Assembly (NCBI GenBank): GCA_963706575.1
Contig: CAVPNL010000004.1
Span: 1-64,000, forward strand
Reading direction: 5' to 3'
From: an uncultured delta proteobacterium
GTDB lineage: Bacteria; Desulfobacterota; Desulfobacteria; Desulfobacterales; JAHEIW01
DNA: 64,000 nucleotides
The translations under genes were made by a program, and so were the position numbers. The notes below the pieces were generated by a model. It ran no database searches. It saw nothing but the letters and a program-made list of their open reading frames with translations, and had not been told where the DNA came from. Every line of letters starts with the position of its first letter. The stretch's first letter is position 1. Below, piece after piece: positions 1 to 64,000 of this stretch.

Positions 1-24
1 TTTAAATAGATTGAGATCGGTCTT

Positions 25-1170
25 CTATACATTGTTGGGATCTGATACGGCTTTGGACTTTTCGCTGGAAAAGTCATCAGGTCCGCCTCTTGTATTTGAG
101 TGCGAAAGGTCATCGAGCCAGACCCGGAAGAGCTTGAATCCTATGGATAAGATGACGGCCCCAACAAATAGGCCTATAAATCCCATTGAAAGAAATCCTC
201 CGATCGCACCCAGAAAAATGACGAGCATGGGTACCGGAGCACCGCGTCCCAGGAGTATGGGCTTCAAAAGATTATCCAATAAAGAAACCAGAATAAGCCA
301 GACCGTCAACAATCCAGCGGTAAAAGTATCTGCACTATAGAACATGTAGATGATAACCGGAATGACAACTGGGAAAATACCGATTTGAATAATGGCCAAA
401 AACAGACATAGAAAAGCCCAAAGACCAGCTGCCGGTACCCCGCCTACGAAAAACCCAGTACCTGCCAACAGTGACTGAATAATGGCCACACCAAGAATCC
501 CTTTGACCACATTGTGCACGGTTTTGTTCGCAATATCAGCAAAGTTAGCGCCACGTTCTCCGGCCAGACGCACAAACAGGTCTCTTGCCATTTTTCCACT
601 TCCCCTTGCATTAACCATAAAGATTCCAGCAATGACAATTGAGAGTGCAAATTGGAGCAATCCCAGAGCGGTGCCCATCGCCGACTTCAGCAGCCATAAA
701 CCCATTGCTTTGAGCTGGGGTTGAAACCGGATCAGCGTTGCTTCTAAATCATCCGAAGCCTCAAGCCAATCGTTCTTCAATGACTTGCCGATTAGGGGCC
801 ACGTATCGATATTATCTGGTGGAGGCGGCACTTTAATTTCGCCGCGCTGTATCCTCTCGTTGATATATTTTGTAACACCGACAAGCGAGTCTACCATCTG
901 GATGCTGGGCAGGATGATACCAAGCAGCATAACTGCAGCAATGATGGCAGACGCCAACTTAACACGGCCACCCAATATGCCGCTGAGTCTTCTGCAAGCG
1001 GGGTGTAATGTAATAGCAAGGATGATTCCCCACATCACCGGAGAGATAAAAGGCCTTAATATATTGAAACACAGTGCTATCAAAAGGGCTATAATACCGA
1101 TTCGAATCGCTATATCAATTGCTCGTCCTGTGTATGCTTTTTCTCGGCTAATTTTGTCCGGTTCGTTCAT
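25..1170 (-). CDS. AI-2E family transporter (PerM/YdiK-like)
   Basis: 381 aa multi-TM protein; DNLLKPILLGRG and GFIGLFVGAVIL motifs typical of AI-2E. Confidence 0.9.
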   Translation of the reverse strand: MNEPDKISREKAYTGRAIDIAIRIGIIALLIALCFNILRPFISPVMWGIILAITLHPACRRLSGILGGRVKLASAIIAAVMLLGIILPSIQMVDSLVGVTKYINERIQRGEIKVPPPPDNIDTWPLIGKSLKNDWLEASDDLEATLIRFQPQLKAMGLWLLKSAMGTALGLLQFALSIVIAGIFMVNARGSGKMARDLFVRLAGERGANFADIANKTVHNVVKGILGVAIIQSLLAGTGFFVGGVPAAGLWAFLCLFLAIIQIGIFPVVIPVIIYMFYSADTFTAGLLTVWLILVSLLDNLLKPILLGRGAPVPMLVIFLGAIGGFLSMGFIGLFVGAVILSIGFKLFRVWLDDLSHSNTRGGPDDFSSEKSKAVSDPNNV

Positions 1171-1626
1171 AAAAATTCCCCTGTTGATGGTGGTATATTT
1201 ATGGGTGGGCCTCTGTAAAAATTTAACTTTCGTATCGCTGAAAATAACCCTCTGGAGCAGACGTCGGAGTTACTTTCCATTGGAAATGCGCAGCTGCAGA
1301 CACCTTGCTGAAGCTTTCGGAGTGTCCGAATTATATAATGTATAAGCAAGTCTTTAACTTTTTGCAAGGACTGGGATTGCAGATGTCGTACCCGATGTTA
1401 AAATTTGCAGAGGTGCAAAATATTTTGTATGTGTTGATAACATACGAAATATTTTAAATTTATGGGTTGGCAAGAAAGAGAGGCCCTGCCGGCTCATGGC
1501 GGAGAAGGACACGTCATGTCTCCAGGAGGACCCCCCTTCGCTCTGGCGAGCTCTCACCTTCGCTAATAGCTCCGGTGTCCAGGTAGCCGCGTCAGGCACG
1601 TCGTGGCAGAAAGCAGCGGAGTGAAT

Positions 1627-1663
1627 AAAAAACCCTGCCTCATTAAAAACAAGACAGGGTTTT
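1627..1663 (-). terminator. Intrinsic terminator of the hdrL-mvhD-metV-metF operon
   Basis: AAAACCCTG...CAGGGTTTT inverted repeat followed on the minus strand by a T-run, 25 nt after the metF stop. Confidence 0.7.
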
Positions 1664-1687
1664 GCTACAGCTATTTATGAATTGGTT

Positions 1688-2620
1688 TTATTTGCCATTC
1701 GGTCTGGGATAGAGGCCGGCGGCCTCAACGATCTCGGGTACTTTTTCTTCCCATTCGATGGCCATGACGTGGAATCCGGCAACACCCTCACACTCTTTGA
1801 GGCGCTCGATGGATTCGATGCAGATCTTGATGCCTTCGTCAGCCTGTTTGCCTTTTTCGACCCCTTGCAGTCGTTCAATAACTTCATCGGGCACGTCCAT
1901 TCCCGGCACTCTTTTCTGCATATACTTGGCCATCCCGACACTTTTCATGGGGGTCAGGCCGGCCAGAATAAAACATTTTTCATGCAGGCCGCGTTCACGC
2001 ACTCCCTTCATCCACTCTTCGAATTTATCCAGGTTGTAGATGCACTGGGTCTGGATGAACTCGACCCCGGCCGCAACCTTTTTGGCCAGACGCGGCACCC
2101 GGATCTCAAAGGGATCGGCAAACGGGTTGGCGGCCGCCCCCACAAACATCTGGGGTCTGCCATCAAGGTCGTCGCCGCCCAAAAACTTGCCCTCGTCACG
2201 CATGTGCCGCACGGCCTGAATCAACTGGATGGAGTCGATATCATGTACATTCTGGCCCTGAGCGCAATCCCCGAAACTTTGATGGTCGCCGGACAGACAC
2301 AAAATATTGTTGATTTCAAAAGAAGCCGCACCCAGAATATCGCTTTGCAGCGCAATGCGGTTGCGGTCGCGGGTGACCATCTGCAGCACCGGCTCCAGGC
2401 CCATCAATTTCAGGCGAATGCAGGCGGCCAGACTGCATAAGCGGGTCATGGACGTCTGATTGTCGGTGATATTGATGGCATCCACATGATCTTTGATCAA
2501 CTCGCCTTTTTTAATGATGTGCTCGGGATTGCTGCCGCGGGGCGGCCCGCACTCGGACGTAACGGCCAGGTGCCCTTCCCTGAGAATCTTTTCCAGTTTG
2601 CTGGGTGTCTTTGTTGTCAT
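1688..2620 (-). CDS. metF: Methylenetetrahydrofolate reductase catalytic subunit
   Basis: TSECGPP, INITDNQ, RDRNRIALQS, LSGDH, FIQTQ motifs; start set at ATG 2620, overlapping the metV stop (ATGA). Confidence 0.92.
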   Translation of the reverse strand: MTTKTPSKLEKILREGHLAVTSECGPPRGSNPEHIIKKGELIKDHVDAINITDNQTSMTRLCSLAACIRLKLMGLEPVLQMVTRDRNRIALQSDILGAASFEINNILCLSGDHQSFGDCAQGQNVHDIDSIQLIQAVRHMRDEGKFLGGDDLDGRPQMFVGAAANPFADPFEIRVPRLAKKVAAGVEFIQTQCIYNLDKFEEWMKGVRERGLHEKCFILAGLTPMKSVGMAKYMQKRVPGMDVPDEVIERLQGVEKGKQADEGIKICIESIERLKECEGVAGFHVMAIEWEEKVPEIVEAAGLYPRPNGK

Positions 2621-3285
2621 TGCTGCACGTCCTCCCTTACTACTTTTCTGGGCCCCCCGGCCCTGTCCGTCGACCAGTCTTTCAAGGGGCACAACTTTTC
2701 GTATTCGTCGAGCCGGTCCAATGCCTGGAGGCGATCGATGATCAATTGCCAGGCACAGTCGACTTCAGCGTTAATCTCACACCGGCCTGTGGTGGATCCG
2801 CCGCAGGGGCCATTAAAGAGTCGCTTGGCACAACGTGCCACCGGGCAAATGCCCCCGGTGGTTGCCAGGATACACTGACCGCAGCCCTGGCAGCGTTCGG
2901 TCCACAGACCTCGCTTTTCGGTGGCCCCCATAAAGCAGGTATTGACTCCCGGATAAACCGGCGTGCTGTGGTACTGTTCAGACATAAACTGAACGCCCAC
3001 ACCACAGGCCAGCGAGACCACGGCATCGTACTGATCGATGGAATCTCGAATTTCATCCAGATACTCACGGTCGCATTGCCGCTCGAGCGTTACTTCGTCG
3101 ATTTTGACCTCTTTGCCCTCTTTGCGGGCATGCATGCGCAGCGCCGAAGCCAGAACGCCCACCTCTTTTTTACCCCCGGCCTCGCAGACGGTGACACATT
3201 CGTTGCAGCCCAGGACCAGGATGTTCTTGTGATCCTTGAGGTATCCGATGATTTCGTCAATTGGTTTTCTATCTGCAACAATCAT
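2617..3285 (-). CDS. metV: MTHFR small Fe-S/Zn subunit (MTHFR C-terminal domain protein)
   Basis: GCxxCxxVC, ACGVG, RCxxCGxC, CPVARCAK, NGPCGG, CAW motifs; directly upstream of metF. Confidence 0.9.
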   Translation of the reverse strand: MIVADRKPIDEIIGYLKDHKNILVLGCNECVTVCEAGGKKEVGVLASALRMHARKEGKEVKIDEVTLERQCDREYLDEIRDSIDQYDAVVSLACGVGVQFMSEQYHSTPVYPGVNTCFMGATEKRGLWTERCQGCGQCILATTGGICPVARCAKRLFNGPCGGSTTGRCEINAEVDCAWQLIIDRLQALDRLDEYEKLCPLKDWSTDRAGGPRKVVREDVQQ

Positions 3286-3312
3286 TGAATGAAACCTCTC
3301 TAAAAAGTTTGC

Positions 3313-3436
3313 GGAATGTTGGAATGCTGGAACACTGGAATGTTGGGTATCTAAATGATGAAAATATCATTTTAAAATAGATATTTTCCGCTTTTCAACC
3401 CATTATTCCATTATTCCATTTTTCCATTATTCCATT
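3313..3436. repeat. Inverted pair of 8-mer tandem repeats
   Basis: GGAATGTT-type x4 at 3313-3347 and CATTATTC-type x4-5 at 3399-3436. Confidence 0.8.
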
Positions 3437-3507
3437 AATATGAAGTAGTTTATGAGTTATAAAATTCTAGTTAATTATATACGTTAAGATATGACGAAGA
3501 CCGAGCC

Positions 3508-3939
3508 CTATGCCGCCTTGTTTTTCGATATCCGAATCGGATTGGGGCCTAGCGCCTTTATCTTTTCAGTAATTTCGGTTGCATATTGCGCAAAAAGCGG
3601 TCCTTCGCTGGACGACAGATTGTACATCTGGGCCCGTTCGCCGCCAACGCCAACCGTCTCCAATATCTGCTGGGCCTGCTCTACCCGCCGGCGCGCCATC
3701 AGGTTGCCGGAGTTGAAATGACATTCCCCTTCCAGGCACCCGATAACAGCCACACCGTCAGCACCTTTTTCAAACGCCCGCATGATGTGAATCACATCCA
3801 CTTTGCCGGTGCATGGGACCCTTACGATCTTGACGTTTGTCGGATATTGCAATCGCATCGAACCTGCCAGGTCCGCTGCCGTGTACCCTCAGAAATTGCA
3901 GCAAAATGCAATAATCACCGGTTCAAAATCTTTACTCAT
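3508..3939 (-). CDS. mvhD: MvhD [2Fe-2S] subunit, selenocysteine-containing (Sec17), 143 aa
   Basis: ATG 3939 reads MSKDFEPVIIAFCCNF-TGA(3889-3891)-GYTAADLAGSMRLQYP in frame with the ORF-track fragment; TGA sits at the Cys of CCNxCxYxxADLAG; downstream hairpin CGGACCT-GGC-AGGTTCG. Confidence 0.92.
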
Positions 3940-3956
3940 GGTTTTCCCCTCTAACA

Positions 3957-4071
3957 AAAATGCCTAAAATGATCTAAAATGCCTAAAGTGCCTAAAATTG
4001 AGGAATTCTATCTATTTTATTCCTCTATCTGTACTTCCAAATCCGAAATCCGCAATCTAAAATCCAAAATC
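3957..4071. repeat. 9-mer (AAAATGCCT) and 7-mer (AATCCGC/AATCTAA) tandem repeats
   Basis: aaaatgcct aaaatgatct aaaatgcct aaagtgcct; aaatccg aaatccgc aatctaa aatccaa. Confidence 0.8.
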
Positions 4072-7000
4072 TAGAGGACTCCTTCCAAAAGCGCATCCAC
4101 CTTACAGATAATTTGATCGTCCTCGTACCAGTTGAGCTGAATGGCTTTGGCCGGGCACTCGGCCGTACAGATTCCGCAGCCATGACACAGGGCCTCATCG
4201 ATTTCACTGACGCCGTCTGCATTAATCTTGGGAACATCGTACGGACAGGACCGCACACATATCAAACAGGAGGCGCACTTATCGGCCTCAACCTGGGCGG
4301 TGACCGCCGAAAGCGTTAACTGCGACTGGGACAAAAATGTCACCGCCCGCGAAGCGGCCGCATAAGCCTGGGCGATGCTTTCGGATATCAGTTTGGGGCT
4401 GTGCGCGGTGCCGCACACAAAAATTCCTTCGGTGGCCATATCGACCGGCCGCAATTTCACGTGAGCCTCCATGAAATAGCCTTCCGGTGTGCGGGCCAGT
4501 TTCACAATGGATGACAGTTCCTCGGTATCTTCAGCTTCCATACCGGCACTGAGCACCAGCAGATCGGTACTGACGTTCAGCTTTCGATTGAGCACGTGGT
4601 CGGTAAAGGTCACCTCAATACCGTCTTTAGCGGCTTCGGCCACCGGCGGATCGTCGGCGTCAAACCGGAAAAAGAAAACCCCCTGGCGCCGGGCCTCGGT
4701 GTAATAGTCTTCCAGTAGGCCGTAAGTGCGGATATCGCGGTACAGCACAAAAACCTGGGCATCCGGATATTCTTCCTTGATATGCAGTGCGTTTTTAACG
4801 GCCGTTTGACAGCAGATCCGGGAGCAATTGGGATTCTCATCGTTGCGCGATCCGATGCACTGGATCATGACCACCTGTTTGGGCTCCTCGAGCTCCCCTT
4901 TTTGCATGCGCTCGGCCAGTTCGAGTTGCGTCATCACGCGCGGGTCATCTCCGTACAGATATTCCTGGGGGCGATGCTCGTGCGCACCGGTGGCCACAAT
5001 CACCACCCCGTGTTCAATTTTGCGCTGCACCATATCGGGTCCCACCAGAATTTCGGTGGTGAAGTTGCCTTTAAAACCGCCAAAACCAACTACCAGCGCA
5101 TTGGTGATCACCTGAATCCTCTCATTTGAGGTGACCCGGGAGACCATGTCTTTGAGGTATTCACCGATATTGGCGCCTTCAATGGTTGCGGTCAGTTGTT
5201 TGGCCAATCCACCCAGCTCGGCCTCTTTTTCAATTAAAACCACCTCATAGCCCTGATCGGCCAGGCCCAGGGCGGCATTCATGCCGGCCACCCCCCCGCC
5301 GATGACCAGTCCTTTTTGGATTACCGGGATTTTCTTTTCCTGCAGCGGGTGCAGCGTTTCCGCACGGGCCACCGACATGCGCACCAGATCTTTGGCTTTT
5401 CCGGAAGCCGTTTCCGCGGTTTCGGAGTGCACCCAGGAATCCTGGTTGCGAATATTGGCCATCTCAAACAGGTATTTGTTTAATCCGCAGGACTCCATGG
5501 TGTCCTGGAAAATGGGCTCGTGGGTCTTGGGGCTGCAGGCCGCCACCACCACACGGTTGAGCTTGTGTTCTTTGATGAGCTCTTTCATCTCATCCTGGGA
5601 ATCCTGGGAGCAGGTAAACAGATTCTCCTGGGCGTAGACGACATTGGGCAGCGTTTTGGCATATTCGGTCACACCCTTGACATCCACCACACTGGAAATG
5701 TTCACCCCGCAATTACAGACAAATACCCCCACCCGGGCATCCTGGTCGGTGACATCAATCTCTTCCGGAATTTCGACACTGCGGGTCAGGGTATTGCGAG
5801 CCGTGCCCAGACTCGCGCCGGCCGTGCAGGCCGCTGCGCTGGCCTCGGTAACGGAGCTGGGAATGTCCTTGGGTTCCTGAAACACCCCGCAGGCGTAAAC
5901 ACCGGGCCGCGTGGTTTCGACCGGCGCAAATGGGTGTGAAACGGCAAATCGCGAATCATTGAGTTCAATGCCGAGGCGCTCGGCCAGCTGAACGGTTGAC
6001 TCCGGTACCTGCAGGCCGACCGACAGCACAACCATATCAAATTCTTCGATCTGCAGCTCGCCGGCATCATCCATGTAACGGATGCTTAAATTACCGCTAT
6101 CGCCGATTTCGTCGATCGAATGAATCCGCGATTTGATGAAGCGGATGCCGGCATCTTTGGCGCGGTTATAGTATTTCTCGTAATCTTTGCCAAAGGTGCG
6201 GATATCCATGTTGAACACCACACAATCCAGATCTCCATGGGCATGTTCTTTGGCAATCATCGAGTCTTTGATGGCGTACATGCAACACACCGAAGAACAG
6301 TAGCTGTTGCCGCACTGGTTCGTATCTCTGGAACCGACGCATTGCAGCCAGGCGATCTTTTTGGGATCTTTGCCGTCCGAAGGACGTTGCAGATGTCCCA
6401 TGGTCGGGCCCGAGGCGGACAGGATGCGTTCAAATTCCAGGCTGGTCAGGACGTTGGGGCTGGTTTTGTAATGATAAACGTTTTCAAGGTGGGCGGGGTC
6501 ATAGGGCTCGCTGCCGGTCGCAAGAATAACGGAGCCGACTTCAATTTCCTTATCCTGGACCTGCTGACTGTGATCAATCGCATTGGCCAGGCAGGCATCC
6601 ACACACTGATAGCACTCGCAGCAGTAGCCGCAGTTCAGGCAGCGGGCAGCTTCCGCCCGGCCTTGCGCTTCAGCGTAACCCAGTTCCACTTCATCAAAAT
6701 TGCCTTGGCGCTTGGCAACGGCAAGTTCGGGCATCCTGGCGCGTTCCACGATGGGTTCGTCTTCCGGAACGGGCCGGTAAACCGGATTTTCATTTACCAC
6801 CGGCTCACGGCCTTCAGCCATATCGCGTTTTTCAATGTAGCGTAAGATCGACTCGGCCGCCTCTTTGCCGGCACCGACGGCGCCGATTACCACCCAGGGA
6901 CCGGTCTGCAGATCACCACCGGCAAACACACCTTCCTGTTCGGTCGCAAAGGTGACGGCGTCGACTTCGGTCGTTCCCCAGCGCGTATATGTGAGGCCGG

Positions 7001-8501
7001 TAATATCTTCCAGGGCGGAAAGATCCGGTCGCTGGCCGATGGCCGGGATCAGTTGATCGATTTCGATCTCATATTCGCTGCCGGGCACCGGTATGGGCCG
7101 TTTGCGGCCCGATGAGTCGGGTTCGCTCAGCTCCATGCGAATACAGCGCAATCCAACCACCTTACCGTCCTGCACTAAAATTTCTTGGGGTGCCGACAGA
7201 TAGGTGATCTGAACGCCCTCATCCTCGGCGGCCTGAATTTCCTCTTCCCAGGCCGGCATTTCATCACGGGTGCGCCGGTAAACGATATTGACTTCGGCGG
7301 CTCCCAGGCGTACGGCCGAGCGGGCCACATCGATGGCCACGTTGCCTCCGCCGATAATCGCCATTTTCTTGCCGGTAGCGGCTTTGCCGGTCAAATTCAC
7401 TTCTTTGAGGAAATCAACGCCCTGACGGACGCCGTTGGATTTTTCACCGGGGATGCCCAGTTCAATCCCCTTATGCGCGCCGATCGCCAGGTATACGGCC
7501 TTGTAACCGTCACCCAGCAGGCCATCGATGGTGACGTCACTGCCCAAGGCCGTATTGGTCTTGAGTTCCACACCCAGGTTGGTGATAACTTCGATTTCCT
7601 GGTCTAAAATCTCGCGCGGCAGACGGTGGGCGGGAATACCGACCCGCAGCATGCCGCCCGCTTCGGGCAGGGATTCAAAAATGGTGGACTGCACACCTTT
7701 TTTGGCCAGGTGATAGGCGCAGGATAGCCCGGCCGGACCGGAGCCGATAATGGCGACCTTCTCCTTTTTAGCCGGAGCACATTTAATTTCCACCTTGCGC
7801 GGATCAAATTTATCGGCTGCCAGGCGCTTTAAGTCCCGGATCGCCACCGGTTGTTCCACATCGCAGCGGCGGCAGGCATCTTCGCACCCGTGGGGACAGA
7901 TGCGGCCCAGCACACCGGGAAGCGGCAGGTCTTCCATGATGATCTCCAGGGCTTCCTTGTACTTGCCCTCCTTGACCATCTGCACGTAGCCCTGCACATT
8001 CAAGCCGCCCGGACACGCCAAACGGCACGGCGCTTTGTCTGCCTTCTGAATAGCATAAGCGCCGGGTATGGCCTGGGCGTATTGCTTGAACGTCGCCTTT
8101 TTGGTTGCCAGGCCTTCTTCATATTCGTTCGGCAGATCTACCGGACAGACTGTGGTACATTCACCACAGCTGGTACATTTGGCAAGATCAATATAGCGCG
8201 GATTTTCACGAATGCGGGCTTTAAAATTCCCCGGTTCGCCTTCGAGTTCTAAAAGCTCAGTGTTGGTTAAAAGCTCAATGTTTAAGTGCCGGCCGACCTC
8301 GACCAGTTTCGGTGAGATAATTCACATCGCACAGTCGTTGGTTGGAAAGGTCTTATCGAGCTGAGACATCAGTCCGCCGATGGCAGATGATTTTTCAACC
8401 AGATAAACCAGATAGCCGGAATTGGCCAGATCCAACGAAGCCTGCATCCCGGCAATTCCGCCGCCGACAACCATTACAGATCCATGGACTTTGTCCGTCA
8501 T
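4071..8501 (-). CDS. hdrA: Large HdrA-like flavo-iron-sulfur protein (HdrL type: two HdrA cores plus inserted GltD/NfnB-like NAD(P)H domain), selenocysteine-containing (Sec60), 1476 aa
   Basis: ATG 8501 with AAAGGAG RBS; GGGIAG...[14 protein letters not shown](8322-8324)-IISPKL, open through to the ORF at 8021; hairpin CTGGTCG-AGGT-CGGCCGG after TGA; GltD motifs ([27 protein letters not shown]); HdrA motifs (QCVGSRD, CSSVCC, FVCNCG, AACSP). Confidence 0.92.
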
Positions 8502-8991
8502 GCCGTCTTACTCCTTTGGGTAATCATCATTTGATTTTGATGCTTGAACAGACAGAAATGACCCGCTTTCGCAATCAATTTATCCGCTTGTCCAGAACAA
8601 AAATTCTACGACAACATATCGCATTGAGGCGGGGCGAAACGGTCTAAATTGAATAACCCATATTATTCAATAGGTTAGATCCTATTGGATTGGCTATCTT
8701 CAGGCTTATGGATAAGCGCTTTGGCCCCTGTCGAGCATTATCGCCCTTTACGCCGTTGCCGGCGCGAAAGTGCGAACTTACTTATTTTTGCTGATTTTGT
8801 CAACCGATATTTGCACCTAAATCGAGCGATTGTCGAGGGGGATGGTGATGCCGGTTTGCCTGCTGTGCAATCAAAAATGCGCTTGAAACAGAATCTTGTG
8901 CGTGATAAGTTTTTATGTTTATTCATTGAGGTAGCGTTCATTAACTTACGGGGCGCACACGCGCCGCATGCATTGCCAGGAATCGCTCATA

Positions 8992-10569
8992 ATGCCACTA
9001 CAACAGCCTTCAATCATTAACATCGGACTGGTCGGCGGCGGGGACTTTTGCAAGGAGATCCTTGAAAAAACGACCGCCGTTTATGAACAGGCAGAGATGG
9101 TAGCACCTATTTTGGCAGTAGCAGACCCGGACCCCGATAGCCCCGGCCGCATACTTGCCAGCCAACTCGGCCTGTTGACGTTTGACGACTACAAGCAGCT
9201 TTATGACCGGCGTTTCAGCATTCATTTGATTATCATTCTGACCCCGCAACCGGAAATTTTCGAAAACATTATACACACCCGCCCCTCCCGCATCCGGATC
9301 CTGGCATACGAGGTGTTTCGAATGTTCTGGAAAGCCATTGCCCAGGAAGAACAGAAATTGCGGGAACGAACCGAAGAAATGGAGACCATCCTAAACGGTA
9401 TCGATGATTTTATTCTGGTGATAACCCCGGATATGGAAATCCTGGAGGCCAACGAGTCGTTTCTGAAAAAAATGGGGTATGCTCCCAAAGATGTCATCGG
9501 AAAAAAATGCCATCAGGTCTATTATAAAATCGATTTTCCCTGTGAAGCTGGCATGAGAGATTGCCCCTTGCGCGATGTCGTCCGCAACAAACGACCGGTT
9601 CGTCAAATCCAGACACGCACCTTGCCCGATGGCCAAAAACAGTATTTTGAAGTCAACATCTACCCCATCTGGGAAAAGGACGGCAAGGTTTCAAAATTTA
9701 TCCACATCAGCCGGGATATTACCCAGCACAAGAAGGAAGAGGAAGAAATTACGCGCCGTCTGGAACAGATGGTCGAAGAGCGGACCCGCGAATTAAAGGA
9801 AACCCACAAAAAATTGCTCCACCAGGACAAGATGGCTTCACTGGGCAAGCTTTCCGCTTCAGTGGTCCATGAAATCAACAACCCCATCGCCGGAATCCTG
9901 AACCTGATTATGCTCATGAAACGCATGGTTGAAGAAGATTCCATCGGCAGCCGCGAAATTGATCAATTCAACAAATACCTGACGTTGATGGAGACCGAAA
10001 CTCGGCGTACCAGCCGGATAGTATCCAATCTTTTGGCCTTCTCGCGCCAATCGAAAATAGAGCTCAAACGAATCAGTCTGAATCGGCTGATTGAACAGAT
10101 CCTTTTTTTAAATTCGAATCTGCTGAAAATTGCAGGCGTTAAAGTCAGTACGGATCTTGATCCGAATCTGCCTGACTTAGTCGGCTCCGAAGATCAACTC
10201 CAGCAAGTGTTCATGAATCTGGTTTCAAATGCCGCCGAGGCCATGGAAACCAAGGGCGGGGGTGTACTAAATATTGAAACCACATATGGATTGCGCGACG
10301 ATAAGTTGGAGGTCAATTTTAAAGACAGCGGGATCGGCATACCGGAGGAAAATATATCAAAGCTTTTTGAACCCTTTTTTACCACCAAAAAAAAGGGTAA
10401 AGGTGTGGGGCTGGGTCTTTCGGTAGCTTACGGTATTATCCAGGAACACGGCGGTTCCATCTACGTAAAATCCAAGGTAGGGAAAGGCACAACGTTTCGC
10501 CTCAAGTTTCCTTTAAAACGGGCTTCAGATAAACTCGATCCGCATGGAGGTCGCAGTGAGCAAAATTAA
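8992..10569 (+). CDS. Sensor histidine kinase: N-terminal Rossmann-like domain, PAS, HisKA, HATPase_c; no TM segments
   Basis: IGLVGGG...VADPD N-terminus; GKKCHQV PAS; HEINNP H-box; NLVSNA, DSGIG, FEPFFTTK, GVGLGL. Confidence 0.92.
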   Translation: MPLQQPSIINIGLVGGGDFCKEILEKTTAVYEQAEMVAPILAVADPDPDSPGRILASQLGLLTFDDYKQLYDRRFSIHLIIILTPQPEIFENIIHTRPSRIRILAYEVFRMFWKAIAQEEQKLRERTEEMETILNGIDDFILVITPDMEILEANESFLKKMGYAPKDVIGKKCHQVYYKIDFPCEAGMRDCPLRDVVRNKRPVRQIQTRTLPDGQKQYFEVNIYPIWEKDGKVSKFIHISRDITQHKKEEEEITRRLEQMVEERTRELKETHKKLLHQDKMASLGKLSASVVHEINNPIAGILNLIMLMKRMVEEDSIGSREIDQFNKYLTLMETETRRTSRIVSNLLAFSRQSKIELKRISLNRLIEQILFLNSNLLKIAGVKVSTDLDPNLPDLVGSEDQLQQVFMNLVSNAAEAMETKGGGVLNIETTYGLRDDKLEVNFKDSGIGIPEENISKLFEPFFTTKKKGKGVGLGLSVAYGIIQEHGGSIYVKSKVGKGTTFRLKFPLKRASDKLDPHGGRSEQN

Positions 10570-11899
10570 GATTCTGATTGTGGATGATGAATTGATCATG
10601 CGCGAATCCCTGGCCGGCTGGCTGGAACGCGACGGCCATGACGTGCAAACCGCCGCCAGTGGCGAAGAGGCTTTAGAGAAAGTCAAAGAAACCCAGTTTG
10701 ACATTTTCCTGGTGGATATCAAAATGGAAGGCATGAGCGGTCTGGACGTTTTGCGCAACGTCAGAGAAAGCGACCCCGACGCCGATGTTGTCATGATCAC
10801 CGCTTATGGCTCCATTCCATCGGCCATCGAAGCCATGAAAGACGGCGCCTATGACTACATGCTCAAGCCGTTTGATCCCAATGAACTGGGCGTTCTGATC
10901 GAAAAAATCATCCAGCACCAGGAACAGGCGCGCGAAAATATCTATCTAAAGGAACAATACAAGGAACGCACCCGCTTCGAGAGCATGATCGGTCAGTCCA
11001 GACCCATGCAGGAAATATTTGATCTCATCCGCGACGTGGCCCCTATGGATTCAACCGTTCTGATCACCGGTGAGACCGGCACCGGAAAAGGTCTGGCAGC
11101 CAAGGCCATTCACACCAACAGCCCCCGCCGTGACGGCCCCTTTGTGACGGTTAATTGTGGGGCGATTCCGGAACATCTGATGGAAACTGAATTGTTCGGC
11201 CACCAGAAAGGCGCATTTACCGATGCCAAAGAAACCAAAAAAGGCCGGCTGGAAATGGCTCACGGCGGCACCCTGTTCTTGGACGAAATCGGTGAAATCA
11301 GCATGCGGATGCAAATTGATCTGTTGCGGGTGCTGGAGGATCGCGTATTTTATCGCGTCGGCGGAACCCAGCCCATTGAGGCCGATTTCAGAGTCATCGC
11401 CGCTACCAATCGAAATCTGGAAAAGGCCATCAAGGCAGGTATCTTTCGTGAGGATTTATTTTACCGCTTAAACGTCATTTCTTTTGAAATGCCTTCTTTG
11501 ATTCAGCGCAAGGAAGACATTCCGCTTTTGGCTGAACATTTTTTATACCGTTTTGCCCAGGAGACCAACAAACTGACTGATAAAATCAGCCGGGAGGCCA
11601 TGGATGAAATGATGCTATACGACTGGCCGGGCAATATTCGGGAATTGGAGAACGCCATCGAACGCGCCGTCGTTGTGGGCAAGCAACGCGAAATTCTGCC
11701 CGAAAATTTACCGATTTTCTGTCATGAACCCACGCCGCAAAAAAAAGCGTATTCCCTCAAAGAAGTGGAAAAGGCCCACATCCAGCAAGTGCTCGTTGAA
11801 AATCAATGGAACATTGCCAGAAGCGCCAAAATTCTGGGAATTGATCGCTCCACCCTCTACAGCAAAATCAAACGATACCATATTAACAAGGTCGCTTGA
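10556..11899 (+). CDS. Sigma-54-dependent response regulator (NtrC family: REC-AAA+-HTH)
   Basis: LIVDDE, DIKM receiver; GETGTGK, ELFGH, GAFTDA, LFLDEIGE, DLFYRL, WPGNIREL; GTG start after GGAGG. Confidence 0.95.
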   Translation: MSKIKILIVDDELIMRESLAGWLERDGHDVQTAASGEEALEKVKETQFDIFLVDIKMEGMSGLDVLRNVRESDPDADVVMITAYGSIPSAIEAMKDGAYDYMLKPFDPNELGVLIEKIIQHQEQARENIYLKEQYKERTRFESMIGQSRPMQEIFDLIRDVAPMDSTVLITGETGTGKGLAAKAIHTNSPRRDGPFVTVNCGAIPEHLMETELFGHQKGAFTDAKETKKGRLEMAHGGTLFLDEIGEISMRMQIDLLRVLEDRVFYRVGGTQPIEADFRVIAATNRNLEKAIKAGIFREDLFYRLNVISFEMPSLIQRKEDIPLLAEHFLYRFAQETNKLTDKISREAMDEMMLYDWPGNIRELENAIERAVVVGKQREILPENLPIFCHEPTPQKKAYSLKEVEKAHIQQVLVENQWNIARSAKILGIDRSTLYSKIKRYHINKVA

Positions 11900-12456
11900 G
11901 GTCCAAAGCCGCACATAACATCATTATTTCACCTATCGGAGACGTGACACCCGATTTGCTGGACCCGATCAGAGAAGAGATAAAACGCATTTACGGCTAT
12001 CCAACCGAAGTCCTGTCCCTTCTGGATGATCTTGAGTTTGCCTTCCATCCGAATCGCAATCAATACCATTCCACCCCTATTTTGGAACAGTTGGCCGCTA
12101 AGGTCCCCGCAGACGCTATCAAAGTGCTGGCCCTGGTTGAGGTGGATCTGTTCATCCCGATTTTAACCCATGTCTACGGTGAAGCGCAGCTGGGCGGCAA
12201 GGCCTGCATCGTGTCCACCATTCGGCTCAATGAAGGCCACAGCTACCTGAACACGCAAGAACCCTTTCTGAGCCGCATTGTCAAGGAAGCCATTCATGAA
12301 CTGGGCCATACCTTTAATCTGCGCCATTGTCGGGAACATACCTGTCTGATGCATTATTGCCGCAATGAGAGCGATGTGGACCGCAAATCGGATCAACTGT
12401 GCCGTTATTGCAAGGTTTTGCTGAACGATGAAATAAAAAGGCGGGAAGTAAAATAA
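11896..12456 (+). CDS. Archaemetzincin-family Zn metalloprotease (peptidase M54)
   Basis: HELGHTFNLRHC...CLM...LCRYC; RNQY motif; start overlaps the regulator stop. Confidence 0.9.
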   Translation: MRSKAAHNIIISPIGDVTPDLLDPIREEIKRIYGYPTEVLSLLDDLEFAFHPNRNQYHSTPILEQLAAKVPADAIKVLALVEVDLFIPILTHVYGEAQLGGKACIVSTIRLNEGHSYLNTQEPFLSRIVKEAIHELGHTFNLRHCREHTCLMHYCRNESDVDRKSDQLCRYCKVLLNDEIKRREVK

Positions 12457-12622
12457 GCAAAGTTGCTTTATGACCTGCTTGTAATTATTTTAATCGAATG
12501 ACAATTGCCCCAGTTATCTATTATTTTCTGATTAGTTTTTAGAAAAGATTTTTATTAAACAAAGGGCATCAATGAAAAGCACGACTTAAGCAGATCCAGA
12601 GTCAAAACCGATTTGCTGGTAT

Positions 12623-13750
12623 CTAAAGGACCTGATTTAAGGCTTCTTCGAGCTTGCTGACGGTGCGATCAACATTATTCAGTTTATCCAAGCCGAATAG
12701 GCCAATTCGGAAAGTCTGGAAATCTTCAGGTTCATCACATTGCAGCGGCACGCCCGCTGCGATCTGAATCCCAATATCCAAAAATTTCTTTCCGTTGTGT
12801 ATCTCGGGGTCGTCAGTGTAGCTAACAACGACGCCGGGGGCCTGAAAACCCTCTGCGGCAACACTTTTAATGCCTTTGCTAAGCAGCAGTGCTCTTACTT
12901 TGTCACCAAGCTCTTGCTGCAATGCCCGCACGTTATCAAAACCGCATTCTTCGGTTTCTAACATCACATCGCGAAAGCTCCTGAGGGCATCTGTGGGCAT
13001 GGTGGCGTGATAGGCATGCCCGCCGTTCTCATAGGTCTCCATGATTTGAAGCCACTTGAGCAGATCGCACGCAAAGCTGGTACTGGTTGTCGAATCGATT
13101 CGTTCCCGTGCAAGAGCGCCAAGCATTACCAAACCACTGCAAGGTGAGCCGCTCCACCCTTTTTGCGGTGCACCTACGAGAACATCCACGCCACAGGCTT
13201 CCATATCCACCCAAATGGTTCCAGACGCAACACAGTCTAAAACAAATAAGCCGCCGATAGAATGAATGGCTTCTGCGACCGAGCGAATATAATCTTCCGG
13301 CAGAATCATACCCGATGAGGTTTCCACATGGGGCGCAAAAACAACGTCGGGCTTTTTTGCTTCGATGGCTGCTCTCACTTCTTCAATCGGCGCAGGCGCA
13401 AACGCTGCATGTTTACTGTCGTCAACACGACGCGCCTTCAATACCGTGGATTCAGAAGGAATATTTCCTGCTTCAAAAATCTGGGTCCAGCGAAAACTAA
13501 ACCATCCATTTCGAATAACAAGACATTTTTTGCCGGTAGCGAACTGTCGCGCCACCGCTTCCATGCCGAAAGTGCCGCCACCCGGAACGAGCACAACCGC
13601 TTTAGCGTTGTAGGCCTTCTTTAGCGTTCTTGAAATGTCGTTCATCACTTTTTGAAATGACTGCGACATGTGGTTGAGTGAACGGTCAGTAAAAACGACT
13701 GAGTATTCCAGAAGACCGTCAGGATCAACATTGGAAAGTAAACCCGGCAT
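12623..13750 (-). CDS. Class V PLP-dependent aminotransferase (serine-pyruvate/alanine-glyoxylate type)
   Basis: PHVETSSG, DCVASG, GAPQKGW (PLP Lys); AAGGAGG RBS before ATG 13750. Confidence 0.88.
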   Translation of the reverse strand: MPGLLSNVDPDGLLEYSVVFTDRSLNHMSQSFQKVMNDISRTLKKAYNAKAVVLVPGGGTFGMEAVARQFATGKKCLVIRNGWFSFRWTQIFEAGNIPSESTVLKARRVDDSKHAAFAPAPIEEVRAAIEAKKPDVVFAPHVETSSGMILPEDYIRSVAEAIHSIGGLFVLDCVASGTIWVDMEACGVDVLVGAPQKGWSGSPCSGLVMLGALARERIDSTTSTSFACDLLKWLQIMETYENGGHAYHATMPTDALRSFRDVMLETEECGFDNVRALQQELGDKVRALLLSKGIKSVAAEGFQAPGVVVSYTDDPEIHNGKKFLDIGIQIAAGVPLQCDEPEDFQTFRIGLFGLDKLNNVDRTVSKLEEALNQVL

Positions 13751-14367
13751 AGTTGCCTCCTTTCTGTAATATGTGTGTTTCACATAAATCGTTTCAATTT
13801 TTTAACTGCAATTCTATATAATAATTTCGGTCTTGAATTCTTCGATTTTAGTGATCGTAATTATTGTAAAAATCCTCCCAGGTCAACTAATTTTAGACCA
13901 AGCCAAGGATTATTGCCAAAAGTTCTGTATCAAGATGATACCATAATCTCCGCGCACTACTTGCCACAGTTCACCAAGTGTTCGATTGTATAATGCATTC
14001 GCAAGTCTTCAATAATTTGCAAGTGCCGCGATTGTGCATAGCGCGACCTTCATCTAAAAGGTACCTCCCATCGCAAAGAAAATAGCAATAGCCAAATTCT
14101 GTCTCGTATTTAATAAGACAGGGCTTTTTATTTGTTTCTGTCCAAACACCCTGTCCGAATCAGGCAGATGGCGTGGAGTTTCATCATTCCTGATCGAACA
14201 AAAATATATTTGACTTATCGGGCATTTATGAGATAGTCGGATTTGATTCCCGCTCAAAAAGCGATTATTGAAAGCCTCGCCCAAACATGTACCAGAAAAA
14301 ATAAAACAAAAGCGGGTTAAGAGTGACGGACGGAATCCGCTCTTTTTCTGATCAAGGGGGCAACGAG

Positions 14368-14490
14368 ATGATTGAGTACATTTATCAGACCCTTTCAAAA
14401 TTCGGTTATACTCACCCGCTTCATCCAACCCTCACTCATTTACCCATTGGAGAGGAATCAAAATGTTTTCAGAATCAAAGTCAATCATAA
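14368..14490 (+). pseudogene. Truncated N-terminal stub of a DUF2231-like membrane protein
   Basis: AAGGGGG RBS then MIEYIYQTLSKFGYTHPLHPTLTHLPIG; the HPLHPxxxHxPIG motif is followed at once by unrelated sequence and a stop. Confidence 0.55.
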
Positions 14491-15725
14491 TAAATTGGAT
14501 AATTTTATCTATTGCCGGCGTCATCTTTTCATGGGCGGTGTTTATCTCTCAATCATGGGCCCAGACCTATGTTTCCGGCAAAGTAATCACTGCGGATGGT
14601 ATGGTGGTTGCCAGCGGAGCGTTGGCACTGGAGAAGGGGAAGTTGCACAACAATGCCTTTCTGGTCGGCGGCGCCATCGGGCCCGACGGTACCTTTAAAA
14701 TACCACTTCCCTCCGGCGGACCCTGGGGGCTGCATGTGTACAGCGAAAAATATATATATTTCCCGCTGCAGATACAAATTAACGCTGGCGCTGACAATGA
14801 TATTCCCGTTATCTTACCGCTTGACGGGGCGACCGCCGATGATCCCAAAATCTCCAATATCCGGTTTAAAAAGATATCGGAGGAGGTATTTCAAATCGCC
14901 ATGCAGGTGGAGGATGCCAATAACAACTTGGGGCCGCAAATGCTGGCCATCGATAATAAACGATTTAGATCCTACCGTCTGGTACCGAAAGATGGCGATT
15001 TAAAAGATATGAAGGCCGATTTCCCAAACGGTGAATATGTTTCACCTTTTATCCCCGCTGCATTGGATGGGGAGGACTTAAAAGATTGGCTATTGGTCGT
15101 TGCCGATCATCAGTGCAGCAATGGCGTTATATATAATGGATTGGGCCAATCGGTTTTCAAGCCGACGGTAGCCCATTCGGAGACCCTGAAATGCGAGGTG
15201 CCTGGGGTCTGGAAATCCAATTTTGACAAAGTCTACCAGTTTTCTCAAATATCTCCAGGATTGTATGCAGGTGAGCAGTTCGAAGGAAATCTGCTGATTG
15301 ATAAAATGGAAAAGAAAGCCGATAAGCTATTGGTCTCTTTCCGTTTTGAGGGCAATAAGGGAGACGCTGAACTCAAATTGCACTGTCAGGAGAATGAGGT
15401 TCTTATAAAGGGCACTTTTCAATACCCTAATAAATCCGGTGAATGGATTTTTGCCAAACTAAAGAATGCCGAATCTGCCCTGTCCGGTGAGAAGCTTTTT
15501 GCGGCAAACTGCTCCGCCTGTCATTTTCCCGATCGCCAAGATGTAAAAGTAGGGCCGGGTTTACTGGGACTGTTCAAAAGCCCGAAACTGCCGCAATCCG
15601 GCCAGCCGGCCACTGAAGAAAATGTTCGCCGGCGGATTATCAACGGCGGAGATAAAATGCCGCCATTTAAACATCTTAAAGCAGAGGAGCTGAAGGCAAT
15701 CATTGATTACTTAAAAGCTTTATAA
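14463..15725 (+). CDS. Exported multidomain protein with C-terminal monoheme class I cytochrome c
   Basis: N-terminal hydrophobic/signal segment; beta-rich middle; GEKLFAANCSACH, GPGL, MPPF, IIDYLKAL. Confidence 0.85.
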   Translation: MFSESKSIIINWIILSIAGVIFSWAVFISQSWAQTYVSGKVITADGMVVASGALALEKGKLHNNAFLVGGAIGPDGTFKIPLPSGGPWGLHVYSEKYIYFPLQIQINAGADNDIPVILPLDGATADDPKISNIRFKKISEEVFQIAMQVEDANNNLGPQMLAIDNKRFRSYRLVPKDGDLKDMKADFPNGEYVSPFIPAALDGEDLKDWLLVVADHQCSNGVIYNGLGQSVFKPTVAHSETLKCEVPGVWKSNFDKVYQFSQISPGLYAGEQFEGNLLIDKMEKKADKLLVSFRFEGNKGDAELKLHCQENEVLIKGTFQYPNKSGEWIFAKLKNAESALSGEKLFAANCSACHFPDRQDVKVGPGLLGLFKSPKLPQSGQPATEENVRRRIINGGDKMPPFKHLKAEELKAIIDYLKAL

Positions 15726-15801
15726 ATTTTCCCTATTGCCTGGACTCTCGCCTCCGGGGAGTGGCAGATTGGCGATTTTTTCAATAACCGGCGAATGAAC
15801 T

Positions 15802-16437
15802 ATGATTGAGTTAAGCCCGAATCGCATCCTGAAAATATTGATTCTGGGTGCGCTCTTTTTTTTAGTCGCGATAGCCGTTTCAATTCATTCAATCGAGGCA
15901 GAAATTCTCCTCTCACCGCCCGGCCTGCGGCTCATTAGAGATCCGTCTCTTGTGATTCCTGCTGATCTCCATTACGCCAATCAGTTGATAACGCTACCGG
16001 TGTATCGGGATATTTCAGGAAACCCGGAAAAAGGTTGGTCGGGTAAATATGTTGATACCCGCCGGTTTGCCAGTAACCAGAGTGCTTGGATTTTTTTCCG
16101 AAATTCTGATTTTCAACGATCTGTATCTCAGAAAAAGGAAGACGGCCAAGGCGCTTTCCGATTCTGGCCTGTCGGAACGACCATTATTATTGAAATATAC
16201 AAAGGGAACGCATTTCAGAAAGAAAAGGATAAATTGATTGAAATCGCAGCCATGTCAAAAGTAAACGCGGAAAAGAGTTTACTTTTTCAGGCATTCTATC
16301 CAGTTAGCTGGGCCTATGCCCGGTTTAATCCTGATAGAAATCCCTCGATCACTTCTGCAAAAGTGCGCGAATGCCATCAATGCCATAGCATTGCATTTCG
16401 TTTGACAGGGGATTTGATTTTTACTCAGTTTCCGTAA
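15802..16437 (+). CDS. Cytochrome P460 / c'-beta family protein
   Basis: Signal/TM N-terminus; PVGTTIIIE, WAYARF, C-terminal CHQCH followed by DLIFTQF. Confidence 0.6.
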   Translation: MIELSPNRILKILILGALFFLVAIAVSIHSIEAEILLSPPGLRLIRDPSLVIPADLHYANQLITLPVYRDISGNPEKGWSGKYVDTRRFASNQSAWIFFRNSDFQRSVSQKKEDGQGAFRFWPVGTTIIIEIYKGNAFQKEKDKLIEIAAMSKVNAEKSLLFQAFYPVSWAYARFNPDRNPSITSAKVRECHQCHSIAFRLTGDLIFTQFP

Positions 16438-16500
16438 AAATTTTTTAAAGCCCCCTCTATATCTTTAAGTGCCGGCAATATCATTTGTTTTAAAGAATAT

Positions 16501-19143
16501 ATGTTTTTCCTTCCCTCAAACAGCGATAAAGCAAGACGTTATCATATCCTGCCTTGGCTTCATTTCTCGGCGGCTCTGCTCGTCATTGTTTTCAACGCAC
16601 TTTTTTCGGCAGTTCACAGCCCTTTAGGCCAGGAAATTTCAGCAGGTGAGAGTCCGGGCTTTGCCTGGATTCGAGCCAATATCAACATCTGTATGGGATT
16701 GGGGCTGGTTTTTCTCATTCTGGTGTCTGGGATACAACTCCGGCAGATGCGGCAATCATCATTTAAGGATAACAGATTGTTGCTATTTTTCGTCTGCCTG
16801 GAAGTCTTCAGTGTGGCCGCCATCGCGCTGTTGCTTTTTTACAAACGAACTGACTTTCTGCCTTCGGTTTATGCAATCCTGATGTTATCCGTTCTAATTC
16901 AGGGGATTATTGTCTTCCGGCGGCCTGGCTTAGCTGGCTTGGATCATCAAGCGGTGATCTTGCAAAAGCCCGCGGCAAATGCGGGTCTTTTTTTTATTCT
17001 GCTGTTTATTTTTGGCGCCACCATTTCCTTGCTTGAGCCGTCCCGGCATCGATTGGCAGATCAAATCGTGCTGGATTCAAATTTTGAGTCTCTTTTGGGA
17101 TATGTTTTTCCCTCGATATTGTCCGGGATTACCGGCTTATGGCTCGGGATCGGCATGCTCGGCATTATAATTGGCATCAGCCGCATGTTTTTTAAATTAT
17201 ACGGGAACAAAGATTTTTGGATAATACATTTTCTGATATTTTTTTCTTCCGTCGCTTTTTTTATGGGTTTTCTTTTGATCACGCTTTACTATGCCATATC
17301 CTGGCAGATCAATAATCTACATCTAAAATCAACTGTATGGCAGCTATATATTTTTTTGAGTGTTTCAGGGGCAATCTTATTTTCGAGTGTTTTTTACAGA
17401 ATTGTTCCTCACATACCCCAACCCCAAAAAGCCAGCCTGATGGGTATCGTTTCACTAACCTTCGGGGCAGCCATCCTTTTTCCGATGACCTGGCTTTTGA
17501 CATTGCGGCAAAACGCCAGAGCATGCTGGATAATGCTCTTGATTTCCATCCTTGGCGCATGTGGATTCTTCGGCTATGTGGTTTTATTCGGTAATATGTT
17601 TAATCCCTGGTTTACGACTTTTTCCTATCTCAAAGGGGCAATATTGAAAATTATATCTGTGGTAGCTGCCGGAACAGCTGTACTGCTGACAGAACAGTTT
17701 TTTTCTCAAAGGGCCGATGCGCCATCTAATTTTCACCGACTGGGGGCTGTCCTGGCAATTGCAGCAGTTCTTGGTTTTTTACCCTTTTATGCCTTAGGGA
17801 AGAATCCCGAGGTCAAGGTTGCGGTGCTTCAATTCAACGAACTCACCCGGGTGGATACCACATTTGCCAGAGAGTTTGCCAAGGTCTTGGGCTTTGGCAA
17901 GTTGATTCATCTCGGGCAACGGCCACCTCAAAACAGCAACCCCCATCCGTGGCCGCAGCCTTGGAGACTGAGCAAGTCCCATCCATCACTTTTGCCTGAA
18001 AACTTCAATTTGCTGGTCATCGTCGTCGATGCTTTACGGGGTGATGCCTTTCACTCCGCTGGTTACCATCGCAACCTGACATCTTTTCTTGACCGCTGGG
18101 CCAGCGAGGAAGCGATATCTTTTCGACGGGCATACAGCCAGGGCGGCGGGTCTTTTGCCGCCTTTCCGTTTCTGGTTGCCGGCAGAAGCCGTCTTGATCT
18201 TTACGGCCCTGGCTTGTATCGGCAAAACCTCTATTTCAAAATCGCACAGGCTGAGGGGATTCAGCATTACATGTTGATGAAAGAATTCGGTGCACGAGAC
18301 ATTTATCCACCGGATTTCCCGGTTACCGAGCTTGCCATTCCGCGTGCCGTCAGCGATCGACGCTCAGCAACGGCCGATGAAGTTTTTCAATCAGCACGAA
18401 AGGCCATCGGTGCGATCCCCAAAGGTGAGCGCTTTCTATGTTTTTTGCAACTGATGGATGTTCACAATGATCTGTGGAAAAAAGAAGATGGGATGGACTT
18501 TGGTGACACGCCACGGAATCTATACGATCATAATTTATCATATATTGACCGGGCCTTCAGCCGCTTTGTATCCTGGCTCAAACAGGAAGCAATTTATGAT
18601 CGAACCGTTATTTTGTTTACCTCCGACCATGGAGAACAATTCTGGGAACACGGCGCCAGTCTTCACGGGCATACCGTATACGAAGAAGAATTGCGAATCC
18701 CGTTAATTCTTGTTTCACACGGCATTCGAAATAGATTTGAGGATGTGCCGGTGGTCGCCGCCGATATGGCGCCGACCATTGCTGATCTGGCGGGTTATTC
18801 CGTCGAACCGCCATATGATGATCCCCACATGGGGGTTTCCCTTCTACCCCTGATCCTGGGCAAAGAGCGGCGGCGGTATCTGAATCGGGATGTGGTTGGA
18901 AGAGCTTCATTCAAGCGCCGCTATTTTCTGTATCGCAATTGGGAGTGGAAACTGGTCTATTTCGCGGAACTTGATCTGCTGCAATTGTTTAATGTGTTAA
19001 AAGACCCTCTGGAGAAAAAAAACTGGCTTGACGAGCGTCCCTATCTGGCGGCAACTATGGAACAGGACCTGGTTGATTACCTCGGGAAGGTAGAGGGCAA
19101 GACATATCGTGGACTGCTTTCAAATCTGCGGCAAGAAAATTGA
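16501..19143 (+). CDS. Polytopic membrane protein with C-terminal sulfatase/alkaline-phosphatase-superfamily domain
   Basis: Many TM segments, then VIVVDALRGD, DVH, TSDHGE, HGHTVYEEELRIPL, DMAPTI. Confidence 0.85.
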   Translation: MFFLPSNSDKARRYHILPWLHFSAALLVIVFNALFSAVHSPLGQEISAGESPGFAWIRANINICMGLGLVFLILVSGIQLRQMRQSSFKDNRLLLFFVCLEVFSVAAIALLLFYKRTDFLPSVYAILMLSVLIQGIIVFRRPGLAGLDHQAVILQKPAANAGLFFILLFIFGATISLLEPSRHRLADQIVLDSNFESLLGYVFPSILSGITGLWLGIGMLGIIIGISRMFFKLYGNKDFWIIHFLIFFSSVAFFMGFLLITLYYAISWQINNLHLKSTVWQLYIFLSVSGAILFSSVFYRIVPHIPQPQKASLMGIVSLTFGAAILFPMTWLLTLRQNARACWIMLLISILGACGFFGYVVLFGNMFNPWFTTFSYLKGAILKIISVVAAGTAVLLTEQFFSQRADAPSNFHRLGAVLAIAAVLGFLPFYALGKNPEVKVAVLQFNELTRVDTTFAREFAKVLGFGKLIHLGQRPPQNSNPHPWPQPWRLSKSHPSLLPENFNLLVIVVDALRGDAFHSAGYHRNLTSFLDRWASEEAISFRRAYSQGGGSFAAFPFLVAGRSRLDLYGPGLYRQNLYFKIAQAEGIQHYMLMKEFGARDIYPPDFPVTELAIPRAVSDRRSATADEVFQSARKAIGAIPKGERFLCFLQLMDVHNDLWKKEDGMDFGDTPRNLYDHNLSYIDRAFSRFVSWLKQEAIYDRTVILFTSDHGEQFWEHGASLHGHTVYEEELRIPLILVSHGIRNRFEDVPVVAADMAPTIADLAGYSVEPPYDDPHMGVSLLPLILGKERRRYLNRDVVGRASFKRRYFLYRNWEWKLVYFAELDLLQLFNVLKDPLEKKNWLDERPYLAATMEQDLVDYLGKVEGKTYRGLLSNLRQEN

Positions 19144-19159
19144 TTTCTGAGATACAATA

Positions 19160-19873
19160 CTAGCGGGTATCGCCCTTGTTGATTCTTCTCAGGCGCGCAA
19201 GATACCCGAACGTTTTTTCTCCGGGCCAATTTGATTTGAATGATTGATTCTTGTACTTATTATAAAAGACGATCAGATCTTCGAATGTATCCAGATCATT
19301 CCACCAGGGAAGCAAGTTCGTTTTAAGGCCGATTTTTTTGGCCGTCTCAAGGGTGTTTGCCAGCACCGTCTCAGTGCTCCAGGGTATATCATAAAACAAT
19401 TCCGGATGGGGTTTGCGCATTCCCACCAGATAGTATCCGCCGTCATGACAGGGACCAAACACCACATCGGTTTGATTGGACAGCAGGCGCTTGAACGATT
19501 CTTGAACGGTTGATGCCGGCAAATCAGGACTGTCACTGTCTATAATGGAGACAGCGTCATAGCCATCGGCAAGTTTTTCCTGAAAAATGCTGTTTAACCT
19601 CTGCCCCAGGTCTTTGCCCTTTTGGGAAAATAGACTAAATTCGTTTCGGCGAAAAGGGGTAAACATATCTCCGGCATCTGCAGGTGTGTATGCAATAGCC
19701 AGATCGACGCCCTTTAAAGAATTCATCGCAATTATTCGGTCCTCTAAAAAACATCGATACAAGTCGGCAGCCTCTTCAGGTGTAAAATGGGGGATGAGAC
19801 GGGTCTTGACCTTGCCCGGCAGCGGCGCCTTGGCAACCACGACTAAAAGCAATTTTTCATGCTTTGTTTCCAT
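19160..19873 (-). CDS. TIGR04282/DUF2064 family GT-A transferase
   Basis: AKAPLPGKVKTRL, QKGKDLGQRL, DSDSP, GPCHDGGYYLVG, IPWST, DLDTFEDL. Confidence 0.9.
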   Translation of the reverse strand: METKHEKLLLVVVAKAPLPGKVKTRLIPHFTPEEAADLYRCFLEDRIIAMNSLKGVDLAIAYTPADAGDMFTPFRRNEFSLFSQKGKDLGQRLNSIFQEKLADGYDAVSIIDSDSPDLPASTVQESFKRLLSNQTDVVFGPCHDGGYYLVGMRKPHPELFYDIPWSTETVLANTLETAKKIGLKTNLLPWWNDLDTFEDLIVFYNKYKNQSFKSNWPGEKTFGYLARLRRINKGDTR

Positions 19874-20880
19874 CACAGACTCCATTGAACGCCGCACCCC
19901 CGGCAGCATTTCGGCGGTGTTTCAGATTGATGCTGTTTTCTGAAGTTCCTGTATCTGGAACCCGACCAGATTTCTGCCAGTGTGTCTTTAAAGACGTTTC
20001 CCAGAATGGTGGAAACATAATCAACACTGGAAAATGGAGAAATGCAACATGGTAAAACATTACCGTTAGCGGTGATATACATGAGTGTTGAAGGTCGATA
20101 GCACTTGCTCCATGGCAATTTGGCACCTGCTTCCCCCCGCAGACTCTCAACAGGTTCTGACTGTCCGGATGCACTGAATTGGATACCCAGCCGCGCAGCC
20201 AGATCCTGGCTTTTCTGAACCAACTCCGACGACCCGTCAGTTGCGCCCTGAAGGGTCTTGGTCTGCCGGGCGAGGCCATATCCCTTATCATCCTGGAAAT
20301 ATACCAGACGTTGAAGGTATACTTCTCCGATTCCAATCTCGGCAGCGAGTTTCACAAAATCCGGAAGCTCGGAAATATTATCCTTGGTTCCCAAAAACCA
20401 CAGGGACAGCTTTGGGTGGGTCACCCGTTGCTGTTTTTGAAGCAATATAAAGGATCTAATATTTTTAATAACTTGCTCAAATTTATCGCTATTGCGGATT
20501 TTCCGATAGCCATGCGAAGAGGCGGTATCAAGCGAGATGCGCAATTCGTCCAGTCCGGCCTGAATGAGATCATGCTGCCGCTGGCCCCTGAGAAGTGTAC
20601 CATTGGAATTAAACAGTACATACACATCGCGCCCTTTGAGGTGTCGAATGATTTCGGAAAGTTCCTTGTTTAACAGGGGCTCTCCGATTCCATGCAGAAA
20701 GATCTGCTCCAATTCCGGCAGCTGATCGGTAATCATTGCCAATTCTTTTAAAGAAATATCCCGAGCCGGCTCCCAGCTCCCGCGGTATAAGATACAGCCT
20801 TTGCATCTGAGATCGCACCGGTTTGTCGATTCGAGGTATAGAATTTTGGGCAGATTAAAATTTTGATTTACGGTCTGCAT
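19873..20880 (-). CDS. Radical SAM / SPASM-twitch domain protein
   Basis: CDLRCKGC, HGIGEP, C...GNVLPCC...LGN...IW...CRGC. Confidence 0.9.
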   Translation of the reverse strand: MQTVNQNFNLPKILYLESTNRCDLRCKGCILYRGSWEPARDISLKELAMITDQLPELEQIFLHGIGEPLLNKELSEIIRHLKGRDVYVLFNSNGTLLRGQRQHDLIQAGLDELRISLDTASSHGYRKIRNSDKFEQVIKNIRSFILLQKQQRVTHPKLSLWFLGTKDNISELPDFVKLAAEIGIGEVYLQRLVYFQDDKGYGLARQTKTLQGATDGSSELVQKSQDLAARLGIQFSASGQSEPVESLRGEAGAKLPWSKCYRPSTLMYITANGNVLPCCISPFSSVDYVSTILGNVFKDTLAEIWSGSRYRNFRKQHQSETPPKCCRGCGVQWSL

Positions 20881-20886
20881 GATTCT

Positions 20887-21921
20887 TTACGCCCCCTTGA
20901 CAATTGTGGTGCAAATGCTTCCGGTGCGCAACGGTTTTGCAACCGAAGATGGTTGCCCCGCCAGCTTTACCGTTTTCCCTTTATAAATCGGGCAGTATTC
21001 ATCGGGATCTTCCAAATATCCGCGCAGCTTTCGCCTGGCTGCGCATCCTCCGCCGCAATTGCCTACATGCTCGCAGTTTAGGCAAAATTTAGGCGTGTAA
21101 TGGGTGGTTTGAAACTGGGGTGATTCAAAAATAGCTTCCTTTTTTTCTACCAGGTCTTCAATGGTTAGATCCGAATCAGGCCAGTAAACACAGGCTTTCA
21201 ATTTTCCATGCGGTGTCACCCGCATGCTACGGCCGCCGCAGGGAGTGCCACTTAAACCGTTTAATCCCAAAAAAGTGTTCACCAGCGGCTCCGTAACAGA
21301 GATGATTTCACTCTGATCAAAGAGGATTTTGTATGCCTCCCAGTACTGCCCAAAACTGGGCAGAAATTCTTCGGTGTACACCGGCTGGTAGGCGTTGACA
21401 CGGAAATCTGCACCCAATGAGGCCGCCAGCCGGGCGATGCGGCCGAGATCTGTATAGTTAAGGTTCATCAGAACCGCCAGAATCGACACCCGGATTCCCA
21501 GCTGATGGCATCTTTCAATACCCGCCATCACTGTTTGCCAGTTTCCTTGTCCACGAAACTGGTCCTGTCGCTGCTGATCCGGAAAATCGACTGAAAACTC
21601 GACATCTTTAAAGAACCTGAGTTTCTCATCAGGAGTGATCGACAGCGTATAGCCGTTGGAGGCCAGGGTCATCTTAATATGACGGCTGTGCAGGTAGTCT
21701 AGAATTTGGAAATATTCCGGGTTTAAACCGTTTTCACCGGTGCCGAAACCGATGGAGCTGATCTCAAGGCTGTTGCATACTTTTTGAACATCGGCGAGTG
21801 TCAAATTGTAAATCCGCTTTTGATCTCGATAGCAATGCGCACAATGCAAATTGCAGTTGCTTGTCAGACCAATTCCCAGAGAAACCATTTGTCTGCTCCT
21901 ATCGGTCGGTGGTTGCTCCAA
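20887..21921 (-). CDS. Radical SAM / SPASM domain protein
   Basis: CNLHCAHCY, GTGE, CGG...G.LKAC, CLNCEHVGNCGGGC...DEYC; exact start uncertain. Confidence 0.9.
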   Translation of the reverse strand: MEQPPTDRSRQMVSLGIGLTSNCNLHCAHCYRDQKRIYNLTLADVQKVCNSLEISSIGFGTGENGLNPEYFQILDYLHSRHIKMTLASNGYTLSITPDEKLRFFKDVEFSVDFPDQQRQDQFRGQGNWQTVMAGIERCHQLGIRVSILAVLMNLNYTDLGRIARLAASLGADFRVNAYQPVYTEEFLPSFGQYWEAYKILFDQSEIISVTEPLVNTFLGLNGLSGTPCGGRSMRVTPHGKLKACVYWPDSDLTIEDLVEKKEAIFESPQFQTTHYTPKFCLNCEHVGNCGGGCAARRKLRGYLEDPDEYCPIYKGKTVKLAGQPSSVAKPLRTGSICTTIVKGA

Positions 21922-21942
21922 ATCAGTATAATTGGGTCCGGT

Positions 21943-22635
21943 TCAATAGGCCTTAAACAGGTATTTCAACGGTACAAAAAACATATAGTATGTGGCCAGG
22001 ATTGTGCCTCTAATTGTTCCGGTTACTTTGGATTTACCGATACGCCGGCGGTAGTTAACCGGCACGCTTTGAATCCTCAATCCCCTGCAGGCAGCTTTGA
22101 CCACCATCTCCACCGGCCATCCATATGTCATTTGTTCCATTTGCAGACCGAATAAAGTTTGAGATTTGATGGCGCGAAATGATCCGATATCGGTTATCTT
22201 TGCTCCGTAAAGCAGCCGCAATAATAACACGATAAAGCGGTTTCCCAGACGGCCGTGAAGTGGCATGGCGCCTTTTTCAATGATTCCTTTGATACGGCTG
22301 CCGATCACCAGATCCGCGCGGTCCCTCACGACAGGGCCGTACACGGCTTCCAACTGGCTTGGATCATCACTGCGATCACCGTCTAAAAATACAATGACGT
22401 CGGCGTCAGCGGCGGCCTTTGCGCCTGCCAGACATGCTGACCCGTATCCGGGTCGGGGCTCAAAAATCACACGGGCACCTGCTAAAGACGCTTGTTTAGC
22501 CGTACCATCGGTGGACCCGTTGTCGACAACGATGACTTCATGGACTCGCTCAGCGGGAACGGCACGGACCACTTCACCGATGGCCTGCGCTTCATTGAGA
22601 GTTGGAATGACAACAGATATTTTCACTTTACACAC
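21943..22635 (-). CDS. GT2 glycosyltransferase (polyprenol-phosphate glycosyltransferase/DPM-like)
   Basis: VVIPTLNE, VDNGSTD, GYGSA, FLDGD, VIGSR, TDIGSFRA. Confidence 0.9.
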   Translation of the reverse strand: MCKVKISVVIPTLNEAQAIGEVVRAVPAERVHEVIVVDNGSTDGTAKQASLAGARVIFEPRPGYGSACLAGAKAAADADVIVFLDGDRSDDPSQLEAVYGPVVRDRADLVIGSRIKGIIEKGAMPLHGRLGNRFIVLLLRLLYGAKITDIGSFRAIKSQTLFGLQMEQMTYGWPVEMVVKAACRGLRIQSVPVNYRRRIGKSKVTGTIRGTILATYYMFFVPLKYLFKAY

Positions 22636-24052
22636 TTTCGCCGGGTCTCCTGTGTCTTTTGCGGCTGAAATCCATGCCGAAAATTCTGCGCCGATGGATG
22701 TATTTTCTTAATATATACCCGGCTGTCAGAAGTGCAAACAGGGGCAGGTATTCGGCCAGCAGAACCCAAGCGGGCATAATTCCCTGGGGTGAAGTATATT
22801 TTAAATAGGACAGGGTCACGGTGAGTGAAAAAATCAGCCAGGCAGGGCTGGGATAAATTGTCAGAAAGGGTATAATCAAAATAACATACCAGGGGTGAAG
22901 CGAAGCCGGCATCAGGACCATCAACAATCCAGTTAAAATATAGGCATACCGGAAACCCTCAACGTCTTTTTTTTCTTTCAGGAAAACAATCACTCCGGCG
23001 ATTGCAAGCGCAATGATAAACAGCAAAGACAGCAGGTAGTAGTCCAGACCCGGGATCAGACGCATCAAAAGATATTTCAAGCCCAAGTTGAAACTTTCAT
23101 GCGGATTTTTCAGATAAACCGGCAAAAATCCGGATATTTTACCGCCCGCACCGCTAAAAGGCAGATAGAGCAACATTAGGGTTGCCGAAAACGCAATGAT
23201 ACCTTTAATTCTGTCTCCGCGATTCAAGAAGGCCGCAATCAGGAGGGCCGGATACATTTTGACCGCAGCCGATAGGGCCAGCATGATAATTGCCGGTATT
23301 TTTTTATAAATAGCGGATAAATAAAGGGCAGCTACCATCAAAAAAACGGTAAGCCCTTCGAGATGGCCGCTATAGGCGATTTCAAATATAACCAGCGGAT
23401 TCCAGGCATATACGATGATCCTCGATAAGTTTAATCCCCATGTTTTAAGCAAGGCGGCCAGCAGCAGCAGGGTCAATATATCAAAAAACACCATAAGACC
23501 TTTGTAACCGGTGACGCTGTCTCCCACCAGCATGTAAAAAATTCTGAAAGAGATCTGGGCTCCGGCCGGATAAAGAGTAGGATAATCTTTGCGGTTGATG
23601 TTCGGGAAAATCCGATCATCCCGCATGTGCTCCAATTCTAAAGCTCCCGGCGGGTAGCGGTAAGGGTTGATCCCGTTTTGTTGTACACGGCCATCCCAGA
23701 TATAGCGATACATGTCTTTGGACAGCACCGCCGGGTCCGGTGCGATCAGACCCAACCTGAAAATAATTGCCAAGAATATAATTAAGCCGGTCAACCGCCA
23801 GGGGTTTTTTTTCTCAGGTTTCATTTTTATAACCAAAAAGACGGCGGTCAAATAAAGTATGCTTAAAAACAGGAATACGACGACATAAAGCTGAATGCCC
23901 GATAACCCGGAAAATACAGGCACGAGGTCATAAATTTTGAAATGAATCCAATAGATCGCAGCAGAAAGGATTCCCAATCCCATGATAGCGGCAAAAACCG
24001 CGCGGGAGTTAAAGCTGTATTTTTGTTTATGATTGTGTCTTTCCATATCCAT
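22628..24052 (-). CDS. Polytopic GT-C-type glycosyltransferase (GT87/DUF2029-like mannosyltransferase)
   Basis: SKDMYRYIWDG, GINPY, YAWNPL, SGHLE, HPWY motifs in a multi-TM protein. Confidence 0.8.
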   Translation of the reverse strand: MDMERHNHKQKYSFNSRAVFAAIMGLGILSAAIYWIHFKIYDLVPVFSGLSGIQLYVVVFLFLSILYLTAVFLVIKMKPEKKNPWRLTGLIIFLAIIFRLGLIAPDPAVLSKDMYRYIWDGRVQQNGINPYRYPPGALELEHMRDDRIFPNINRKDYPTLYPAGAQISFRIFYMLVGDSVTGYKGLMVFFDILTLLLLAALLKTWGLNLSRIIVYAWNPLVIFEIAYSGHLEGLTVFLMVAALYLSAIYKKIPAIIMLALSAAVKMYPALLIAAFLNRGDRIKGIIAFSATLMLLYLPFSGAGGKISGFLPVYLKNPHESFNLGLKYLLMRLIPGLDYYLLSLLFIIALAIAGVIVFLKEKKDVEGFRYAYILTGLLMVLMPASLHPWYVILIIPFLTIYPSPAWLIFSLTVTLSYLKYTSPQGIMPAWVLLAEYLPLFALLTAGYILRKYIHRRRIFGMDFSRKRHRRPGESV

Positions 24053-25526
24053 GTTTTACTGAAAGAAAAAAGACGAAGAAAAAGCCTGAGGTGTAAATAA
24101 GCAGGAAGGGGCTGACAAGATATTTACTGAAAAAAAGAAACATCAGAAGCCCGGTCAACGAATAAACCCCTAAAAAAAATTCGAGTATCGATATGGCATT
24201 TAAAGGAATCGAATAGTGTTTTTCCTTCCAGCTGTCCCCCTGTTTTTTAATGCCGTATTTGGGGGTGCGGATAAAATCGCTTTTTATATTAAAAAGTGCT
24301 TCCAGGACGGCTTTGGTGTTGTTCACCGCAATTCCGGTCCCCAGACACATGAGAAACGGCAGAAATTTAATTCGGGTTTTCCAATCACGATAAAGAATTT
24401 TTTGAGAGAAAATATACATTGACGAGGGCCCAAATGTGGCCAGGCAAAGCAGGGTGAATATCATGATCGGAAAAGAAAGATTGTCAAAAAACCGCTGGGA
24501 GTAAAGCATCGGAATGGATGTCAGCACCACCAGCAGCATCATCGGATGAACCATGTAGTGGGTCAGGTGCAAGAAGGCCTGGATTTTAACCAGGAGCGAA
24601 ACATCGGATTTGAAAAGCTTGCCGAGGTTTTTTTTAGCGGTCTGGATTGACCCCTTGGCCCATCGGTGTTGCTGGGATTTAAAGGCATTGATGGTCACCG
24701 GCACCTCCGCCGGGCAGACCACATCGGTTACAAATTTTAATTTCCAGCCTTTAAGCTGGGCGCGGTAGCTCAAATCAAGATCTTCAGTGAGGGTGTCGGC
24801 CTGCCAGCCGCCGGCATCTTCGATGGTTTTTTTACGCCATATGCCTGCCGTACCGTTAAAATTCATAAAGAAGCCGCTCCAGGCCCGTGCTGCCTGCTCA
24901 ACCCCGAAATGACCGTCGATTCCAATTGATTGGGCTCTGGTCAGCAGAGAATAGTCGCTGTTGATATGCCCCCAGCGGGTTTGCAGCATACCGATTTGGG
25001 GGTTAGTGAAGTGCGGAACCGTCTCCTTTAAAAATTCCGGGTTGGGAACAAAATCGGCATCAAAGATTGCTACAAGTTCACCTTTAGCCGTTTTGAGGCC
25101 CTCTCGCAAGGCACCCGCTTTGAAACCGGTGCGATAATCACGGTGGATATATTGAATATCGAAGCCGCGGCCTTTCATGTGCTTGGCCATGGCTTTTGCG
25201 ATATCGATGGTGTCATCGGTGGAGTCATCCAGAATCTGGATTTCGAACAGGTCTTTGGGGTAATCAAACCGGCAAACCGATTCGATCAATCGTTCAACCA
25301 CATAGCGTTCATTGAAAATCGGCAGTTGGATGGTGACCCGCGGCCAATTTTTGATGGGATAATTCTGGTAAAAATTTTTTTTTATCTTTATATCCCGGCT
25401 AAGCGCGCGGGGACGTCTCAGGCGATAAAATATCATGAGCAAATAGCAGTTCATACCGTATGTAAACAGCGATAGCAGTGCAAACAAATATATGACCAGC
25501 CATATGCTTTGAATCGATTCCGTCAT
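24027..25526 (-). CDS. Processive GT2 glycosyltransferase (cellulose/mannan synthase-like)
   Basis: QLPIFNE, DDSTD, KAGAL, FDAD, TEDLDL, QQHRW (D,D,D,QxxRW) plus TM helices. Confidence 0.92.
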   Translation of the reverse strand: MTESIQSIWLVIYLFALLSLFTYGMNCYLLMIFYRLRRPRALSRDIKIKKNFYQNYPIKNWPRVTIQLPIFNERYVVERLIESVCRFDYPKDLFEIQILDDSTDDTIDIAKAMAKHMKGRGFDIQYIHRDYRTGFKAGALREGLKTAKGELVAIFDADFVPNPEFLKETVPHFTNPQIGMLQTRWGHINSDYSLLTRAQSIGIDGHFGVEQAARAWSGFFMNFNGTAGIWRKKTIEDAGGWQADTLTEDLDLSYRAQLKGWKLKFVTDVVCPAEVPVTINAFKSQQHRWAKGSIQTAKKNLGKLFKSDVSLLVKIQAFLHLTHYMVHPMMLLVVLTSIPMLYSQRFFDNLSFPIMIFTLLCLATFGPSSMYIFSQKILYRDWKTRIKFLPFLMCLGTGIAVNNTKAVLEALFNIKSDFIRTPKYGIKKQGDSWKEKHYSIPLNAISILEFFLGVYSLTGLLMFLFFSKYLVSPFLLIYTSGFFFVFFLSVKHGYGKTQS

Positions 25527-25582
25527 GATTCAACCGGAAATTTTATATTCAGTTGTTTGACGACATGTCGTTGAAATTATTG

Positions 25583-26319
25583 CTATAAGCGCTTTAGTTG
25601 GCGAGCGATGATCGTTATCATTTCATTATCAGTATCTATGTTTTCAATTTTAAAACCGGCTTTTAGCAAACAATCATGCATCCACTGCGGCGAGATACGC
25701 AGCTTTCGGAAGTAGCTTTTTTTATCACCCAATGGTCTCCGGCTTTTTCATGAATAATGTCGTGCACTTTCACATGATTTTTTTCGTATTCCAGAAAACA
25801 GGTAAAAATTTTTTTTGAACCACTTCGCACCGGAATAAAACGCTCCAGGTTCTTTAATTCAGTCGTCAGGTCTCTGAAGCTTAGAATCAGATAGCCATCA
25901 TCTTCTAAAGCCCGACACGCATCTTCAAGCAAAATTTGAACTTCATCCAGGGTCTGGAGATGGGTAATTGTATCTCCCATACAAACGATGAGTTCAATAT
26001 TTCGAGGGATGTGTTCGGTAAAGTTCAACAGGTTGTCTTCAATCGTTACAATAGACAATCCCTCGGCGTGTGATTTAAGTTCGGTGAGTAAGTCATGGCT
26101 CAAATCAATCGCAATGACCTTAAATCCGGATTGAGACAGCGGTATTGACTGAAATCCGGAGCCGGCGCCCAAATCCACCGCGACCCCCGATAACGCCGGA
26201 CGTATACCGTGTGATTGAAAAAAATTTTGGTTTTCCTCAAATTTCAAATCGCATCCGCCGCATATCCATGAATAATAGGGGGCAAGCAATTTATCATAGT
26301 GCTCTTTTACGCTGGCCAT
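25583..26319 (-). CDS. Class I SAM-dependent methyltransferase, apparent frameshift in an A-run near the 3' end
   Basis: VDLGAGSG, CMGDTITHL; adding one A to the A7 run (25717-25723) gives KKSYFRKLRIS...LLKAGF...TAG at 25583. Confidence 0.8.
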
Positions 26320-26476
26320 ACCCCTCCCTTATTTTATCGTCGGTTTTTTCTTAGATTCTTTATAATCACCTGGGTTTTAGAGTTCAAGCCCAAATGATGA
26401 ATGCATCATCCGAGGCTAATTGCTTTTGAATTCGCGCGCAAATACTGTTCAAGCTTTTTAATCATGATTGGTGCCA

Positions 26477-27367
26477 TTATTGAATTAGGACAGGTTCTTT
26501 TTCCGCATCCGGTCTGTCTGTTGCCTGCTCAATCTTTGAATGTCGGGTCTCGAAAATCGTTTGCGTCCATAACGTCTTGTAATTAAACTCTCTGCCTTCT
26601 ATGATGTTGAATTTGATGATCTGAAAATTGGGGCTAACGTCAAAATGTTTTGGCATGATCTGCGAGTAATGACGCATGATCAGTGACGCCCCATATGGAT
26701 TGTGCTGTTGATTCGATGCATCCGCCGGAATCGGGCCCAACGCGGGTATAATCGGGTAGCCGACACGCTGAAAGGCTTTGGCGATCATACCGGAGCATAT
26801 CACTTGAAACTCGTTGCAGTTTCCCAAACAGGCATGGATGGTCCGCTTTTTAAAGGGATTCATGAAAGGCGGCAGGAGCAAGAGGCCCAGGTCGATGATA
26901 TTGCGGTGATCATACTGTTTGCCGAGATTGCCGATGACCTCTGAAACCACCGAATCAATGTCCGGCGGGAGGATGCCGTGGGGCCTGCAAACCCGGATGT
27001 TATAATCCTGATATTTTCGAATGGGTGCAGCCGTTACGCCGCTGCCGGTAAACGCTTCCACGATCATGTGATGGGCGTCATCATTTCCGAACTGTTTCAT
27101 TATATCTTCCTTATCAATACCTCCAATTTTCAAAAGTGCATCACCGACGTAAAGGGCGGAATGGCTCCAGGAGCTTTGGGTAAATAAATTGATCATTCGG
27201 CTGATTTTCGAATCGCCTTCAACCAGGATGACATCTCCTTTTCGAATGACGCCGTAGAGGCTGTCCATGTTGTTGATCATGGTCTTCTCGTAATTTCTCC
27301 CTTGTGCCTCAAGGCGTCTGAATACACTGTGTCTCATATGAAAGGTGAGTTTTTTGATTGTTTTCAT
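26477..27367 (-). CDS. Permuted papain-like NlpC/P60 enzyme (YiiX/YebB-like)
   Basis: GDVILV, SSWSHSALYVG, GKQYD, ICSGMIA (His before Cys); start set at ATG 27367. Confidence 0.85.
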   Translation of the reverse strand: MKTIKKLTFHMRHSVFRRLEAQGRNYEKTMINNMDSLYGVIRKGDVILVEGDSKISRMINLFTQSSWSHSALYVGDALLKIGGIDKEDIMKQFGNDDAHHMIVEAFTGSGVTAAPIRKYQDYNIRVCRPHGILPPDIDSVVSEVIGNLGKQYDHRNIIDLGLLLLPPFMNPFKKRTIHACLGNCNEFQVICSGMIAKAFQRVGYPIIPALGPIPADASNQQHNPYGASLIMRHYSQIMPKHFDVSPNFQIIKFNIIEGREFNYKTLWTQTIFETRHSKIEQATDRPDAEKEPVLIQ

Positions 27368-27718
27368 GTTTAGATACTCTCGGGATTCATTTGAGCGTCG
27401 CAAAAGATTCTGTCTATCAAGTTTTCGTTCAGTCTTTTTTCGCGAGACGGCAAAAAGTGAAAATTTAATTTGGTTACTTGTTTGGCCTTTTCCGATGCTT
27501 AGGCGTTAGCCTTGAAGTTCCATCATTCTATCGGATAGTCGTTTTAGCCGGTCAGATATTACAATATTTTCTTCATAACAGACCTTTAAATTGGGTCATC
27601 TGGACATTCGGATTTAGCCTGGATTTTTCAGCTATGCGACAAAACTTTTTCAGAATGCCCAGTCCGGCGTTGTAGGCGGCAACTCACATGTGAGCTATCT
27701 TGCGCACTAACGAAGAAT

Positions 27719-27940
27719 TCAAACAGTCTTATCCGTTTGACTTTTTTTTGGGGTGTTATTCCTTTGATGGTATTCTCGAAGAATATCTTTGCGACAGGCC
27801 AACATTACAACACAAACGACAGTTATCATGCTGCCCAAACCGGCCAAAAGGCTTCCGTAAGACAGGGCAACAATCATTCCCAGAGGCAATCCTAATACGG
27901 CCACGATCCCGCAAGTCCAATTTAGAATCGGGCTTCTCAT
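27719..27940 (-). CDS. Small two-TM hypothetical protein
   Basis: 73 aa, two hydrophobic segments, AAGGA upstream, 12 nt after the preceding stop. Confidence 0.5.
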   Translation of the reverse strand: MRSPILNWTCGIVAVLGLPLGMIVALSYGSLLAGLGSMITVVCVVMLACRKDILREYHQRNNTPKKSQTDKTV

Positions 27941-27952
27941 CGCCTTGTTCCT

Positions 27953-28672
27953 TTATTTTGATATTCCTAAAAAGGCTTCCAGTTGAATGACGCCCAAAAA
28001 AGCCAGCAAAGGCACCGGCGATACCGCCAGAATAATAGTCAGCAAAAACCTTTTCCATGAGATGCGGCGATTAATCCCACAGGCCAAAGAAATTCCGCCA
28101 CCGCCGCCGATCAGGTAATTTCCGGGCATATTGAATAAAACGGCTATCGTCAGATAGCGATACTTTGTCAAAAAAGACCAGAAGCGGTTTTGGCAGAACT
28201 TAGAGTTACGGGATACGTTGTCAAGCATGCCATCGATCTCATCGTCAGGGTTATCACAGTTTTGGCTAAATCCCAGTTTTTGCAGGCGAGATTCCACCCA
28301 TTCTTTCGGCAGTAAACGGCCGATTAAAAATGCCAGGCTTAAACCGGCAACGGTGGCCAAATACACAAAAACAATTCCCTCTTTTCCAAAAACGCACATC
28401 AGCAACACACCCAGCTCGACGCCGGGCACAAAGGGCAGGCTCAACAGCAAGACATAAAGAAACCCACCCCCGATTAAGACGCTGATACTCCACCGACCTC
28501 CCATGAATTGATTAAATTTATGGGCGATCCCCATTTCCCCTCTCAGCCAATAATCCAGCCAGACAGCCAGGACTATCAAAAAGGCCGCAATAAAGAAAAT
28601 GCGAAAAAAAAATCTCAGCCTGCTTATGCTATGCGGCGGGTTAAATCTTCGTGTGCAGCTGTCAGAGTTCAT
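27953..28672 (-). CDS. Membrane protein, TVP38/TMEM64 (VTT/DedA)-like
   Basis: YVLLLSLPFVPG, GLSLAFLIGR, multiple TM segments. Confidence 0.65.
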   Translation of the reverse strand: MNSDSCTRRFNPPHSISRLRFFFRIFFIAAFLIVLAVWLDYWLRGEMGIAHKFNQFMGGRWSISVLIGGGFLYVLLLSLPFVPGVELGVLLMCVFGKEGIVFVYLATVAGLSLAFLIGRLLPKEWVESRLQKLGFSQNCDNPDDEIDGMLDNVSRNSKFCQNRFWSFLTKYRYLTIAVLFNMPGNYLIGGGGGISLACGINRRISWKRFLLTIILAVSPVPLLAFLGVIQLEAFLGISK

Positions 28673-28997
28673 ATTCGAATCATTTTAACGGGTTAACGTT
28701 TTCTATGCCAGAATCTGTACAGCAAGATGTATCGCTTCAAAAAGGAAAAAATCCAATGGGATAAGGATGGCTCAGTTCAAAGTTAAACGCAGAAGGTCTT
28801 TTTTAAATGCCACAGTGTGGTATATTATGTCAAGAATTATTCCAGGTTTTTGGAATAACTCAACCTTTTGTAAAATTTTGATATATTGAGATAACAAAGT
28901 TTCCGGGATGGACTTCGTGCCTATATTTTCACTTTACAAAAATTTTAGAATACATTCGGCAATCAAATGATTTTTTTTGATAATCCATTGAAATCAT

Positions 28998-29030
28998 AAA
29001 AAAGGGATTACAGATTGAACTGTAACCCCT
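28998..29030 (-). terminator. Intrinsic terminator after the GcvH-like pair
   Basis: GGGATTACAG-ATTGAA-CTGTAACCC hairpin followed by a T-run on the minus strand. Confidence 0.6.
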
Positions 29031-29091
29031 ATGTTTTGATCACGAATCTTTCGCCCAATCACCGGAAGAAAGACCCAATAGCTGAAAAGAT

Positions 29092-30021
29092 TTAAGTTCT
29101 AAGGAATTCCCGGGTCAGTTTTTGCCAGCCGATCTGGGGCAGATTGCCGAATATGTCATTACTTAGATAGCCGCCGTCGGTGGCCAGCGGGCCGGCGGCT
29201 TCCTCGATCACTTCATAAAGGCGATCGACTTCTTCGTCAATATATTCACCGGCCTGTTCACCGATCATCAAGTTTTTGAGGTCCTGACGAAGGTTGGCAC
29301 AGTGCAACCGCAAGATCCAGCCTTCGCTGTAAGGATCTTCATTGCCCCGGCTGCCGCGTTCGCGCAGTTCCGGATTAATATCGGTTACCACTCCGCTGAC
29401 CGGGGAAAGCAACTTGGCTTCGTTTTCTTCCCGGCGCAAGGCTATGTCTTGCCGGCCCTGTTCCAGCTGTTTGCCCATCAGAGGGGCCTGAATTTGATCC
29501 AGCGGCCCCAGCAGGCGCAAGGCAAAATCGTCCAGGCCGACGCGAACCGTCGACCCTTCCTCGATTTTAACCCAGGCGTGTCCCGGGTGCAGGTAAAATC
29601 CCTGCGGAATTTTAAATCCTTTGATATCCAGGACATCCACTGGCTGAACCACGGCGTGAACGGCAAACTGATCACTGAAATATTGATCGAATTCGCAATT
29701 GGCGCACTGGTAGTCATGGGTGCAGCTGCGGAACTCAATGTGGCCGATCATATGATGCAGGCATGGCTGCTTCCAGGCCGGCAGCTCACGCAATTTGTCC
29801 TTCCAGAAAACAATCCGGCCGCGCTTTCCCGCGGGAATTTTGCCTTTTTCTCTGAGTTGCTGGTTTTCAGTTGCGACTTGTCGCATGGCACGATCGTAGG
29901 CACAGACCGCACACTGATAATCGATCCGGCAAAACTTTTTGTGAACCACGCCCGCCTGCATCCAGATGCATGGGGGATGGTTTAGGGACTGTTTATTTTC
30001 TTTTCGGATGGAGATCATCAT
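29092..30021 (-). CDS. GcvH-like protein with two N-terminal Cys-rich repeats
   Basis: CIWMQAGVV..C..DY.C..C and a second C..C..DY.C..C.FD repeat; HAWV, VRVGLDDFA, SPVSG, DPY.EGW. Confidence 0.85.
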   Translation of the reverse strand: MMISIRKENKQSLNHPPCIWMQAGVVHKKFCRIDYQCAVCAYDRAMRQVATENQQLREKGKIPAGKRGRIVFWKDKLRELPAWKQPCLHHMIGHIEFRSCTHDYQCANCEFDQYFSDQFAVHAVVQPVDVLDIKGFKIPQGFYLHPGHAWVKIEEGSTVRVGLDDFALRLLGPLDQIQAPLMGKQLEQGRQDIALRREENEAKLLSPVSGVVTDINPELRERGSRGNEDPYSEGWILRLHCANLRQDLKNLMIGEQAGEYIDEEVDRLYEVIEEAAGPLATDGGYLSNDIFGNLPQIGWQKLTREFLRT

Positions 30022-30045
30022 TGTTCTCCCTGCCAGAGACAAGCA

Positions 30046-30126
30046 GTTATTGGTTAATAGTTATTTGTTATTAAAAGCGAAGCCTTTGACAGTCCATCAA
30101 TTACCAATAGCGGATAACAAATAACT
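30046..30126. repeat. Inverted pair of 7-mer tandem repeats (GTTATTG/CAATAAC-type)
   Basis: gttattg gttaata gttattt gttatt ... ttaccaatagc ggataacaaataac. Confidence 0.6.
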
Positions 30127-30129
30127 ACG

Positions 30130-31128
30130 CTAGGTTTTGAGAAACTTTTGAGTTAAATTCTTCCAGCCCAGATCCGGCAGATTCCCGTAAATGTCATCAG
30201 CCAGATAGCCGCCATCGGCCGCCAGGGGGCCGGCGACTTCCTCGATCATCGTTTCCAGATGGCTGACTTCCGTATTGATCCAGCTCAGGCTGTCTTGATC
30301 CACCATCAAGCTTTTCATGGTGCCTTTAACATCCGGCGTGCGGACCATAAAGAGCCACCCGTCACCGTATGGTTCACCGTTGGCCAGCTTCGGATTTTCC
30401 CTGACTGTTGAATTGACTTCCATGATGACACCATCAACCGGCGAAAGTACGTCGGCCAGGTTATCTTTACGCTTCAGCCCCCAGCCCGCTTTGTTCTGGT
30501 CCAGTTCTTTACCGATCAACGGCAAATCGAGGGCATCGGCTTCTCCCAGCACTTTCAGCGCAAAGTCATCCAATCCCACCCGGATATAACCGCCGCTTTC
30601 GATTCTGGCCCAGGCGTGTCCATTATGGAAATAGTATCCCATGGGCACATCGAAACCTTTAACCTGCAGCATTTCAGCAGGAAAAGCTTTGGTTTTGGTG
30701 GTCCAGACATCTTCAAAATACTGATCAAAGTCACATTTGCCGCATTCATAGTCATAGGCGCACATTCGTTTTTCAATCCGCGCGGTAAGGCTGTGGCGGC
30801 AGACCCGATCCAGATCCGGCCGTCTCTTCATCGCTTCCTGCCAGCTGATCTGTTTGCCTTTGGCGACTTTCTGATCCATGGCATGATCATATTTACAACT
30901 GATGCAATCATAAAAATTGTCACAACTTTTAAATTTTACGACACCCGCTTGCATCCAAAGACAGGGAGTTGTTGCTTTGGCTTTCTTGTCCGGTTTAACC
31001 AGCCACGTCTGACCGCCGAGAACAGATTCGATCCCCTGCTGCGCTTTGCCGTCACCCGCTTTGCCTTTTTGGTAAGTCGATCCAAATCCCACCTGACTCC
31101 GCTGTGCCTTTTTCTTCTTTTCAGCCAT
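30130..31128 (-). CDS. GcvH-like protein with two N-terminal Cys-rich repeats (paralog)
   Basis: CLWMQAGVV, CRHSL..C..DYEC..CDFD; HAWA, VGLDDFA, SPVDG, EPYGDGW; AAAGGAG RBS before ATG 31128. Confidence 0.85.
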   Translation of the reverse strand: MAEKKKKAQRSQVGFGSTYQKGKAGDGKAQQGIESVLGGQTWLVKPDKKAKATTPCLWMQAGVVKFKSCDNFYDCISCKYDHAMDQKVAKGKQISWQEAMKRRPDLDRVCRHSLTARIEKRMCAYDYECGKCDFDQYFEDVWTTKTKAFPAEMLQVKGFDVPMGYYFHNGHAWARIESGGYIRVGLDDFALKVLGEADALDLPLIGKELDQNKAGWGLKRKDNLADVLSPVDGVIMEVNSTVRENPKLANGEPYGDGWLFMVRTPDVKGTMKSLMVDQDSLSWINTEVSHLETMIEEVAGPLAADGGYLADDIYGNLPDLGWKNLTQKFLKT

Positions 31129-31178
31129 TTCTCTTACTCCTTTTCTATGATTTATTTCATTTTTGATCCCCTTATAGA

Positions 31179-31193
31179 GCAATCCATGTGCCA
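31179..31193 (-). promoter_or_regulatory. Sigma-54 (-24/-12) promoter
   Basis: Minus strand TGGCAC-ATGGA-TTGC, exact consensus spacing, about 50 nt upstream of ATG 31128. Confidence 0.8.
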
Positions 31194-31531
31194 AAGGGGC
31201 ACACCCCTCCCATGTTTCCCTCTAACATCATTAAATTATTAAATATTTTTCTATTGTGATTATAGATCGATACAAAAGTCCGACTCTGAATAATGTAGAA
31301 ATATCCTACATCCCGCAAATCAGACAAACCTATTTTTGCGCCAATTCCATTAAATATATATTATTTTCATATAGTTATAAACATGTTGAATTTTCCACCA
31401 TTGAATTTGGATATTCCAACAGTTGCTATCTTTTTTATTTCCTGATATGTGCCTGTGTCTTGCGGGAAGATAAAGTTGCAATCCAGTTTTACTGTTTTAT
31501 GATATTTGAAAACCCGGAAAGGAGAGAAAAA

Positions 31532-32002
31532 ATGAATTTTGAGGACATAGAGGCGATAATTGACTTTGCGATTGAAAAAGAACGCGAAGCGGCAGAGTTC
31601 TATGAAAGTATAAGTAAAGATGAGGAAGACTTTTCAGGCTCCAAGCAAATGTTTGCAGAATTTGCCGTTGAAGAGCAGAAACATGAAAAAATACTGCAGG
31701 ATTTTAAAACCAAGGGAATATCCAAAAGCCTGGAAGATTATCAGCTAAAATGGATCACCGATATAAAGCGCAGCGATTATATGGTTGATTTGAGCTACGA
31801 GAAAGGCATGCCTTACAATGAAATCCTGTTGCTGGCCATGAAGCGCGAAGAAAAAGCGCTCAAACTGTATAACGACTTCCTCGAAAAAGCCGATACGGAC
31901 GAGAGCAAAAAGCTGTTTAAAGTGCTCTGTCAGGAAGAAGCCAAACACAAGTTGGCGCTGGAAACCATCTATGATGACTATATGGCCAAAATGGGCGACT
32001 AG
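31532..32002 (+). CDS. Rubrerythrin/ferritin-like diiron protein
   Basis: FAIEKE...FY, EEQKH, AMKREE...LY, EEAKH; AAGGAG RBS before ATG 31532. Confidence 0.88.
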   Translation: MNFEDIEAIIDFAIEKEREAAEFYESISKDEEDFSGSKQMFAEFAVEEQKHEKILQDFKTKGISKSLEDYQLKWITDIKRSDYMVDLSYEKGMPYNEILLLAMKREEKALKLYNDFLEKADTDESKKLFKVLCQEEAKHKLALETIYDDYMAKMGD

Positions 32003-32010
32003 CTTTTTAT

Positions 32011-32040
32011 TTTAGATTTTGGATTGCGGATTGCGGATTT
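32011..32040. repeat. 7-mer GATTGCG-type tandem repeat
   Basis: tttagattttggattgcggattgcggattt; same family as 4039-4071 and 44302-44391. Confidence 0.75.
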
Positions 32041-32045
32041 TATAT

Positions 32046-33395
32046 CTAATCAGTGTTTTTAAGTTTCTGGCAGCCGGTGCGGTCTGAAATGATATCTTTC
32101 AGCTTTTTTCCCAGAACGGAATAGGAATAGTATTTTCGGGCGGTTTCATAATTATGGGTGACCATTTTTTTTCTCAGTTCGGGGTCGGTTAAAACTTTTT
32201 TGGTTTTGCGAACCGCTTCATCGGTGACATATCCGTCGATTTCGATGACCGAAAAGCCTTTGGGTTTGATGTCGATGGTGTATATGGAATACGTATTGAC
32301 GACAATCGGGCGGCAGAAGTACATGGCTTCAAGAAAAGCATTGCCAAATCCCTCAAAATTCGAAGGATACGTTATCAGATCCGCATGCGGATAGATATCT
32401 TCCAGGGTATAAACCTTGCGCCCGTTCTTGGTTTTGCCCCTTTGCTCATTGATGATATTTGACACAAAATACGTATCGACTTTCAACAACTTGGAATATT
32501 CCCTCACCCGGCGCTCATAGTCATAGCCTTCGTCTCCGGACGCATGGGAGATGACGAGCTTGGCTTTCATCCCCAAACGATGAACCAGCTCAATTGCATG
32601 CTCGATCCCTTTACGCTTGACCACTCGCGTGGGTTGCAGAATTAGCAATTCATCATCGGCAACCCCCAGCGCGTGGCGCACATCCGCCGCATATTCATCG
32701 CTCGACGATGGTTTTTCACCTGAATCCAATGCGCAGGACTCAAAATTTCCCGTCACCGGAGGCGGATTATCAAAATCCATAACATTGGGTATTATTGTTG
32801 CTGAAATACCGGTCCGCAGGCTCAATTGATTGTCGGCGGATGAATTGATGACCACGTGCGAAATCGCCGGCAGATGCGGCGGAAACGCCATATTCAGATA
32901 TTCCCAGCAGGCATTGATCATGAAATGCTGTCTTTCCCAGAAAAAATCATGATGGTGCGCAATGGTGGGCATGCCCGTCTCAGAAATCACTTCGGTAAGC
33001 GCAATACCCAATGGAATATTTAAAGGTATGGTCAACGCATTTTCGGACACCAAGAGATCAAGGTCAAACTTGTCTATAAACTTGTAAAGGTGATCCTTTA
33101 ATTTCTGCTTTACCTCATAGATTTTACGGGTCACAAAGCGGGCGCGCACGCTGGCACCAAAACAGTTCCGATATATATCCTTCACATCCGGATGCTGAAA
33201 ATGGGCTTCCTTGGCCGGATAGGAATTCTCGGTGGGCCGATCAAGCTCACCGGCAAAGTAAAAACAGGTGAACCCGACCTTCTCAAAGACATTTGCCCAT
33301 TTGGCTGTCTCTAACGATACGCCGTCAGTCCCGGCAAAACGTGTGGAGATGAATCCAACATTATGATGCTTCCCGCAGGATGAACAATAGGACAT
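32046..33395 (-). CDS. GT4 glycosyltransferase (mannosylglucosylglycerate synthase-like)
   Basis: GTDGVSLE, HHHDFFWER, PTRVVKRKGIE, YPSNFEGFGNA. Confidence 0.85.
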   Translation of the reverse strand: MSYCSSCGKHHNVGFISTRFAGTDGVSLETAKWANVFEKVGFTCFYFAGELDRPTENSYPAKEAHFQHPDVKDIYRNCFGASVRARFVTRKIYEVKQKLKDHLYKFIDKFDLDLLVSENALTIPLNIPLGIALTEVISETGMPTIAHHHDFFWERQHFMINACWEYLNMAFPPHLPAISHVVINSSADNQLSLRTGISATIIPNVMDFDNPPPVTGNFESCALDSGEKPSSSDEYAADVRHALGVADDELLILQPTRVVKRKGIEHAIELVHRLGMKAKLVISHASGDEGYDYERRVREYSKLLKVDTYFVSNIINEQRGKTKNGRKVYTLEDIYPHADLITYPSNFEGFGNAFLEAMYFCRPIVVNTYSIYTIDIKPKGFSVIEIDGYVTDEAVRKTKKVLTDPELRKKMVTHNYETARKYYSYSVLGKKLKDIISDRTGCQKLKNTD

Positions 33396-33420
33396 ATTTA
33401 ATACCTTTGTATTTGTTTGT

Positions 33421-33981
33421 CTAGACCTGATGGTATCGAAAACAGTCCACCACATGATCATTTACCATGCCGGCTGCCTGCATAAAGGCATAACAGATAG
33501 TCGGTCCCACGAACTTGAAACCTCTTTTTTTAAGATCTTTGCTCATCGCCGCTGAGACGTTTGTCTGAGCGGGTATTTCCGCCATCGTTTTCCAGGCATT
33601 CTTGATGGTTTTACCGCCGGCAAATCGCCAGATGTAATCATTAAAACTTCCAAATTCTTTTTGTACGACCAGAAAAGCCCTCGCATTTTTAACGGCAGAT
33701 TCAATTTTAAGCTTATTTCTGACAATGCCTTTATCCGAAAGCAACTCCTTTACCTTACGCAAATTGTAGTCCGCTATTTTTCCAGGGTCAAAATGATCAA
33801 ACGCTTTGCGGTAGTTGGGCCGTTTTTTTAAAATCGTAATCCAACTCAATCCGGCCTGAAAGCCATCCAGCACAAGAAACTCAAACAGTTTGCGGTCATC
33901 ATGCAGGGGAACGCCCCATTCGGTATCGTGGTATTTTATGTATATCGGATCGGTCCCGGCCCATGTGCATCTTATTTTCAT
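33421..33981 (-). CDS. tag: DNA-3-methyladenine glycosylase I
   Basis: RCTW, YHDTEWG, QAGLSW, FVGPT, NDH..C. Confidence 0.95.
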   Translation of the reverse strand: MKIRCTWAGTDPIYIKYHDTEWGVPLHDDRKLFEFLVLDGFQAGLSWITILKKRPNYRKAFDHFDPGKIADYNLRKVKELLSDKGIVRNKLKIESAVKNARAFLVVQKEFGSFNDYIWRFAGGKTIKNAWKTMAEIPAQTNVSAAMSKDLKKRGFKFVGPTICYAFMQAAGMVNDHVVDCFRYHQV

Positions 33982-34011
33982 AAGGTCAAATTCTTACCGG
34001 AAGGTGGTGGC

Positions 34012-34035
34012 TAGAAGTGGTTTCAAAACCCCATC
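34012..34035 (+). mobile_element. IS/MITE-like terminal repeat
   Basis: TAGAAGTGGTTTCAAAACCCCATC; 23/24 identical inverted copy at 63899-63922. Confidence 0.5.
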
Positions 34036-34093
34036 CGAGCCCAATGGTCCGCCGAAGGCGGATTGACATGATTTTGGGAACCCAAGAACACGG

Positions 34094-34570
34094 TCAACTG
34101 AAAAGATAGAAACCCAGTGCCTTATCAACGGTTTCAAAAGGCGCAAATTCAGCGCCGATAAACTGATCACGCTGATTTTTTATGATGACTGTTTTTTTGA
34201 TCAATGTTCGCTGCGCATCGTCTAAATGGAACTCAATTTGCATCTGATCTCCGATCATAAAGTTCTGTTTTACATTCAAATGAAGTTTTACGCCGGACGT
34301 AGACAGATCTTTAATCGTCATTAGACCCCGGCTCTGGGGTTGGCCCTCAATGAAATGGACATAAGTCCCGGGAAGGTTTGCCTCTTTACGATATTGCTTT
34401 CTTTTTTCCAAAACGGCTTTGTAAGCATTCCCGCAAGGGCATTTGACGCTTACCCTGACAATTTTATCAAGGGACGCATATTTGGAAACATCGACAGTTT
34501 TCGACCGGTTGCACTGTGGGCAGGTAAAGGTCGCCATCTGTTTGCTGGTTACATAAACTTTTGAAGTCAT
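34094..34570 (-). CDS. Zn-ribbon + PilZ domain protein
   Basis: CPQC...CPCG; RKQYR and DLSTSG c-di-GMP-binding motifs. Confidence 0.88.
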   Translation of the reverse strand: MTSKVYVTSKQMATFTCPQCNRSKTVDVSKYASLDKIVRVSVKCPCGNAYKAVLEKRKQYRKEANLPGTYVHFIEGQPQSRGLMTIKDLSTSGVKLHLNVKQNFMIGDQMQIEFHLDDAQRTLIKKTVIIKNQRDQFIGAEFAPFETVDKALGFYLFS

Positions 34571-34904
34571 ATGATTGAACCTGGATAACGCTCATTTTGG
34601 GTTTAGCTAGATTTTTATCATAGAATCCCGGTTTTTCAAAGTGATATTTGCGCCTTAGCCACGAAGCGGGAAACAATTGGATGCCGCGCAATCCCTGCAT
34701 CCGGAACAGCTGCAAAACTTTGTTTGAATAAATTGCAAATATTGAGGAACGGCAAACTGTGTAACAGCAGCTCTTTAGAATGAGTTCTTCTTGCGAAGCC
34801 AATAAAGATAGACTTTTATTTATTGACTTTAGATCGCTTTTACTATAGACTTTTAGAAAAAAATGACCCAAAATAAATCTTACCATCTAAAGAAGGAGGC
34901 TTAA

Positions 34905-35177
34905 ATGACCAAAGCAGAATTAATCAGCAAAATGGCAAAAGACGCGAAGATTTCGAAAGTCGCCGCAGGCAACGTTCTTGATTCTTTCGTGAGCAATGTT
35001 ACCAAAGCGTTGAAGAAAAAGAGCGGAAAAGTCACTCTGGTGGGTTTTGGAACCTTTAAGAAAGCGCGCCAGAACGCTCGTAAAGGCCGCAATCCCCAGA
35101 CCGGTGCCCCAATTAAAATCAAGGCAAAAAATGTTGTTAAATTTAAAGCCGGCAAGGGATTGAAAGCTGCCATCTAA
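34905..35177 (+). CDS. hup: HU DNA-binding protein
   Basis: MTKAELI, LVGFGTF, GRNPQTG, KFKAGK. Confidence 0.95.
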   Translation: MTKAELISKMAKDAKISKVAAGNVLDSFVSNVTKALKKKSGKVTLVGFGTFKKARQNARKGRNPQTGAPIKIKAKNVVKFKAGKGLKAAI

Positions 35178-35191
35178 CACAATTTGTGATC

Positions 35192-35240
35192 AAAAAAGGC
35201 AGTTTATCGGTAACAGTGATGCTGATAAACTGCCTTTTTT
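35192..35240 (+). terminator. Intrinsic terminator after hup
   Basis: AAAAAAGGCAGTTTATC...GATAAACTGCCTTTTTT perfect stem. Confidence 0.85.
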
Positions 35241-35418
35241 ATTGGTCGCGGCCAAAACGCATTTGCTTTCCTTGCATATGCAAGCGATGGCGGAAATGCT
35301 GTTATTTCTTTTTGGCCCGCACGGGGTGATTTCTCTTTGGTCGCCATAATTTTTTCTAGAACCCATCTCAAAATTGGTTTTGATAAAAACGGCAACTGGA
35401 AATTGGAGGGCATCAAAA

Positions 35419-35733
35419 GTGGGCACCGAGCATCCGCAAAATCAGGAAGGCCTTCTTGAAGAGATTAAAGAAAAAATTACTGAACCCCCGATGTATAAGG
35501 TGCTGCTTCACAATGATGATTATACGACAAAGGCCTTTGTCGTCGAAATCATGACGGCCGTTTTCAACAAATCCATTGAAGATGCCACGCGTCTCATGTG
35601 GCAGATACATCGAAATGGCCTCGGCGTGTGCGGAATTTATCCATACGAATTGGCCGAAACGAAAATAAATATCGTGACAAAAGCCGCCCGCGAAAATGGT
35701 TTCCCGCTCAAAGCAACGATGGAAAAAGAATAG
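35419..35733 (+). CDS. clpS: ATP-dependent Clp protease adaptor
   Basis: PPMYKVLLHNDDYT, FVV, IH..G.GVCG.Y, FPLK; GTG start after GGAGG. Confidence 0.93.
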   Translation: MGTEHPQNQEGLLEEIKEKITEPPMYKVLLHNDDYTTKAFVVEIMTAVFNKSIEDATRLMWQIHRNGLGVCGIYPYELAETKINIVTKAARENGFPLKATMEKE

Positions 35734-35792
35734 AACCCATCTCAAAAATGTTGTCGAAAATGTTGTTAAGTCCTGAGGCGTTCTACCCATCC

Positions 35793-35857
35793 GTCATTCC
35801 CGCGCAGGCGGGAATCCAGGCGTCTTTGAGCTGGACTCCCGCCTGCGCAGGAGTGAC
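35793..35857. repeat. REP-like palindromic element (ATTCCC-N8-GGGAAT core)
   Basis: GTCATTCCCGCGCAGGCGGGAATCCAG...CTGGACTCCCGCCTGCGCAGGAGTGAC; related copy at 56777-56832. Confidence 0.85.
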
Positions 35858-35909
35858 AATCATTTTGTAAATTATTTGCGGGACACGACACTAGCGAAAG
35901 GACCCCCAT

Positions 35910-36173
35910 ATGACGACATTAAATGAAGGTGACATTCTGACAAAGACTGTCAGATATAATCTTATTCGCAACGAAAGATTAATTTATATTGATGTACACG
36001 AAACAAAGGCTGGAAAGCTGGCTGGAAAATTTGTGGCCGTGCCCAATCTGATAAATATCGTTGCCAGGCAGGAATTCCAGGGCATCGGTGATACGGAGAC
36101 CGCAGCGCTGGAAAACTGCTTGCAGAAAATAAAGGATTTTGAAATCGAAGACCTTTTCCCCAAAAATGAATGA
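35910..36173 (+). CDS. Hypothetical protein
   Basis: 87 aa, AAAGGA RBS, fills the intergenic space. Confidence 0.65.
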   Translation: MTTLNEGDILTKTVRYNLIRNERLIYIDVHETKAGKLAGKFVAVPNLINIVARQEFQGIGDTETAALENCLQKIKDFEIEDLFPKNE

Positions 36174-36605
36174 TTAAGTTATTATTTTGGTAATCTTGGG
36201 CTGGTAGGCATTCTTTTTGGCCATTTTATTGGCACGGGCTTTGATGATAAACAACGCGGAGAAAAAAAAGGCAAATCCCAAAAGGACGGACAACGCAGAG
36301 GGACTAAATGCTATGAAGGGGGCCAGCACCTGTCCGAGTACAGCGCCAGCGATCATCAGGATAATTGGAAATACGTAGATCAAAAAGGTGGCTTTTAACA
36401 GTGAGGCGGTCTCAAAGCTCAAAACGATCCGATCCCCGACGCCGGCACCGGCTGAATTTATGGCCTTAACCTCCATATCCTGGCCGCCTCCTGTGGTGTG
36501 ACACGACCCCCTTGCGGTGCAGCCTTCACATGCGCTGCTCCGAACCGTTTTTACCCAGGCGGTCTCAAAATCGGTTCGCAGAACGACCCCTTGTTCAGTA
36601 GCCAA
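36174..36605 (-). CDS. rseC: RseC/MucC (SoxR-reducing system) family protein
   Basis: ATEQGVV, RSSACEGC..RGSC, GAGVGD.I, Y.FP, two TM; TTG start assumed. Confidence 0.85.
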   Translation of the reverse strand: MATEQGVVLRTDFETAWVKTVRSSACEGCTARGSCHTTGGGQDMEVKAINSAGAGVGDRIVLSFETASLLKATFLIYVFPIILMIAGAVLGQVLAPFIAFSPSALSVLLGFAFFFSALFIIKARANKMAKKNAYQPKITKIIT

Positions 36606-36654
36606 TGGCAACCCCGTAAATGAATGGGTTCTTTTGTTTAGAAGCGGATGAAAG

Positions 36655-38763
36655 TTATCCGGAGGCTTCAGTCGATTCTTCCTTCTCATCAGACACTGCG
36701 GTTGCGGTGTGCTCATAGCAGATCAAGCCGCATTGCAGGCACCTTGAGGCTTCTTGCTGCGCCATATCTGCTGAGAAGCCCCTTTCGATCTCACCGCATA
36801 TCGCCAGCTCTTTGCCGCTGCAAATCGGCATGATCTGTCGCTGACTCGCTTGAACCTTTTCCACATGATAGACATTTTGCAGGACCGATTGCGGTGTGAT
36901 CACATGCTCCGCCAAATTAGGCGACAGCCCATGCATCACCTGATGAATAGATGCGGCGGCCCTTCGGCCGGCACCGATTGCTTTGATGGCTGCGCTGTAA
37001 TCCGCCAGCACATCGCCTTCGGCAAACAATCCCCGCTCATCTTTGAAGGCCGTTTGTTTATAGGGTTGAATACCTTCCCAGCGCAGAGACAAATCCGGTG
37101 GTGTTTCCACTTCCGCCCCCTGGTCTTCTTCAGAACCAGCACCTTCCGGTTTTGGCCTGATAAAAACCAATTCTGGAAATCGGCCGGTGGCAAACACCAG
37201 TGTCTGGACAGGAAGGACTGTCCTTTCATCGGTATCGGTTTCAATATATTCCACCTGCTCGAGCCGATCGGCCTCTCCGAAAAGGCGGTTTATGGCTGCA
37301 TTATAAATCACATTCACGCCGGCCAGACCGCGTTTCTGCACCTCATCATCCGAAACAGGACTGTTTTCCCAGCTCTGGCGAAACAAAACAGTAATCGTCT
37401 TGGCTCCCCGCTCTTTGAGAATTTCAGCCGCGTCAAGGGCCAGCTTGCCCCCGCCGGCAATCACAGCATCGGACTCAATCGATAGGGTCTTCGCCTGCCG
37501 GGTACCGAATCGAATGAGATCCACCAGCATATAGGTCCCCGGAATCGGTGATTCAATATCAGCTTTCGCCCCGCGTGCCAAACGGCTGTCCCAGCCTCCG
37601 GAAGCTAAAAAAACCGCATCAAATCCTTCCTGAATCAATGATTTTATGGAAAACTCCCTGCCGAGCGCCTTTTGAGTTTCGATTTTAACCCCCATTTCAA
37701 TGATACCTTCAATATCCCAATCCAGTATCTCCTCGGGCAGCCTATCCTTTGAAATGGCGCTCCGGAGCAATCCACCCAGCTTGGAGGTGGCTTCAAATAC
37801 GGTGGTAGCGTGTCCCAGGCGGGCTGCAAAAAAGGCGGTCGACAAACCTTGCACGCCGCCGCCGACAACTGCGATCCTGCGGTCGGTATCCGGAGCCTTA
37901 TAGGGTAGAATGCGGTTGCCGCTTTCTTTTTCGTAATCAGCGGCGTAGCGTTTTAAAAAATTTATGGCAACCGGCTCATCAATATAATTTCGTCGGCACT
38001 CCAGTTCACAGGGTCGCGGGCAAATCCGGCCGATCACCGCCGGGAAGGGATTGCGTTCCTTGATGACCTGAACGGCGCGATGATTGTTTCCCAGTGAAAT
38101 TTGACGAATGTATTCCCGAATATTAATCCCGGCCGGGCACCCCCGCTGACAGGGGGTCGTGCATTCTTCATTGGTGTACTCCCGGATAATTCTTCGGGTA
38201 ATCGATGACAGGTTGATAATGTGCTTCGGGCACACCCGTTCGCAGGTTCCGCAGCCGGTACATTTATTTTCGCTTACCACCGGCAAACCCTCGGGCCCCA
38301 TGGAAATCGCATCAAACGGACAGGCTTTGGCGCATGTTCCCAGACCCAGGCATCCGATGGTGCAGACTTTCATACCGCCACCCAGCAGCGCCACCGCCCG
38401 GCAGTCATCTAAACCATTATACACATACTTGGTATCCGCTTTGTGGACGCCAAAAAAACAGCCCGGCAAGGCGATGTCCGGTTCAACCGCTTCAATTTTA
38501 ACGCCCATGATGCCGGCAATGGCTTCGGCGACTTCCGACCCGGCGGCCACACATGAGTTGGCTGCCGAAAGACCGGCCACAACGGCTTCGGCATTGGCGC
38601 TGCAACCCGGCAGCCCGCAACCGCCTCAGTTGGCGCCCGGCAATTCTTCCTCAATAGCAATGATCTTAGGATCAACATATACGTAAAAAACTTTGGAGGC
38701 GATGGCCAAAATGATACTGATCGCCAATCCCATGCCGCCCATTAAAATAATTGCTTCAGTCAT
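36655..38763 (-). CDS. rnfB: RnfB-like membrane-anchored polyferredoxin fused to a GltD/NfnB-like flavoprotein, selenocysteine-containing (Sec46), 702 aa
   Basis: ATG 38763: TM helix, DPKI...LPGAN-TGA(38626-38628)-GGCGLPGC in frame; TGA at the first Cys of the RnfB NCxxCGxxGC motif; hairpin GCTGC-CGGGTT-GCAGC follows; CLGLGTCAKACP, CTGCGTC; then PCQRGCPAG, GRICPRPCE, GGGVQGL, AIGAGRRAA, EASRCLQCG. Confidence 0.88.
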
Positions 38764-38823
38764 TAGAACCCCTTGGGAGAGTAAATTTAAAGTGAGCTAA
38801 AATGCTTATAGTTGATTTGTTTA

Positions 38824-38902
38824 TTCACCCCAGAGCACACAGAGAAAAAATTAACTTAGATTTTGTGCTCTAAAATTAAATCTCTGTGGTCTCTGTGGTA
38901 AA
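38824..38902. repeat. Inverted 9-mer tandem repeat element (CACAGAG family)
   Basis: cccagagcacacagag ... tctctgtggtctctgtggt. Confidence 0.7.
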
Positions 38903-38912
38903 ACAAATCGAT

Positions 38913-40700
38913 TTAAAATATAGCGTCGAACTTACACTTATCAAAACAGGTCATGCATTTAATGCATTTTTCCTTATCAATAACGGCAATTTCTTTCTTT
39001 TTCCAGATGATGGCATCCACCGGGCAGCTTCGGAAGCAAAGCCCGCATTTGGTGCAGCTTTCCGGCTCAACTTCAAATTTTAACAGCTCGATGCACCGTT
39101 TGGCCGGACATCGTTTCTCATGGACATGCGCCTCATATTCATCCCTGAAATACCGTAAGGTTGAAAGAACCGGATTGGGCCCGGTCTGACCCAGGCCGCA
39201 AAGCGCTGCCTCTTTAATCGTGTCTGAAAGTTCGAAGAGCGTTTCAATATCTTCAGGTCTTCCCCGACCCTCACAGATTTTTTCCAGCAGTTCTAAAAGG
39301 CGCCGCGTCCCCTCCCGGCAGGGTGTGCATTTACCGCAGGATTCGTCCTGGACAAAATCCATAAAAAATCGGGCCATATCGACCATGCAGGTATTATCGT
39401 CCATAACGATTGCGCCGCCGGAACCCATAATGGCACCGACTTTGGCAATTTCCTCATAGTCAATGGGGATATCCAGATGTTCTTCGGGCACGCAACCGCC
39501 CGAAGGCCCACCAAGCTGAACTGCTTTAAACTTTCTCTTTCCCGGGACTCCCCCGCCGATATCATAAATCATCCTTCTCAGGGTGGTTCCCATCGGCACT
39601 TCAACCAACCCGATGTTGTTCACATCTCCGGAAAGCGCAAACACTTTAGTCCCTTTGCTGCTTTCGGTACCGATGCTGGCATACCATTCCCCGCCGTTCA
39701 TGATAATCTGCGCAATATTGGATAGGGTTTCGACATTATTTAAAATCGTCGGCTTTTCCCATAGCCCTTTATGGGCCGGAAACGGCGGCCGCGGCCGCGG
39801 CATGCCGCGTTTGCCCTCAATCGATCGCATCAAGGCGGTCTCTTCACCGCAAACGAACGCACCGGCACCCTGATAAATATCAATGTCGAAGTCGAAGCCG
39901 GTTCCCAGGATATCGGTTCCCAGCAATCCGTAATCGCGGGCCTGTTTGATGGCAATTCCCAATCTTCTGATGGCCAGCGGATATTCTGTTCGCGCGTAAA
40001 TGTACCCCTGATGGGCATTAATTGCACGCGCTGCAATCAGCATGCCTTCCAAAATAGCATGCGGGTCGGATTCCAGTAGGCTTCGATCCATGAAAGCACC
40101 CGGATCACCTTCATCCGCATTGCACAACACATACTTAACCTCACTGGGGCTTTTGCTGGCAAACTCCCATTTCAGCCCGGTGGGAAAGCCCGCCCCGCCG
40201 CGCCCCCTTAAACCCGATGTTTTTACCTCGCCGATAATCTGCTCCGGGCTCATCTCCTGCAAGGCTTTGGCGGCTCCGAAATAACCGTCTCTGGCGATGT
40301 ACTCATCGATGACCTCCGGATCGATGGCACCTTTATTGCGCATCGCCCAAAACATCTGATGCTTGAAAAACGGAATTTCGTTCATACCGGGAATGGTTTC
40401 TTCAGAGGCCGGTTCGACATAAAATAGTTTTTTTACCGGACGGCCTTTGAGAAAATGCTCTTCGACCAGGTGCGGAACGTGTTTAGCCTTCAGCTTTTGG
40501 TAAAAGATCCCTTCAGGCTGAACCAGCATAACCGGCCCGACCGCGCAAAAACCGTTACAGCCGGTCTCTACGATCTTAATTTCATCCGCAAGCCCCTGGC
40601 GCTCCAGCTCTTTTTGAAGTGCTTTCCGAAGATGACCACTCTCATATGCCTGACAGCCGGTACCGCCACACAACATCAACTGGGTTCTTACCTTATTCAT
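38913..40700 (-). CDS. NuoF/HydB-like NADH-binding flavoprotein subunit
   Basis: N-terminal CGGTGC...GCNGFC; GRGGAGFPTGLKW, NADEGDPGA, GAFVCGEETAL, ESCGKCTPCREG, CGLGQ; C-terminal 2x[4Fe-4S]. Confidence 0.95.
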   Translation of the reverse strand: MNKVRTQLMLCGGTGCQAYESGHLRKALQKELERQGLADEIKIVETGCNGFCAVGPVMLVQPEGIFYQKLKAKHVPHLVEEHFLKGRPVKKLFYVEPASEETIPGMNEIPFFKHQMFWAMRNKGAIDPEVIDEYIARDGYFGAAKALQEMSPEQIIGEVKTSGLRGRGGAGFPTGLKWEFASKSPSEVKYVLCNADEGDPGAFMDRSLLESDPHAILEGMLIAARAINAHQGYIYARTEYPLAIRRLGIAIKQARDYGLLGTDILGTGFDFDIDIYQGAGAFVCGEETALMRSIEGKRGMPRPRPPFPAHKGLWEKPTILNNVETLSNIAQIIMNGGEWYASIGTESSKGTKVFALSGDVNNIGLVEVPMGTTLRRMIYDIGGGVPGKRKFKAVQLGGPSGGCVPEEHLDIPIDYEEIAKVGAIMGSGGAIVMDDNTCMVDMARFFMDFVQDESCGKCTPCREGTRRLLELLEKICEGRGRPEDIETLFELSDTIKEAALCGLGQTGPNPVLSTLRYFRDEYEAHVHEKRCPAKRCIELLKFEVEPESCTKCGLCFRSCPVDAIIWKKKEIAVIDKEKCIKCMTCFDKCKFDAIF

Positions 40701-40760
40701 CTAGACTCCTGCATGTGATGATTGACTATTTTCGATTGTCGCTCTTTACCTTATTAGCAA

Positions 40761-41114
40761 TTACCATGAGCCGTCCAGCCCGCGAAGCCCATTGACATAA
40801 AGTCGGCCGCTGGCAACAAACAGGGAGTATGCAGTCAGCAGACAGGGCATCTGATAGGATTTGGCCAGTTCGAGGACGGGCGGATCGGGTCTTTTACCCC
40901 TGACAAAAACAACGGCCGTTACCTCGGCAAGTTTGGCAGTCCGCAAAACATGCTCGGTCGTCAGACCGGTGAGCAAGACTGCGTCTTTGGCGACAGCCGA
41001 TAAGACATCTGCCATCAAATCCGCCCCTCCGGCCCCCACGACAGCGCGATCCAGCTGATCTTCACCCGTCAAAATGGTGGCATCTAATATGTTTTGAATC
41101 TCATATAGCTTCAT
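40761..41114 (-). CDS. DRTGG domain protein
   Basis: ADLMADVL, LLTGL, FVRGK. Confidence 0.85.
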   Translation of the reverse strand: MKLYEIQNILDATILTGEDQLDRAVVGAGGADLMADVLSAVAKDAVLLTGLTTEHVLRTAKLAEVTAVVFVRGKRPDPPVLELAKSYQMPCLLTAYSLFVASGRLYVNGLRGLDGSW

Positions 41115-41131
41115 GTTGAATAAGGCTCTCG

Positions 41132-41626
41132 TTATTCATACTTATCAAGCATTTCAATGACTTTGTCGGCTTTGACATCCCCGTAAGTATCCTGATCCAC
41201 CACCACAACCGGTGCCAGGCCGCAAGCTCCCAGACATCGGACCGCTTCCAGCGTAAAACGCCGATCTTCGGTCGTGTCGCCTTCTGCGATCCGGTATTGG
41301 TTGCCGATACGACTTATGACTTCTTTGATGCCTTTCACATAACAGGCGGTGCCCATGCAGGCCTTGATCTGGTGCCTGCCTTTGGGCGCCAGCGCAAAAA
41401 GCGAGTAAAAGGAAGCCACCCCGAAAACTTCACTGCGCGAAAGATTGAGACCGTCGCTGATATAATCGATAAGCTCAACCGGCAGCCAGCCGACGACATC
41501 CTGGCATTCACGCAAAACACCTATGATCGAACCGGGGATTTCTTTGTTATCACCAATAATTTTCTCAATCTTAGGCCACATTTCATCTGTAATTTCAGGA
41601 TGTTCAGGACGGGCGTCAGGTGTCAT
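41132..41626 (-). CDS. NuoE/HydC-like [2Fe-2S] subunit
   Basis: GVASFY, CMGTACYVKG, RCLGACGLAP. Confidence 0.95.
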   Translation of the reverse strand: MTPDARPEHPEITDEMWPKIEKIIGDNKEIPGSIIGVLRECQDVVGWLPVELIDYISDGLNLSRSEVFGVASFYSLFALAPKGRHQIKACMGTACYVKGIKEVISRIGNQYRIAEGDTTEDRRFTLEAVRCLGACGLAPVVVVDQDTYGDVKADKVIEMLDKYE

Positions 41627-41860
41627 TTGCAGATCTCCCTCGTTTGCACACGTTTACGACAGATCCGATTGAGCCGGATTGTAAACGATCATCAACAGGC
41701 GTCATCAATTACCCAAAAGAATCACGGGCGGGGTCAGGTGTTTAAGGGAGTGTGTATGCCACAGTGTAATAAAAAAGTCAACGAGAACATATTGTTTCCA
41801 CACTTGATATCTGTTGGCTTGACGAAGACAATTTGCTGCACTAAAATGGCGTTTTCTCTA

Positions 41861-42067
41861 ACCTAATTTGAGCGATTGTCGAGGTTGCCGCAGCTACAAG
41901 GAAGATGTCGTTCCGCTATAGTTGACTATGCAAAAAGGCGGACGGCATCTGACGCCGTAGATGCGGTAAGATCGGCAATCCCGAAGGGTTTCAAATTTAA
42001 ATCGATATGATTCCTTAATAATAAGATATTTCACCTATTTTTTAAGTTTGAAACGATCAATTTAGGT
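41861..42067. mobile_element. MITE-like element, about 207 bp
   Basis: Imperfect TIRs ACCTAATTTGAGCGATT / AAACGATCAATTTAGGT; first 24 nt match 8815-8838 at 22/24. Confidence 0.55.
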
Positions 42068-42090
42068 CCTAAGTACCTTAAGAGGGCAGC

Positions 42091-42930
42091 ATGCAAAACT
42101 TGACGCAACGACTGGCAGAAACGGTCGATTTTATTAAAGGCCGGATAAAGGATATGCCCTATATCGGTCTGCTAACCGGCACCGGCCTGGGTGAAAGTGC
42201 CGAATCGATAACGGTCGAGACAAGCATCAATTATCAGGATATTCCTCATTTTCCGATATCAACGGTTCAAACCCATATTGGCCGCATGCTCAGTGGCTAC
42301 ATGAACGGCTGCCCGGTCATTGCCATGCAGGGCCGATTTCATTTATATGAAGGGTATCATCCCCTCGAAGTTACTTTTCCCATCAGGGTAATGCAGCAGC
42401 TCGGCGTAAAAATTCTGATCCTTTCAAATGCCGCCGGCGGCCTGAATCCTGAATTTAATCCGGGCGATATCATGCTGATAGCCGATCATATTAATCTCAC
42501 CGGAACAAACCCGCTGATCGGCCCCAATATAGACAGCTGGGGCAAACGATTCCCCGACATGACCCGGGCCTATGATGAAACGCTAATCGATGCGGCCGAG
42601 CGCATCGCCAAAACAGCCGGAGCACGTCTGCAAAAAGGAATATACGTAGGGCTCACAGGGCCCTCGCTTGAAACGCCGTCGGAAGTAAAATTTTTACAAA
42701 CCATTGGCGCCGAAGCCGTCGGGTTTTCAACCGTGCAGGAAGTTATTGCCGCCGTCCACAGCGGTATGCGGGTGCTGGGATTATCAATTATTACCAACGT
42801 CCATAATCCGGACGATCCCGTTCCGGCTACTGTTGAAGAAATCATTGAAGTGGCCAAAGGGGCGACTCCCCTGCTGGAAACGATTATAAAAGGGATCACT
42901 GAAAAAATATATGAAACCGAAATCCGCTGA
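42091..42930 (+). CDS. punA: Purine nucleoside phosphorylase (trimeric type)
   Basis: GTGLG, QGRFHLYEG, NAAGG, DHIN, GPSLET..E. Confidence 0.9.
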   Translation: MQNLTQRLAETVDFIKGRIKDMPYIGLLTGTGLGESAESITVETSINYQDIPHFPISTVQTHIGRMLSGYMNGCPVIAMQGRFHLYEGYHPLEVTFPIRVMQQLGVKILILSNAAGGLNPEFNPGDIMLIADHINLTGTNPLIGPNIDSWGKRFPDMTRAYDETLIDAAERIAKTAGARLQKGIYVGLTGPSLETPSEVKFLQTIGAEAVGFSTVQEVIAAVHSGMRVLGLSIITNVHNPDDPVPATVEEIIEVAKGATPLLETIIKGITEKIYETEIR

Positions 42931-44228
42931 TACCCTGGTGACGAACGGAACCGTACTGACCCTATGTGCAGGCGATACCGAAATTATCAATGGCGCAGTT
43001 GCCATCGACAAAGATACCATCACGGCCGTCGGGTCGGCCGATGAATTTAACGACTGGCGCATATCACAAGTTATCGATGCTCACGGCGGAATCATCATGC
43101 CGGGATTGATTAATTCCCACACCCACGCCGCCATGACCTGTTTCAGAGGGCTGGCCGATGACCTTCCTTTGATGACCTGGCTCAATGATCATATTTTCCC
43201 GGCCGAGGCAAAACTGGATGATCAAAAGGTCTATTCAGGCACATTGCTGGCCTGCGCTGAAATGATCATGTCCGGCACCACCTGTTTCTGCGACATGTAT
43301 CTGTTTGAGGATGCGGTCGCCCGGGCCGCCAAAGACGCCGGCATGCGCGCTGTTGTCGGAGAAGTTCTCTATGATTTTGATTCACCCAATTATGGGCCCA
43401 TCGAAAACGGAATTGGATATACCCAAAAACTGATCGATTCCTGGCAGGAAGATCCCCTGGTCAGCATAGCCGTCGAGCCGCATTCAGCCTATCTTTGTGC
43501 GCCGGAATTGCTGCAAAAAGCCTTTAAGCTGGCGCAATCCCATAATCTAACGTTTGTGATCCATCTGGCCGAATCCAAAAGTGAGGTTGAACAAATACAG
43601 CAACGCTTTGAGCGCACACCGGTCGAATACCTTGCTGAACTCGGAGTTCTAGCCCCCAACGTACTTGCCTGCCATTGTGTAGAGCTCACTGAAAAGGACA
43701 TCGCCTTGCTGCAGCGCTTTGATGTAAAAGTCGCTCATAATGCCGAAAGCAATATGAAACTGGCATCCGGGGTGGCACCGATCCCCCGGTTAATTGATGA
43801 AGGCATCTGTGTGGGGATGGGAACGGATGGATGTGCCAGTAACAACGATCTGGATCTTTTTCAGGAAATGGATAGCGTGGCCAAACTTCACAAGGCCAAA
43901 AGTCTGGATCCAACGGTAATGGACGCCCGGACCGTATTAAAAATGGCCACCATCAGCGGCGCAAGGGCTCTGGGCCTCGATCCGGTTCATCGGCTCCCTC
44001 GAGAAAGGCAAAAAAGCAGATCTAATCATTGTCGACACAAACAAGCCTCATCTGACGCCCATGTACAATCCGGTCTCTCACCTGGTGTACGCGGCGATAG
44101 GAAGCGACGTCACCACCTCAATCATTAATGGCCATGTCGTTATGGAGGATGGCACGATTAAAACGATGGACATCAAAGCGGTCATGGACGATGTCAACAT
44201 GATAGCAAAAGAAATAGCAACCGGATAA
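42911..44228 (+). CDS. mtaD: MTA/SAH deaminase-family amidohydrolase, one apparent +1 frameshift near 43985
   Basis: [38 protein letters not shown]; the other frame continues [13 protein letters not shown]...TAA 44228. Confidence 0.8.
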
Positions 44229-44301
44229 AGAATTGCCTTGAGGATTTTTCACATAGCTGCTTGATGGCCATTTGGAGCAATGGAGTGTTGGAGTAAATTC
44301 A

Positions 44302-44391
44302 ATTGCGGATTTTAGATTGCGGATTGCAGATTGAAATATTAGACATGTCGTACATTTAAAATCCGCAATCCGCAATCCAAAATCTAAAATC
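44302..44391. repeat. Inverted pair of 7-mer tandem repeats
   Basis: attgcgg attttag attgcgg attgcag ... aaaatcc gcaatcc gcaatcc aaaatct aaaatc. Confidence 0.85.
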
Positions 44392-44402
44392 AGCGTGATC
44401 CC

Positions 44403-45726
44403 ATGCCTTACGATCTAGTCGTCCATAATGGAACCATTGTGACCGTCAATGATTCATTTGAAATTATCCCAAATGGTCTGATTTGCGTAAAGGCAGGCAA
44501 ACTCGAGCGTGTCGAAAACCTGGCGGACGATCAATCGCTTCCGGCCGCAGATGAAATCATCGATGCCGGGGGCGGTCTCGTTATGCCGGGTCTGATCAAC
44601 ACCCACACCCATCTTCCCATGACCCTGTTTCGCGGCCTGGCGGATGATCTGCCGCTGAATATCTGGTTAAACCAACACATTTTTCCCGCAGAGAGTGCCC
44701 ACATCAACCCCGAGCGTGTTCGCTGGGCGATCTTTATTAGCCTGCGCTGAAATGTTACTTTGCGGAGCGACCACTTGCTGTGACGGATATTTTTATGAAA
44801 ACGAGGTGGCTGAGGCCGTGCAAACCAGCGGCATGCGCGCCGTATTGGCCCAGGGGGTGATTGACTTTCCGGCACCGGGCGTGCCGGATCCGAAGAGATA
44901 ATCTTAAGATACCCGCTGCCTTTATTGCCAGATGGCAAAACCGGACGTCTCTGATCAGCCCATCCGTATTTTGCCATTCGGCCTATACCTGCAGCGCGGA
45001 AACCTTGAAAAAAGCCAAGGCGCTTTGCGTTGAAAAAGGCTTGCTCTTTCAAATTCACGTGGCGGAAACCCAATATGAGTGCCGGCAAATCCAGGATGAA
45101 CATCAGTGCACCCCGATCCAGTATCTCGATCGTTTGGAAATACTGGATGAAAATACCTTGCTGATACATTGTGTCTGGTTAACCGATGAAGATATCGCAA
45201 TTATCGCTGCGCGCAAAGCCGGCATTTCCCACAACCCGGAGAGCAATGCCAAATTGGCTTCGGGGATCGCACCGATACCGGAAATTTTGAGGTTCGGCAT
45301 ACCGGTCGGGCTCGGCACAGATGGATGTGCCAGCAACAACAACCTGGATCTGTTTCATGAAATGGACATGGCGGCCAAACTTCACAAGGCGGCCTCATTT
45401 GATCCAACCACAATGGATGCGAGAACCGTGGTTGAGATGGCAACCATCGGCGGCGCCAAAGCCATCGGCCTTGGCACCCATACTCGGCTCTCTTGAAGTC
45501 GGCAAACAGGCGGACGTGATCATCATCGATACCGCAAGATCGCATCTGTCACCGATTTACCACCCGGAGTCTCATATCGTCTATGCGGCCAAGAGCTCGG
45601 ACGTGCGCGACGTCGTGGTGGACGGTCGTGTCCGGGTTCGAAGATCGAAAGGTGCTCAGCCTGGATGTTGAAGAGATTATGGCCAAGGTCCGGGAGATCG
45701 CAAATCATATCAAAAAAGACCGGTGA
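44403..45726 (+). CDS. Second MTA/SAH deaminase-family amidohydrolase, about four apparent frameshifts
   Basis: HTHLPM, RGLADD, HSAY, HVAET, SNAKLASG, GTDG, GSLEVGKQAD spread over consecutive frames (breaks near 44730, 44897, 45483, 45640). Confidence 0.75.
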
Positions 45727-45763
45727 TACCTGGCCAATAGATTTAAGGTTAATTAATGTATCA

Positions 45764-45840
45764 TTCACCACAGAGTTCACAGAGCACACAGAGAAAATAC
45801 TCAACATTGGTTTCTATCATTTTATTATAAATCTCTGTCG
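45764..45840. repeat. CACAGAG-family 9-mer repeat element
   Basis: ttcaccacagagttcacagagcacacagag ... atctctgtcg. Confidence 0.65.
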
Positions 45841-45873
45841 TAAAACAAACTCATATAAAAATGGACCTTAACA

Positions 45874-47587
45874 ATGAATCTGAATGAAATCATTAAAGGC
45901 GGCACACGGCGAAAAACCGGTTGATCTGCTTTTAACAAACGCGCAGATCATCAATGTATTTGCGGGCGAGGTCGTAGCGGATTCAATTGCCATCAGTGAT
46001 GGGATGATCGTCGGCTTCGGACCATACGAGGCCCAAAATGTCGTGGATCTAAACGGTCGATATGTCGCTCCCGGTTTTATTGATGGACATGTCCATATTG
46101 AAAGCTCAATGGCTTGCATTTCCGAATTCGCCCGGGCAGTCGTCGTACATGGTACCACGACCGTAGCGGCCGATCCCCATGAAATCGCTAACGTGCTGGG
46201 ATCAGCGGGAATCGAATATATGCTGCAGTCGGCAGAACAACAACCCATGAATATCTATTTTACCCTGCCGTCGTGCGTACCGGCTACCGATATGGAAACC
46301 GCCGGTGCGCGCCTAACCGCTGAAGACCTGCGGCCATTTTTAAATAAAGAAAGAATTATCGCACTGGCTGAGATGATGAATTTTCCTGGCGTTATCTATC
46401 GGGATCCGGATGTTTTGGCCAAAATACTCGCTGCCCGGCAGCAAAAAAAGCCGATCGACGGTCACGCGCCCGGGCTCACAGGACAGGCGCTTTATGCTTA
46501 TATCTCAGCCGGCATTCAAAGTGATCATGAATGCACCACCGCGCAGGAAGCCAGAGAAAAGCTCATGGCCGGTATGTACATCATGGTCCGACAGGGAACC
46601 TGTGCCAAAAATTTGCAGGCTCTGTTGCCGGCCGTGAGCGAAAAAACAGCCCGGCGGATGATGTGGTGCACTGATGATCGGCACCCCCATGATCTGATCG
46701 CAGAGGGTCATATTGATTCTATCGTGTATGAAGCCATTCAATCCGGTCTGGACCCGATTTTAGCGATCCAAATGGCGACCCTGAATCCGGCAGAATATTT
46801 CAAATTAGACCACCTGGGCGCTCTTGCGCCCGGCAAACAGGCCGATCTGGTTGTATTTTCAAATTTAAAAAAACCGATCATTGAAAAAGTATATTGCCGG
46901 GGAATCTTAACTGCCGAAAACGGAAAAATATCACCGAATATTCAGGTTCCTCCAGCGGCCACCGTCCCTCCATCGATGCATGTTAATCTTCAGAATATCG
47001 ATTTCGCAATATCTGCTGATAAAAAACAAGTTCGAGTAATTGAAATTGTGCCGGAACAGGTGATTACCCATCAGCTTATCGAAGAGATAACGGTTAAAAA
47101 TAGTCAAGCGGTAAGCGATCCTTCAAAGGATATGCTTAAAATAGCGGTTATTGAACGTCACAAAGGCACCGGCAATATCGGCATGGGCTTTGTTAAAGGC
47201 TTCGGCTTAAAACACGGCGCCCTGGCTTCCAGTGTTGCCCATGATTCTCATAATATTATTGTGGCCGGCACCACAGATGAGGACATGCGAGCCGCAATGG
47301 AAGCGGTGGTGAAAATGGGAGGCGGCCTGGCTGCCGTATCTGATACCCATATTCTGGCTGAACTGGCGTTGCCGGTTGCGGGACTGATGTCTTTGGAACC
47401 GGTCCAGAGTATCCGCGATCAACTGGACAGCCTCATTGGAGTTGCACATGGCATGGGGACCACATTAAAGGATCCGTTCATGACCCTTTCCTTTTTGGCC
47501 CTGCCCGTGATACCGGAGTTAAAGCTGACCGATATCGGGCTGGTCGATGTGAATAAGTTTGAAGTGGTGCCATTGTTTGTTGAATAG
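45874..47587 (+). CDS. ade: Adenine deaminase
   Basis: PGFIDGHVHIESS, DPHEIANV, EMMN, DGHAP, DHE, TDD, VAHDSHN; the true start is probably ATG 45874 (MNLNEIIK) with one extra base near 45898. Confidence 0.92.
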
Positions 47588-47606
47588 CAGCTGGTCGCTG
47601 TCATTT

Positions 47607-47723
47607 AGGTGTCAGTGTTCAGGTGTCAGGATTACGAATCTGATGACGCGAGAATCATGAAATTCCGCATTCTGTCATCTGTTTGCTGATCCGCCTCCGG
47701 CGGAACACCCGAAACCTGAAACC
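47607..47723. repeat. Inverted 7-mer repeats (GGTGTCA/TGAAACC) with a CCGCC..GGCGG hairpin
   Basis: aggtgtc agtgttc aggtgtc agg ... acacccg aaacctg aaacct. Confidence 0.65.
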
Positions 47724-47894
47724 TTTATTAATAACAAGCAATCAGGAACAGCCGCACTTACCATTGACACGCGTGCATGCTATACTTTATAATTTTGCAT
47801 TCTTTAATTGGATTTTTTTTAACGGGAATTGTCAAGCGGTCGGCTTTGAGACACGGCCGGCCCTAAAAACGGAGTGAAATGACGGTAACCACAT

Positions 47895-48248
47895 ATGAAG
47901 CTATCAGAAATAGTTGAGACCCTGGATGCGACCCTTTTGATCGGCGAGGATAAACTGAATCAAGATATCACCAAATGTGGTGCCAGCGACTTGATGAGCG
48001 ATGTTCTGGCTGCAATTTGTGAAGGCTGTATTTTATTGACCGGCCTGACAACAGTCCAGGTGATACGGACCGCCAGCGTCGCCGGGGTCGGGGCGGTGGC
48101 ATTTGTCAGGGGTAAAAAGCCTCCCCCGGAAGTGGTCGAAATGGCCGGCATTCAGGGGCTGCCGTTAATATCGAGCCCGTATTCCATGTTTGTCTCCTGC
48201 GGCAGGCTGCACGCCTGTAATCTTACGGGGCTTAACGGGCAACGATAA
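47895..48248 (+). CDS. DRTGG domain protein
   Basis: SDLMSDVL, LLTGL, FVRGK; paralog of 40761-41114. Confidence 0.85.
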   Translation: MKLSEIVETLDATLLIGEDKLNQDITKCGASDLMSDVLAAICEGCILLTGLTTVQVIRTASVAGVGAVAFVRGKKPPPEVVEMAGIQGLPLISSPYSMFVSCGRLHACNLTGLNGQR

Positions 48249-48305
48249 CCGATCGCAAATTGCCTCATATCAACGATATAGCGCTACAGTGATTTTCCAG
48301 CGACG

Positions 48306-48746
48306 ATGGTTAAATTCAAAAAAAGCTTTCATATAAAAGGTAGAGATTTTATCCGCGCCGGAGAAGCCGCGATCAACGTGCAAAATCTTCTCAAGTCGAT
48401 GGATTTTGATTCCCGCCTGATTCGGCGCGTTGCCATCTGCGGCTATGAAAGCGAAATGAATGTCGTCATGCACGCCGGCGATGGCTCCTTGAGCCTTGAG
48501 ATCGACACGGACAGGCTGACTCTAGAAATTTCCGATGATGGCCCCGGTATCGAAGATATTGACCTGGCGATGCAGGCCGGTTACTCGACAGCCAACGACG
48601 ATCACCGTGAAATGGGTTTCGGAGCCGGCATGGGCCTGCCGAATATGAAAAAAAATTCAGATCAGATTCACATTGAGTCAAACAATGGCCAGGGAACTGT
48701 GGTTCGAATGATTTTTTTCCTGCCGGAGGGAGGGAAAACAGATTGA
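48306..48746 (+). CDS. Anti-sigma-factor-type Ser/Thr kinase (HATPase_c, RsbW/RsbT-like)
   Basis: YESEMNVVMHA, DDGPGI, GYSTA, GFGAGMGLPN. Confidence 0.88.
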   Translation: MVKFKKSFHIKGRDFIRAGEAAINVQNLLKSMDFDSRLIRRVAICGYESEMNVVMHAGDGSLSLEIDTDRLTLEISDDGPGIEDIDLAMQAGYSTANDDHREMGFGAGMGLPNMKKNSDQIHIESNNGQGTVVRMIFFLPEGGKTD

Positions 48747-50053
48747 GCCCAAAACTAACATCGACTCACTATGTCCGTTTTGACCAAGACCTCTGCGCCG
48801 GCTGTGGCTCGTGTCTGCGGGTCTGCCCCACCAAAGCCATCCGCGTTAAAAAGAAAAAGGCCATCCGCATCGTAGAACAATGCATCGGCTGCGGCGAATG
48901 CATTCGCATCTGCCGCGAAGGCGCCGTCAGTGCGGCCAGTGAAAGCCCCAAAGTGCTGGGAGAAAATCATGTGGCTATCGCCCTGGTTTCACCGGTGCTC
49001 TATGCGCAGTTTCCCGGGGTGATGCCCAAAGACGTGCTCCTGGGACTGCGCCATATGGGCTTTGAGCACACCATCGACATGTCTTATTTTCTTGAAATAT
49101 TCCAATTTGCGACCGAAGAATTCATCAGCCGCAATCGAAAATCCCAAACGGCCCCCTGGCCGCTGATTTCTCCGGTATGCCCGGTGGTGGTGCGGCTCAT
49201 CGCTTTTCGATTTCCCAACCTTTTACCCAATGTGTTGCCGGTGTTGAGGCCGGTGGCCCTAATGGCGCGGGAAGTCAAATCGCGCCTGATACCCGAGTAC
49301 AGCAAAAAAGGAAAAGGCGTTGTCCTGTATTATATCAATCCCTGTCCCACTAAAAAAGAACCGGCACCCTTGCCCCGCCACAAACGAACGGGTCCCGCTG
49401 AAGTCGCTCTGGGAATCAACGATATATATCCCGAACTGGTCAAACATGTGGACCAGATAGAAGCCGCGGACGGTATTCCTTTTTATCAAACCCGTTTTGA
49501 ATATGAAACATGCGCAACCGGCAACGCGTCCATGTGGGGGATGTCCGGTGGAGAAATTGCCGACATGGATATTGAGAAATCTCTGGCGGTTTCCGGCATG
49601 GAGGAAACCATCAGCTATCTGGAAAAAATTGAATTGGGGTTGTTTCAGGATATTGAGTATATCGAGTTTAGGACCTGCCGCGAAGGCTGCCTGGGCGGCG
49701 TGCTGACCGCCATAGATAAATACCTTGCCAAGGGCGCCGTCCAAAAGATGATCAAACGGTTTGGGCTGGGAAGACGCTTGCACCGCGAAAATATTATGCG
49801 GATGTACGATAAAGGAGAATTCCAAAGCGAAAAAAAACCAGCCAAATTGACCAGTCTGTTTGGCACCAATAAAGAAGCCCTGTCGATCGATAGTATGCAG
49901 AAAATTGAGAAAGTTATGGAATTAATCCAGGGCACAGACTGCTCAGCATGTGGCGCACCGGACTGCCGGACTTTTGCTGAAGATGTGGTGCGGGGAAATG
50001 CCGCCCTGAAGGAATGTCTTTTTATCGGCGCGCGCGCAAAAAAAAAGGATTGA
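48743..50053 (+). CDS. Group D-type [FeFe]-hydrogenase-like Fe-S protein (putative sensor)
   Basis: N-terminal 2x[4Fe-4S]; H-domain motifs ISPVCP (L1), NPCPTK (L2), EFRTCREGCLGG (L3); C-terminal DCSACGAPDC. Confidence 0.8.
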   Translation: MSPKLTSTHYVRFDQDLCAGCGSCLRVCPTKAIRVKKKKAIRIVEQCIGCGECIRICREGAVSAASESPKVLGENHVAIALVSPVLYAQFPGVMPKDVLLGLRHMGFEHTIDMSYFLEIFQFATEEFISRNRKSQTAPWPLISPVCPVVVRLIAFRFPNLLPNVLPVLRPVALMAREVKSRLIPEYSKKGKGVVLYYINPCPTKKEPAPLPRHKRTGPAEVALGINDIYPELVKHVDQIEAADGIPFYQTRFEYETCATGNASMWGMSGGEIADMDIEKSLAVSGMEETISYLEKIELGLFQDIEYIEFRTCREGCLGGVLTAIDKYLAKGAVQKMIKRFGLGRRLHRENIMRMYDKGEFQSEKKPAKLTSLFGTNKEALSIDSMQKIEKVMELIQGTDCSACGAPDCRTFAEDVVRGNAALKECLFIGARAKKKD

Positions 50054-50105
50054 GCCGCTGATTGACAATCATACGGCGAAAACAGACGGGAAAGGATTTT
50101 GACGG

Positions 50106-50456
50106 ATGTTGGTAAAAGATCTGGTGGAAAAATTTGACCTATCAATCGTTGCGGGCAAAAATGGGCTTGATCGTGAGGTCCTCGACGGTTACTGCGGCGA
50201 TTTGTTGAGCGAAATAATGGGCAACGCTCCGGCAGGCTGTGTCTGGTTGACGGTTCAGGGGCATCAAAATATTGTCGCGGTGGCCGTGCTGCGTGAAATG
50301 GCCGCCATCCTTATCACCGGTGGCCAAAAGCCGGATGAAGAAACCATCCGGAAGGCGGATCAGGAGGGCATTCCCATTTTATTATGGCCCGAATCATCCT
50401 ATCGCTTGGCCGGCCGCATTTTTAGTGCCGGCGTCGGGAATCTAAGCACCGAATAA
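50106..50456 (+). CDS. DRTGG domain protein
   Basis: GYCGDLLS, WLTVQ.HQNIVAVA. Confidence 0.85.
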   Translation: MLVKDLVEKFDLSIVAGKNGLDREVLDGYCGDLLSEIMGNAPAGCVWLTVQGHQNIVAVAVLREMAAILITGGQKPDEETIRKADQEGIPILLWPESSYRLAGRIFSAGVGNLSTE

Positions 50457-50504
50457 TTTACGGATTCAGCATTTAACAGCACGAATGTTAGTACACCTTA
50501 CAAT

Positions 50505-50578
50505 TTCACCACAAAGTTCACGAAGGGCACAAAGAAAGAATTTACTATTATTAAAAAATCTTTGTGTACTTCGTGGTT
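50505..50578. repeat. Inverted 9-mer repeat element (CACAAAG family)
   Basis: caccacaaagttcacgaagggcacaaag ... ctttgtgtacttcgtggt. Confidence 0.8.
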
Positions 50579-50609
50579 GGGTAACCGCTCCATTTTAGGG
50601 AACCAGCCG

Positions 50610-51356
50610 TTGTTAAAAAAATACAAAGCCGACCTCCACATTCACTCCTGCCTTTCACCATGCAGCGATTGGGATATGAGCCCCAAAAAAATTATCGAGA
50701 AAAGCCTTGAACGACAGCTCGATTTAATCGCCATCTGTGACCACAACACCGCCGAAAACGCGGCGGCAACTTCACGGGAGGGAACCCGGCAGGGCATTAC
50801 CGTTTTGCCAGGGATGGAAATCTGTTCCAGAGAAGAAGTGCATCTGGTAACCCTTTTTAAAAAAATTGAAGACGCTCTGAAAATGCAGGAATTTATTTAC
50901 GCCCATCTGCCGGGGGAAAATCAACCGGAAGTATTCGGGCATCAGGTCGTCGCCGATGAGCACGACCAGGTCCTGGGAGAAAACGCCCGCCTGCTGATCG
51001 GTGCCACCCGGCTCAGTTTACATGATATTGTTGCTAAGGCTCATCATCTCGGCGCCATCTGCATCAGTTCCCATGTTGACCGTCCGTCGTACAGTCTGAT
51101 CGGCCAGCTTGGATTCATCCCCGAGGATTTACATTTGGACGCCGTGGAGGTTTCTTATCGGATACCCCTTGATAAAGCCCTGACCGAGGTGCCGGGCATA
51201 AAGGATTATCCCTGTGTGACCGCTTCAGATGCACATTTTTTGAGAGATATCGGCAAGGTGTGGACGGAATTCATCTTAGCCGCCCCCACACTGGAAGAAA
51301 TCCAAATGGCACTGGCCGGAACCGAAGGGCGCAGGATTGTCAACAAGAGCGAATGA
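50610..51356 (+). CDS. PHP domain phosphoesterase
   Basis: DLHIHSCLSPC, DHN, PGME, EEVH, SDAH; TTG start assumed. Confidence 0.9.
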   Translation: MLKKYKADLHIHSCLSPCSDWDMSPKKIIEKSLERQLDLIAICDHNTAENAAATSREGTRQGITVLPGMEICSREEVHLVTLFKKIEDALKMQEFIYAHLPGENQPEVFGHQVVADEHDQVLGENARLLIGATRLSLHDIVAKAHHLGAICISSHVDRPSYSLIGQLGFIPEDLHLDAVEVSYRIPLDKALTEVPGIKDYPCVTASDAHFLRDIGKVWTEFILAAPTLEEIQMALAGTEGRRIVNKSE

Positions 51357-51384
51357 TATCCAGTCTTGTGTAGATTGAGACTTA

Positions 51385-51477
51385 ACCACAAAGTTCACAA
51401 AGGACACAAAGGAAATAATTTATAAAAAATTTAATTCATCTGTTTTCACCTTTGTGCTCTTTGTGTCTTTGTGGTGA
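51385..51477. repeat. Inverted 9-mer repeat element (CACAAAG family)
   Basis: accacaaagttcacaaaggacacaaagg ... cctttgtgctctttgtgtctttgtggt. Confidence 0.85.
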
Positions 51478-51541
51478 GTAAAGTCTTCACAATCGATCTG
51501 AAAACAGCAGTTGTAGCACAGCGGAAAGTCTTATGGTATAA

Positions 51542-52099
51542 ATGCGAGAGTTATCTTTACATATTTTAGATGTCGCTGAAAACGGGATTACCGCCGGAGG
51601 GGATTGCATCTGGATCGAGGTTAATGAGGAACGCAAAACGGATCAGTTAAAAATTGTGATTCGCGATAATGGCCGGGGGATGCCTGTCGAAAAACTGGAA
51701 AATATCGACGACCCTTTCATAACAACCCGAACCACACGCAGAGTCGGTCTGGGTCTCTCTCTTTTGGCGGCCGCTGCCGGACGGTGTGAAGGGACAATGC
51801 ATGTAGATAGCAAGCCCGGCAAAGGCACAGAAATAATAGCGACATTCCGTTTCAATCATATCGACCGTGCGCCTCTGGGCGATATGGCCGCGACGATTAC
51901 GACTTTAATCATGGGTAATCCAGGAATCGATTTTGTTTATTCACATCGCATCGATGGTAATGAGTATAGACTGGATACCAGGGAAATCCGGGCAGAGATG
52001 GAAGATCTTTCTCTGTCCGACCCGATAGTAATTCACCATTTGACCGAAACCATCCGTTCTGCACTCGAAAAGCTGTCATCAAATGAGAACGAATCTTGA
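51542..52099 (+). CDS. HATPase_c protein (hydrogenase-operon-associated kinase)
   Basis: MRELSLHILDVAENG, DNGRG, DPF.TTRTTRRVGLG, HIDR.PLGD. Confidence 0.88.
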   Translation: MRELSLHILDVAENGITAGGDCIWIEVNEERKTDQLKIVIRDNGRGMPVEKLENIDDPFITTRTTRRVGLGLSLLAAAAGRCEGTMHVDSKPGKGTEIIATFRFNHIDRAPLGDMAATITTLIMGNPGIDFVYSHRIDGNEYRLDTREIRAEMEDLSLSDPIVIHHLTETIRSALEKLSSNENES

Positions 52100-52137
52100 A
52101 CACTGAATAAAGGTCAAATCAATGGAGGAAAAACGAC

Positions 52138-52506
52138 ATGGCAAAGCTGACAATTGATGATCTAAAAAAGATTAAGGAAAAAACCGCCAAAGAAACCTCA
52201 CTGCGCGATGGCCCCGCAAGTATAAAGATCACGGTGCACATGGGCACCTGCGGAATAGCAGCCGGTGCCCGTGATGTCATGAGTGCGCTTATGGAAGAGA
52301 TGGCCGAGGCAGATCGACAGGATATCCGGGTCGTTGCTTCCGGCTGCATGGGGATGTGCAGTAGCGAGCCCAATGTCACCATTGAGGCCCAGGACAGCGA
52401 GCCCATTGTTTATCAGCTGATGGATTCCAACAAAATGCGCCAGGTTTTCAAGCGGCATGTCCTGCTGGGTGAGGTCCAAACCGATTTTGCGCTGGCTAAG
52501 ATGTAA
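52138..52506 (+). CDS. Thioredoxin-like [2Fe-2S] ferredoxin (HydD/HndB-like)
   Basis: MGTCGIAAGA, GCMGMCSSEP. Confidence 0.88.
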   Translation: MAKLTIDDLKKIKEKTAKETSLRDGPASIKITVHMGTCGIAAGARDVMSALMEEMAEADRQDIRVVASGCMGMCSSEPNVTIEAQDSEPIVYQLMDSNKMRQVFKRHVLLGEVQTDFALAKM

Positions 52507-52536
52507 CCTGACACCTGAATCCAAAGAAGGGTTTAT

Positions 52537-53649
52537 ATGAAGGTAGATGGCAAAGACCTGCGAACCATCTGGCTGGCCCCGGATGAGAAAACAGTCAGAA
52601 TCATCGACCAGCGACGTCTGCCCCACGAATTGGTATTGGTCGATTTACACACCGTTGATGATGTGATCACTGCCATCAAAGACATGTATGTGCGGGGCGC
52701 ACCTCTCATCGGTGTCACCGGGGCTTACGGAGTCTATCTGGCCGCCTTGCAGGCACCGCACCACCCGGTTGAGGACACCTATCTGGTTGCAGAATGTGAC
52801 CGCATCAAAGCCGCCCGACCCACGGCAGTAAACCTTTCCTGGGCTGTCGATAACGTCCTGGCCGCCGTATTGAGGGCCAGCCCGCCCGAAAAACGCATCA
52901 CCGCTGCCGGAGACCAGGCTGCATTAATTACTGAGCTGGAAGTCGAAAATTGCAAAAAAATCGGACAGCACGGCCTGCCGCTAATCGAGGCGATCAGCCG
53001 TCGCAAAAACGGCCGGCGGGTCAATATACTGACTCACTGCAATGCCGGCTGGCTGGCCTGCATCGAGCACGGCACGGCCACCGCGCCCATTTATGCGGCT
53101 TATGATCAGGGTGTTGATGTGCATGTCTGGGTGGATGAGACCCGGCCATTGAATCAGGGTAACCGCCTGACCGCATGGGAACTGGGCAAACACGGTGTCG
53201 ACCATACGATCATCACCGATAATGCCGGGGGTTACCTGATGCAGCAGGGAAAAGTGGATATCGTTATCGTCGGAACCGATCGGACGACAGCTACCGGAGA
53301 TGTCGCCAACAAAATCGGCACCTACTTGAAAGCGCTGGCAGCCAGAGACAACAACATCCCTTTTTATGTCGCCCTGCCTTCAAGCACCTTTGATTGGAAC
53401 ATCAAAGAGGGCGTCAAGGAGATTCCCATCGAGGAGCGTGACCCGGATGAAATCCGCTATATCGAAGGCCTGGTCAAAGATAAATCAACGCGTGTGCTGA
53501 TATGCCCTGAAAAAAGCCCTGCGGCCAATTATGCCTTTGATGTCACGCCGGCAAAATTGGTGACCGGTTTTATTACTGAACGAGGGTTATGCAAGGCAAC
53601 GTCGGAGGACATAAAGCGGCTTTTCCCCGAAAGATTCAGTAAACCATAG
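52537..53649 (+). CDS. mtnA: Methylthioribose-1-phosphate isomerase
   Basis: DQRRLP, VRGAP, RPTAVNL, THCNAG, DETRP, ANKIGT, FDVTP. Confidence 0.95.
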   Translation: MKVDGKDLRTIWLAPDEKTVRIIDQRRLPHELVLVDLHTVDDVITAIKDMYVRGAPLIGVTGAYGVYLAALQAPHHPVEDTYLVAECDRIKAARPTAVNLSWAVDNVLAAVLRASPPEKRITAAGDQAALITELEVENCKKIGQHGLPLIEAISRRKNGRRVNILTHCNAGWLACIEHGTATAPIYAAYDQGVDVHVWVDETRPLNQGNRLTAWELGKHGVDHTIITDNAGGYLMQQGKVDIVIVGTDRTTATGDVANKIGTYLKALAARDNNIPFYVALPSSTFDWNIKEGVKEIPIEERDPDEIRYIEGLVKDKSTRVLICPEKSPAANYAFDVTPAKLVTGFITERGLCKATSEDIKRLFPERFSKP

Positions 53650-53678
53650 TATAATGTCAGGTTTCACGTATGAATCTG

Positions 53679-53805
53679 TTTAATTGGTTTGATTGGTTTA
53701 ATTTGTTCAATTGGTTCGCTTTAAGCCAACCAATAAAACCAATGAAACAAATAAAACTAATTTAACAAGTTTTAGAAGCCCAGAACCTTTGAACCTTGAA
53801 CCCTA
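53679..53805. repeat. Inverted 9-mer repeats (TTAATTGGT/ACCAATAAA) plus GAACCTT repeats
   Basis: tttaattgg tttgattgg tttaatttg ttcaattgg ... accaataaa accaatgaa acaaataaa; gaacctttgaaccttgaacc. Confidence 0.75.
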
Positions 53806-53848
53806 TTAAATATTGACATATCTACCATCAAATGCCTATAGGCACCCC

Positions 53849-54328
53849 ATGCTGACTGAACTGGAAAAAAAGATCATCGCGTCGGTCCAGGAAGATATGG
53901 CTGTCGCCGAGCGCCCGTATCTGAAAATCGCACAGAACCTTGGAATTACCGAAACGCAATTGCTGGAAAAACTGAAAGACCTTTGCAACCGGGAAGTCAT
54001 TCGCCGATTTGGAGCCACCCTGCGGCATCAGCGCACCGGGTTCACCGCGAATGCAATGGTGGCCTGGAAGGTTGAAGAGGATCGCATTGAAGCTGTCGGA
54101 CAGAAAATGGCTGCTTTTGGCCAGGTATCCCACTGTTACCGCCGCAACCCCAGCCGTGACTGGCCGTATAACCTGTACACCATGGTACATGCCAGTGATG
54201 AACGATCATGCCATGCAACCGCTCGTAAAATGTCCGAAGCCACATCGGTGAAAGAATACGCGCTACTGTTTAGTCGTGAAGAATTGAAAAAAACATCCAT
54301 GGTGTATTTTCCCTCGAATGAAGCGTGA
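53849..54328 (+). CDS. ahbB: Siroheme decarboxylase subunit (AhbB/NirH, Lrp/AsnC-like)
   Basis: RRFGA...NAMVAW, VSHCY.R, WPYNLYTMVH, ELKKTSM. Confidence 0.85.
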   Translation: MLTELEKKIIASVQEDMAVAERPYLKIAQNLGITETQLLEKLKDLCNREVIRRFGATLRHQRTGFTANAMVAWKVEEDRIEAVGQKMAAFGQVSHCYRRNPSRDWPYNLYTMVHASDERSCHATARKMSEATSVKEYALLFSREELKKTSMVYFPSNEA

Positions 54329-55670
54329 TGTTCCGCATATCCTTCTGATCAATCCCTGGATTCATGATTTCGCCGCCTATGATTTCTGGGCCAAACCGTT
54401 GGGGATACTTGCCCTGGCAGCCCTGCTCAGATCCCATGGGTTATCTGTGTCCTACATCGATTGTCTGGATCGCTTTCATCCCAAAGCACCTGGCGGGGAT
54501 CCTTCAGCGCGCTACGGCCGGGGCCCCTATTTAAAAACACGGATTGCCAAACCCCACGCCCTCAGGGATGTTCAGCGCACCTTTTCGCGGTACGGCATCA
54601 AGCCCCGGTGGTTCGAGGAAGATCTTCAGGCGCTGCAGCCGCCTGATCTTATTATGATCACTTCTTTGATGACCTACTGGTATACCGGTGTACAGGAAAC
54701 CATCACAATCCTGCGGGCATTTTTTCCGCACACGGCGATCATTTTAGGCGGGATCTATGCCAGTCTTTGCGATAAACATGCGTCCAAAAGCGCCGGGGCT
54801 GATGACATCTTTCGCGGGCCGGCCGAGGACGCTTTGTTTGGCCTTATCGCCCAATATACGCAATTCACGACCGCACCCCGCTTCAACTCGCAAAAACTAG
54901 ATACCTACCCCTACCCTGCTCTGGATTTGCAAAACCGCGTCAACTACGTCCCTCTGCTGACTTCAAGAGGCTGTCCGTTTAAATGCACCTACTGTGCGTC
55001 GCATTTCCTGAATCCCACCCGAATGTGGCGCAGCCCGGATTCCGTCCTCGAAGAAATAAAATTCTGGCACCAATCCTATCAGGCCCAAGATTTTGTCCTC
55101 TATGACGATGCCTTTTTGGTCGACGCTGAACGGCATGCCATCCCGCTGCTGGAAAAAATTATACAAGCCGATATGCGCCTGCGTTTCCATACACCCAACG
55201 CACTTCATATTCGCGGCATAAACACCCAAACCGCCCGTCTTTTGTTCAGAGCCGGATTTAAAACCATCCGTCTGGGACTGGAAACGGCCGAATTCGATCA
55301 GCGGGAAATCATCGACCGCAAGGTGACGGAAGAAGATTTCCGGCAAACCGCCAAATATTTGAAAGAAGCCGGTTTTGAAAAACACCAGGTTGGTGCCTAC
55401 TTGCTCATGGGGCTGCCGGGCCAGGAATTGGCTACCGTTGAACGTTCAATTCGAGCAGTTCAAGAAACGCAAATAACACCTATTTTAGCCTATTACTCGC
55501 CGATCCCGCACACGGCAATGTGGCCAAGGGCGGTCGCCGCGTCTCGCTATGATCTGGAAGCAGATCCAATTTTTACGAATAATTCAATCATCCCCTGTCA
55601 GTCTGAAGCATTTAACTGGGAGACCGTCTCTGCTCTGAAAGAACTTGCTTCTGCTTCAGCCACAGCGTAA
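54318..55670 (+). CDS. B12-binding-domain radical SAM protein
   Basis: NPWIHDFAAYD.W.KP, GGIYA, SRGCPFKCTYC, YDDA. Confidence 0.88.
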   Translation: MKRDVPHILLINPWIHDFAAYDFWAKPLGILALAALLRSHGLSVSYIDCLDRFHPKAPGGDPSARYGRGPYLKTRIAKPHALRDVQRTFSRYGIKPRWFEEDLQALQPPDLIMITSLMTYWYTGVQETITILRAFFPHTAIILGGIYASLCDKHASKSAGADDIFRGPAEDALFGLIAQYTQFTTAPRFNSQKLDTYPYPALDLQNRVNYVPLLTSRGCPFKCTYCASHFLNPTRMWRSPDSVLEEIKFWHQSYQAQDFVLYDDAFLVDAERHAIPLLEKIIQADMRLRFHTPNALHIRGINTQTARLLFRAGFKTIRLGLETAEFDQREIIDRKVTEEDFRQTAKYLKEAGFEKHQVGAYLLMGLPGQELATVERSIRAVQETQITPILAYYSPIPHTAMWPRAVAASRYDLEADPIFTNNSIIPCQSEAFNWETVSALKELASASATA

Positions 55671-55748
55671 AGTCTGTATGCAGTCTTATATCTATGTCTG
55701 AATTTTAAGTGAAAATTTGAGCTTATAAAAGGCAAAAAAGGAGCCGCT

Positions 55749-56744
55749 ATGAAGGAACACTCAGCTTATCGTAAATTTGCCGCAATGATGCTGCAGGAAG
55801 ACTCCGAATATATTCCGCAGATTCTCAAGTGCATGATCAATGATGCGCAGGCCGAATTGCTGGTGTCTCTACCGGGGACCGCAGCCCAGCTGGCTGAAAA
55901 ATTGGACCGCGCTGTTGATGCGATCCAGGCAGATCTGAACGATCTGTTCCGCAAAGGTCTGGCATTTAAAAAAGAAAAAAAGGAAGGGATGCTCTGGCGG
56001 ACCCCTGCCCACCTCGCCCAGTTTCATGATGCTTCGATTCTGTGGCCGGAGGCGCCCGCTGAATTTTATGATCTGTGGGCCACTTACATGGAAAAAGATT
56101 GGCCTAAACTGGCGCCCGTACTGACGGAACTGATGCCCAGACCGTATACCCGGGTGATACCGGTGGGCAAGTCCCTGGAAACCGGGAAGGTCCAGGTCCT
56201 GGCGCCGGAAAATGTCAGAAAAATCATCGACGATGCAAGCCGCCTGGCGGTGACCCAGTGCACCTGCCGTCTGAGCATGCGCAAATGCGATACCCCGGTG
56301 GAGGCCTGCCTGCAAATCAACCGTGCCGCCGATTACACCATTGAAAGAGGCTCCGGCCGCGAAATCACCAGAGCAGAAGCCCATAAAATTATTAGCGAGA
56401 CCGAAAAGGCAGGTCTCGTGCATGTCACCATGAACAAGGCCAATGTCGGCCATTTTATCTGCAACTGCTGCGGATGCTGTTGCCAATCGTTCACCCTGCT
56501 GATTGCCGATGGCCTGCACATCTGCGATCCCAGCCGCTACCGCCCCGAGGTTGATATCGACGTTTGCACCGGCTGCGGGACCTGTGAGGAGCGCTGCTGG
56601 TTTGATGCCATCGCTGTCTCTGAAGATGAAGTGGCAGCAGTGGTCGCAGATAAATGCCTGGGATGCGGGCAATGTGCGGTCGGGTGCCCGGAGGAGGCCA
56701 TCCGCATGACCGAGGTACGGGAGCCAGGATTTATTCCAGAGTAA
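55749..56744 (+). CDS. 4Fe-4S binding protein with N-terminal HTH-like region
   Basis: CTCR..C..C, GLVH, ICNCCGCCC, C-terminal 2x CxxCxxCxxxC. Confidence 0.85.
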   Translation: MKEHSAYRKFAAMMLQEDSEYIPQILKCMINDAQAELLVSLPGTAAQLAEKLDRAVDAIQADLNDLFRKGLAFKKEKKEGMLWRTPAHLAQFHDASILWPEAPAEFYDLWATYMEKDWPKLAPVLTELMPRPYTRVIPVGKSLETGKVQVLAPENVRKIIDDASRLAVTQCTCRLSMRKCDTPVEACLQINRAADYTIERGSGREITRAEAHKIISETEKAGLVHVTMNKANVGHFICNCCGCCCQSFTLLIADGLHICDPSRYRPEVDIDVCTGCGTCEERCWFDAIAVSEDEVAAVVADKCLGCGQCAVGCPEEAIRMTEVREPGFIPE

Positions 56745-56776
56745 CACATTAAAATGGGGCCTTGGGGAGTTTTACC

Positions 56777-56832
56777 GTCATGCCCGCGCCAGGCGGGCAT
56801 CCAGCCTTCATCCCCGCGCAGGCGGGAATGAC
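56777..56832. repeat. REP-like palindromic element
   Basis: GTCATGCCCGCGCCAGGCGGGCATCCAG...CCCGCGCAGGCGGGAATGAC. Confidence 0.75.
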
Positions 56833-56890
56833 ACGCTTGGAATGAAAAAACTTTTCGCCCCCTCAATTAAATGAAATGGAGAGACGAAAA

Positions 56891-58360
56891 ATGATAGGTC
56901 TAAAAGCCGCAGATCTTCAAAGACAAAAAATCGATACGCTTATCGTGCCGGTATGCCAAGACCGGAAAATCCACGAAGACCGTATTATCAACGGGATCAT
57001 CAAGAAGGCATTGCAGCTGAAAGAATTTAAAGCCGAAAAAGATAATGAGTTAACCCTTTATGATTTAAAAGATCTCAACACAAAGCGGGTTATCTTTGTC
57101 GGACTTGGCAAACTTAAAAAAATTGACCATGAAACCTTGCGGGCATTTTGCGGCGCAATTGTCAAAAAATGTATCGCCGCTGATCTTGAGGTTATTTGGG
57201 TTACAGTACCGGCAGCCCAAAAGCTTAAAATGGAGATGCCGGACGTTGTTAAGGCCCTGATGGAAGGCGCCTGCCTGGGAAATCATTTGTTTGACAAATA
57301 TAAAAAGGAGAAGAAAAAGAAACCCTTAAAACAAATTAACTTTCTGGTAAAACCAGAGGCATTGGGCAAACTAAGAAGAATCGCTCCTAAAGTTAACACC
57401 GTCTGCGCAGGCACCATCCTTGCGCGTGAATGGATCAGTACACCGTCAAACGACAAAACGCCGGAGCAGTTTACGCGCTCAATTGTCTCAAAGGCCAAGA
57501 AATACGGTCTTAAAACCCGAGTGCTGCGTGAAAAGGATTTAAAGCAGCACAGGTTTGGTGCTTTGCTGGCGGTGGCTGCCGGCAGTCAGAGCAAGCCCAG
57601 CATGGTGGTATTGGAACATAAGCCTGCCGGCGCTAAAAAAACCCTGGCGCTGGTCGGAAAAGGGGTCACCTTTGATTCCGGCGGCCTCAACATTAAAACC
57701 GGCGAGTCCATGGCCGGCATGAAAGCGGATATGTCCGGTGCCGCTGTTGTCGCCGCCACCATGATCACCCTGGCCAGACTTAAAACAAAATCCCACGTTA
57801 TCGGCGCCATACCGATTGTTGAAAATATGCCATCCGGCAAAGCAACCCGGCCCGGCGACATCGTGCGCAGCTATGGAGGCAAAACCATTGAAATTGGAAA
57901 CACCGATGCCGAAGGCCGTTTGATTTTGATTGACGCCATGTCTTATGTCGTAAAAAAGCATAAACCCCAGGTGATGATTGACCTGGCAACCCTGACCGGC
58001 GCCTGTGTTGTGGCCCTGGGGGAAAAAATCGCCGGGGTTTTTTCACCGGATAATGAGTTGGCCGAAGCCATTATTGCATCCGGCAATAAAAGCCATGAGC
58101 GCTGCTGGCAGATGCCGCTGCCGGAAGATTATAAAGAGCTTCTCAAAAGCGATTTTGCCGACCTCAACAATATGTCCAATTCCCGCTGGGGCGGCGCCAT
58201 CACCGCGGCTTTATTTCTATCGGAGTTTAGCGGCGATACCCGGTGGGCCCACATCGACATTGCCGGCCCGGCCTATCTCAAAAAAGGTAATGCCTACTGC
58301 GGCCCCGGCGGCACCGGTTTTGGTGTCCGGTTGCTGTGTGATCTAATTCAAAAGCTTTAA
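56891..58360 (+). CDS. pepA: Leucyl aminopeptidase (M17)
   Basis: VGKGVTFDSGG, MKADM, NTDAEGRL, ATLTGA, HIDIAG. Confidence 0.95.
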   Translation: MIGLKAADLQRQKIDTLIVPVCQDRKIHEDRIINGIIKKALQLKEFKAEKDNELTLYDLKDLNTKRVIFVGLGKLKKIDHETLRAFCGAIVKKCIAADLEVIWVTVPAAQKLKMEMPDVVKALMEGACLGNHLFDKYKKEKKKKPLKQINFLVKPEALGKLRRIAPKVNTVCAGTILAREWISTPSNDKTPEQFTRSIVSKAKKYGLKTRVLREKDLKQHRFGALLAVAAGSQSKPSMVVLEHKPAGAKKTLALVGKGVTFDSGGLNIKTGESMAGMKADMSGAAVVAATMITLARLKTKSHVIGAIPIVENMPSGKATRPGDIVRSYGGKTIEIGNTDAEGRLILIDAMSYVVKKHKPQVMIDLATLTGACVVALGEKIAGVFSPDNELAEAIIASGNKSHERCWQMPLPEDYKELLKSDFADLNNMSNSRWGGAITAALFLSEFSGDTRWAHIDIAGPAYLKKGNAYCGPGGTGFGVRLLCDLIQKL

Positions 58361-58381
58361 TGCCTTTCCAGTCGCAAATAA

Positions 58382-58475
58382 CGCATAGCGCATGGCGCAT
58401 AGAGCATAGCGTTGAATGAATGAAAGGCTTTTTCAAGTTTTTTAACTCTATGCGCTATGCGCTTTGCCCTTTGCC
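58382..58475. repeat. Inverted 7-mer repeats (GCATAGC/GCTATGC)
   Basis: gcatagc gcatggc gcataga gcatagc ... tctatgc gctatgc gctttgc cctttgc. Confidence 0.85.
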
Positions 58476-58530
58476 ATTTAAGAAGTCCTAGTGGCAGGGT
58501 GTTAGCGCTTGAAAACGTGAGGATTCTGAC

Positions 58531-59661
58531 TTGATTGAACATGCTGAAGTTATTCACAAAGGCGATGACAGCGGCAACGAAATGCTGGTGCGCTTCCGGC
58601 TGCCGTCCGGGCTTGAAATTTTCGGTTTGCCGACCAAAAACTTTTACGGCGGTCATTGGGATTTGGGACCGACCTGGAATTATGCGGTCCTGTCCGACAA
58701 ACCGTTTCTGGTGGACGCCGGCCGCTTCGGCCAGGGCAAAAATCTGGTCGGAATGATGAAAGAAATCGGCATCACCGCCGCCGATCTTGAGTTTGTTTTG
58801 ATCAGCCACGGCCATGAAGACCATGACGGCGGGCTGGCCGAGCTGATAGACACCACCCATCTGAAGGTAAAAGCGCACGCTATTTACGGCCGGCTGATCA
58901 ACACATATCCCGCCAAATCTCCCGCAGGTAATAAAAAGGATTTTCCAGCCAAATGCTGGCACTGTCCCATGCCGGAGACATTTTACACCCAAAATTGCCT
59001 TGAATATCATAAGGTATTGCAGGAATTAAAGATCGATCCGATTGGCGACGGTGAAACCGAGATCGGATCGGATATCCGCACCCGTCATCTGCCGGGGCAC
59101 AGCCCGGATTGTCTGGCCGTGCGGCTGGGTGAAGAAGCCATCATTGTCGGGGACATCATTCTGCCGGATATCTCCCCGTGGCCGACGCGTGAATCTTTAT
59201 TCGACGAAGTCGCCGCAGTCATCAAGCCCCACTATACGGATGCCGCGGCAATCTTTGGTTTGCGGCGCTATATCCAGTCGCTCAAAGAATTAATCAAAAT
59301 TGCCGCTGACAATCCCGGATTGCTCGTGCTCCCGTCGCATCGGTTTTATTACCGTGGCTGCTGGAACCCGGTTGATCTTAAAAATAGGGCAAAGGAACTG
59401 CTGGAGCATCACATCCAGCGTTGCGGGGCCATTATCGACATTTTAAACAACGGGGCCAAAACGGCAGAGGAAATCGCTGCCGAGCATTTTGAAGAAAGAT
59501 TGCTCGAGGGCTTCGGCAGCATAATGGCAATCAATGAAATTGTCAGTCATTGCGAATTGCTCATCGAAAGCGGTGATGTGACCCTGGTAAACGGCCAGGC
59601 ATATGCCGCCACCGGCAGCATGCAATTTGAAAGATACATCAAGGACTTTGGCGCAGAATAG
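58531..59661 (+). CDS. Metallo-beta-lactamase-fold hydrolase
   Basis: VDAG, SHGHEDHDGG, PGHS, GD, PSH. Confidence 0.88.
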   Translation: MIEHAEVIHKGDDSGNEMLVRFRLPSGLEIFGLPTKNFYGGHWDLGPTWNYAVLSDKPFLVDAGRFGQGKNLVGMMKEIGITAADLEFVLISHGHEDHDGGLAELIDTTHLKVKAHAIYGRLINTYPAKSPAGNKKDFPAKCWHCPMPETFYTQNCLEYHKVLQELKIDPIGDGETEIGSDIRTRHLPGHSPDCLAVRLGEEAIIVGDIILPDISPWPTRESLFDEVAAVIKPHYTDAAAIFGLRRYIQSLKELIKIAADNPGLLVLPSHRFYYRGCWNPVDLKNRAKELLEHHIQRCGAIIDILNNGAKTAEEIAAEHFEERLLEGFGSIMAINEIVSHCELLIESGDVTLVNGQAYAATGSMQFERYIKDFGAE

Positions 59662-59741
59662 GTGTTGGGATGTAACGCAATTAACGGTCAACCGCCAGCG
59701 TCAAACCACTCTGGTGATTAAAGAGTGACTGGGAAAATAAG

Positions 59742-61083
59742 ATGGCCGATTATCAGCTTTACTGGAATAGCGAAAAGGAGACGCTTTCAGAGAAGGAATA
59801 TCGCTTCATTCAAGAGAAAGCGTTTTTAAACCAACTCGCTTATGTCTGGAAAAATTCAACCTTTTACCGGCAAAAATTCAATGAAACAGGACTGGCGCTC
59901 AAGGATATCAAAGGTCTTGATGATCTTCACAAGCTTCCTTTCACCGAAAAAACAGAGTTGCGCGACAGTCAAATCAATCATCCGCCTTTAGGAAAACATG
60001 CTATTGTTCCCCTGGAAAAGGTATCACGGGTTTATTCGACAAGCGGAACGACCGGCCGCCCCACTTATATTGGCCTGACCCGGCATGATATTAAAATCTG
60101 GCGCGAGAGTGCCAGTCGAGCCTTATGGACGGGTGGGTTTCGGCCCAGGAGCATTGTCCCGCTAATTGTCGCTCCTTACCTGATTGCCGATTCTTACACT
60201 GATGCCATCGAAAATATCGGCGCCACCTGTTTGCCGACAGGTGTGGGGGCCACGGATAGACTCATCGGTGCTTTTCAAAATATCGGAGCCAATGCGTCTG
60301 CTGGCAACGTCATCCTTTCCACTGCACTTTGCACGATCTCTCAAAAAGCGGGGCATCGAACCTAAAAGCCTGGGGCTTAAAATTATACTGGCCGGCGGCG
60401 AGCCGGGAGCCTCGATTCCGGCAATCCGTCATAAAGTCGAGGAGACATTTGGCTGTATCTTTCTGGAGATGATGGGAAACGGTGATATGGCCGGTGAAAT
60501 CTGGTCCGAATGTAGAGTATAAAAGCGGCATGCATTTTATTGCCCAGGGTATCGTTCATCCTGAAATCATTAACCCGGAGCTCTGGAGAACCGCTGGAGA
60601 TCTGTGAGGGAACTCAGGGAGAACTGATCTATACATCCATTGATCGGGAGTGTATGCCGCTCATCCGTTTTCGAACCCGTGACCATGTGATTGTCACACA
60701 GACCGGTTGTGAATGCGGCCGAACCGGTTTCGGGATACGGTGCATCGGCAGGACCGATGACATGCTCATCGTCCAGGGCGTCAATGTGTACCCTTCTGCC
60801 GTAAGGGATGTGGTCAGCAGTCTGGTACCCGATACAACCGGTGCCATAGAGATTCAATTAAAAAAGCAGCCACCCGAAGGATGGCAGCCGCCCATTCACA
60901 TAAAAGTGGAGCACGGGCAGAGGAACCGATGATTTGCTCAAACTCAAACAAAAGATTGAAGCGCTCATTCGCGAAAAACTTATCTTTCGAGCGGATGTCG
61001 AATTGGTCGCACCGAACAGTTTGCCAAAGTTTGAATACAAAGCAAAGCTTGTGAGAAAGCTTTACGAAGAAAAAAGCGGATAG
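59742..61083 (+). CDS. Phenylacetate-CoA ligase family protein (PaaK-like), about four apparent frameshifts
   Basis: LPFTEK, STSGTTGRP, GGEPG, PLIRFRTRD, GRTDDMLIVQGVNVYPS, LPKFEYKAK in successive frames. Confidence 0.8.
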
Positions 61084-61121
61084 TATATTAGGAAGTGGGA
61101 AGTTTCCAAGGAGATCATTAA

Positions 61122-63376
61122 ATGAGAAAGCTCACACGATACGGTCGTATTTCAATCCGTCTGTCAGGAGTGCTACATGGGAGATGGGGTATTGGTTTAT
61201 GTTAAAAACGGTAAAGTGGTTAAAATAAAGGGTGATCCCGATTCACCTGTCACCGAGGGTGACAATCTCTGCTCCAAGTGCCGCAACGTGATAAACGGAA
61301 CCCTTTATAATCCTGACCGGCTTAAATATCCTTTAAAAAGACGCGGCCAAAAAAGGAGAAGATAAATGGGAACGCATCTCCTGGGATCAGGCCATTGACG
61401 AAATCACGGATCAAATCATAAAAATTCATGAACAACAGGGCCCGCTTGCATTTGCGGCCTCTGTTGACGGGTGGCATTATACCCTTTGCTGCATGCTGAT
61501 GCGGGCCCTTGGCAGTCCGAATCTGCTCAAGAGCATGGAACACTGCGAAGGTCCCAGTCGGGTCATGGATTTGGCTGTTGTCGGAGATATCTGCACCCAA
61601 TTCGGGCATGGTCCCGATACACGAGACAGTAAATGCGTTGTGATCTGGGGACAAAATCCGCCCGAAACCCACCTGCCGCAATGGCGCTGGATTCAGGAGG
61701 CCAGAAAAAACGGCGCCATACTCATCACGATTGACCCGCGCAACATTTCAGTTGCCAAGCAGGCCGATGTCTGGCTCCAGGTCAGACCGGGTGCAGACGG
61801 TGCCCTGGCATTGGGTATGATAAAAGTTATGATCGAAGAAGATCTCTATGATAAAGACTTTGTCAATCAGTGGTGTCACGGTTTTGACGAACTCAAAACG
61901 CATGTTAAAAACTAGTCGCTCGAAAAAATCGAAGAGATTACCTGGGTGCCCAAAAAAGACATTATAAAGGTCGCCCGCCTGTATGCCGGCATTAAACCGG
62001 CATCTCTGGTCAGTGGCATCGGCGTGATGCAGGGATACGGTTCTACGGCAACCGGACATGCCCATTCCATTTTAGTGGCGATCAGCGGGAATCTCGATGT
62101 GCAGAGGGGGCAATCTTTTATCCGGAGAACGGAAACCACCCGGTTTTTATTCGGCCTATGAATTCCTCAAACCGAGCTACCCCCAGCATCTGTTGCCCGT
62201 TGAAATCGAGGAAAAAAGAATCGGTTACAATGAATTTCCACTCTGGTCAGGGGTTAAGGCGCCGATTAGCGCCTGCCATAACGAGCTGACAATAAAGGCC
62301 ATGCATACAGGCAAACCATACCCGATTAAGGCCTTGATCAACCATGGAACCAATCTTCTAACCCAGTTTCCCGAGCCCAGGACGGTTTACAACGCTTTAC
62401 AACAGCTCGATTTAAGCATTCATTTTAACTATATGATGACGCCGACTGCAGCACTAGCAGATTATGTGTTGCCTGCCGCTCACTGGCTGGAAAGGGATGA
62501 AATACCGCTGATTGCCGGACTGTGGCAGCCGGCCATAGAAGCTCGTGTTCAGACGGTCAGAACCCTATGGCGAATCCAGAAATGAACAGCAGGTCATATT
62601 GGATATTTATTGGAAGTTGATCGAAAAAGGGTTCAAACCCCAAAAGAGCCGCACCGATGCTGATTTCATCCAATGGCGAACAATCCCCGAATTTCTCGAT
62701 TATTGCCTGAAAGGATTTGGAGCGACGTGGCAGGAATTAAAAGAACGTCATGTATTGCCGTTTCCAGCCAAGCCATACCGGTTATATGATCAAGACGGTT
62801 TTAAGTTTAAGACACCTACGGGAAAAGTGGAGTTATTTTCAACCACCATGGAACAATTGGGTCTCGATCCGCTGCCGAATCACCGTGAACCACCCGAGTC
62901 CCCGATTTCAACCCCCGGGCATGCTGAGGAATACCCCCTTATTCTTATGGAGGCCAGGGTAAGAGGCGGGGCTTTTATGCATTCAAGCAATCGCTGGGCC
63001 CCGTGGGCGAGAAAATCCCACCCTTATCCCCAGATGGACATCCACCCGGATACAGCAGGAACGCTCGGCATCAGGAACGACGATTGGGTCTGGATTGAAA
63101 ATTCGCGGAGCAAAAATAATGCACAAAGCCAGGATCACCAGAAATATCGATAAACGTGTGGTGAGCTGTGAGCCGGGATGGTGGTATCCGGAAAAAGGCG
63201 GGCCTTTATATGGTGTCTGGCAGTCCAATATCAGCCTCTTCACCTCCCTGGATGGGCCTTATGACCCTGCCCAGGGGACACCCACTCTGAGGACGATGCT
63301 TTGCAGGGTTTCAAAAGTAAGTGAAAAGGACCTGCCGGATGAAGATCAGTTCTGGTTATCTGCAAAGATAAGATAG
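61122..63376 (+). CDS. Molybdopterin (DMSO reductase family) oxidoreductase, acetylene-hydratase-like clade; several frameshifts and one in-frame TAG
   Basis: CQECYMGD..LCSK, PDRLKYPLKR, WERISWDQA, EHCEGP, IDPR, RPGADGALALG, ADYVLPA, TPTGKVE, HS, GWW spread over frames. Confidence 0.8.
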
Positions 63377-63409
63377 ACGGCTAAACACACTTGGGGACAG
63401 GAGGAAAAA

Positions 63410-63557
63410 TTGAATACTGTGAAACTTGGCGGAATGCATCGAATGCGGTCAATGTGAGGAAAAGTGCCCCTATAATCTGCCGATCGCCGACCTGCTTAAA
63501 GAGAACCTGGCGCTTTTTAAAGAAATCGAAGAAACCAAAGATCTGCCAGGTACTTGA
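63410..63557 (+). pseudogene. Short 4Fe-4S dicluster fragment resembling the C-terminus of Fe-S aldo/keto reductases
   Basis: AGGAGG RBS, TTG, then one extra base and AECIECGQCEEKCPYNLPIADLLKE...TGA. Confidence 0.5.
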
Positions 63558-63639
63558 AAGACGGTTGTTCTATCGTGTATATGGATAACGCGTAGAAAGA
63601 CATCTTACAACAGGATCACCCTGTAAAAAGGAGGCAATC

Positions 63640-63843
63640 ATGGAAATGAAAAAAGTGTTGGCAGGATGGAACAAGATCTGTCCCGGCTGCAACATCGGAC
63701 GTAAATATCCGGATTCATTTATCGGCAAAAAAGTGAGAGAGCACTGGGAGAAAGGCTGCCCATCCCATAACGCCTATGTCCAGGTTTACGGCAGCGATGA
63801 GCCTTCGCCGAAGGGTATCCGGGAAAAATCCGACGACAAGTGA
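63640..63843 (+). CDS. Small Cys/His-motif protein
   Basis: AAGGAGG RBS; 67 aa; CPGC...HWEKGCPSH. Confidence 0.65.
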   Translation: MEMKKVLAGWNKICPGCNIGRKYPDSFIGKKVREHWEKGCPSHNAYVQVYGSDEPSPKGIREKSDDK

Positions 63844-63898
63844 TGTCTTTGGCGGATTATTGGGTTGAAACGGGTGAAAGATATCATTAATGTGCTTA

Positions 63899-63922
63899 GA
63901 TGGGGTTTCGAAACCACTTCTA
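63899..63922 (-). mobile_element. IS/MITE-like terminal repeat
   Basis: Inverted copy (23/24) of 34012-34035. Confidence 0.5.
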
Positions 63923-64000
63923 ATAAAATACCAGATCGGTTGAATAATAAAAGAAGCGCTCAAGATTATTCGTATTGCCGTTAACACTATTTTACGCGCA

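Follow-up and report, generated by a model that had tools for sequence, protein, structure and literature searches.

Which partner completes a bifurcating HydB/HydC core whose operon runs into an RnfB-flavoprotein gene and holds no HydA? The window (the whole 64,000-nucleotide stretch analysed) carries nuoE-like, DRTGG, nuoF-like, RnfB-GltD fusion and rseC genes in a single minus-strand run (36174..41626), an arrangement borne out by open reading frames and Pfam and by a widely conserved order. As the preliminary description had also stated, no hydA, fdhA, nuoG or rnfCDGEA gene was seen among the ORFs listed for window positions 28000-64000. NuoG-type N-termini and an rnf operon lie on other contigs (tblastn, whole genome, 91.8% complete); a plasmid search returned no match. 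The features are:

41132..41626, minus strand: hydC/bfuC, a NuoE-like [2Fe-2S] thioredoxin, 164 aa (PF01257, E 1e-45)
40761..41114, minus strand: DRTGG-domain protein, 117 aa (PF07085)
38913..40700, minus strand: hydB/bfuB (nuoF-like), 595 aa (Pfam and structural relative)
36655..38763, minus strand: RnfB', an RnfB-GltD fusion, 702 aa with TGA read as Sec46
38626..38628, minus strand: TGA codon in frame, likely read as Sec46, where the RnfB N-terminal cluster motif has its first Cys
38590..38625, minus strand: SECIS-like stretch 3' of the TGA, with a constrained 11-nt word
36174..36605, minus strand: rseC, about 143 aa with three conserved Cys (PF04246, E 2e-34)
47895..52506, plus strand: divergent accessory operon (Pfam)

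Comparison with homologues suggests that rseC begins at the TTG at 36605, not at the longest-ORF start at 36716. The accessory operon encodes a DRTGG protein, an RsbW-like kinase, a hydrogenase-like Fe-S protein, a further DRTGG protein (50106-50456), PHP and HATPase proteins and a HydD-like [2Fe-2S] protein, and it directly abuts hydC in L056, L057, L073-L076, L079, L095 and L102. A DRTGG/kinase/PHP cluster accompanies clostridial bifurcating hydrogenases; a literature search on this cluster found nothing relevant. Scanning 35800-42200 for promoters and terminators gave counts near shuffle level (10 vs 6.4 +/- 2.7; 9 vs 7.4 +/- 2.9), with no terminator inside the 149-nt gap between hydB and rnfB' (38764-38912), and with two consensus promoter-like matches starting at 38944 and one terminator-like match at 39057-39043 within hydB. 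Only small shares of the stretch are present in RNA runs, and both sides of the gap are joined on one relative's contig from an RNA library, a contig that may be DNA.

The adjacency of nuoE, nuoF, the rnfB fusion and rseC proved to be conserved. The rnfB' gene lies directly after hydB in 48/64 hydB loci and rseC comes next in 44 of those 48, so the gene order is not chance; in most of the 64, hydC is directly upstream of hydB or of DRTGG-hydB. Across 301 genomes of the order, RnfB' is present in 200 and HydB in 130 (four candidates were scored per genome in the HydB search, which missed a frameshifted copy in G301). The two occur together in 113 of the 130 HydB genomes. RnfB' is also found in 87 genomes in which no HydB orthologue was found. 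From the rnfB' loci of such genomes hydC and hydB are often cleanly gone and DRTGG is often still in place, immediately preceding rnfB' in 14 of 20 loci, with rseC following in 17 of 20. Conversely, 17 HydB genomes gave no RnfB' match, and in several of these fdhA is directly downstream of hydB.

HydB itself combines an N-terminal 2Fe-2S thioredoxin domain, Complex1_51K, SLBB and NADH_4Fe-4S domains and a C-terminal 2x[4Fe-4S] region, and it contains sites B5, FMN/NAD, B1, B2 (C438, C476, H525, C531, C536), B3 and B4. Among solved structures it is closest to HydB of A. mobile (7t2r_B, E 7e-254), with identical ligand numbering. The residues expected of the Bfu family, namely the bifurcation-linked B2 ligands C438, C476 (or Thr), H525, C531 and C536 together with the B5 cysteines, are all present, as are a BfuB with FMN/NAD, SLBB, B1 and C-terminal ferredoxin domains and a BfuC [2Fe-2S] thioredoxin. 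All five B2 ligands recur in 59/64 HydB orthologues, the other five having Ser or Ala at 476. These features support HydB/HydC as a true bifurcating-type core, as first proposed, for which coupled reduction of NAD+ and ferredoxin is predicted.

No gene of the locus encodes a BfuA whose N-terminus carries [2Fe-2S] and [4Fe-4S] clusters. We rejected an [FeFe]-hydrogenase as partner: the sole PF02906 match in the genome, the protein at window 48743-50053, falls far under all [FeFe]-hydrogenase cut-offs, and HydG gave no match above cut-off in the genome. The search for hydA, hydEFG and rnfCDGEA that had been called for thus recovered an rnf operon, on contig C18, and no hydA-level match or HydG. 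NiFe large subunits are encoded in the genome, with no H-cluster-less HydA seen beside them. A NuoG on C5 and Fdh-like proteins on C14 were set aside because each has its own nuoEF. A 2Fe-2S protein on C13 belongs to an operon of its own, beside a GltD-like gene.

The third subunit that the locus lacks is probably a Sec-FdhA, an orphan encoded on another contig (G000:C6:895507-898275) without a nuoEF neighbour; its Sec codon accompanies Fer2_4, NADH-G_4Fe-4S_3, Fer4_Nqo3 and molybdopterin domains. Relatives of its gene lie directly after hydB in 5/64 loci and nearby in four more, and this partner-less, BfuA-type FdhA occurs in 119/130 HydB genomes. A HydA, Fdh or NuoG subunit encoded elsewhere had been named beforehand as what would speak against the original proposal; in genomic form such a partner does exist, as a conventional BfuA in trans. 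Against an FdhA partner, hydBC stands beside rnfB' and not fdhA in the window, and this is the majority arrangement (48 vs 5 of 64). Further evidence comes from an SfrB-like protein that shares with HydB an NADH_4Fe-4S docking domain. Among 206 FdhA genomes, eight have both HydB and the SfrB-like protein, 111 HydB only, 31 the SfrB-like protein only and 56 neither, a near-exclusion expected if both compete for one FdhA site. Against this, 56 of the 206 have neither protein, and the window genome carries both, so its FdhA has two candidate partners.

RnfB' consists of a hydrophobic N-terminal segment, predicted to anchor it in the membrane, RnfB Fe-S and ferredoxin domains, GltD/NfnB-like clusters with an FAD domain, and a degenerate NAD(P)H domain. 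Three motifs of that domain (GGGNxAxD, YRRxxxEMP and GEPDxSGRRxP) occur in 0/72 RnfB' orthologues vs 30/30 copies of RnfB2, the large RnfB of the Rnf2 operon; YRR alone is retained in 1/72 vs 29/30, and mean identity in the domain is 0.33 vs 0.71. The Fe-S and FAD parts remain conserved: identity is highest in the RnfB head (0.76), and the GltD-type clusters and FAD motifs vary little or not at all. In a tree, RnfB' forms a clade apart from the Rnf2-operon RnfB with support 100. RnfB' is a second large RnfB, a paralogue outside the rnf operon. Pfam finds in it neither Fer2_4 nor NADH-G_4Fe-4S_3, the BfuA/NuoG N-terminal clusters that provide A1/A2 wiring, and matches of StnC and NfnA are limited to its NfnL-like part. 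The idea that this protein fills the HydA/StnC slot is not borne out, given the missing N-terminal clusters, the family-wide decay of its NAD(P)H domain and its presence in the 87 genomes without a HydB match; the accompanying idea, that the locus is tied to an Rnf complex encoded elsewhere, is likely to be right. We found no paper describing RnfB'; the supplementary text/figure S18 of PMC11887813 may discuss the paralogue. Its automatic names ('glutamate synthase beta', 'NADP-dependent') are misleading.

The in-frame TGA at 38626-38628 likely encodes Sec46. The features of a Sec-RnfB are present: the TGA aligns with Cys, the Sec machinery (tRNA-Sec and selB) is in the genome, and the downstream stretch shows SECIS-like constraint. 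Of the 37 loci showing the RnfB cluster motif, 19 have TGA at its first position and 18 have Cys. Synonymous sites of the 11-nt word 3' of the TGA are fixed in 20/20 distinct TGA variants vs 4/41 Cys variants with amino acids identical to those of the TGA variants, a comparison on which the close kinship of the TGA carriers bears. The folding energy of the SECIS candidate is no better than that of shuffles. Because of the fusion, the match to NF005503 stays below cut-off. Many public calls give the RnfB' protein 632-641 aa, the length it would have if translation began beyond the TGA; such truncated gene calls are misleading.

The genome has one rnfA/E pair and two large RnfBs, and the Rnf2 operon on C18 is complete with a large RnfB of its own. 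A large Rnf-operon RnfB was found in 44/61 genomes. From genomes with a single large-RnfB match we fetched six Rnf2 operons. Four of them have rnfB on neither side, and RnfB' is the sole large RnfB detected in the genomes of these four. A single gene separates the Rnf2 operon from the hydBC-rnfB' cluster in G053.

RnfB' also tracks FdhA. Across the 301 genomes both are present in 186, RnfB' only in 14, FdhA only in 20 and neither in 81, giving a phi of 0.74 (0.77 within 236 ACS-positive genomes), compared with lower values of 0.38 for RnfB' vs HydB and 0.21 vs ACS, all overstated because kin are not independent. In genomes without a HydB match fdhA adjoins rnfB' in 7/40 loci, four of the seven neighbourhoods having been fetched since coordinates showed nearness and only L140, L146 and L161 being unselected; on the RnfB' tree this adjacency needs four changes, at least three of them forced. 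FdhA carries a lineage-specific 24-residue insert beside its His/Cys cluster, present in 25/25 aligned FdhAs from RnfB' genomes and absent from 5/5 FdhAs whose genes come after hydB in genomes that gave no RnfB' match. Within genus g31, the insert motif is kept in 3/3 genomes with RnfB' and replaced in 4/4 without. Counting against such a link, it is also kept in six FdhA genomes in which RnfB' was not found (G075, G157, G236, G266, G268 and G318), which are 76-95% complete and of which four belong to one family. Complex prediction for RnfB' with the N-terminal 245 residues of FdhA scored 0.00, which we count neither for nor against contact.

Our best reading, to which we give an even chance, combines a trans-encoded bifurcating formate dehydrogenase with an NADPH-blind alternative B subunit of Rnf2. 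HydB/HydC would dock on the orphan Sec-FdhA to form a predicted bifurcating enzyme passing electrons from formate to NAD+ and ferredoxin; in the Rnf2 membrane complex RnfB' would act as B subunit in place of RnfB2, taking electrons from FdhA rather than NADPH; and formate oxidation would thereby be wired into the Rnf ion pump. Judged from sequence, binding of HydB to FdhA is quite probable and RnfB' probably works with RnfA/E of Rnf2, while direct contact between FdhA and RnfB' via the 24-residue insert has a slightly less than even chance. This reading assigns no substrate to the conserved FAD site of RnfB'. A bolder version, which we put forward tentatively and with some doubt, is a modular Rnf2 with swappable heads, RnfB2 for NADPH and RnfB' for docking cytoplasmic Sec-FdhA directly; with HydB/HydC on the other face of FdhA, this would make a membrane-tethered Fdh-Bfu-Rnf supercomplex.

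RnfB' might instead accept electrons from ferredoxin as a B subunit whose flavoprotein tail is vestigial, its link to a HydBC-FdhA pair running via free ferredoxin only. The well-conserved RnfB head and decayed NAD(P)H domain suit this alternative, as does the hydB-rnfB' adjacency, which fits a ferredoxin producer beside a consumer. Generic ferredoxin entry should, however, make RnfB' track ACS/CODH too, and it does so far less than it tracks FdhA (0.21 and 0.74); the association of RnfB' with FdhA persists in genomes that gave no HydB match, loss of RnfB' goes with a changed FdhA insert, and the GltD-type clusters and FAD motifs have hardly varied. We consider it unlikely. Type 4 Bfu enzymes, which have no BfuA, have been proposed (PMC9304861), and HydB/HydC might be such a module, binding RnfB' directly and feeding electrons from NADH/ferredoxin into Rnf2. 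The same 48/64 adjacency, the 113/130 co-occurrence and the G053 arrangement speak for direct binding, but RnfB' has no BfuA N-terminal clusters, and each protein occurs without the other, RnfB' in 87 genomes often after clean loss of hydC and hydB, and HydB in 17, several with fdhA directly downstream; this makes direct binding distinctly improbable.

Docking at the RnfC end of Rnf2, with HydB/HydC supplying the NADH site missing from RnfC, has little to commend it. The RnfC of Rnf2 is described as having no NADH site (PMC5109826), that on C18 has only 4Fe-4S Pfam matches and no Complex1_51K, and homologues of the Rnf2-operon cNMP and cNMP-[2Fe-2S] genes lie beside hydBC in L057, L061, L062, L066, L070, L075 and L084. 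Against this, HydB occurs in only 130/301 genomes and a Rnf-operon RnfB in 44/61, and the near-exclusion of HydB with the SfrB-like protein points to FdhA. We give almost no credence to an Stn-like NADH-dependent ferredoxin:NADP+ transhydrogenase with the fusion as its NADP(H) subunit, as earlier suggested. NfnA and StnC are the nearest solved relatives of the flavoprotein part, but RnfB' is not such a subunit because the three NAD(P)H motifs are absent from all 72 orthologues, and the A1/A2 wiring clusters are missing. Equally faint is the chance that RnfB' works with RseC in redox sensing or cluster maintenance, as a branch comparable to the Rsx-RseC SoxR reducer of E. coli and under DRTGG/kinase/PHP control. 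The rseC and DRTGG genes are indeed the most persistent neighbours of rnfB', and an interaction of E. coli RseC with the Rsx complex is described in PMC11729352, yet this leaves unexplained both the tight RnfB'-FdhA link and the genomes in which RnfB' is the only large RnfB beside Rnf2.

PMC5109826 and PMC11887813 describe Rnf2 as both core and constitutive among Desulfobacteraceae, with electron partners still to be verified by experiment, and present these bacteria as major complete oxidisers of marine sediments. The locus points to a testable partner for Rnf2, a second B subunit tied to a cytoplasmic formate dehydrogenase and found in 200/301 genomes, with the bifurcating HydBC arm optional (130 of 301). 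If the supercomplex is real, the last step of acetyl-CoA oxidation would be coupled to ion pumping.

Published work already covers both the fusion of RnfB to a flavoprotein and the presence of Sec in RnfB. The large RnfB of Rnf2 in D. toluolica Tol2 is described, in PMC5109826 and PMC11887813, as a protein of ~700 aa with a fused GltD-like FAD domain. RnfB' shares its hydrophobic anchor, RnfB Fe-S head, GltD-like FAD domain and length of about 700 aa, but differs in lying outside the rnf operon, in forming its own clade, in having lost the NAD(P)-binding motifs, and in often containing Sec and standing beside rseC, DRTGG and hydBC. In known Sec-RnfB proteins (NF005503, UxxC) Sec likewise takes the place of the first Cys in the N-terminal cluster motif, whereas the likely Sec in the window is part of a 702-aa fusion. 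Type 1 Fdh-Bfu enzymes (PMC9304861) and the nuoEF-fdhF unit of Desulfotignum phosphitoxidans (PMC4046663) share with our set a BfuB with all B2 ligands, a BfuC, and an FdhA whose N-terminal clusters are of the BfuA type; here, by contrast, fdhA is usually unlinked, has the 24-residue insert and co-occurs with an RnfB paralogue. StnABC of Sporomusa ovata (8oh5) and NfnABC (9bov, 9n5u) have the HydB/HydC core and an NfnL-like domain with identical circular permutation. In Stn, however, the NADP domain is intact and inserted in the BfuA chain, whereas here it is degenerate and on the separate RnfB chain; judged from sequence, the short FdhA insert falls at about the place of the NADP domain in NfnA/StnC. 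A cytoplasmic fdh gene adjoining an NfnB-like gene is also found in another member of Desulfobacterota, Seep-SRB1g (fdhF2 and 'nfnB'), where PMC10553843 interprets the pair as an NADPH-recycling bifurcating enzyme; the 'nfnB' product could be RnfB' or the SfrB-like protein.

The minus-strand run named in the preliminary description (nuoE-like, DRTGG, nuoF-like, RnfB fusion, rseC) is borne out, with all five genes in that order:

41132-41626, minus strand: hydC, first gene of the run
40761-41114, minus strand: DRTGG gene, between hydC and hydB
38913-40700, minus strand: hydB, after the DRTGG gene
36655-38763, minus strand: RnfB-GltD fusion (RnfB'), 702 aa with TGA read as Sec46
38626-38628, minus strand: in-frame TGA, Sec46 if so read, standing where the N-terminal RnfB cluster motif has its first Cys
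ending at 36174, minus strand: rseC, last gene of the run

Among 41 rnfB' loci from Desulfobacterales, the N-terminal cluster motif is visible in 37, with TGA in 19 and Cys in 18. The source genome, G000, encodes both tRNA-Sec and selB, and an 11-nt word 3' of the TGA is fixed in 20/20 distinct TGA variants, themselves close kin, versus 4/41 same-amino-acid Cys variants. Sec at this motif is already catalogued in a table row of PMC13188914 (NF005503, UxxC). Convergent to rseC lie clpS and an 87-aa ORF without a Pfam match (35910-36173, plus strand), an arrangement kept in many close relatives. Elsewhere, both genes of a tandem pair (29092-31194, minus strand) encode Cys-rich N-terminal repeats fused to a glycine-cleavage H domain (PF01597).

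The closest solved relative of the window's HydB is A. mobile HydB, with five B2 ligands (identified from section 6 of PMC9304861) at identical positions; all five are present in the window protein and in 59 of 64 orthologues, as expected of a bifurcating core. Among 301 genomes in the order, a HydB orthologue (at least 69% identity) turned up in 130, with four candidates scored per genome and with two matches at 62-65% and six rows for NuoF-GltD fusions set aside. The adjacency is also conserved: across 64 hydB neighbourhoods picked for long contigs, the gene directly after hydB is rnfB' in 48, fdhA in five and another gene in 11. On the RnfB' tree this adjacency requires 14 changes, at least five of them forced. 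A search of G000 found neither HydA nor HydG above cut-off.

Upstream of hydC, the segment 42091-47587 (plus strand) carries a purine nucleoside phosphorylase gene, divergent from the hydBC cluster throughout the order, two apparently frameshifted amidohydrolases and adenine deaminase. An accessory operon follows (47895-52506, plus strand: DRTGG, RsbW-like kinase, hydrogenase-like Fe-S protein, DRTGG, PHP, HATPase, HydD-like protein); no [FeFe]-hydrogenase was found in G000. In nine loci of relatives this operon lies immediately next to hydC. Regulation of the system may fall to the genes for DRTGG, kinase and PHP proteins (40761-41114, 47895-52506).

The third subunit of HydBC is probably encoded in trans, as an orphan Sec formate dehydrogenase:

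G000:C6:895507-898275: fdhA, 922-aa Sec-FdhA with BfuA-type N-terminal clusters

This gene adjoins thrS, with no nuoEF beside it. FdhA is present in 119/130 HydB genomes; a related fdhA lies directly after hydB in 5/64 loci and nearby in four more, and the literature already describes a nuoEF-fdhF unit in Desulfotignum phosphitoxidans (PMC4046663). An SfrB-like protein, also encoded in G000 (NADH_4Fe-4S plus GltD; C6:685164-687197, L162:5165-7198), shares HydB's NADH_4Fe-4S domain and has an intact NADPH domain. The 206 FdhA genomes divide into eight with both HydB and the SfrB-like protein, 111 with HydB only, 31 with the SfrB-like protein only and 56 with neither, after five matches at 44-46% identity were dropped. 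This near-exclusion suggests that the NuoF site of FdhA receives either protein, the SfrB-like one being a candidate for an NADP-linked partner.

In two loci from genomes without an RnfB' match (L095, L102), hydC-hydB-fdhA runs on into additional genes of the FdhA-N/GltD and FdhA-like types and so belongs to a larger array of Bfu/Nfn type. A separate G000 module (C14:101747-109894, L002:3748-11895) comprises an Fdh-like gene, nuoE and a 1043-aa NuoF-GltD fusion, then metV-like and metF-like (methylene-THF reductase) genes. Read from ORF starts alone, C1:385626-395946 (L003:1626-11947) is a microcompartment-like cluster with shell proteins, aldehyde dehydrogenase and a PduS-like gene.

The preliminary description placed the fusion in the HydA/StnC slot and suggested either an Stn-like transhydrogenase or an NADH/ferredoxin module docking on an Rnf complex encoded elsewhere. 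Its NAD(P)H domain is still folded in an AlphaFold model (mean pLDDT 78.6), with NfnA/StnC as best matches. In NfnA, according to PMC11829005, electrons reach B1 through N-terminal clusters, none of which were found by domain search in RnfB'. The motifs GGGNxAxD, YRRxxxEMP and GEPDxSGRRxP occur in 0/72 RnfB' versus 30/30 copies of RnfB2, the large RnfB of the Tol2-type Rnf2 operon, and mean identity across this domain is 0.33 versus 0.71. RnfB' is therefore neither StnC nor an NADP(H) subunit, and the transhydrogenase reading is not supported. RnfB' shows little or no variation in its Fe-S ligands, its cluster Lys and most of its FAD motifs, and it forms a clade apart from RnfB2 (support 100). 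These sequence features mark the fusion as another large RnfB, one blind to NADPH.

An Rnf operon outside the window does exist: C18 carries Rnf2, which encodes a Cys-type large RnfB of its own along with the genome's single rnfA/E pair. In PMC5109826 and PMC11887813, Rnf2 is defined by two features, NAD-binding sites in an RnfB of ~700 aa and the lack of an NADH site in RnfC. In genomes with a single large-RnfB match, 4/6 Rnf2 operons have rnfB on neither side; of the others, one has an rnfB start at a contig end and one is cut. D. phosphitoxidans is likewise listed with cytochrome c and rnfCDGEA without rnfB in PMC4046663, and G053 carries Rnf2 one gene away from its hydBC/rnfB' cluster. The G000 operon also contains a cNMP-[2Fe-2S] thioredoxin fusion, whose thioredoxin part shares 59% identity with the HydD-like protein of the window, and a cNMP protein (C18:120291-121534, L001:12292-13535); homologues adjoin hydBC in seven loci. 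Its rnfD stops early at 240 aa, probably by frameshift (C18:123479-124500, L001:15480-16500), which may be sequencing error because several other genes in the assembly also appear split.

Judged by gene content, RnfB' tracks FdhA and Rnf2. RnfB' (best E ≤1e-150) was called in 200/301 genomes and FdhA in 206/301; their co-occurrence gives phi 0.74, or 0.77 in 236 ACS-positive genomes, and in the same 301 genomes phi is 0.21 with ACS and 0.38 with HydB. Where genomes gave no HydB match, 20 rnfB' loci show hydC and hydB gone (one retains a frameshifted hydB); DRTGG still immediately precedes rnfB' in 14 of them, and rseC follows it in 17. Among 40 rnfB' loci from such genomes, fdhA adjoins rnfB' in seven, in three different arrangements, four of the seven having been chosen for closeness already evident in listed coordinates. 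A 24-residue FdhA insert by a His/Cys cluster is present in 25/25 aligned copies from RnfB' genomes and missing from 5/5 hydB-following copies in genomes without an RnfB' match; within genus g31 its motif is kept in 3/3 with RnfB' and replaced in 4/4 without. Against this link, the motif is kept in six genomes without an RnfB' match and drifted in one. G088, counted as lacking RnfB', in fact has rnfB' cut by a contig end.

Most likely, Sec-FdhA would oxidize formate, and HydBC, where present, would divide the electrons between NAD+ and ferredoxin, the scheme put forward for Type 1 Fdh-Bfu in section 5 of PMC9304861. The RnfB' cluster chain would pass electrons from FdhA, directly or via ferredoxin, to RnfA/E of Rnf2, taking the place of NADPH-fed RnfB2. 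RseC may assist RnfB'/Rnf2, by analogy with E. coli RseC and Rsx (PMC11729352).

In literature mostly outside subscription journals, no description emerged of an additional large RnfB that is NADPH-blind, or of a link between such a protein and FdhA, and nothing on RnfB' in PMC1976440, PMC5029168, PMC12013277, PMC2702500 and bioRxiv 2022.07.06.499078, searched by term. In Seep-SRB1g, fdhF2 adjoins an 'nfnB' according to PMC10553843, and this may be the FdhA/RnfB' pair under another name. The Bfu core, bifurcating formate dehydrogenases, the Rnf2 large RnfB and Sec-RnfB are each already known singly; what is new is a variation on this known machinery, in which the mechanism first suggested gives way to a more specific, testable proposal.
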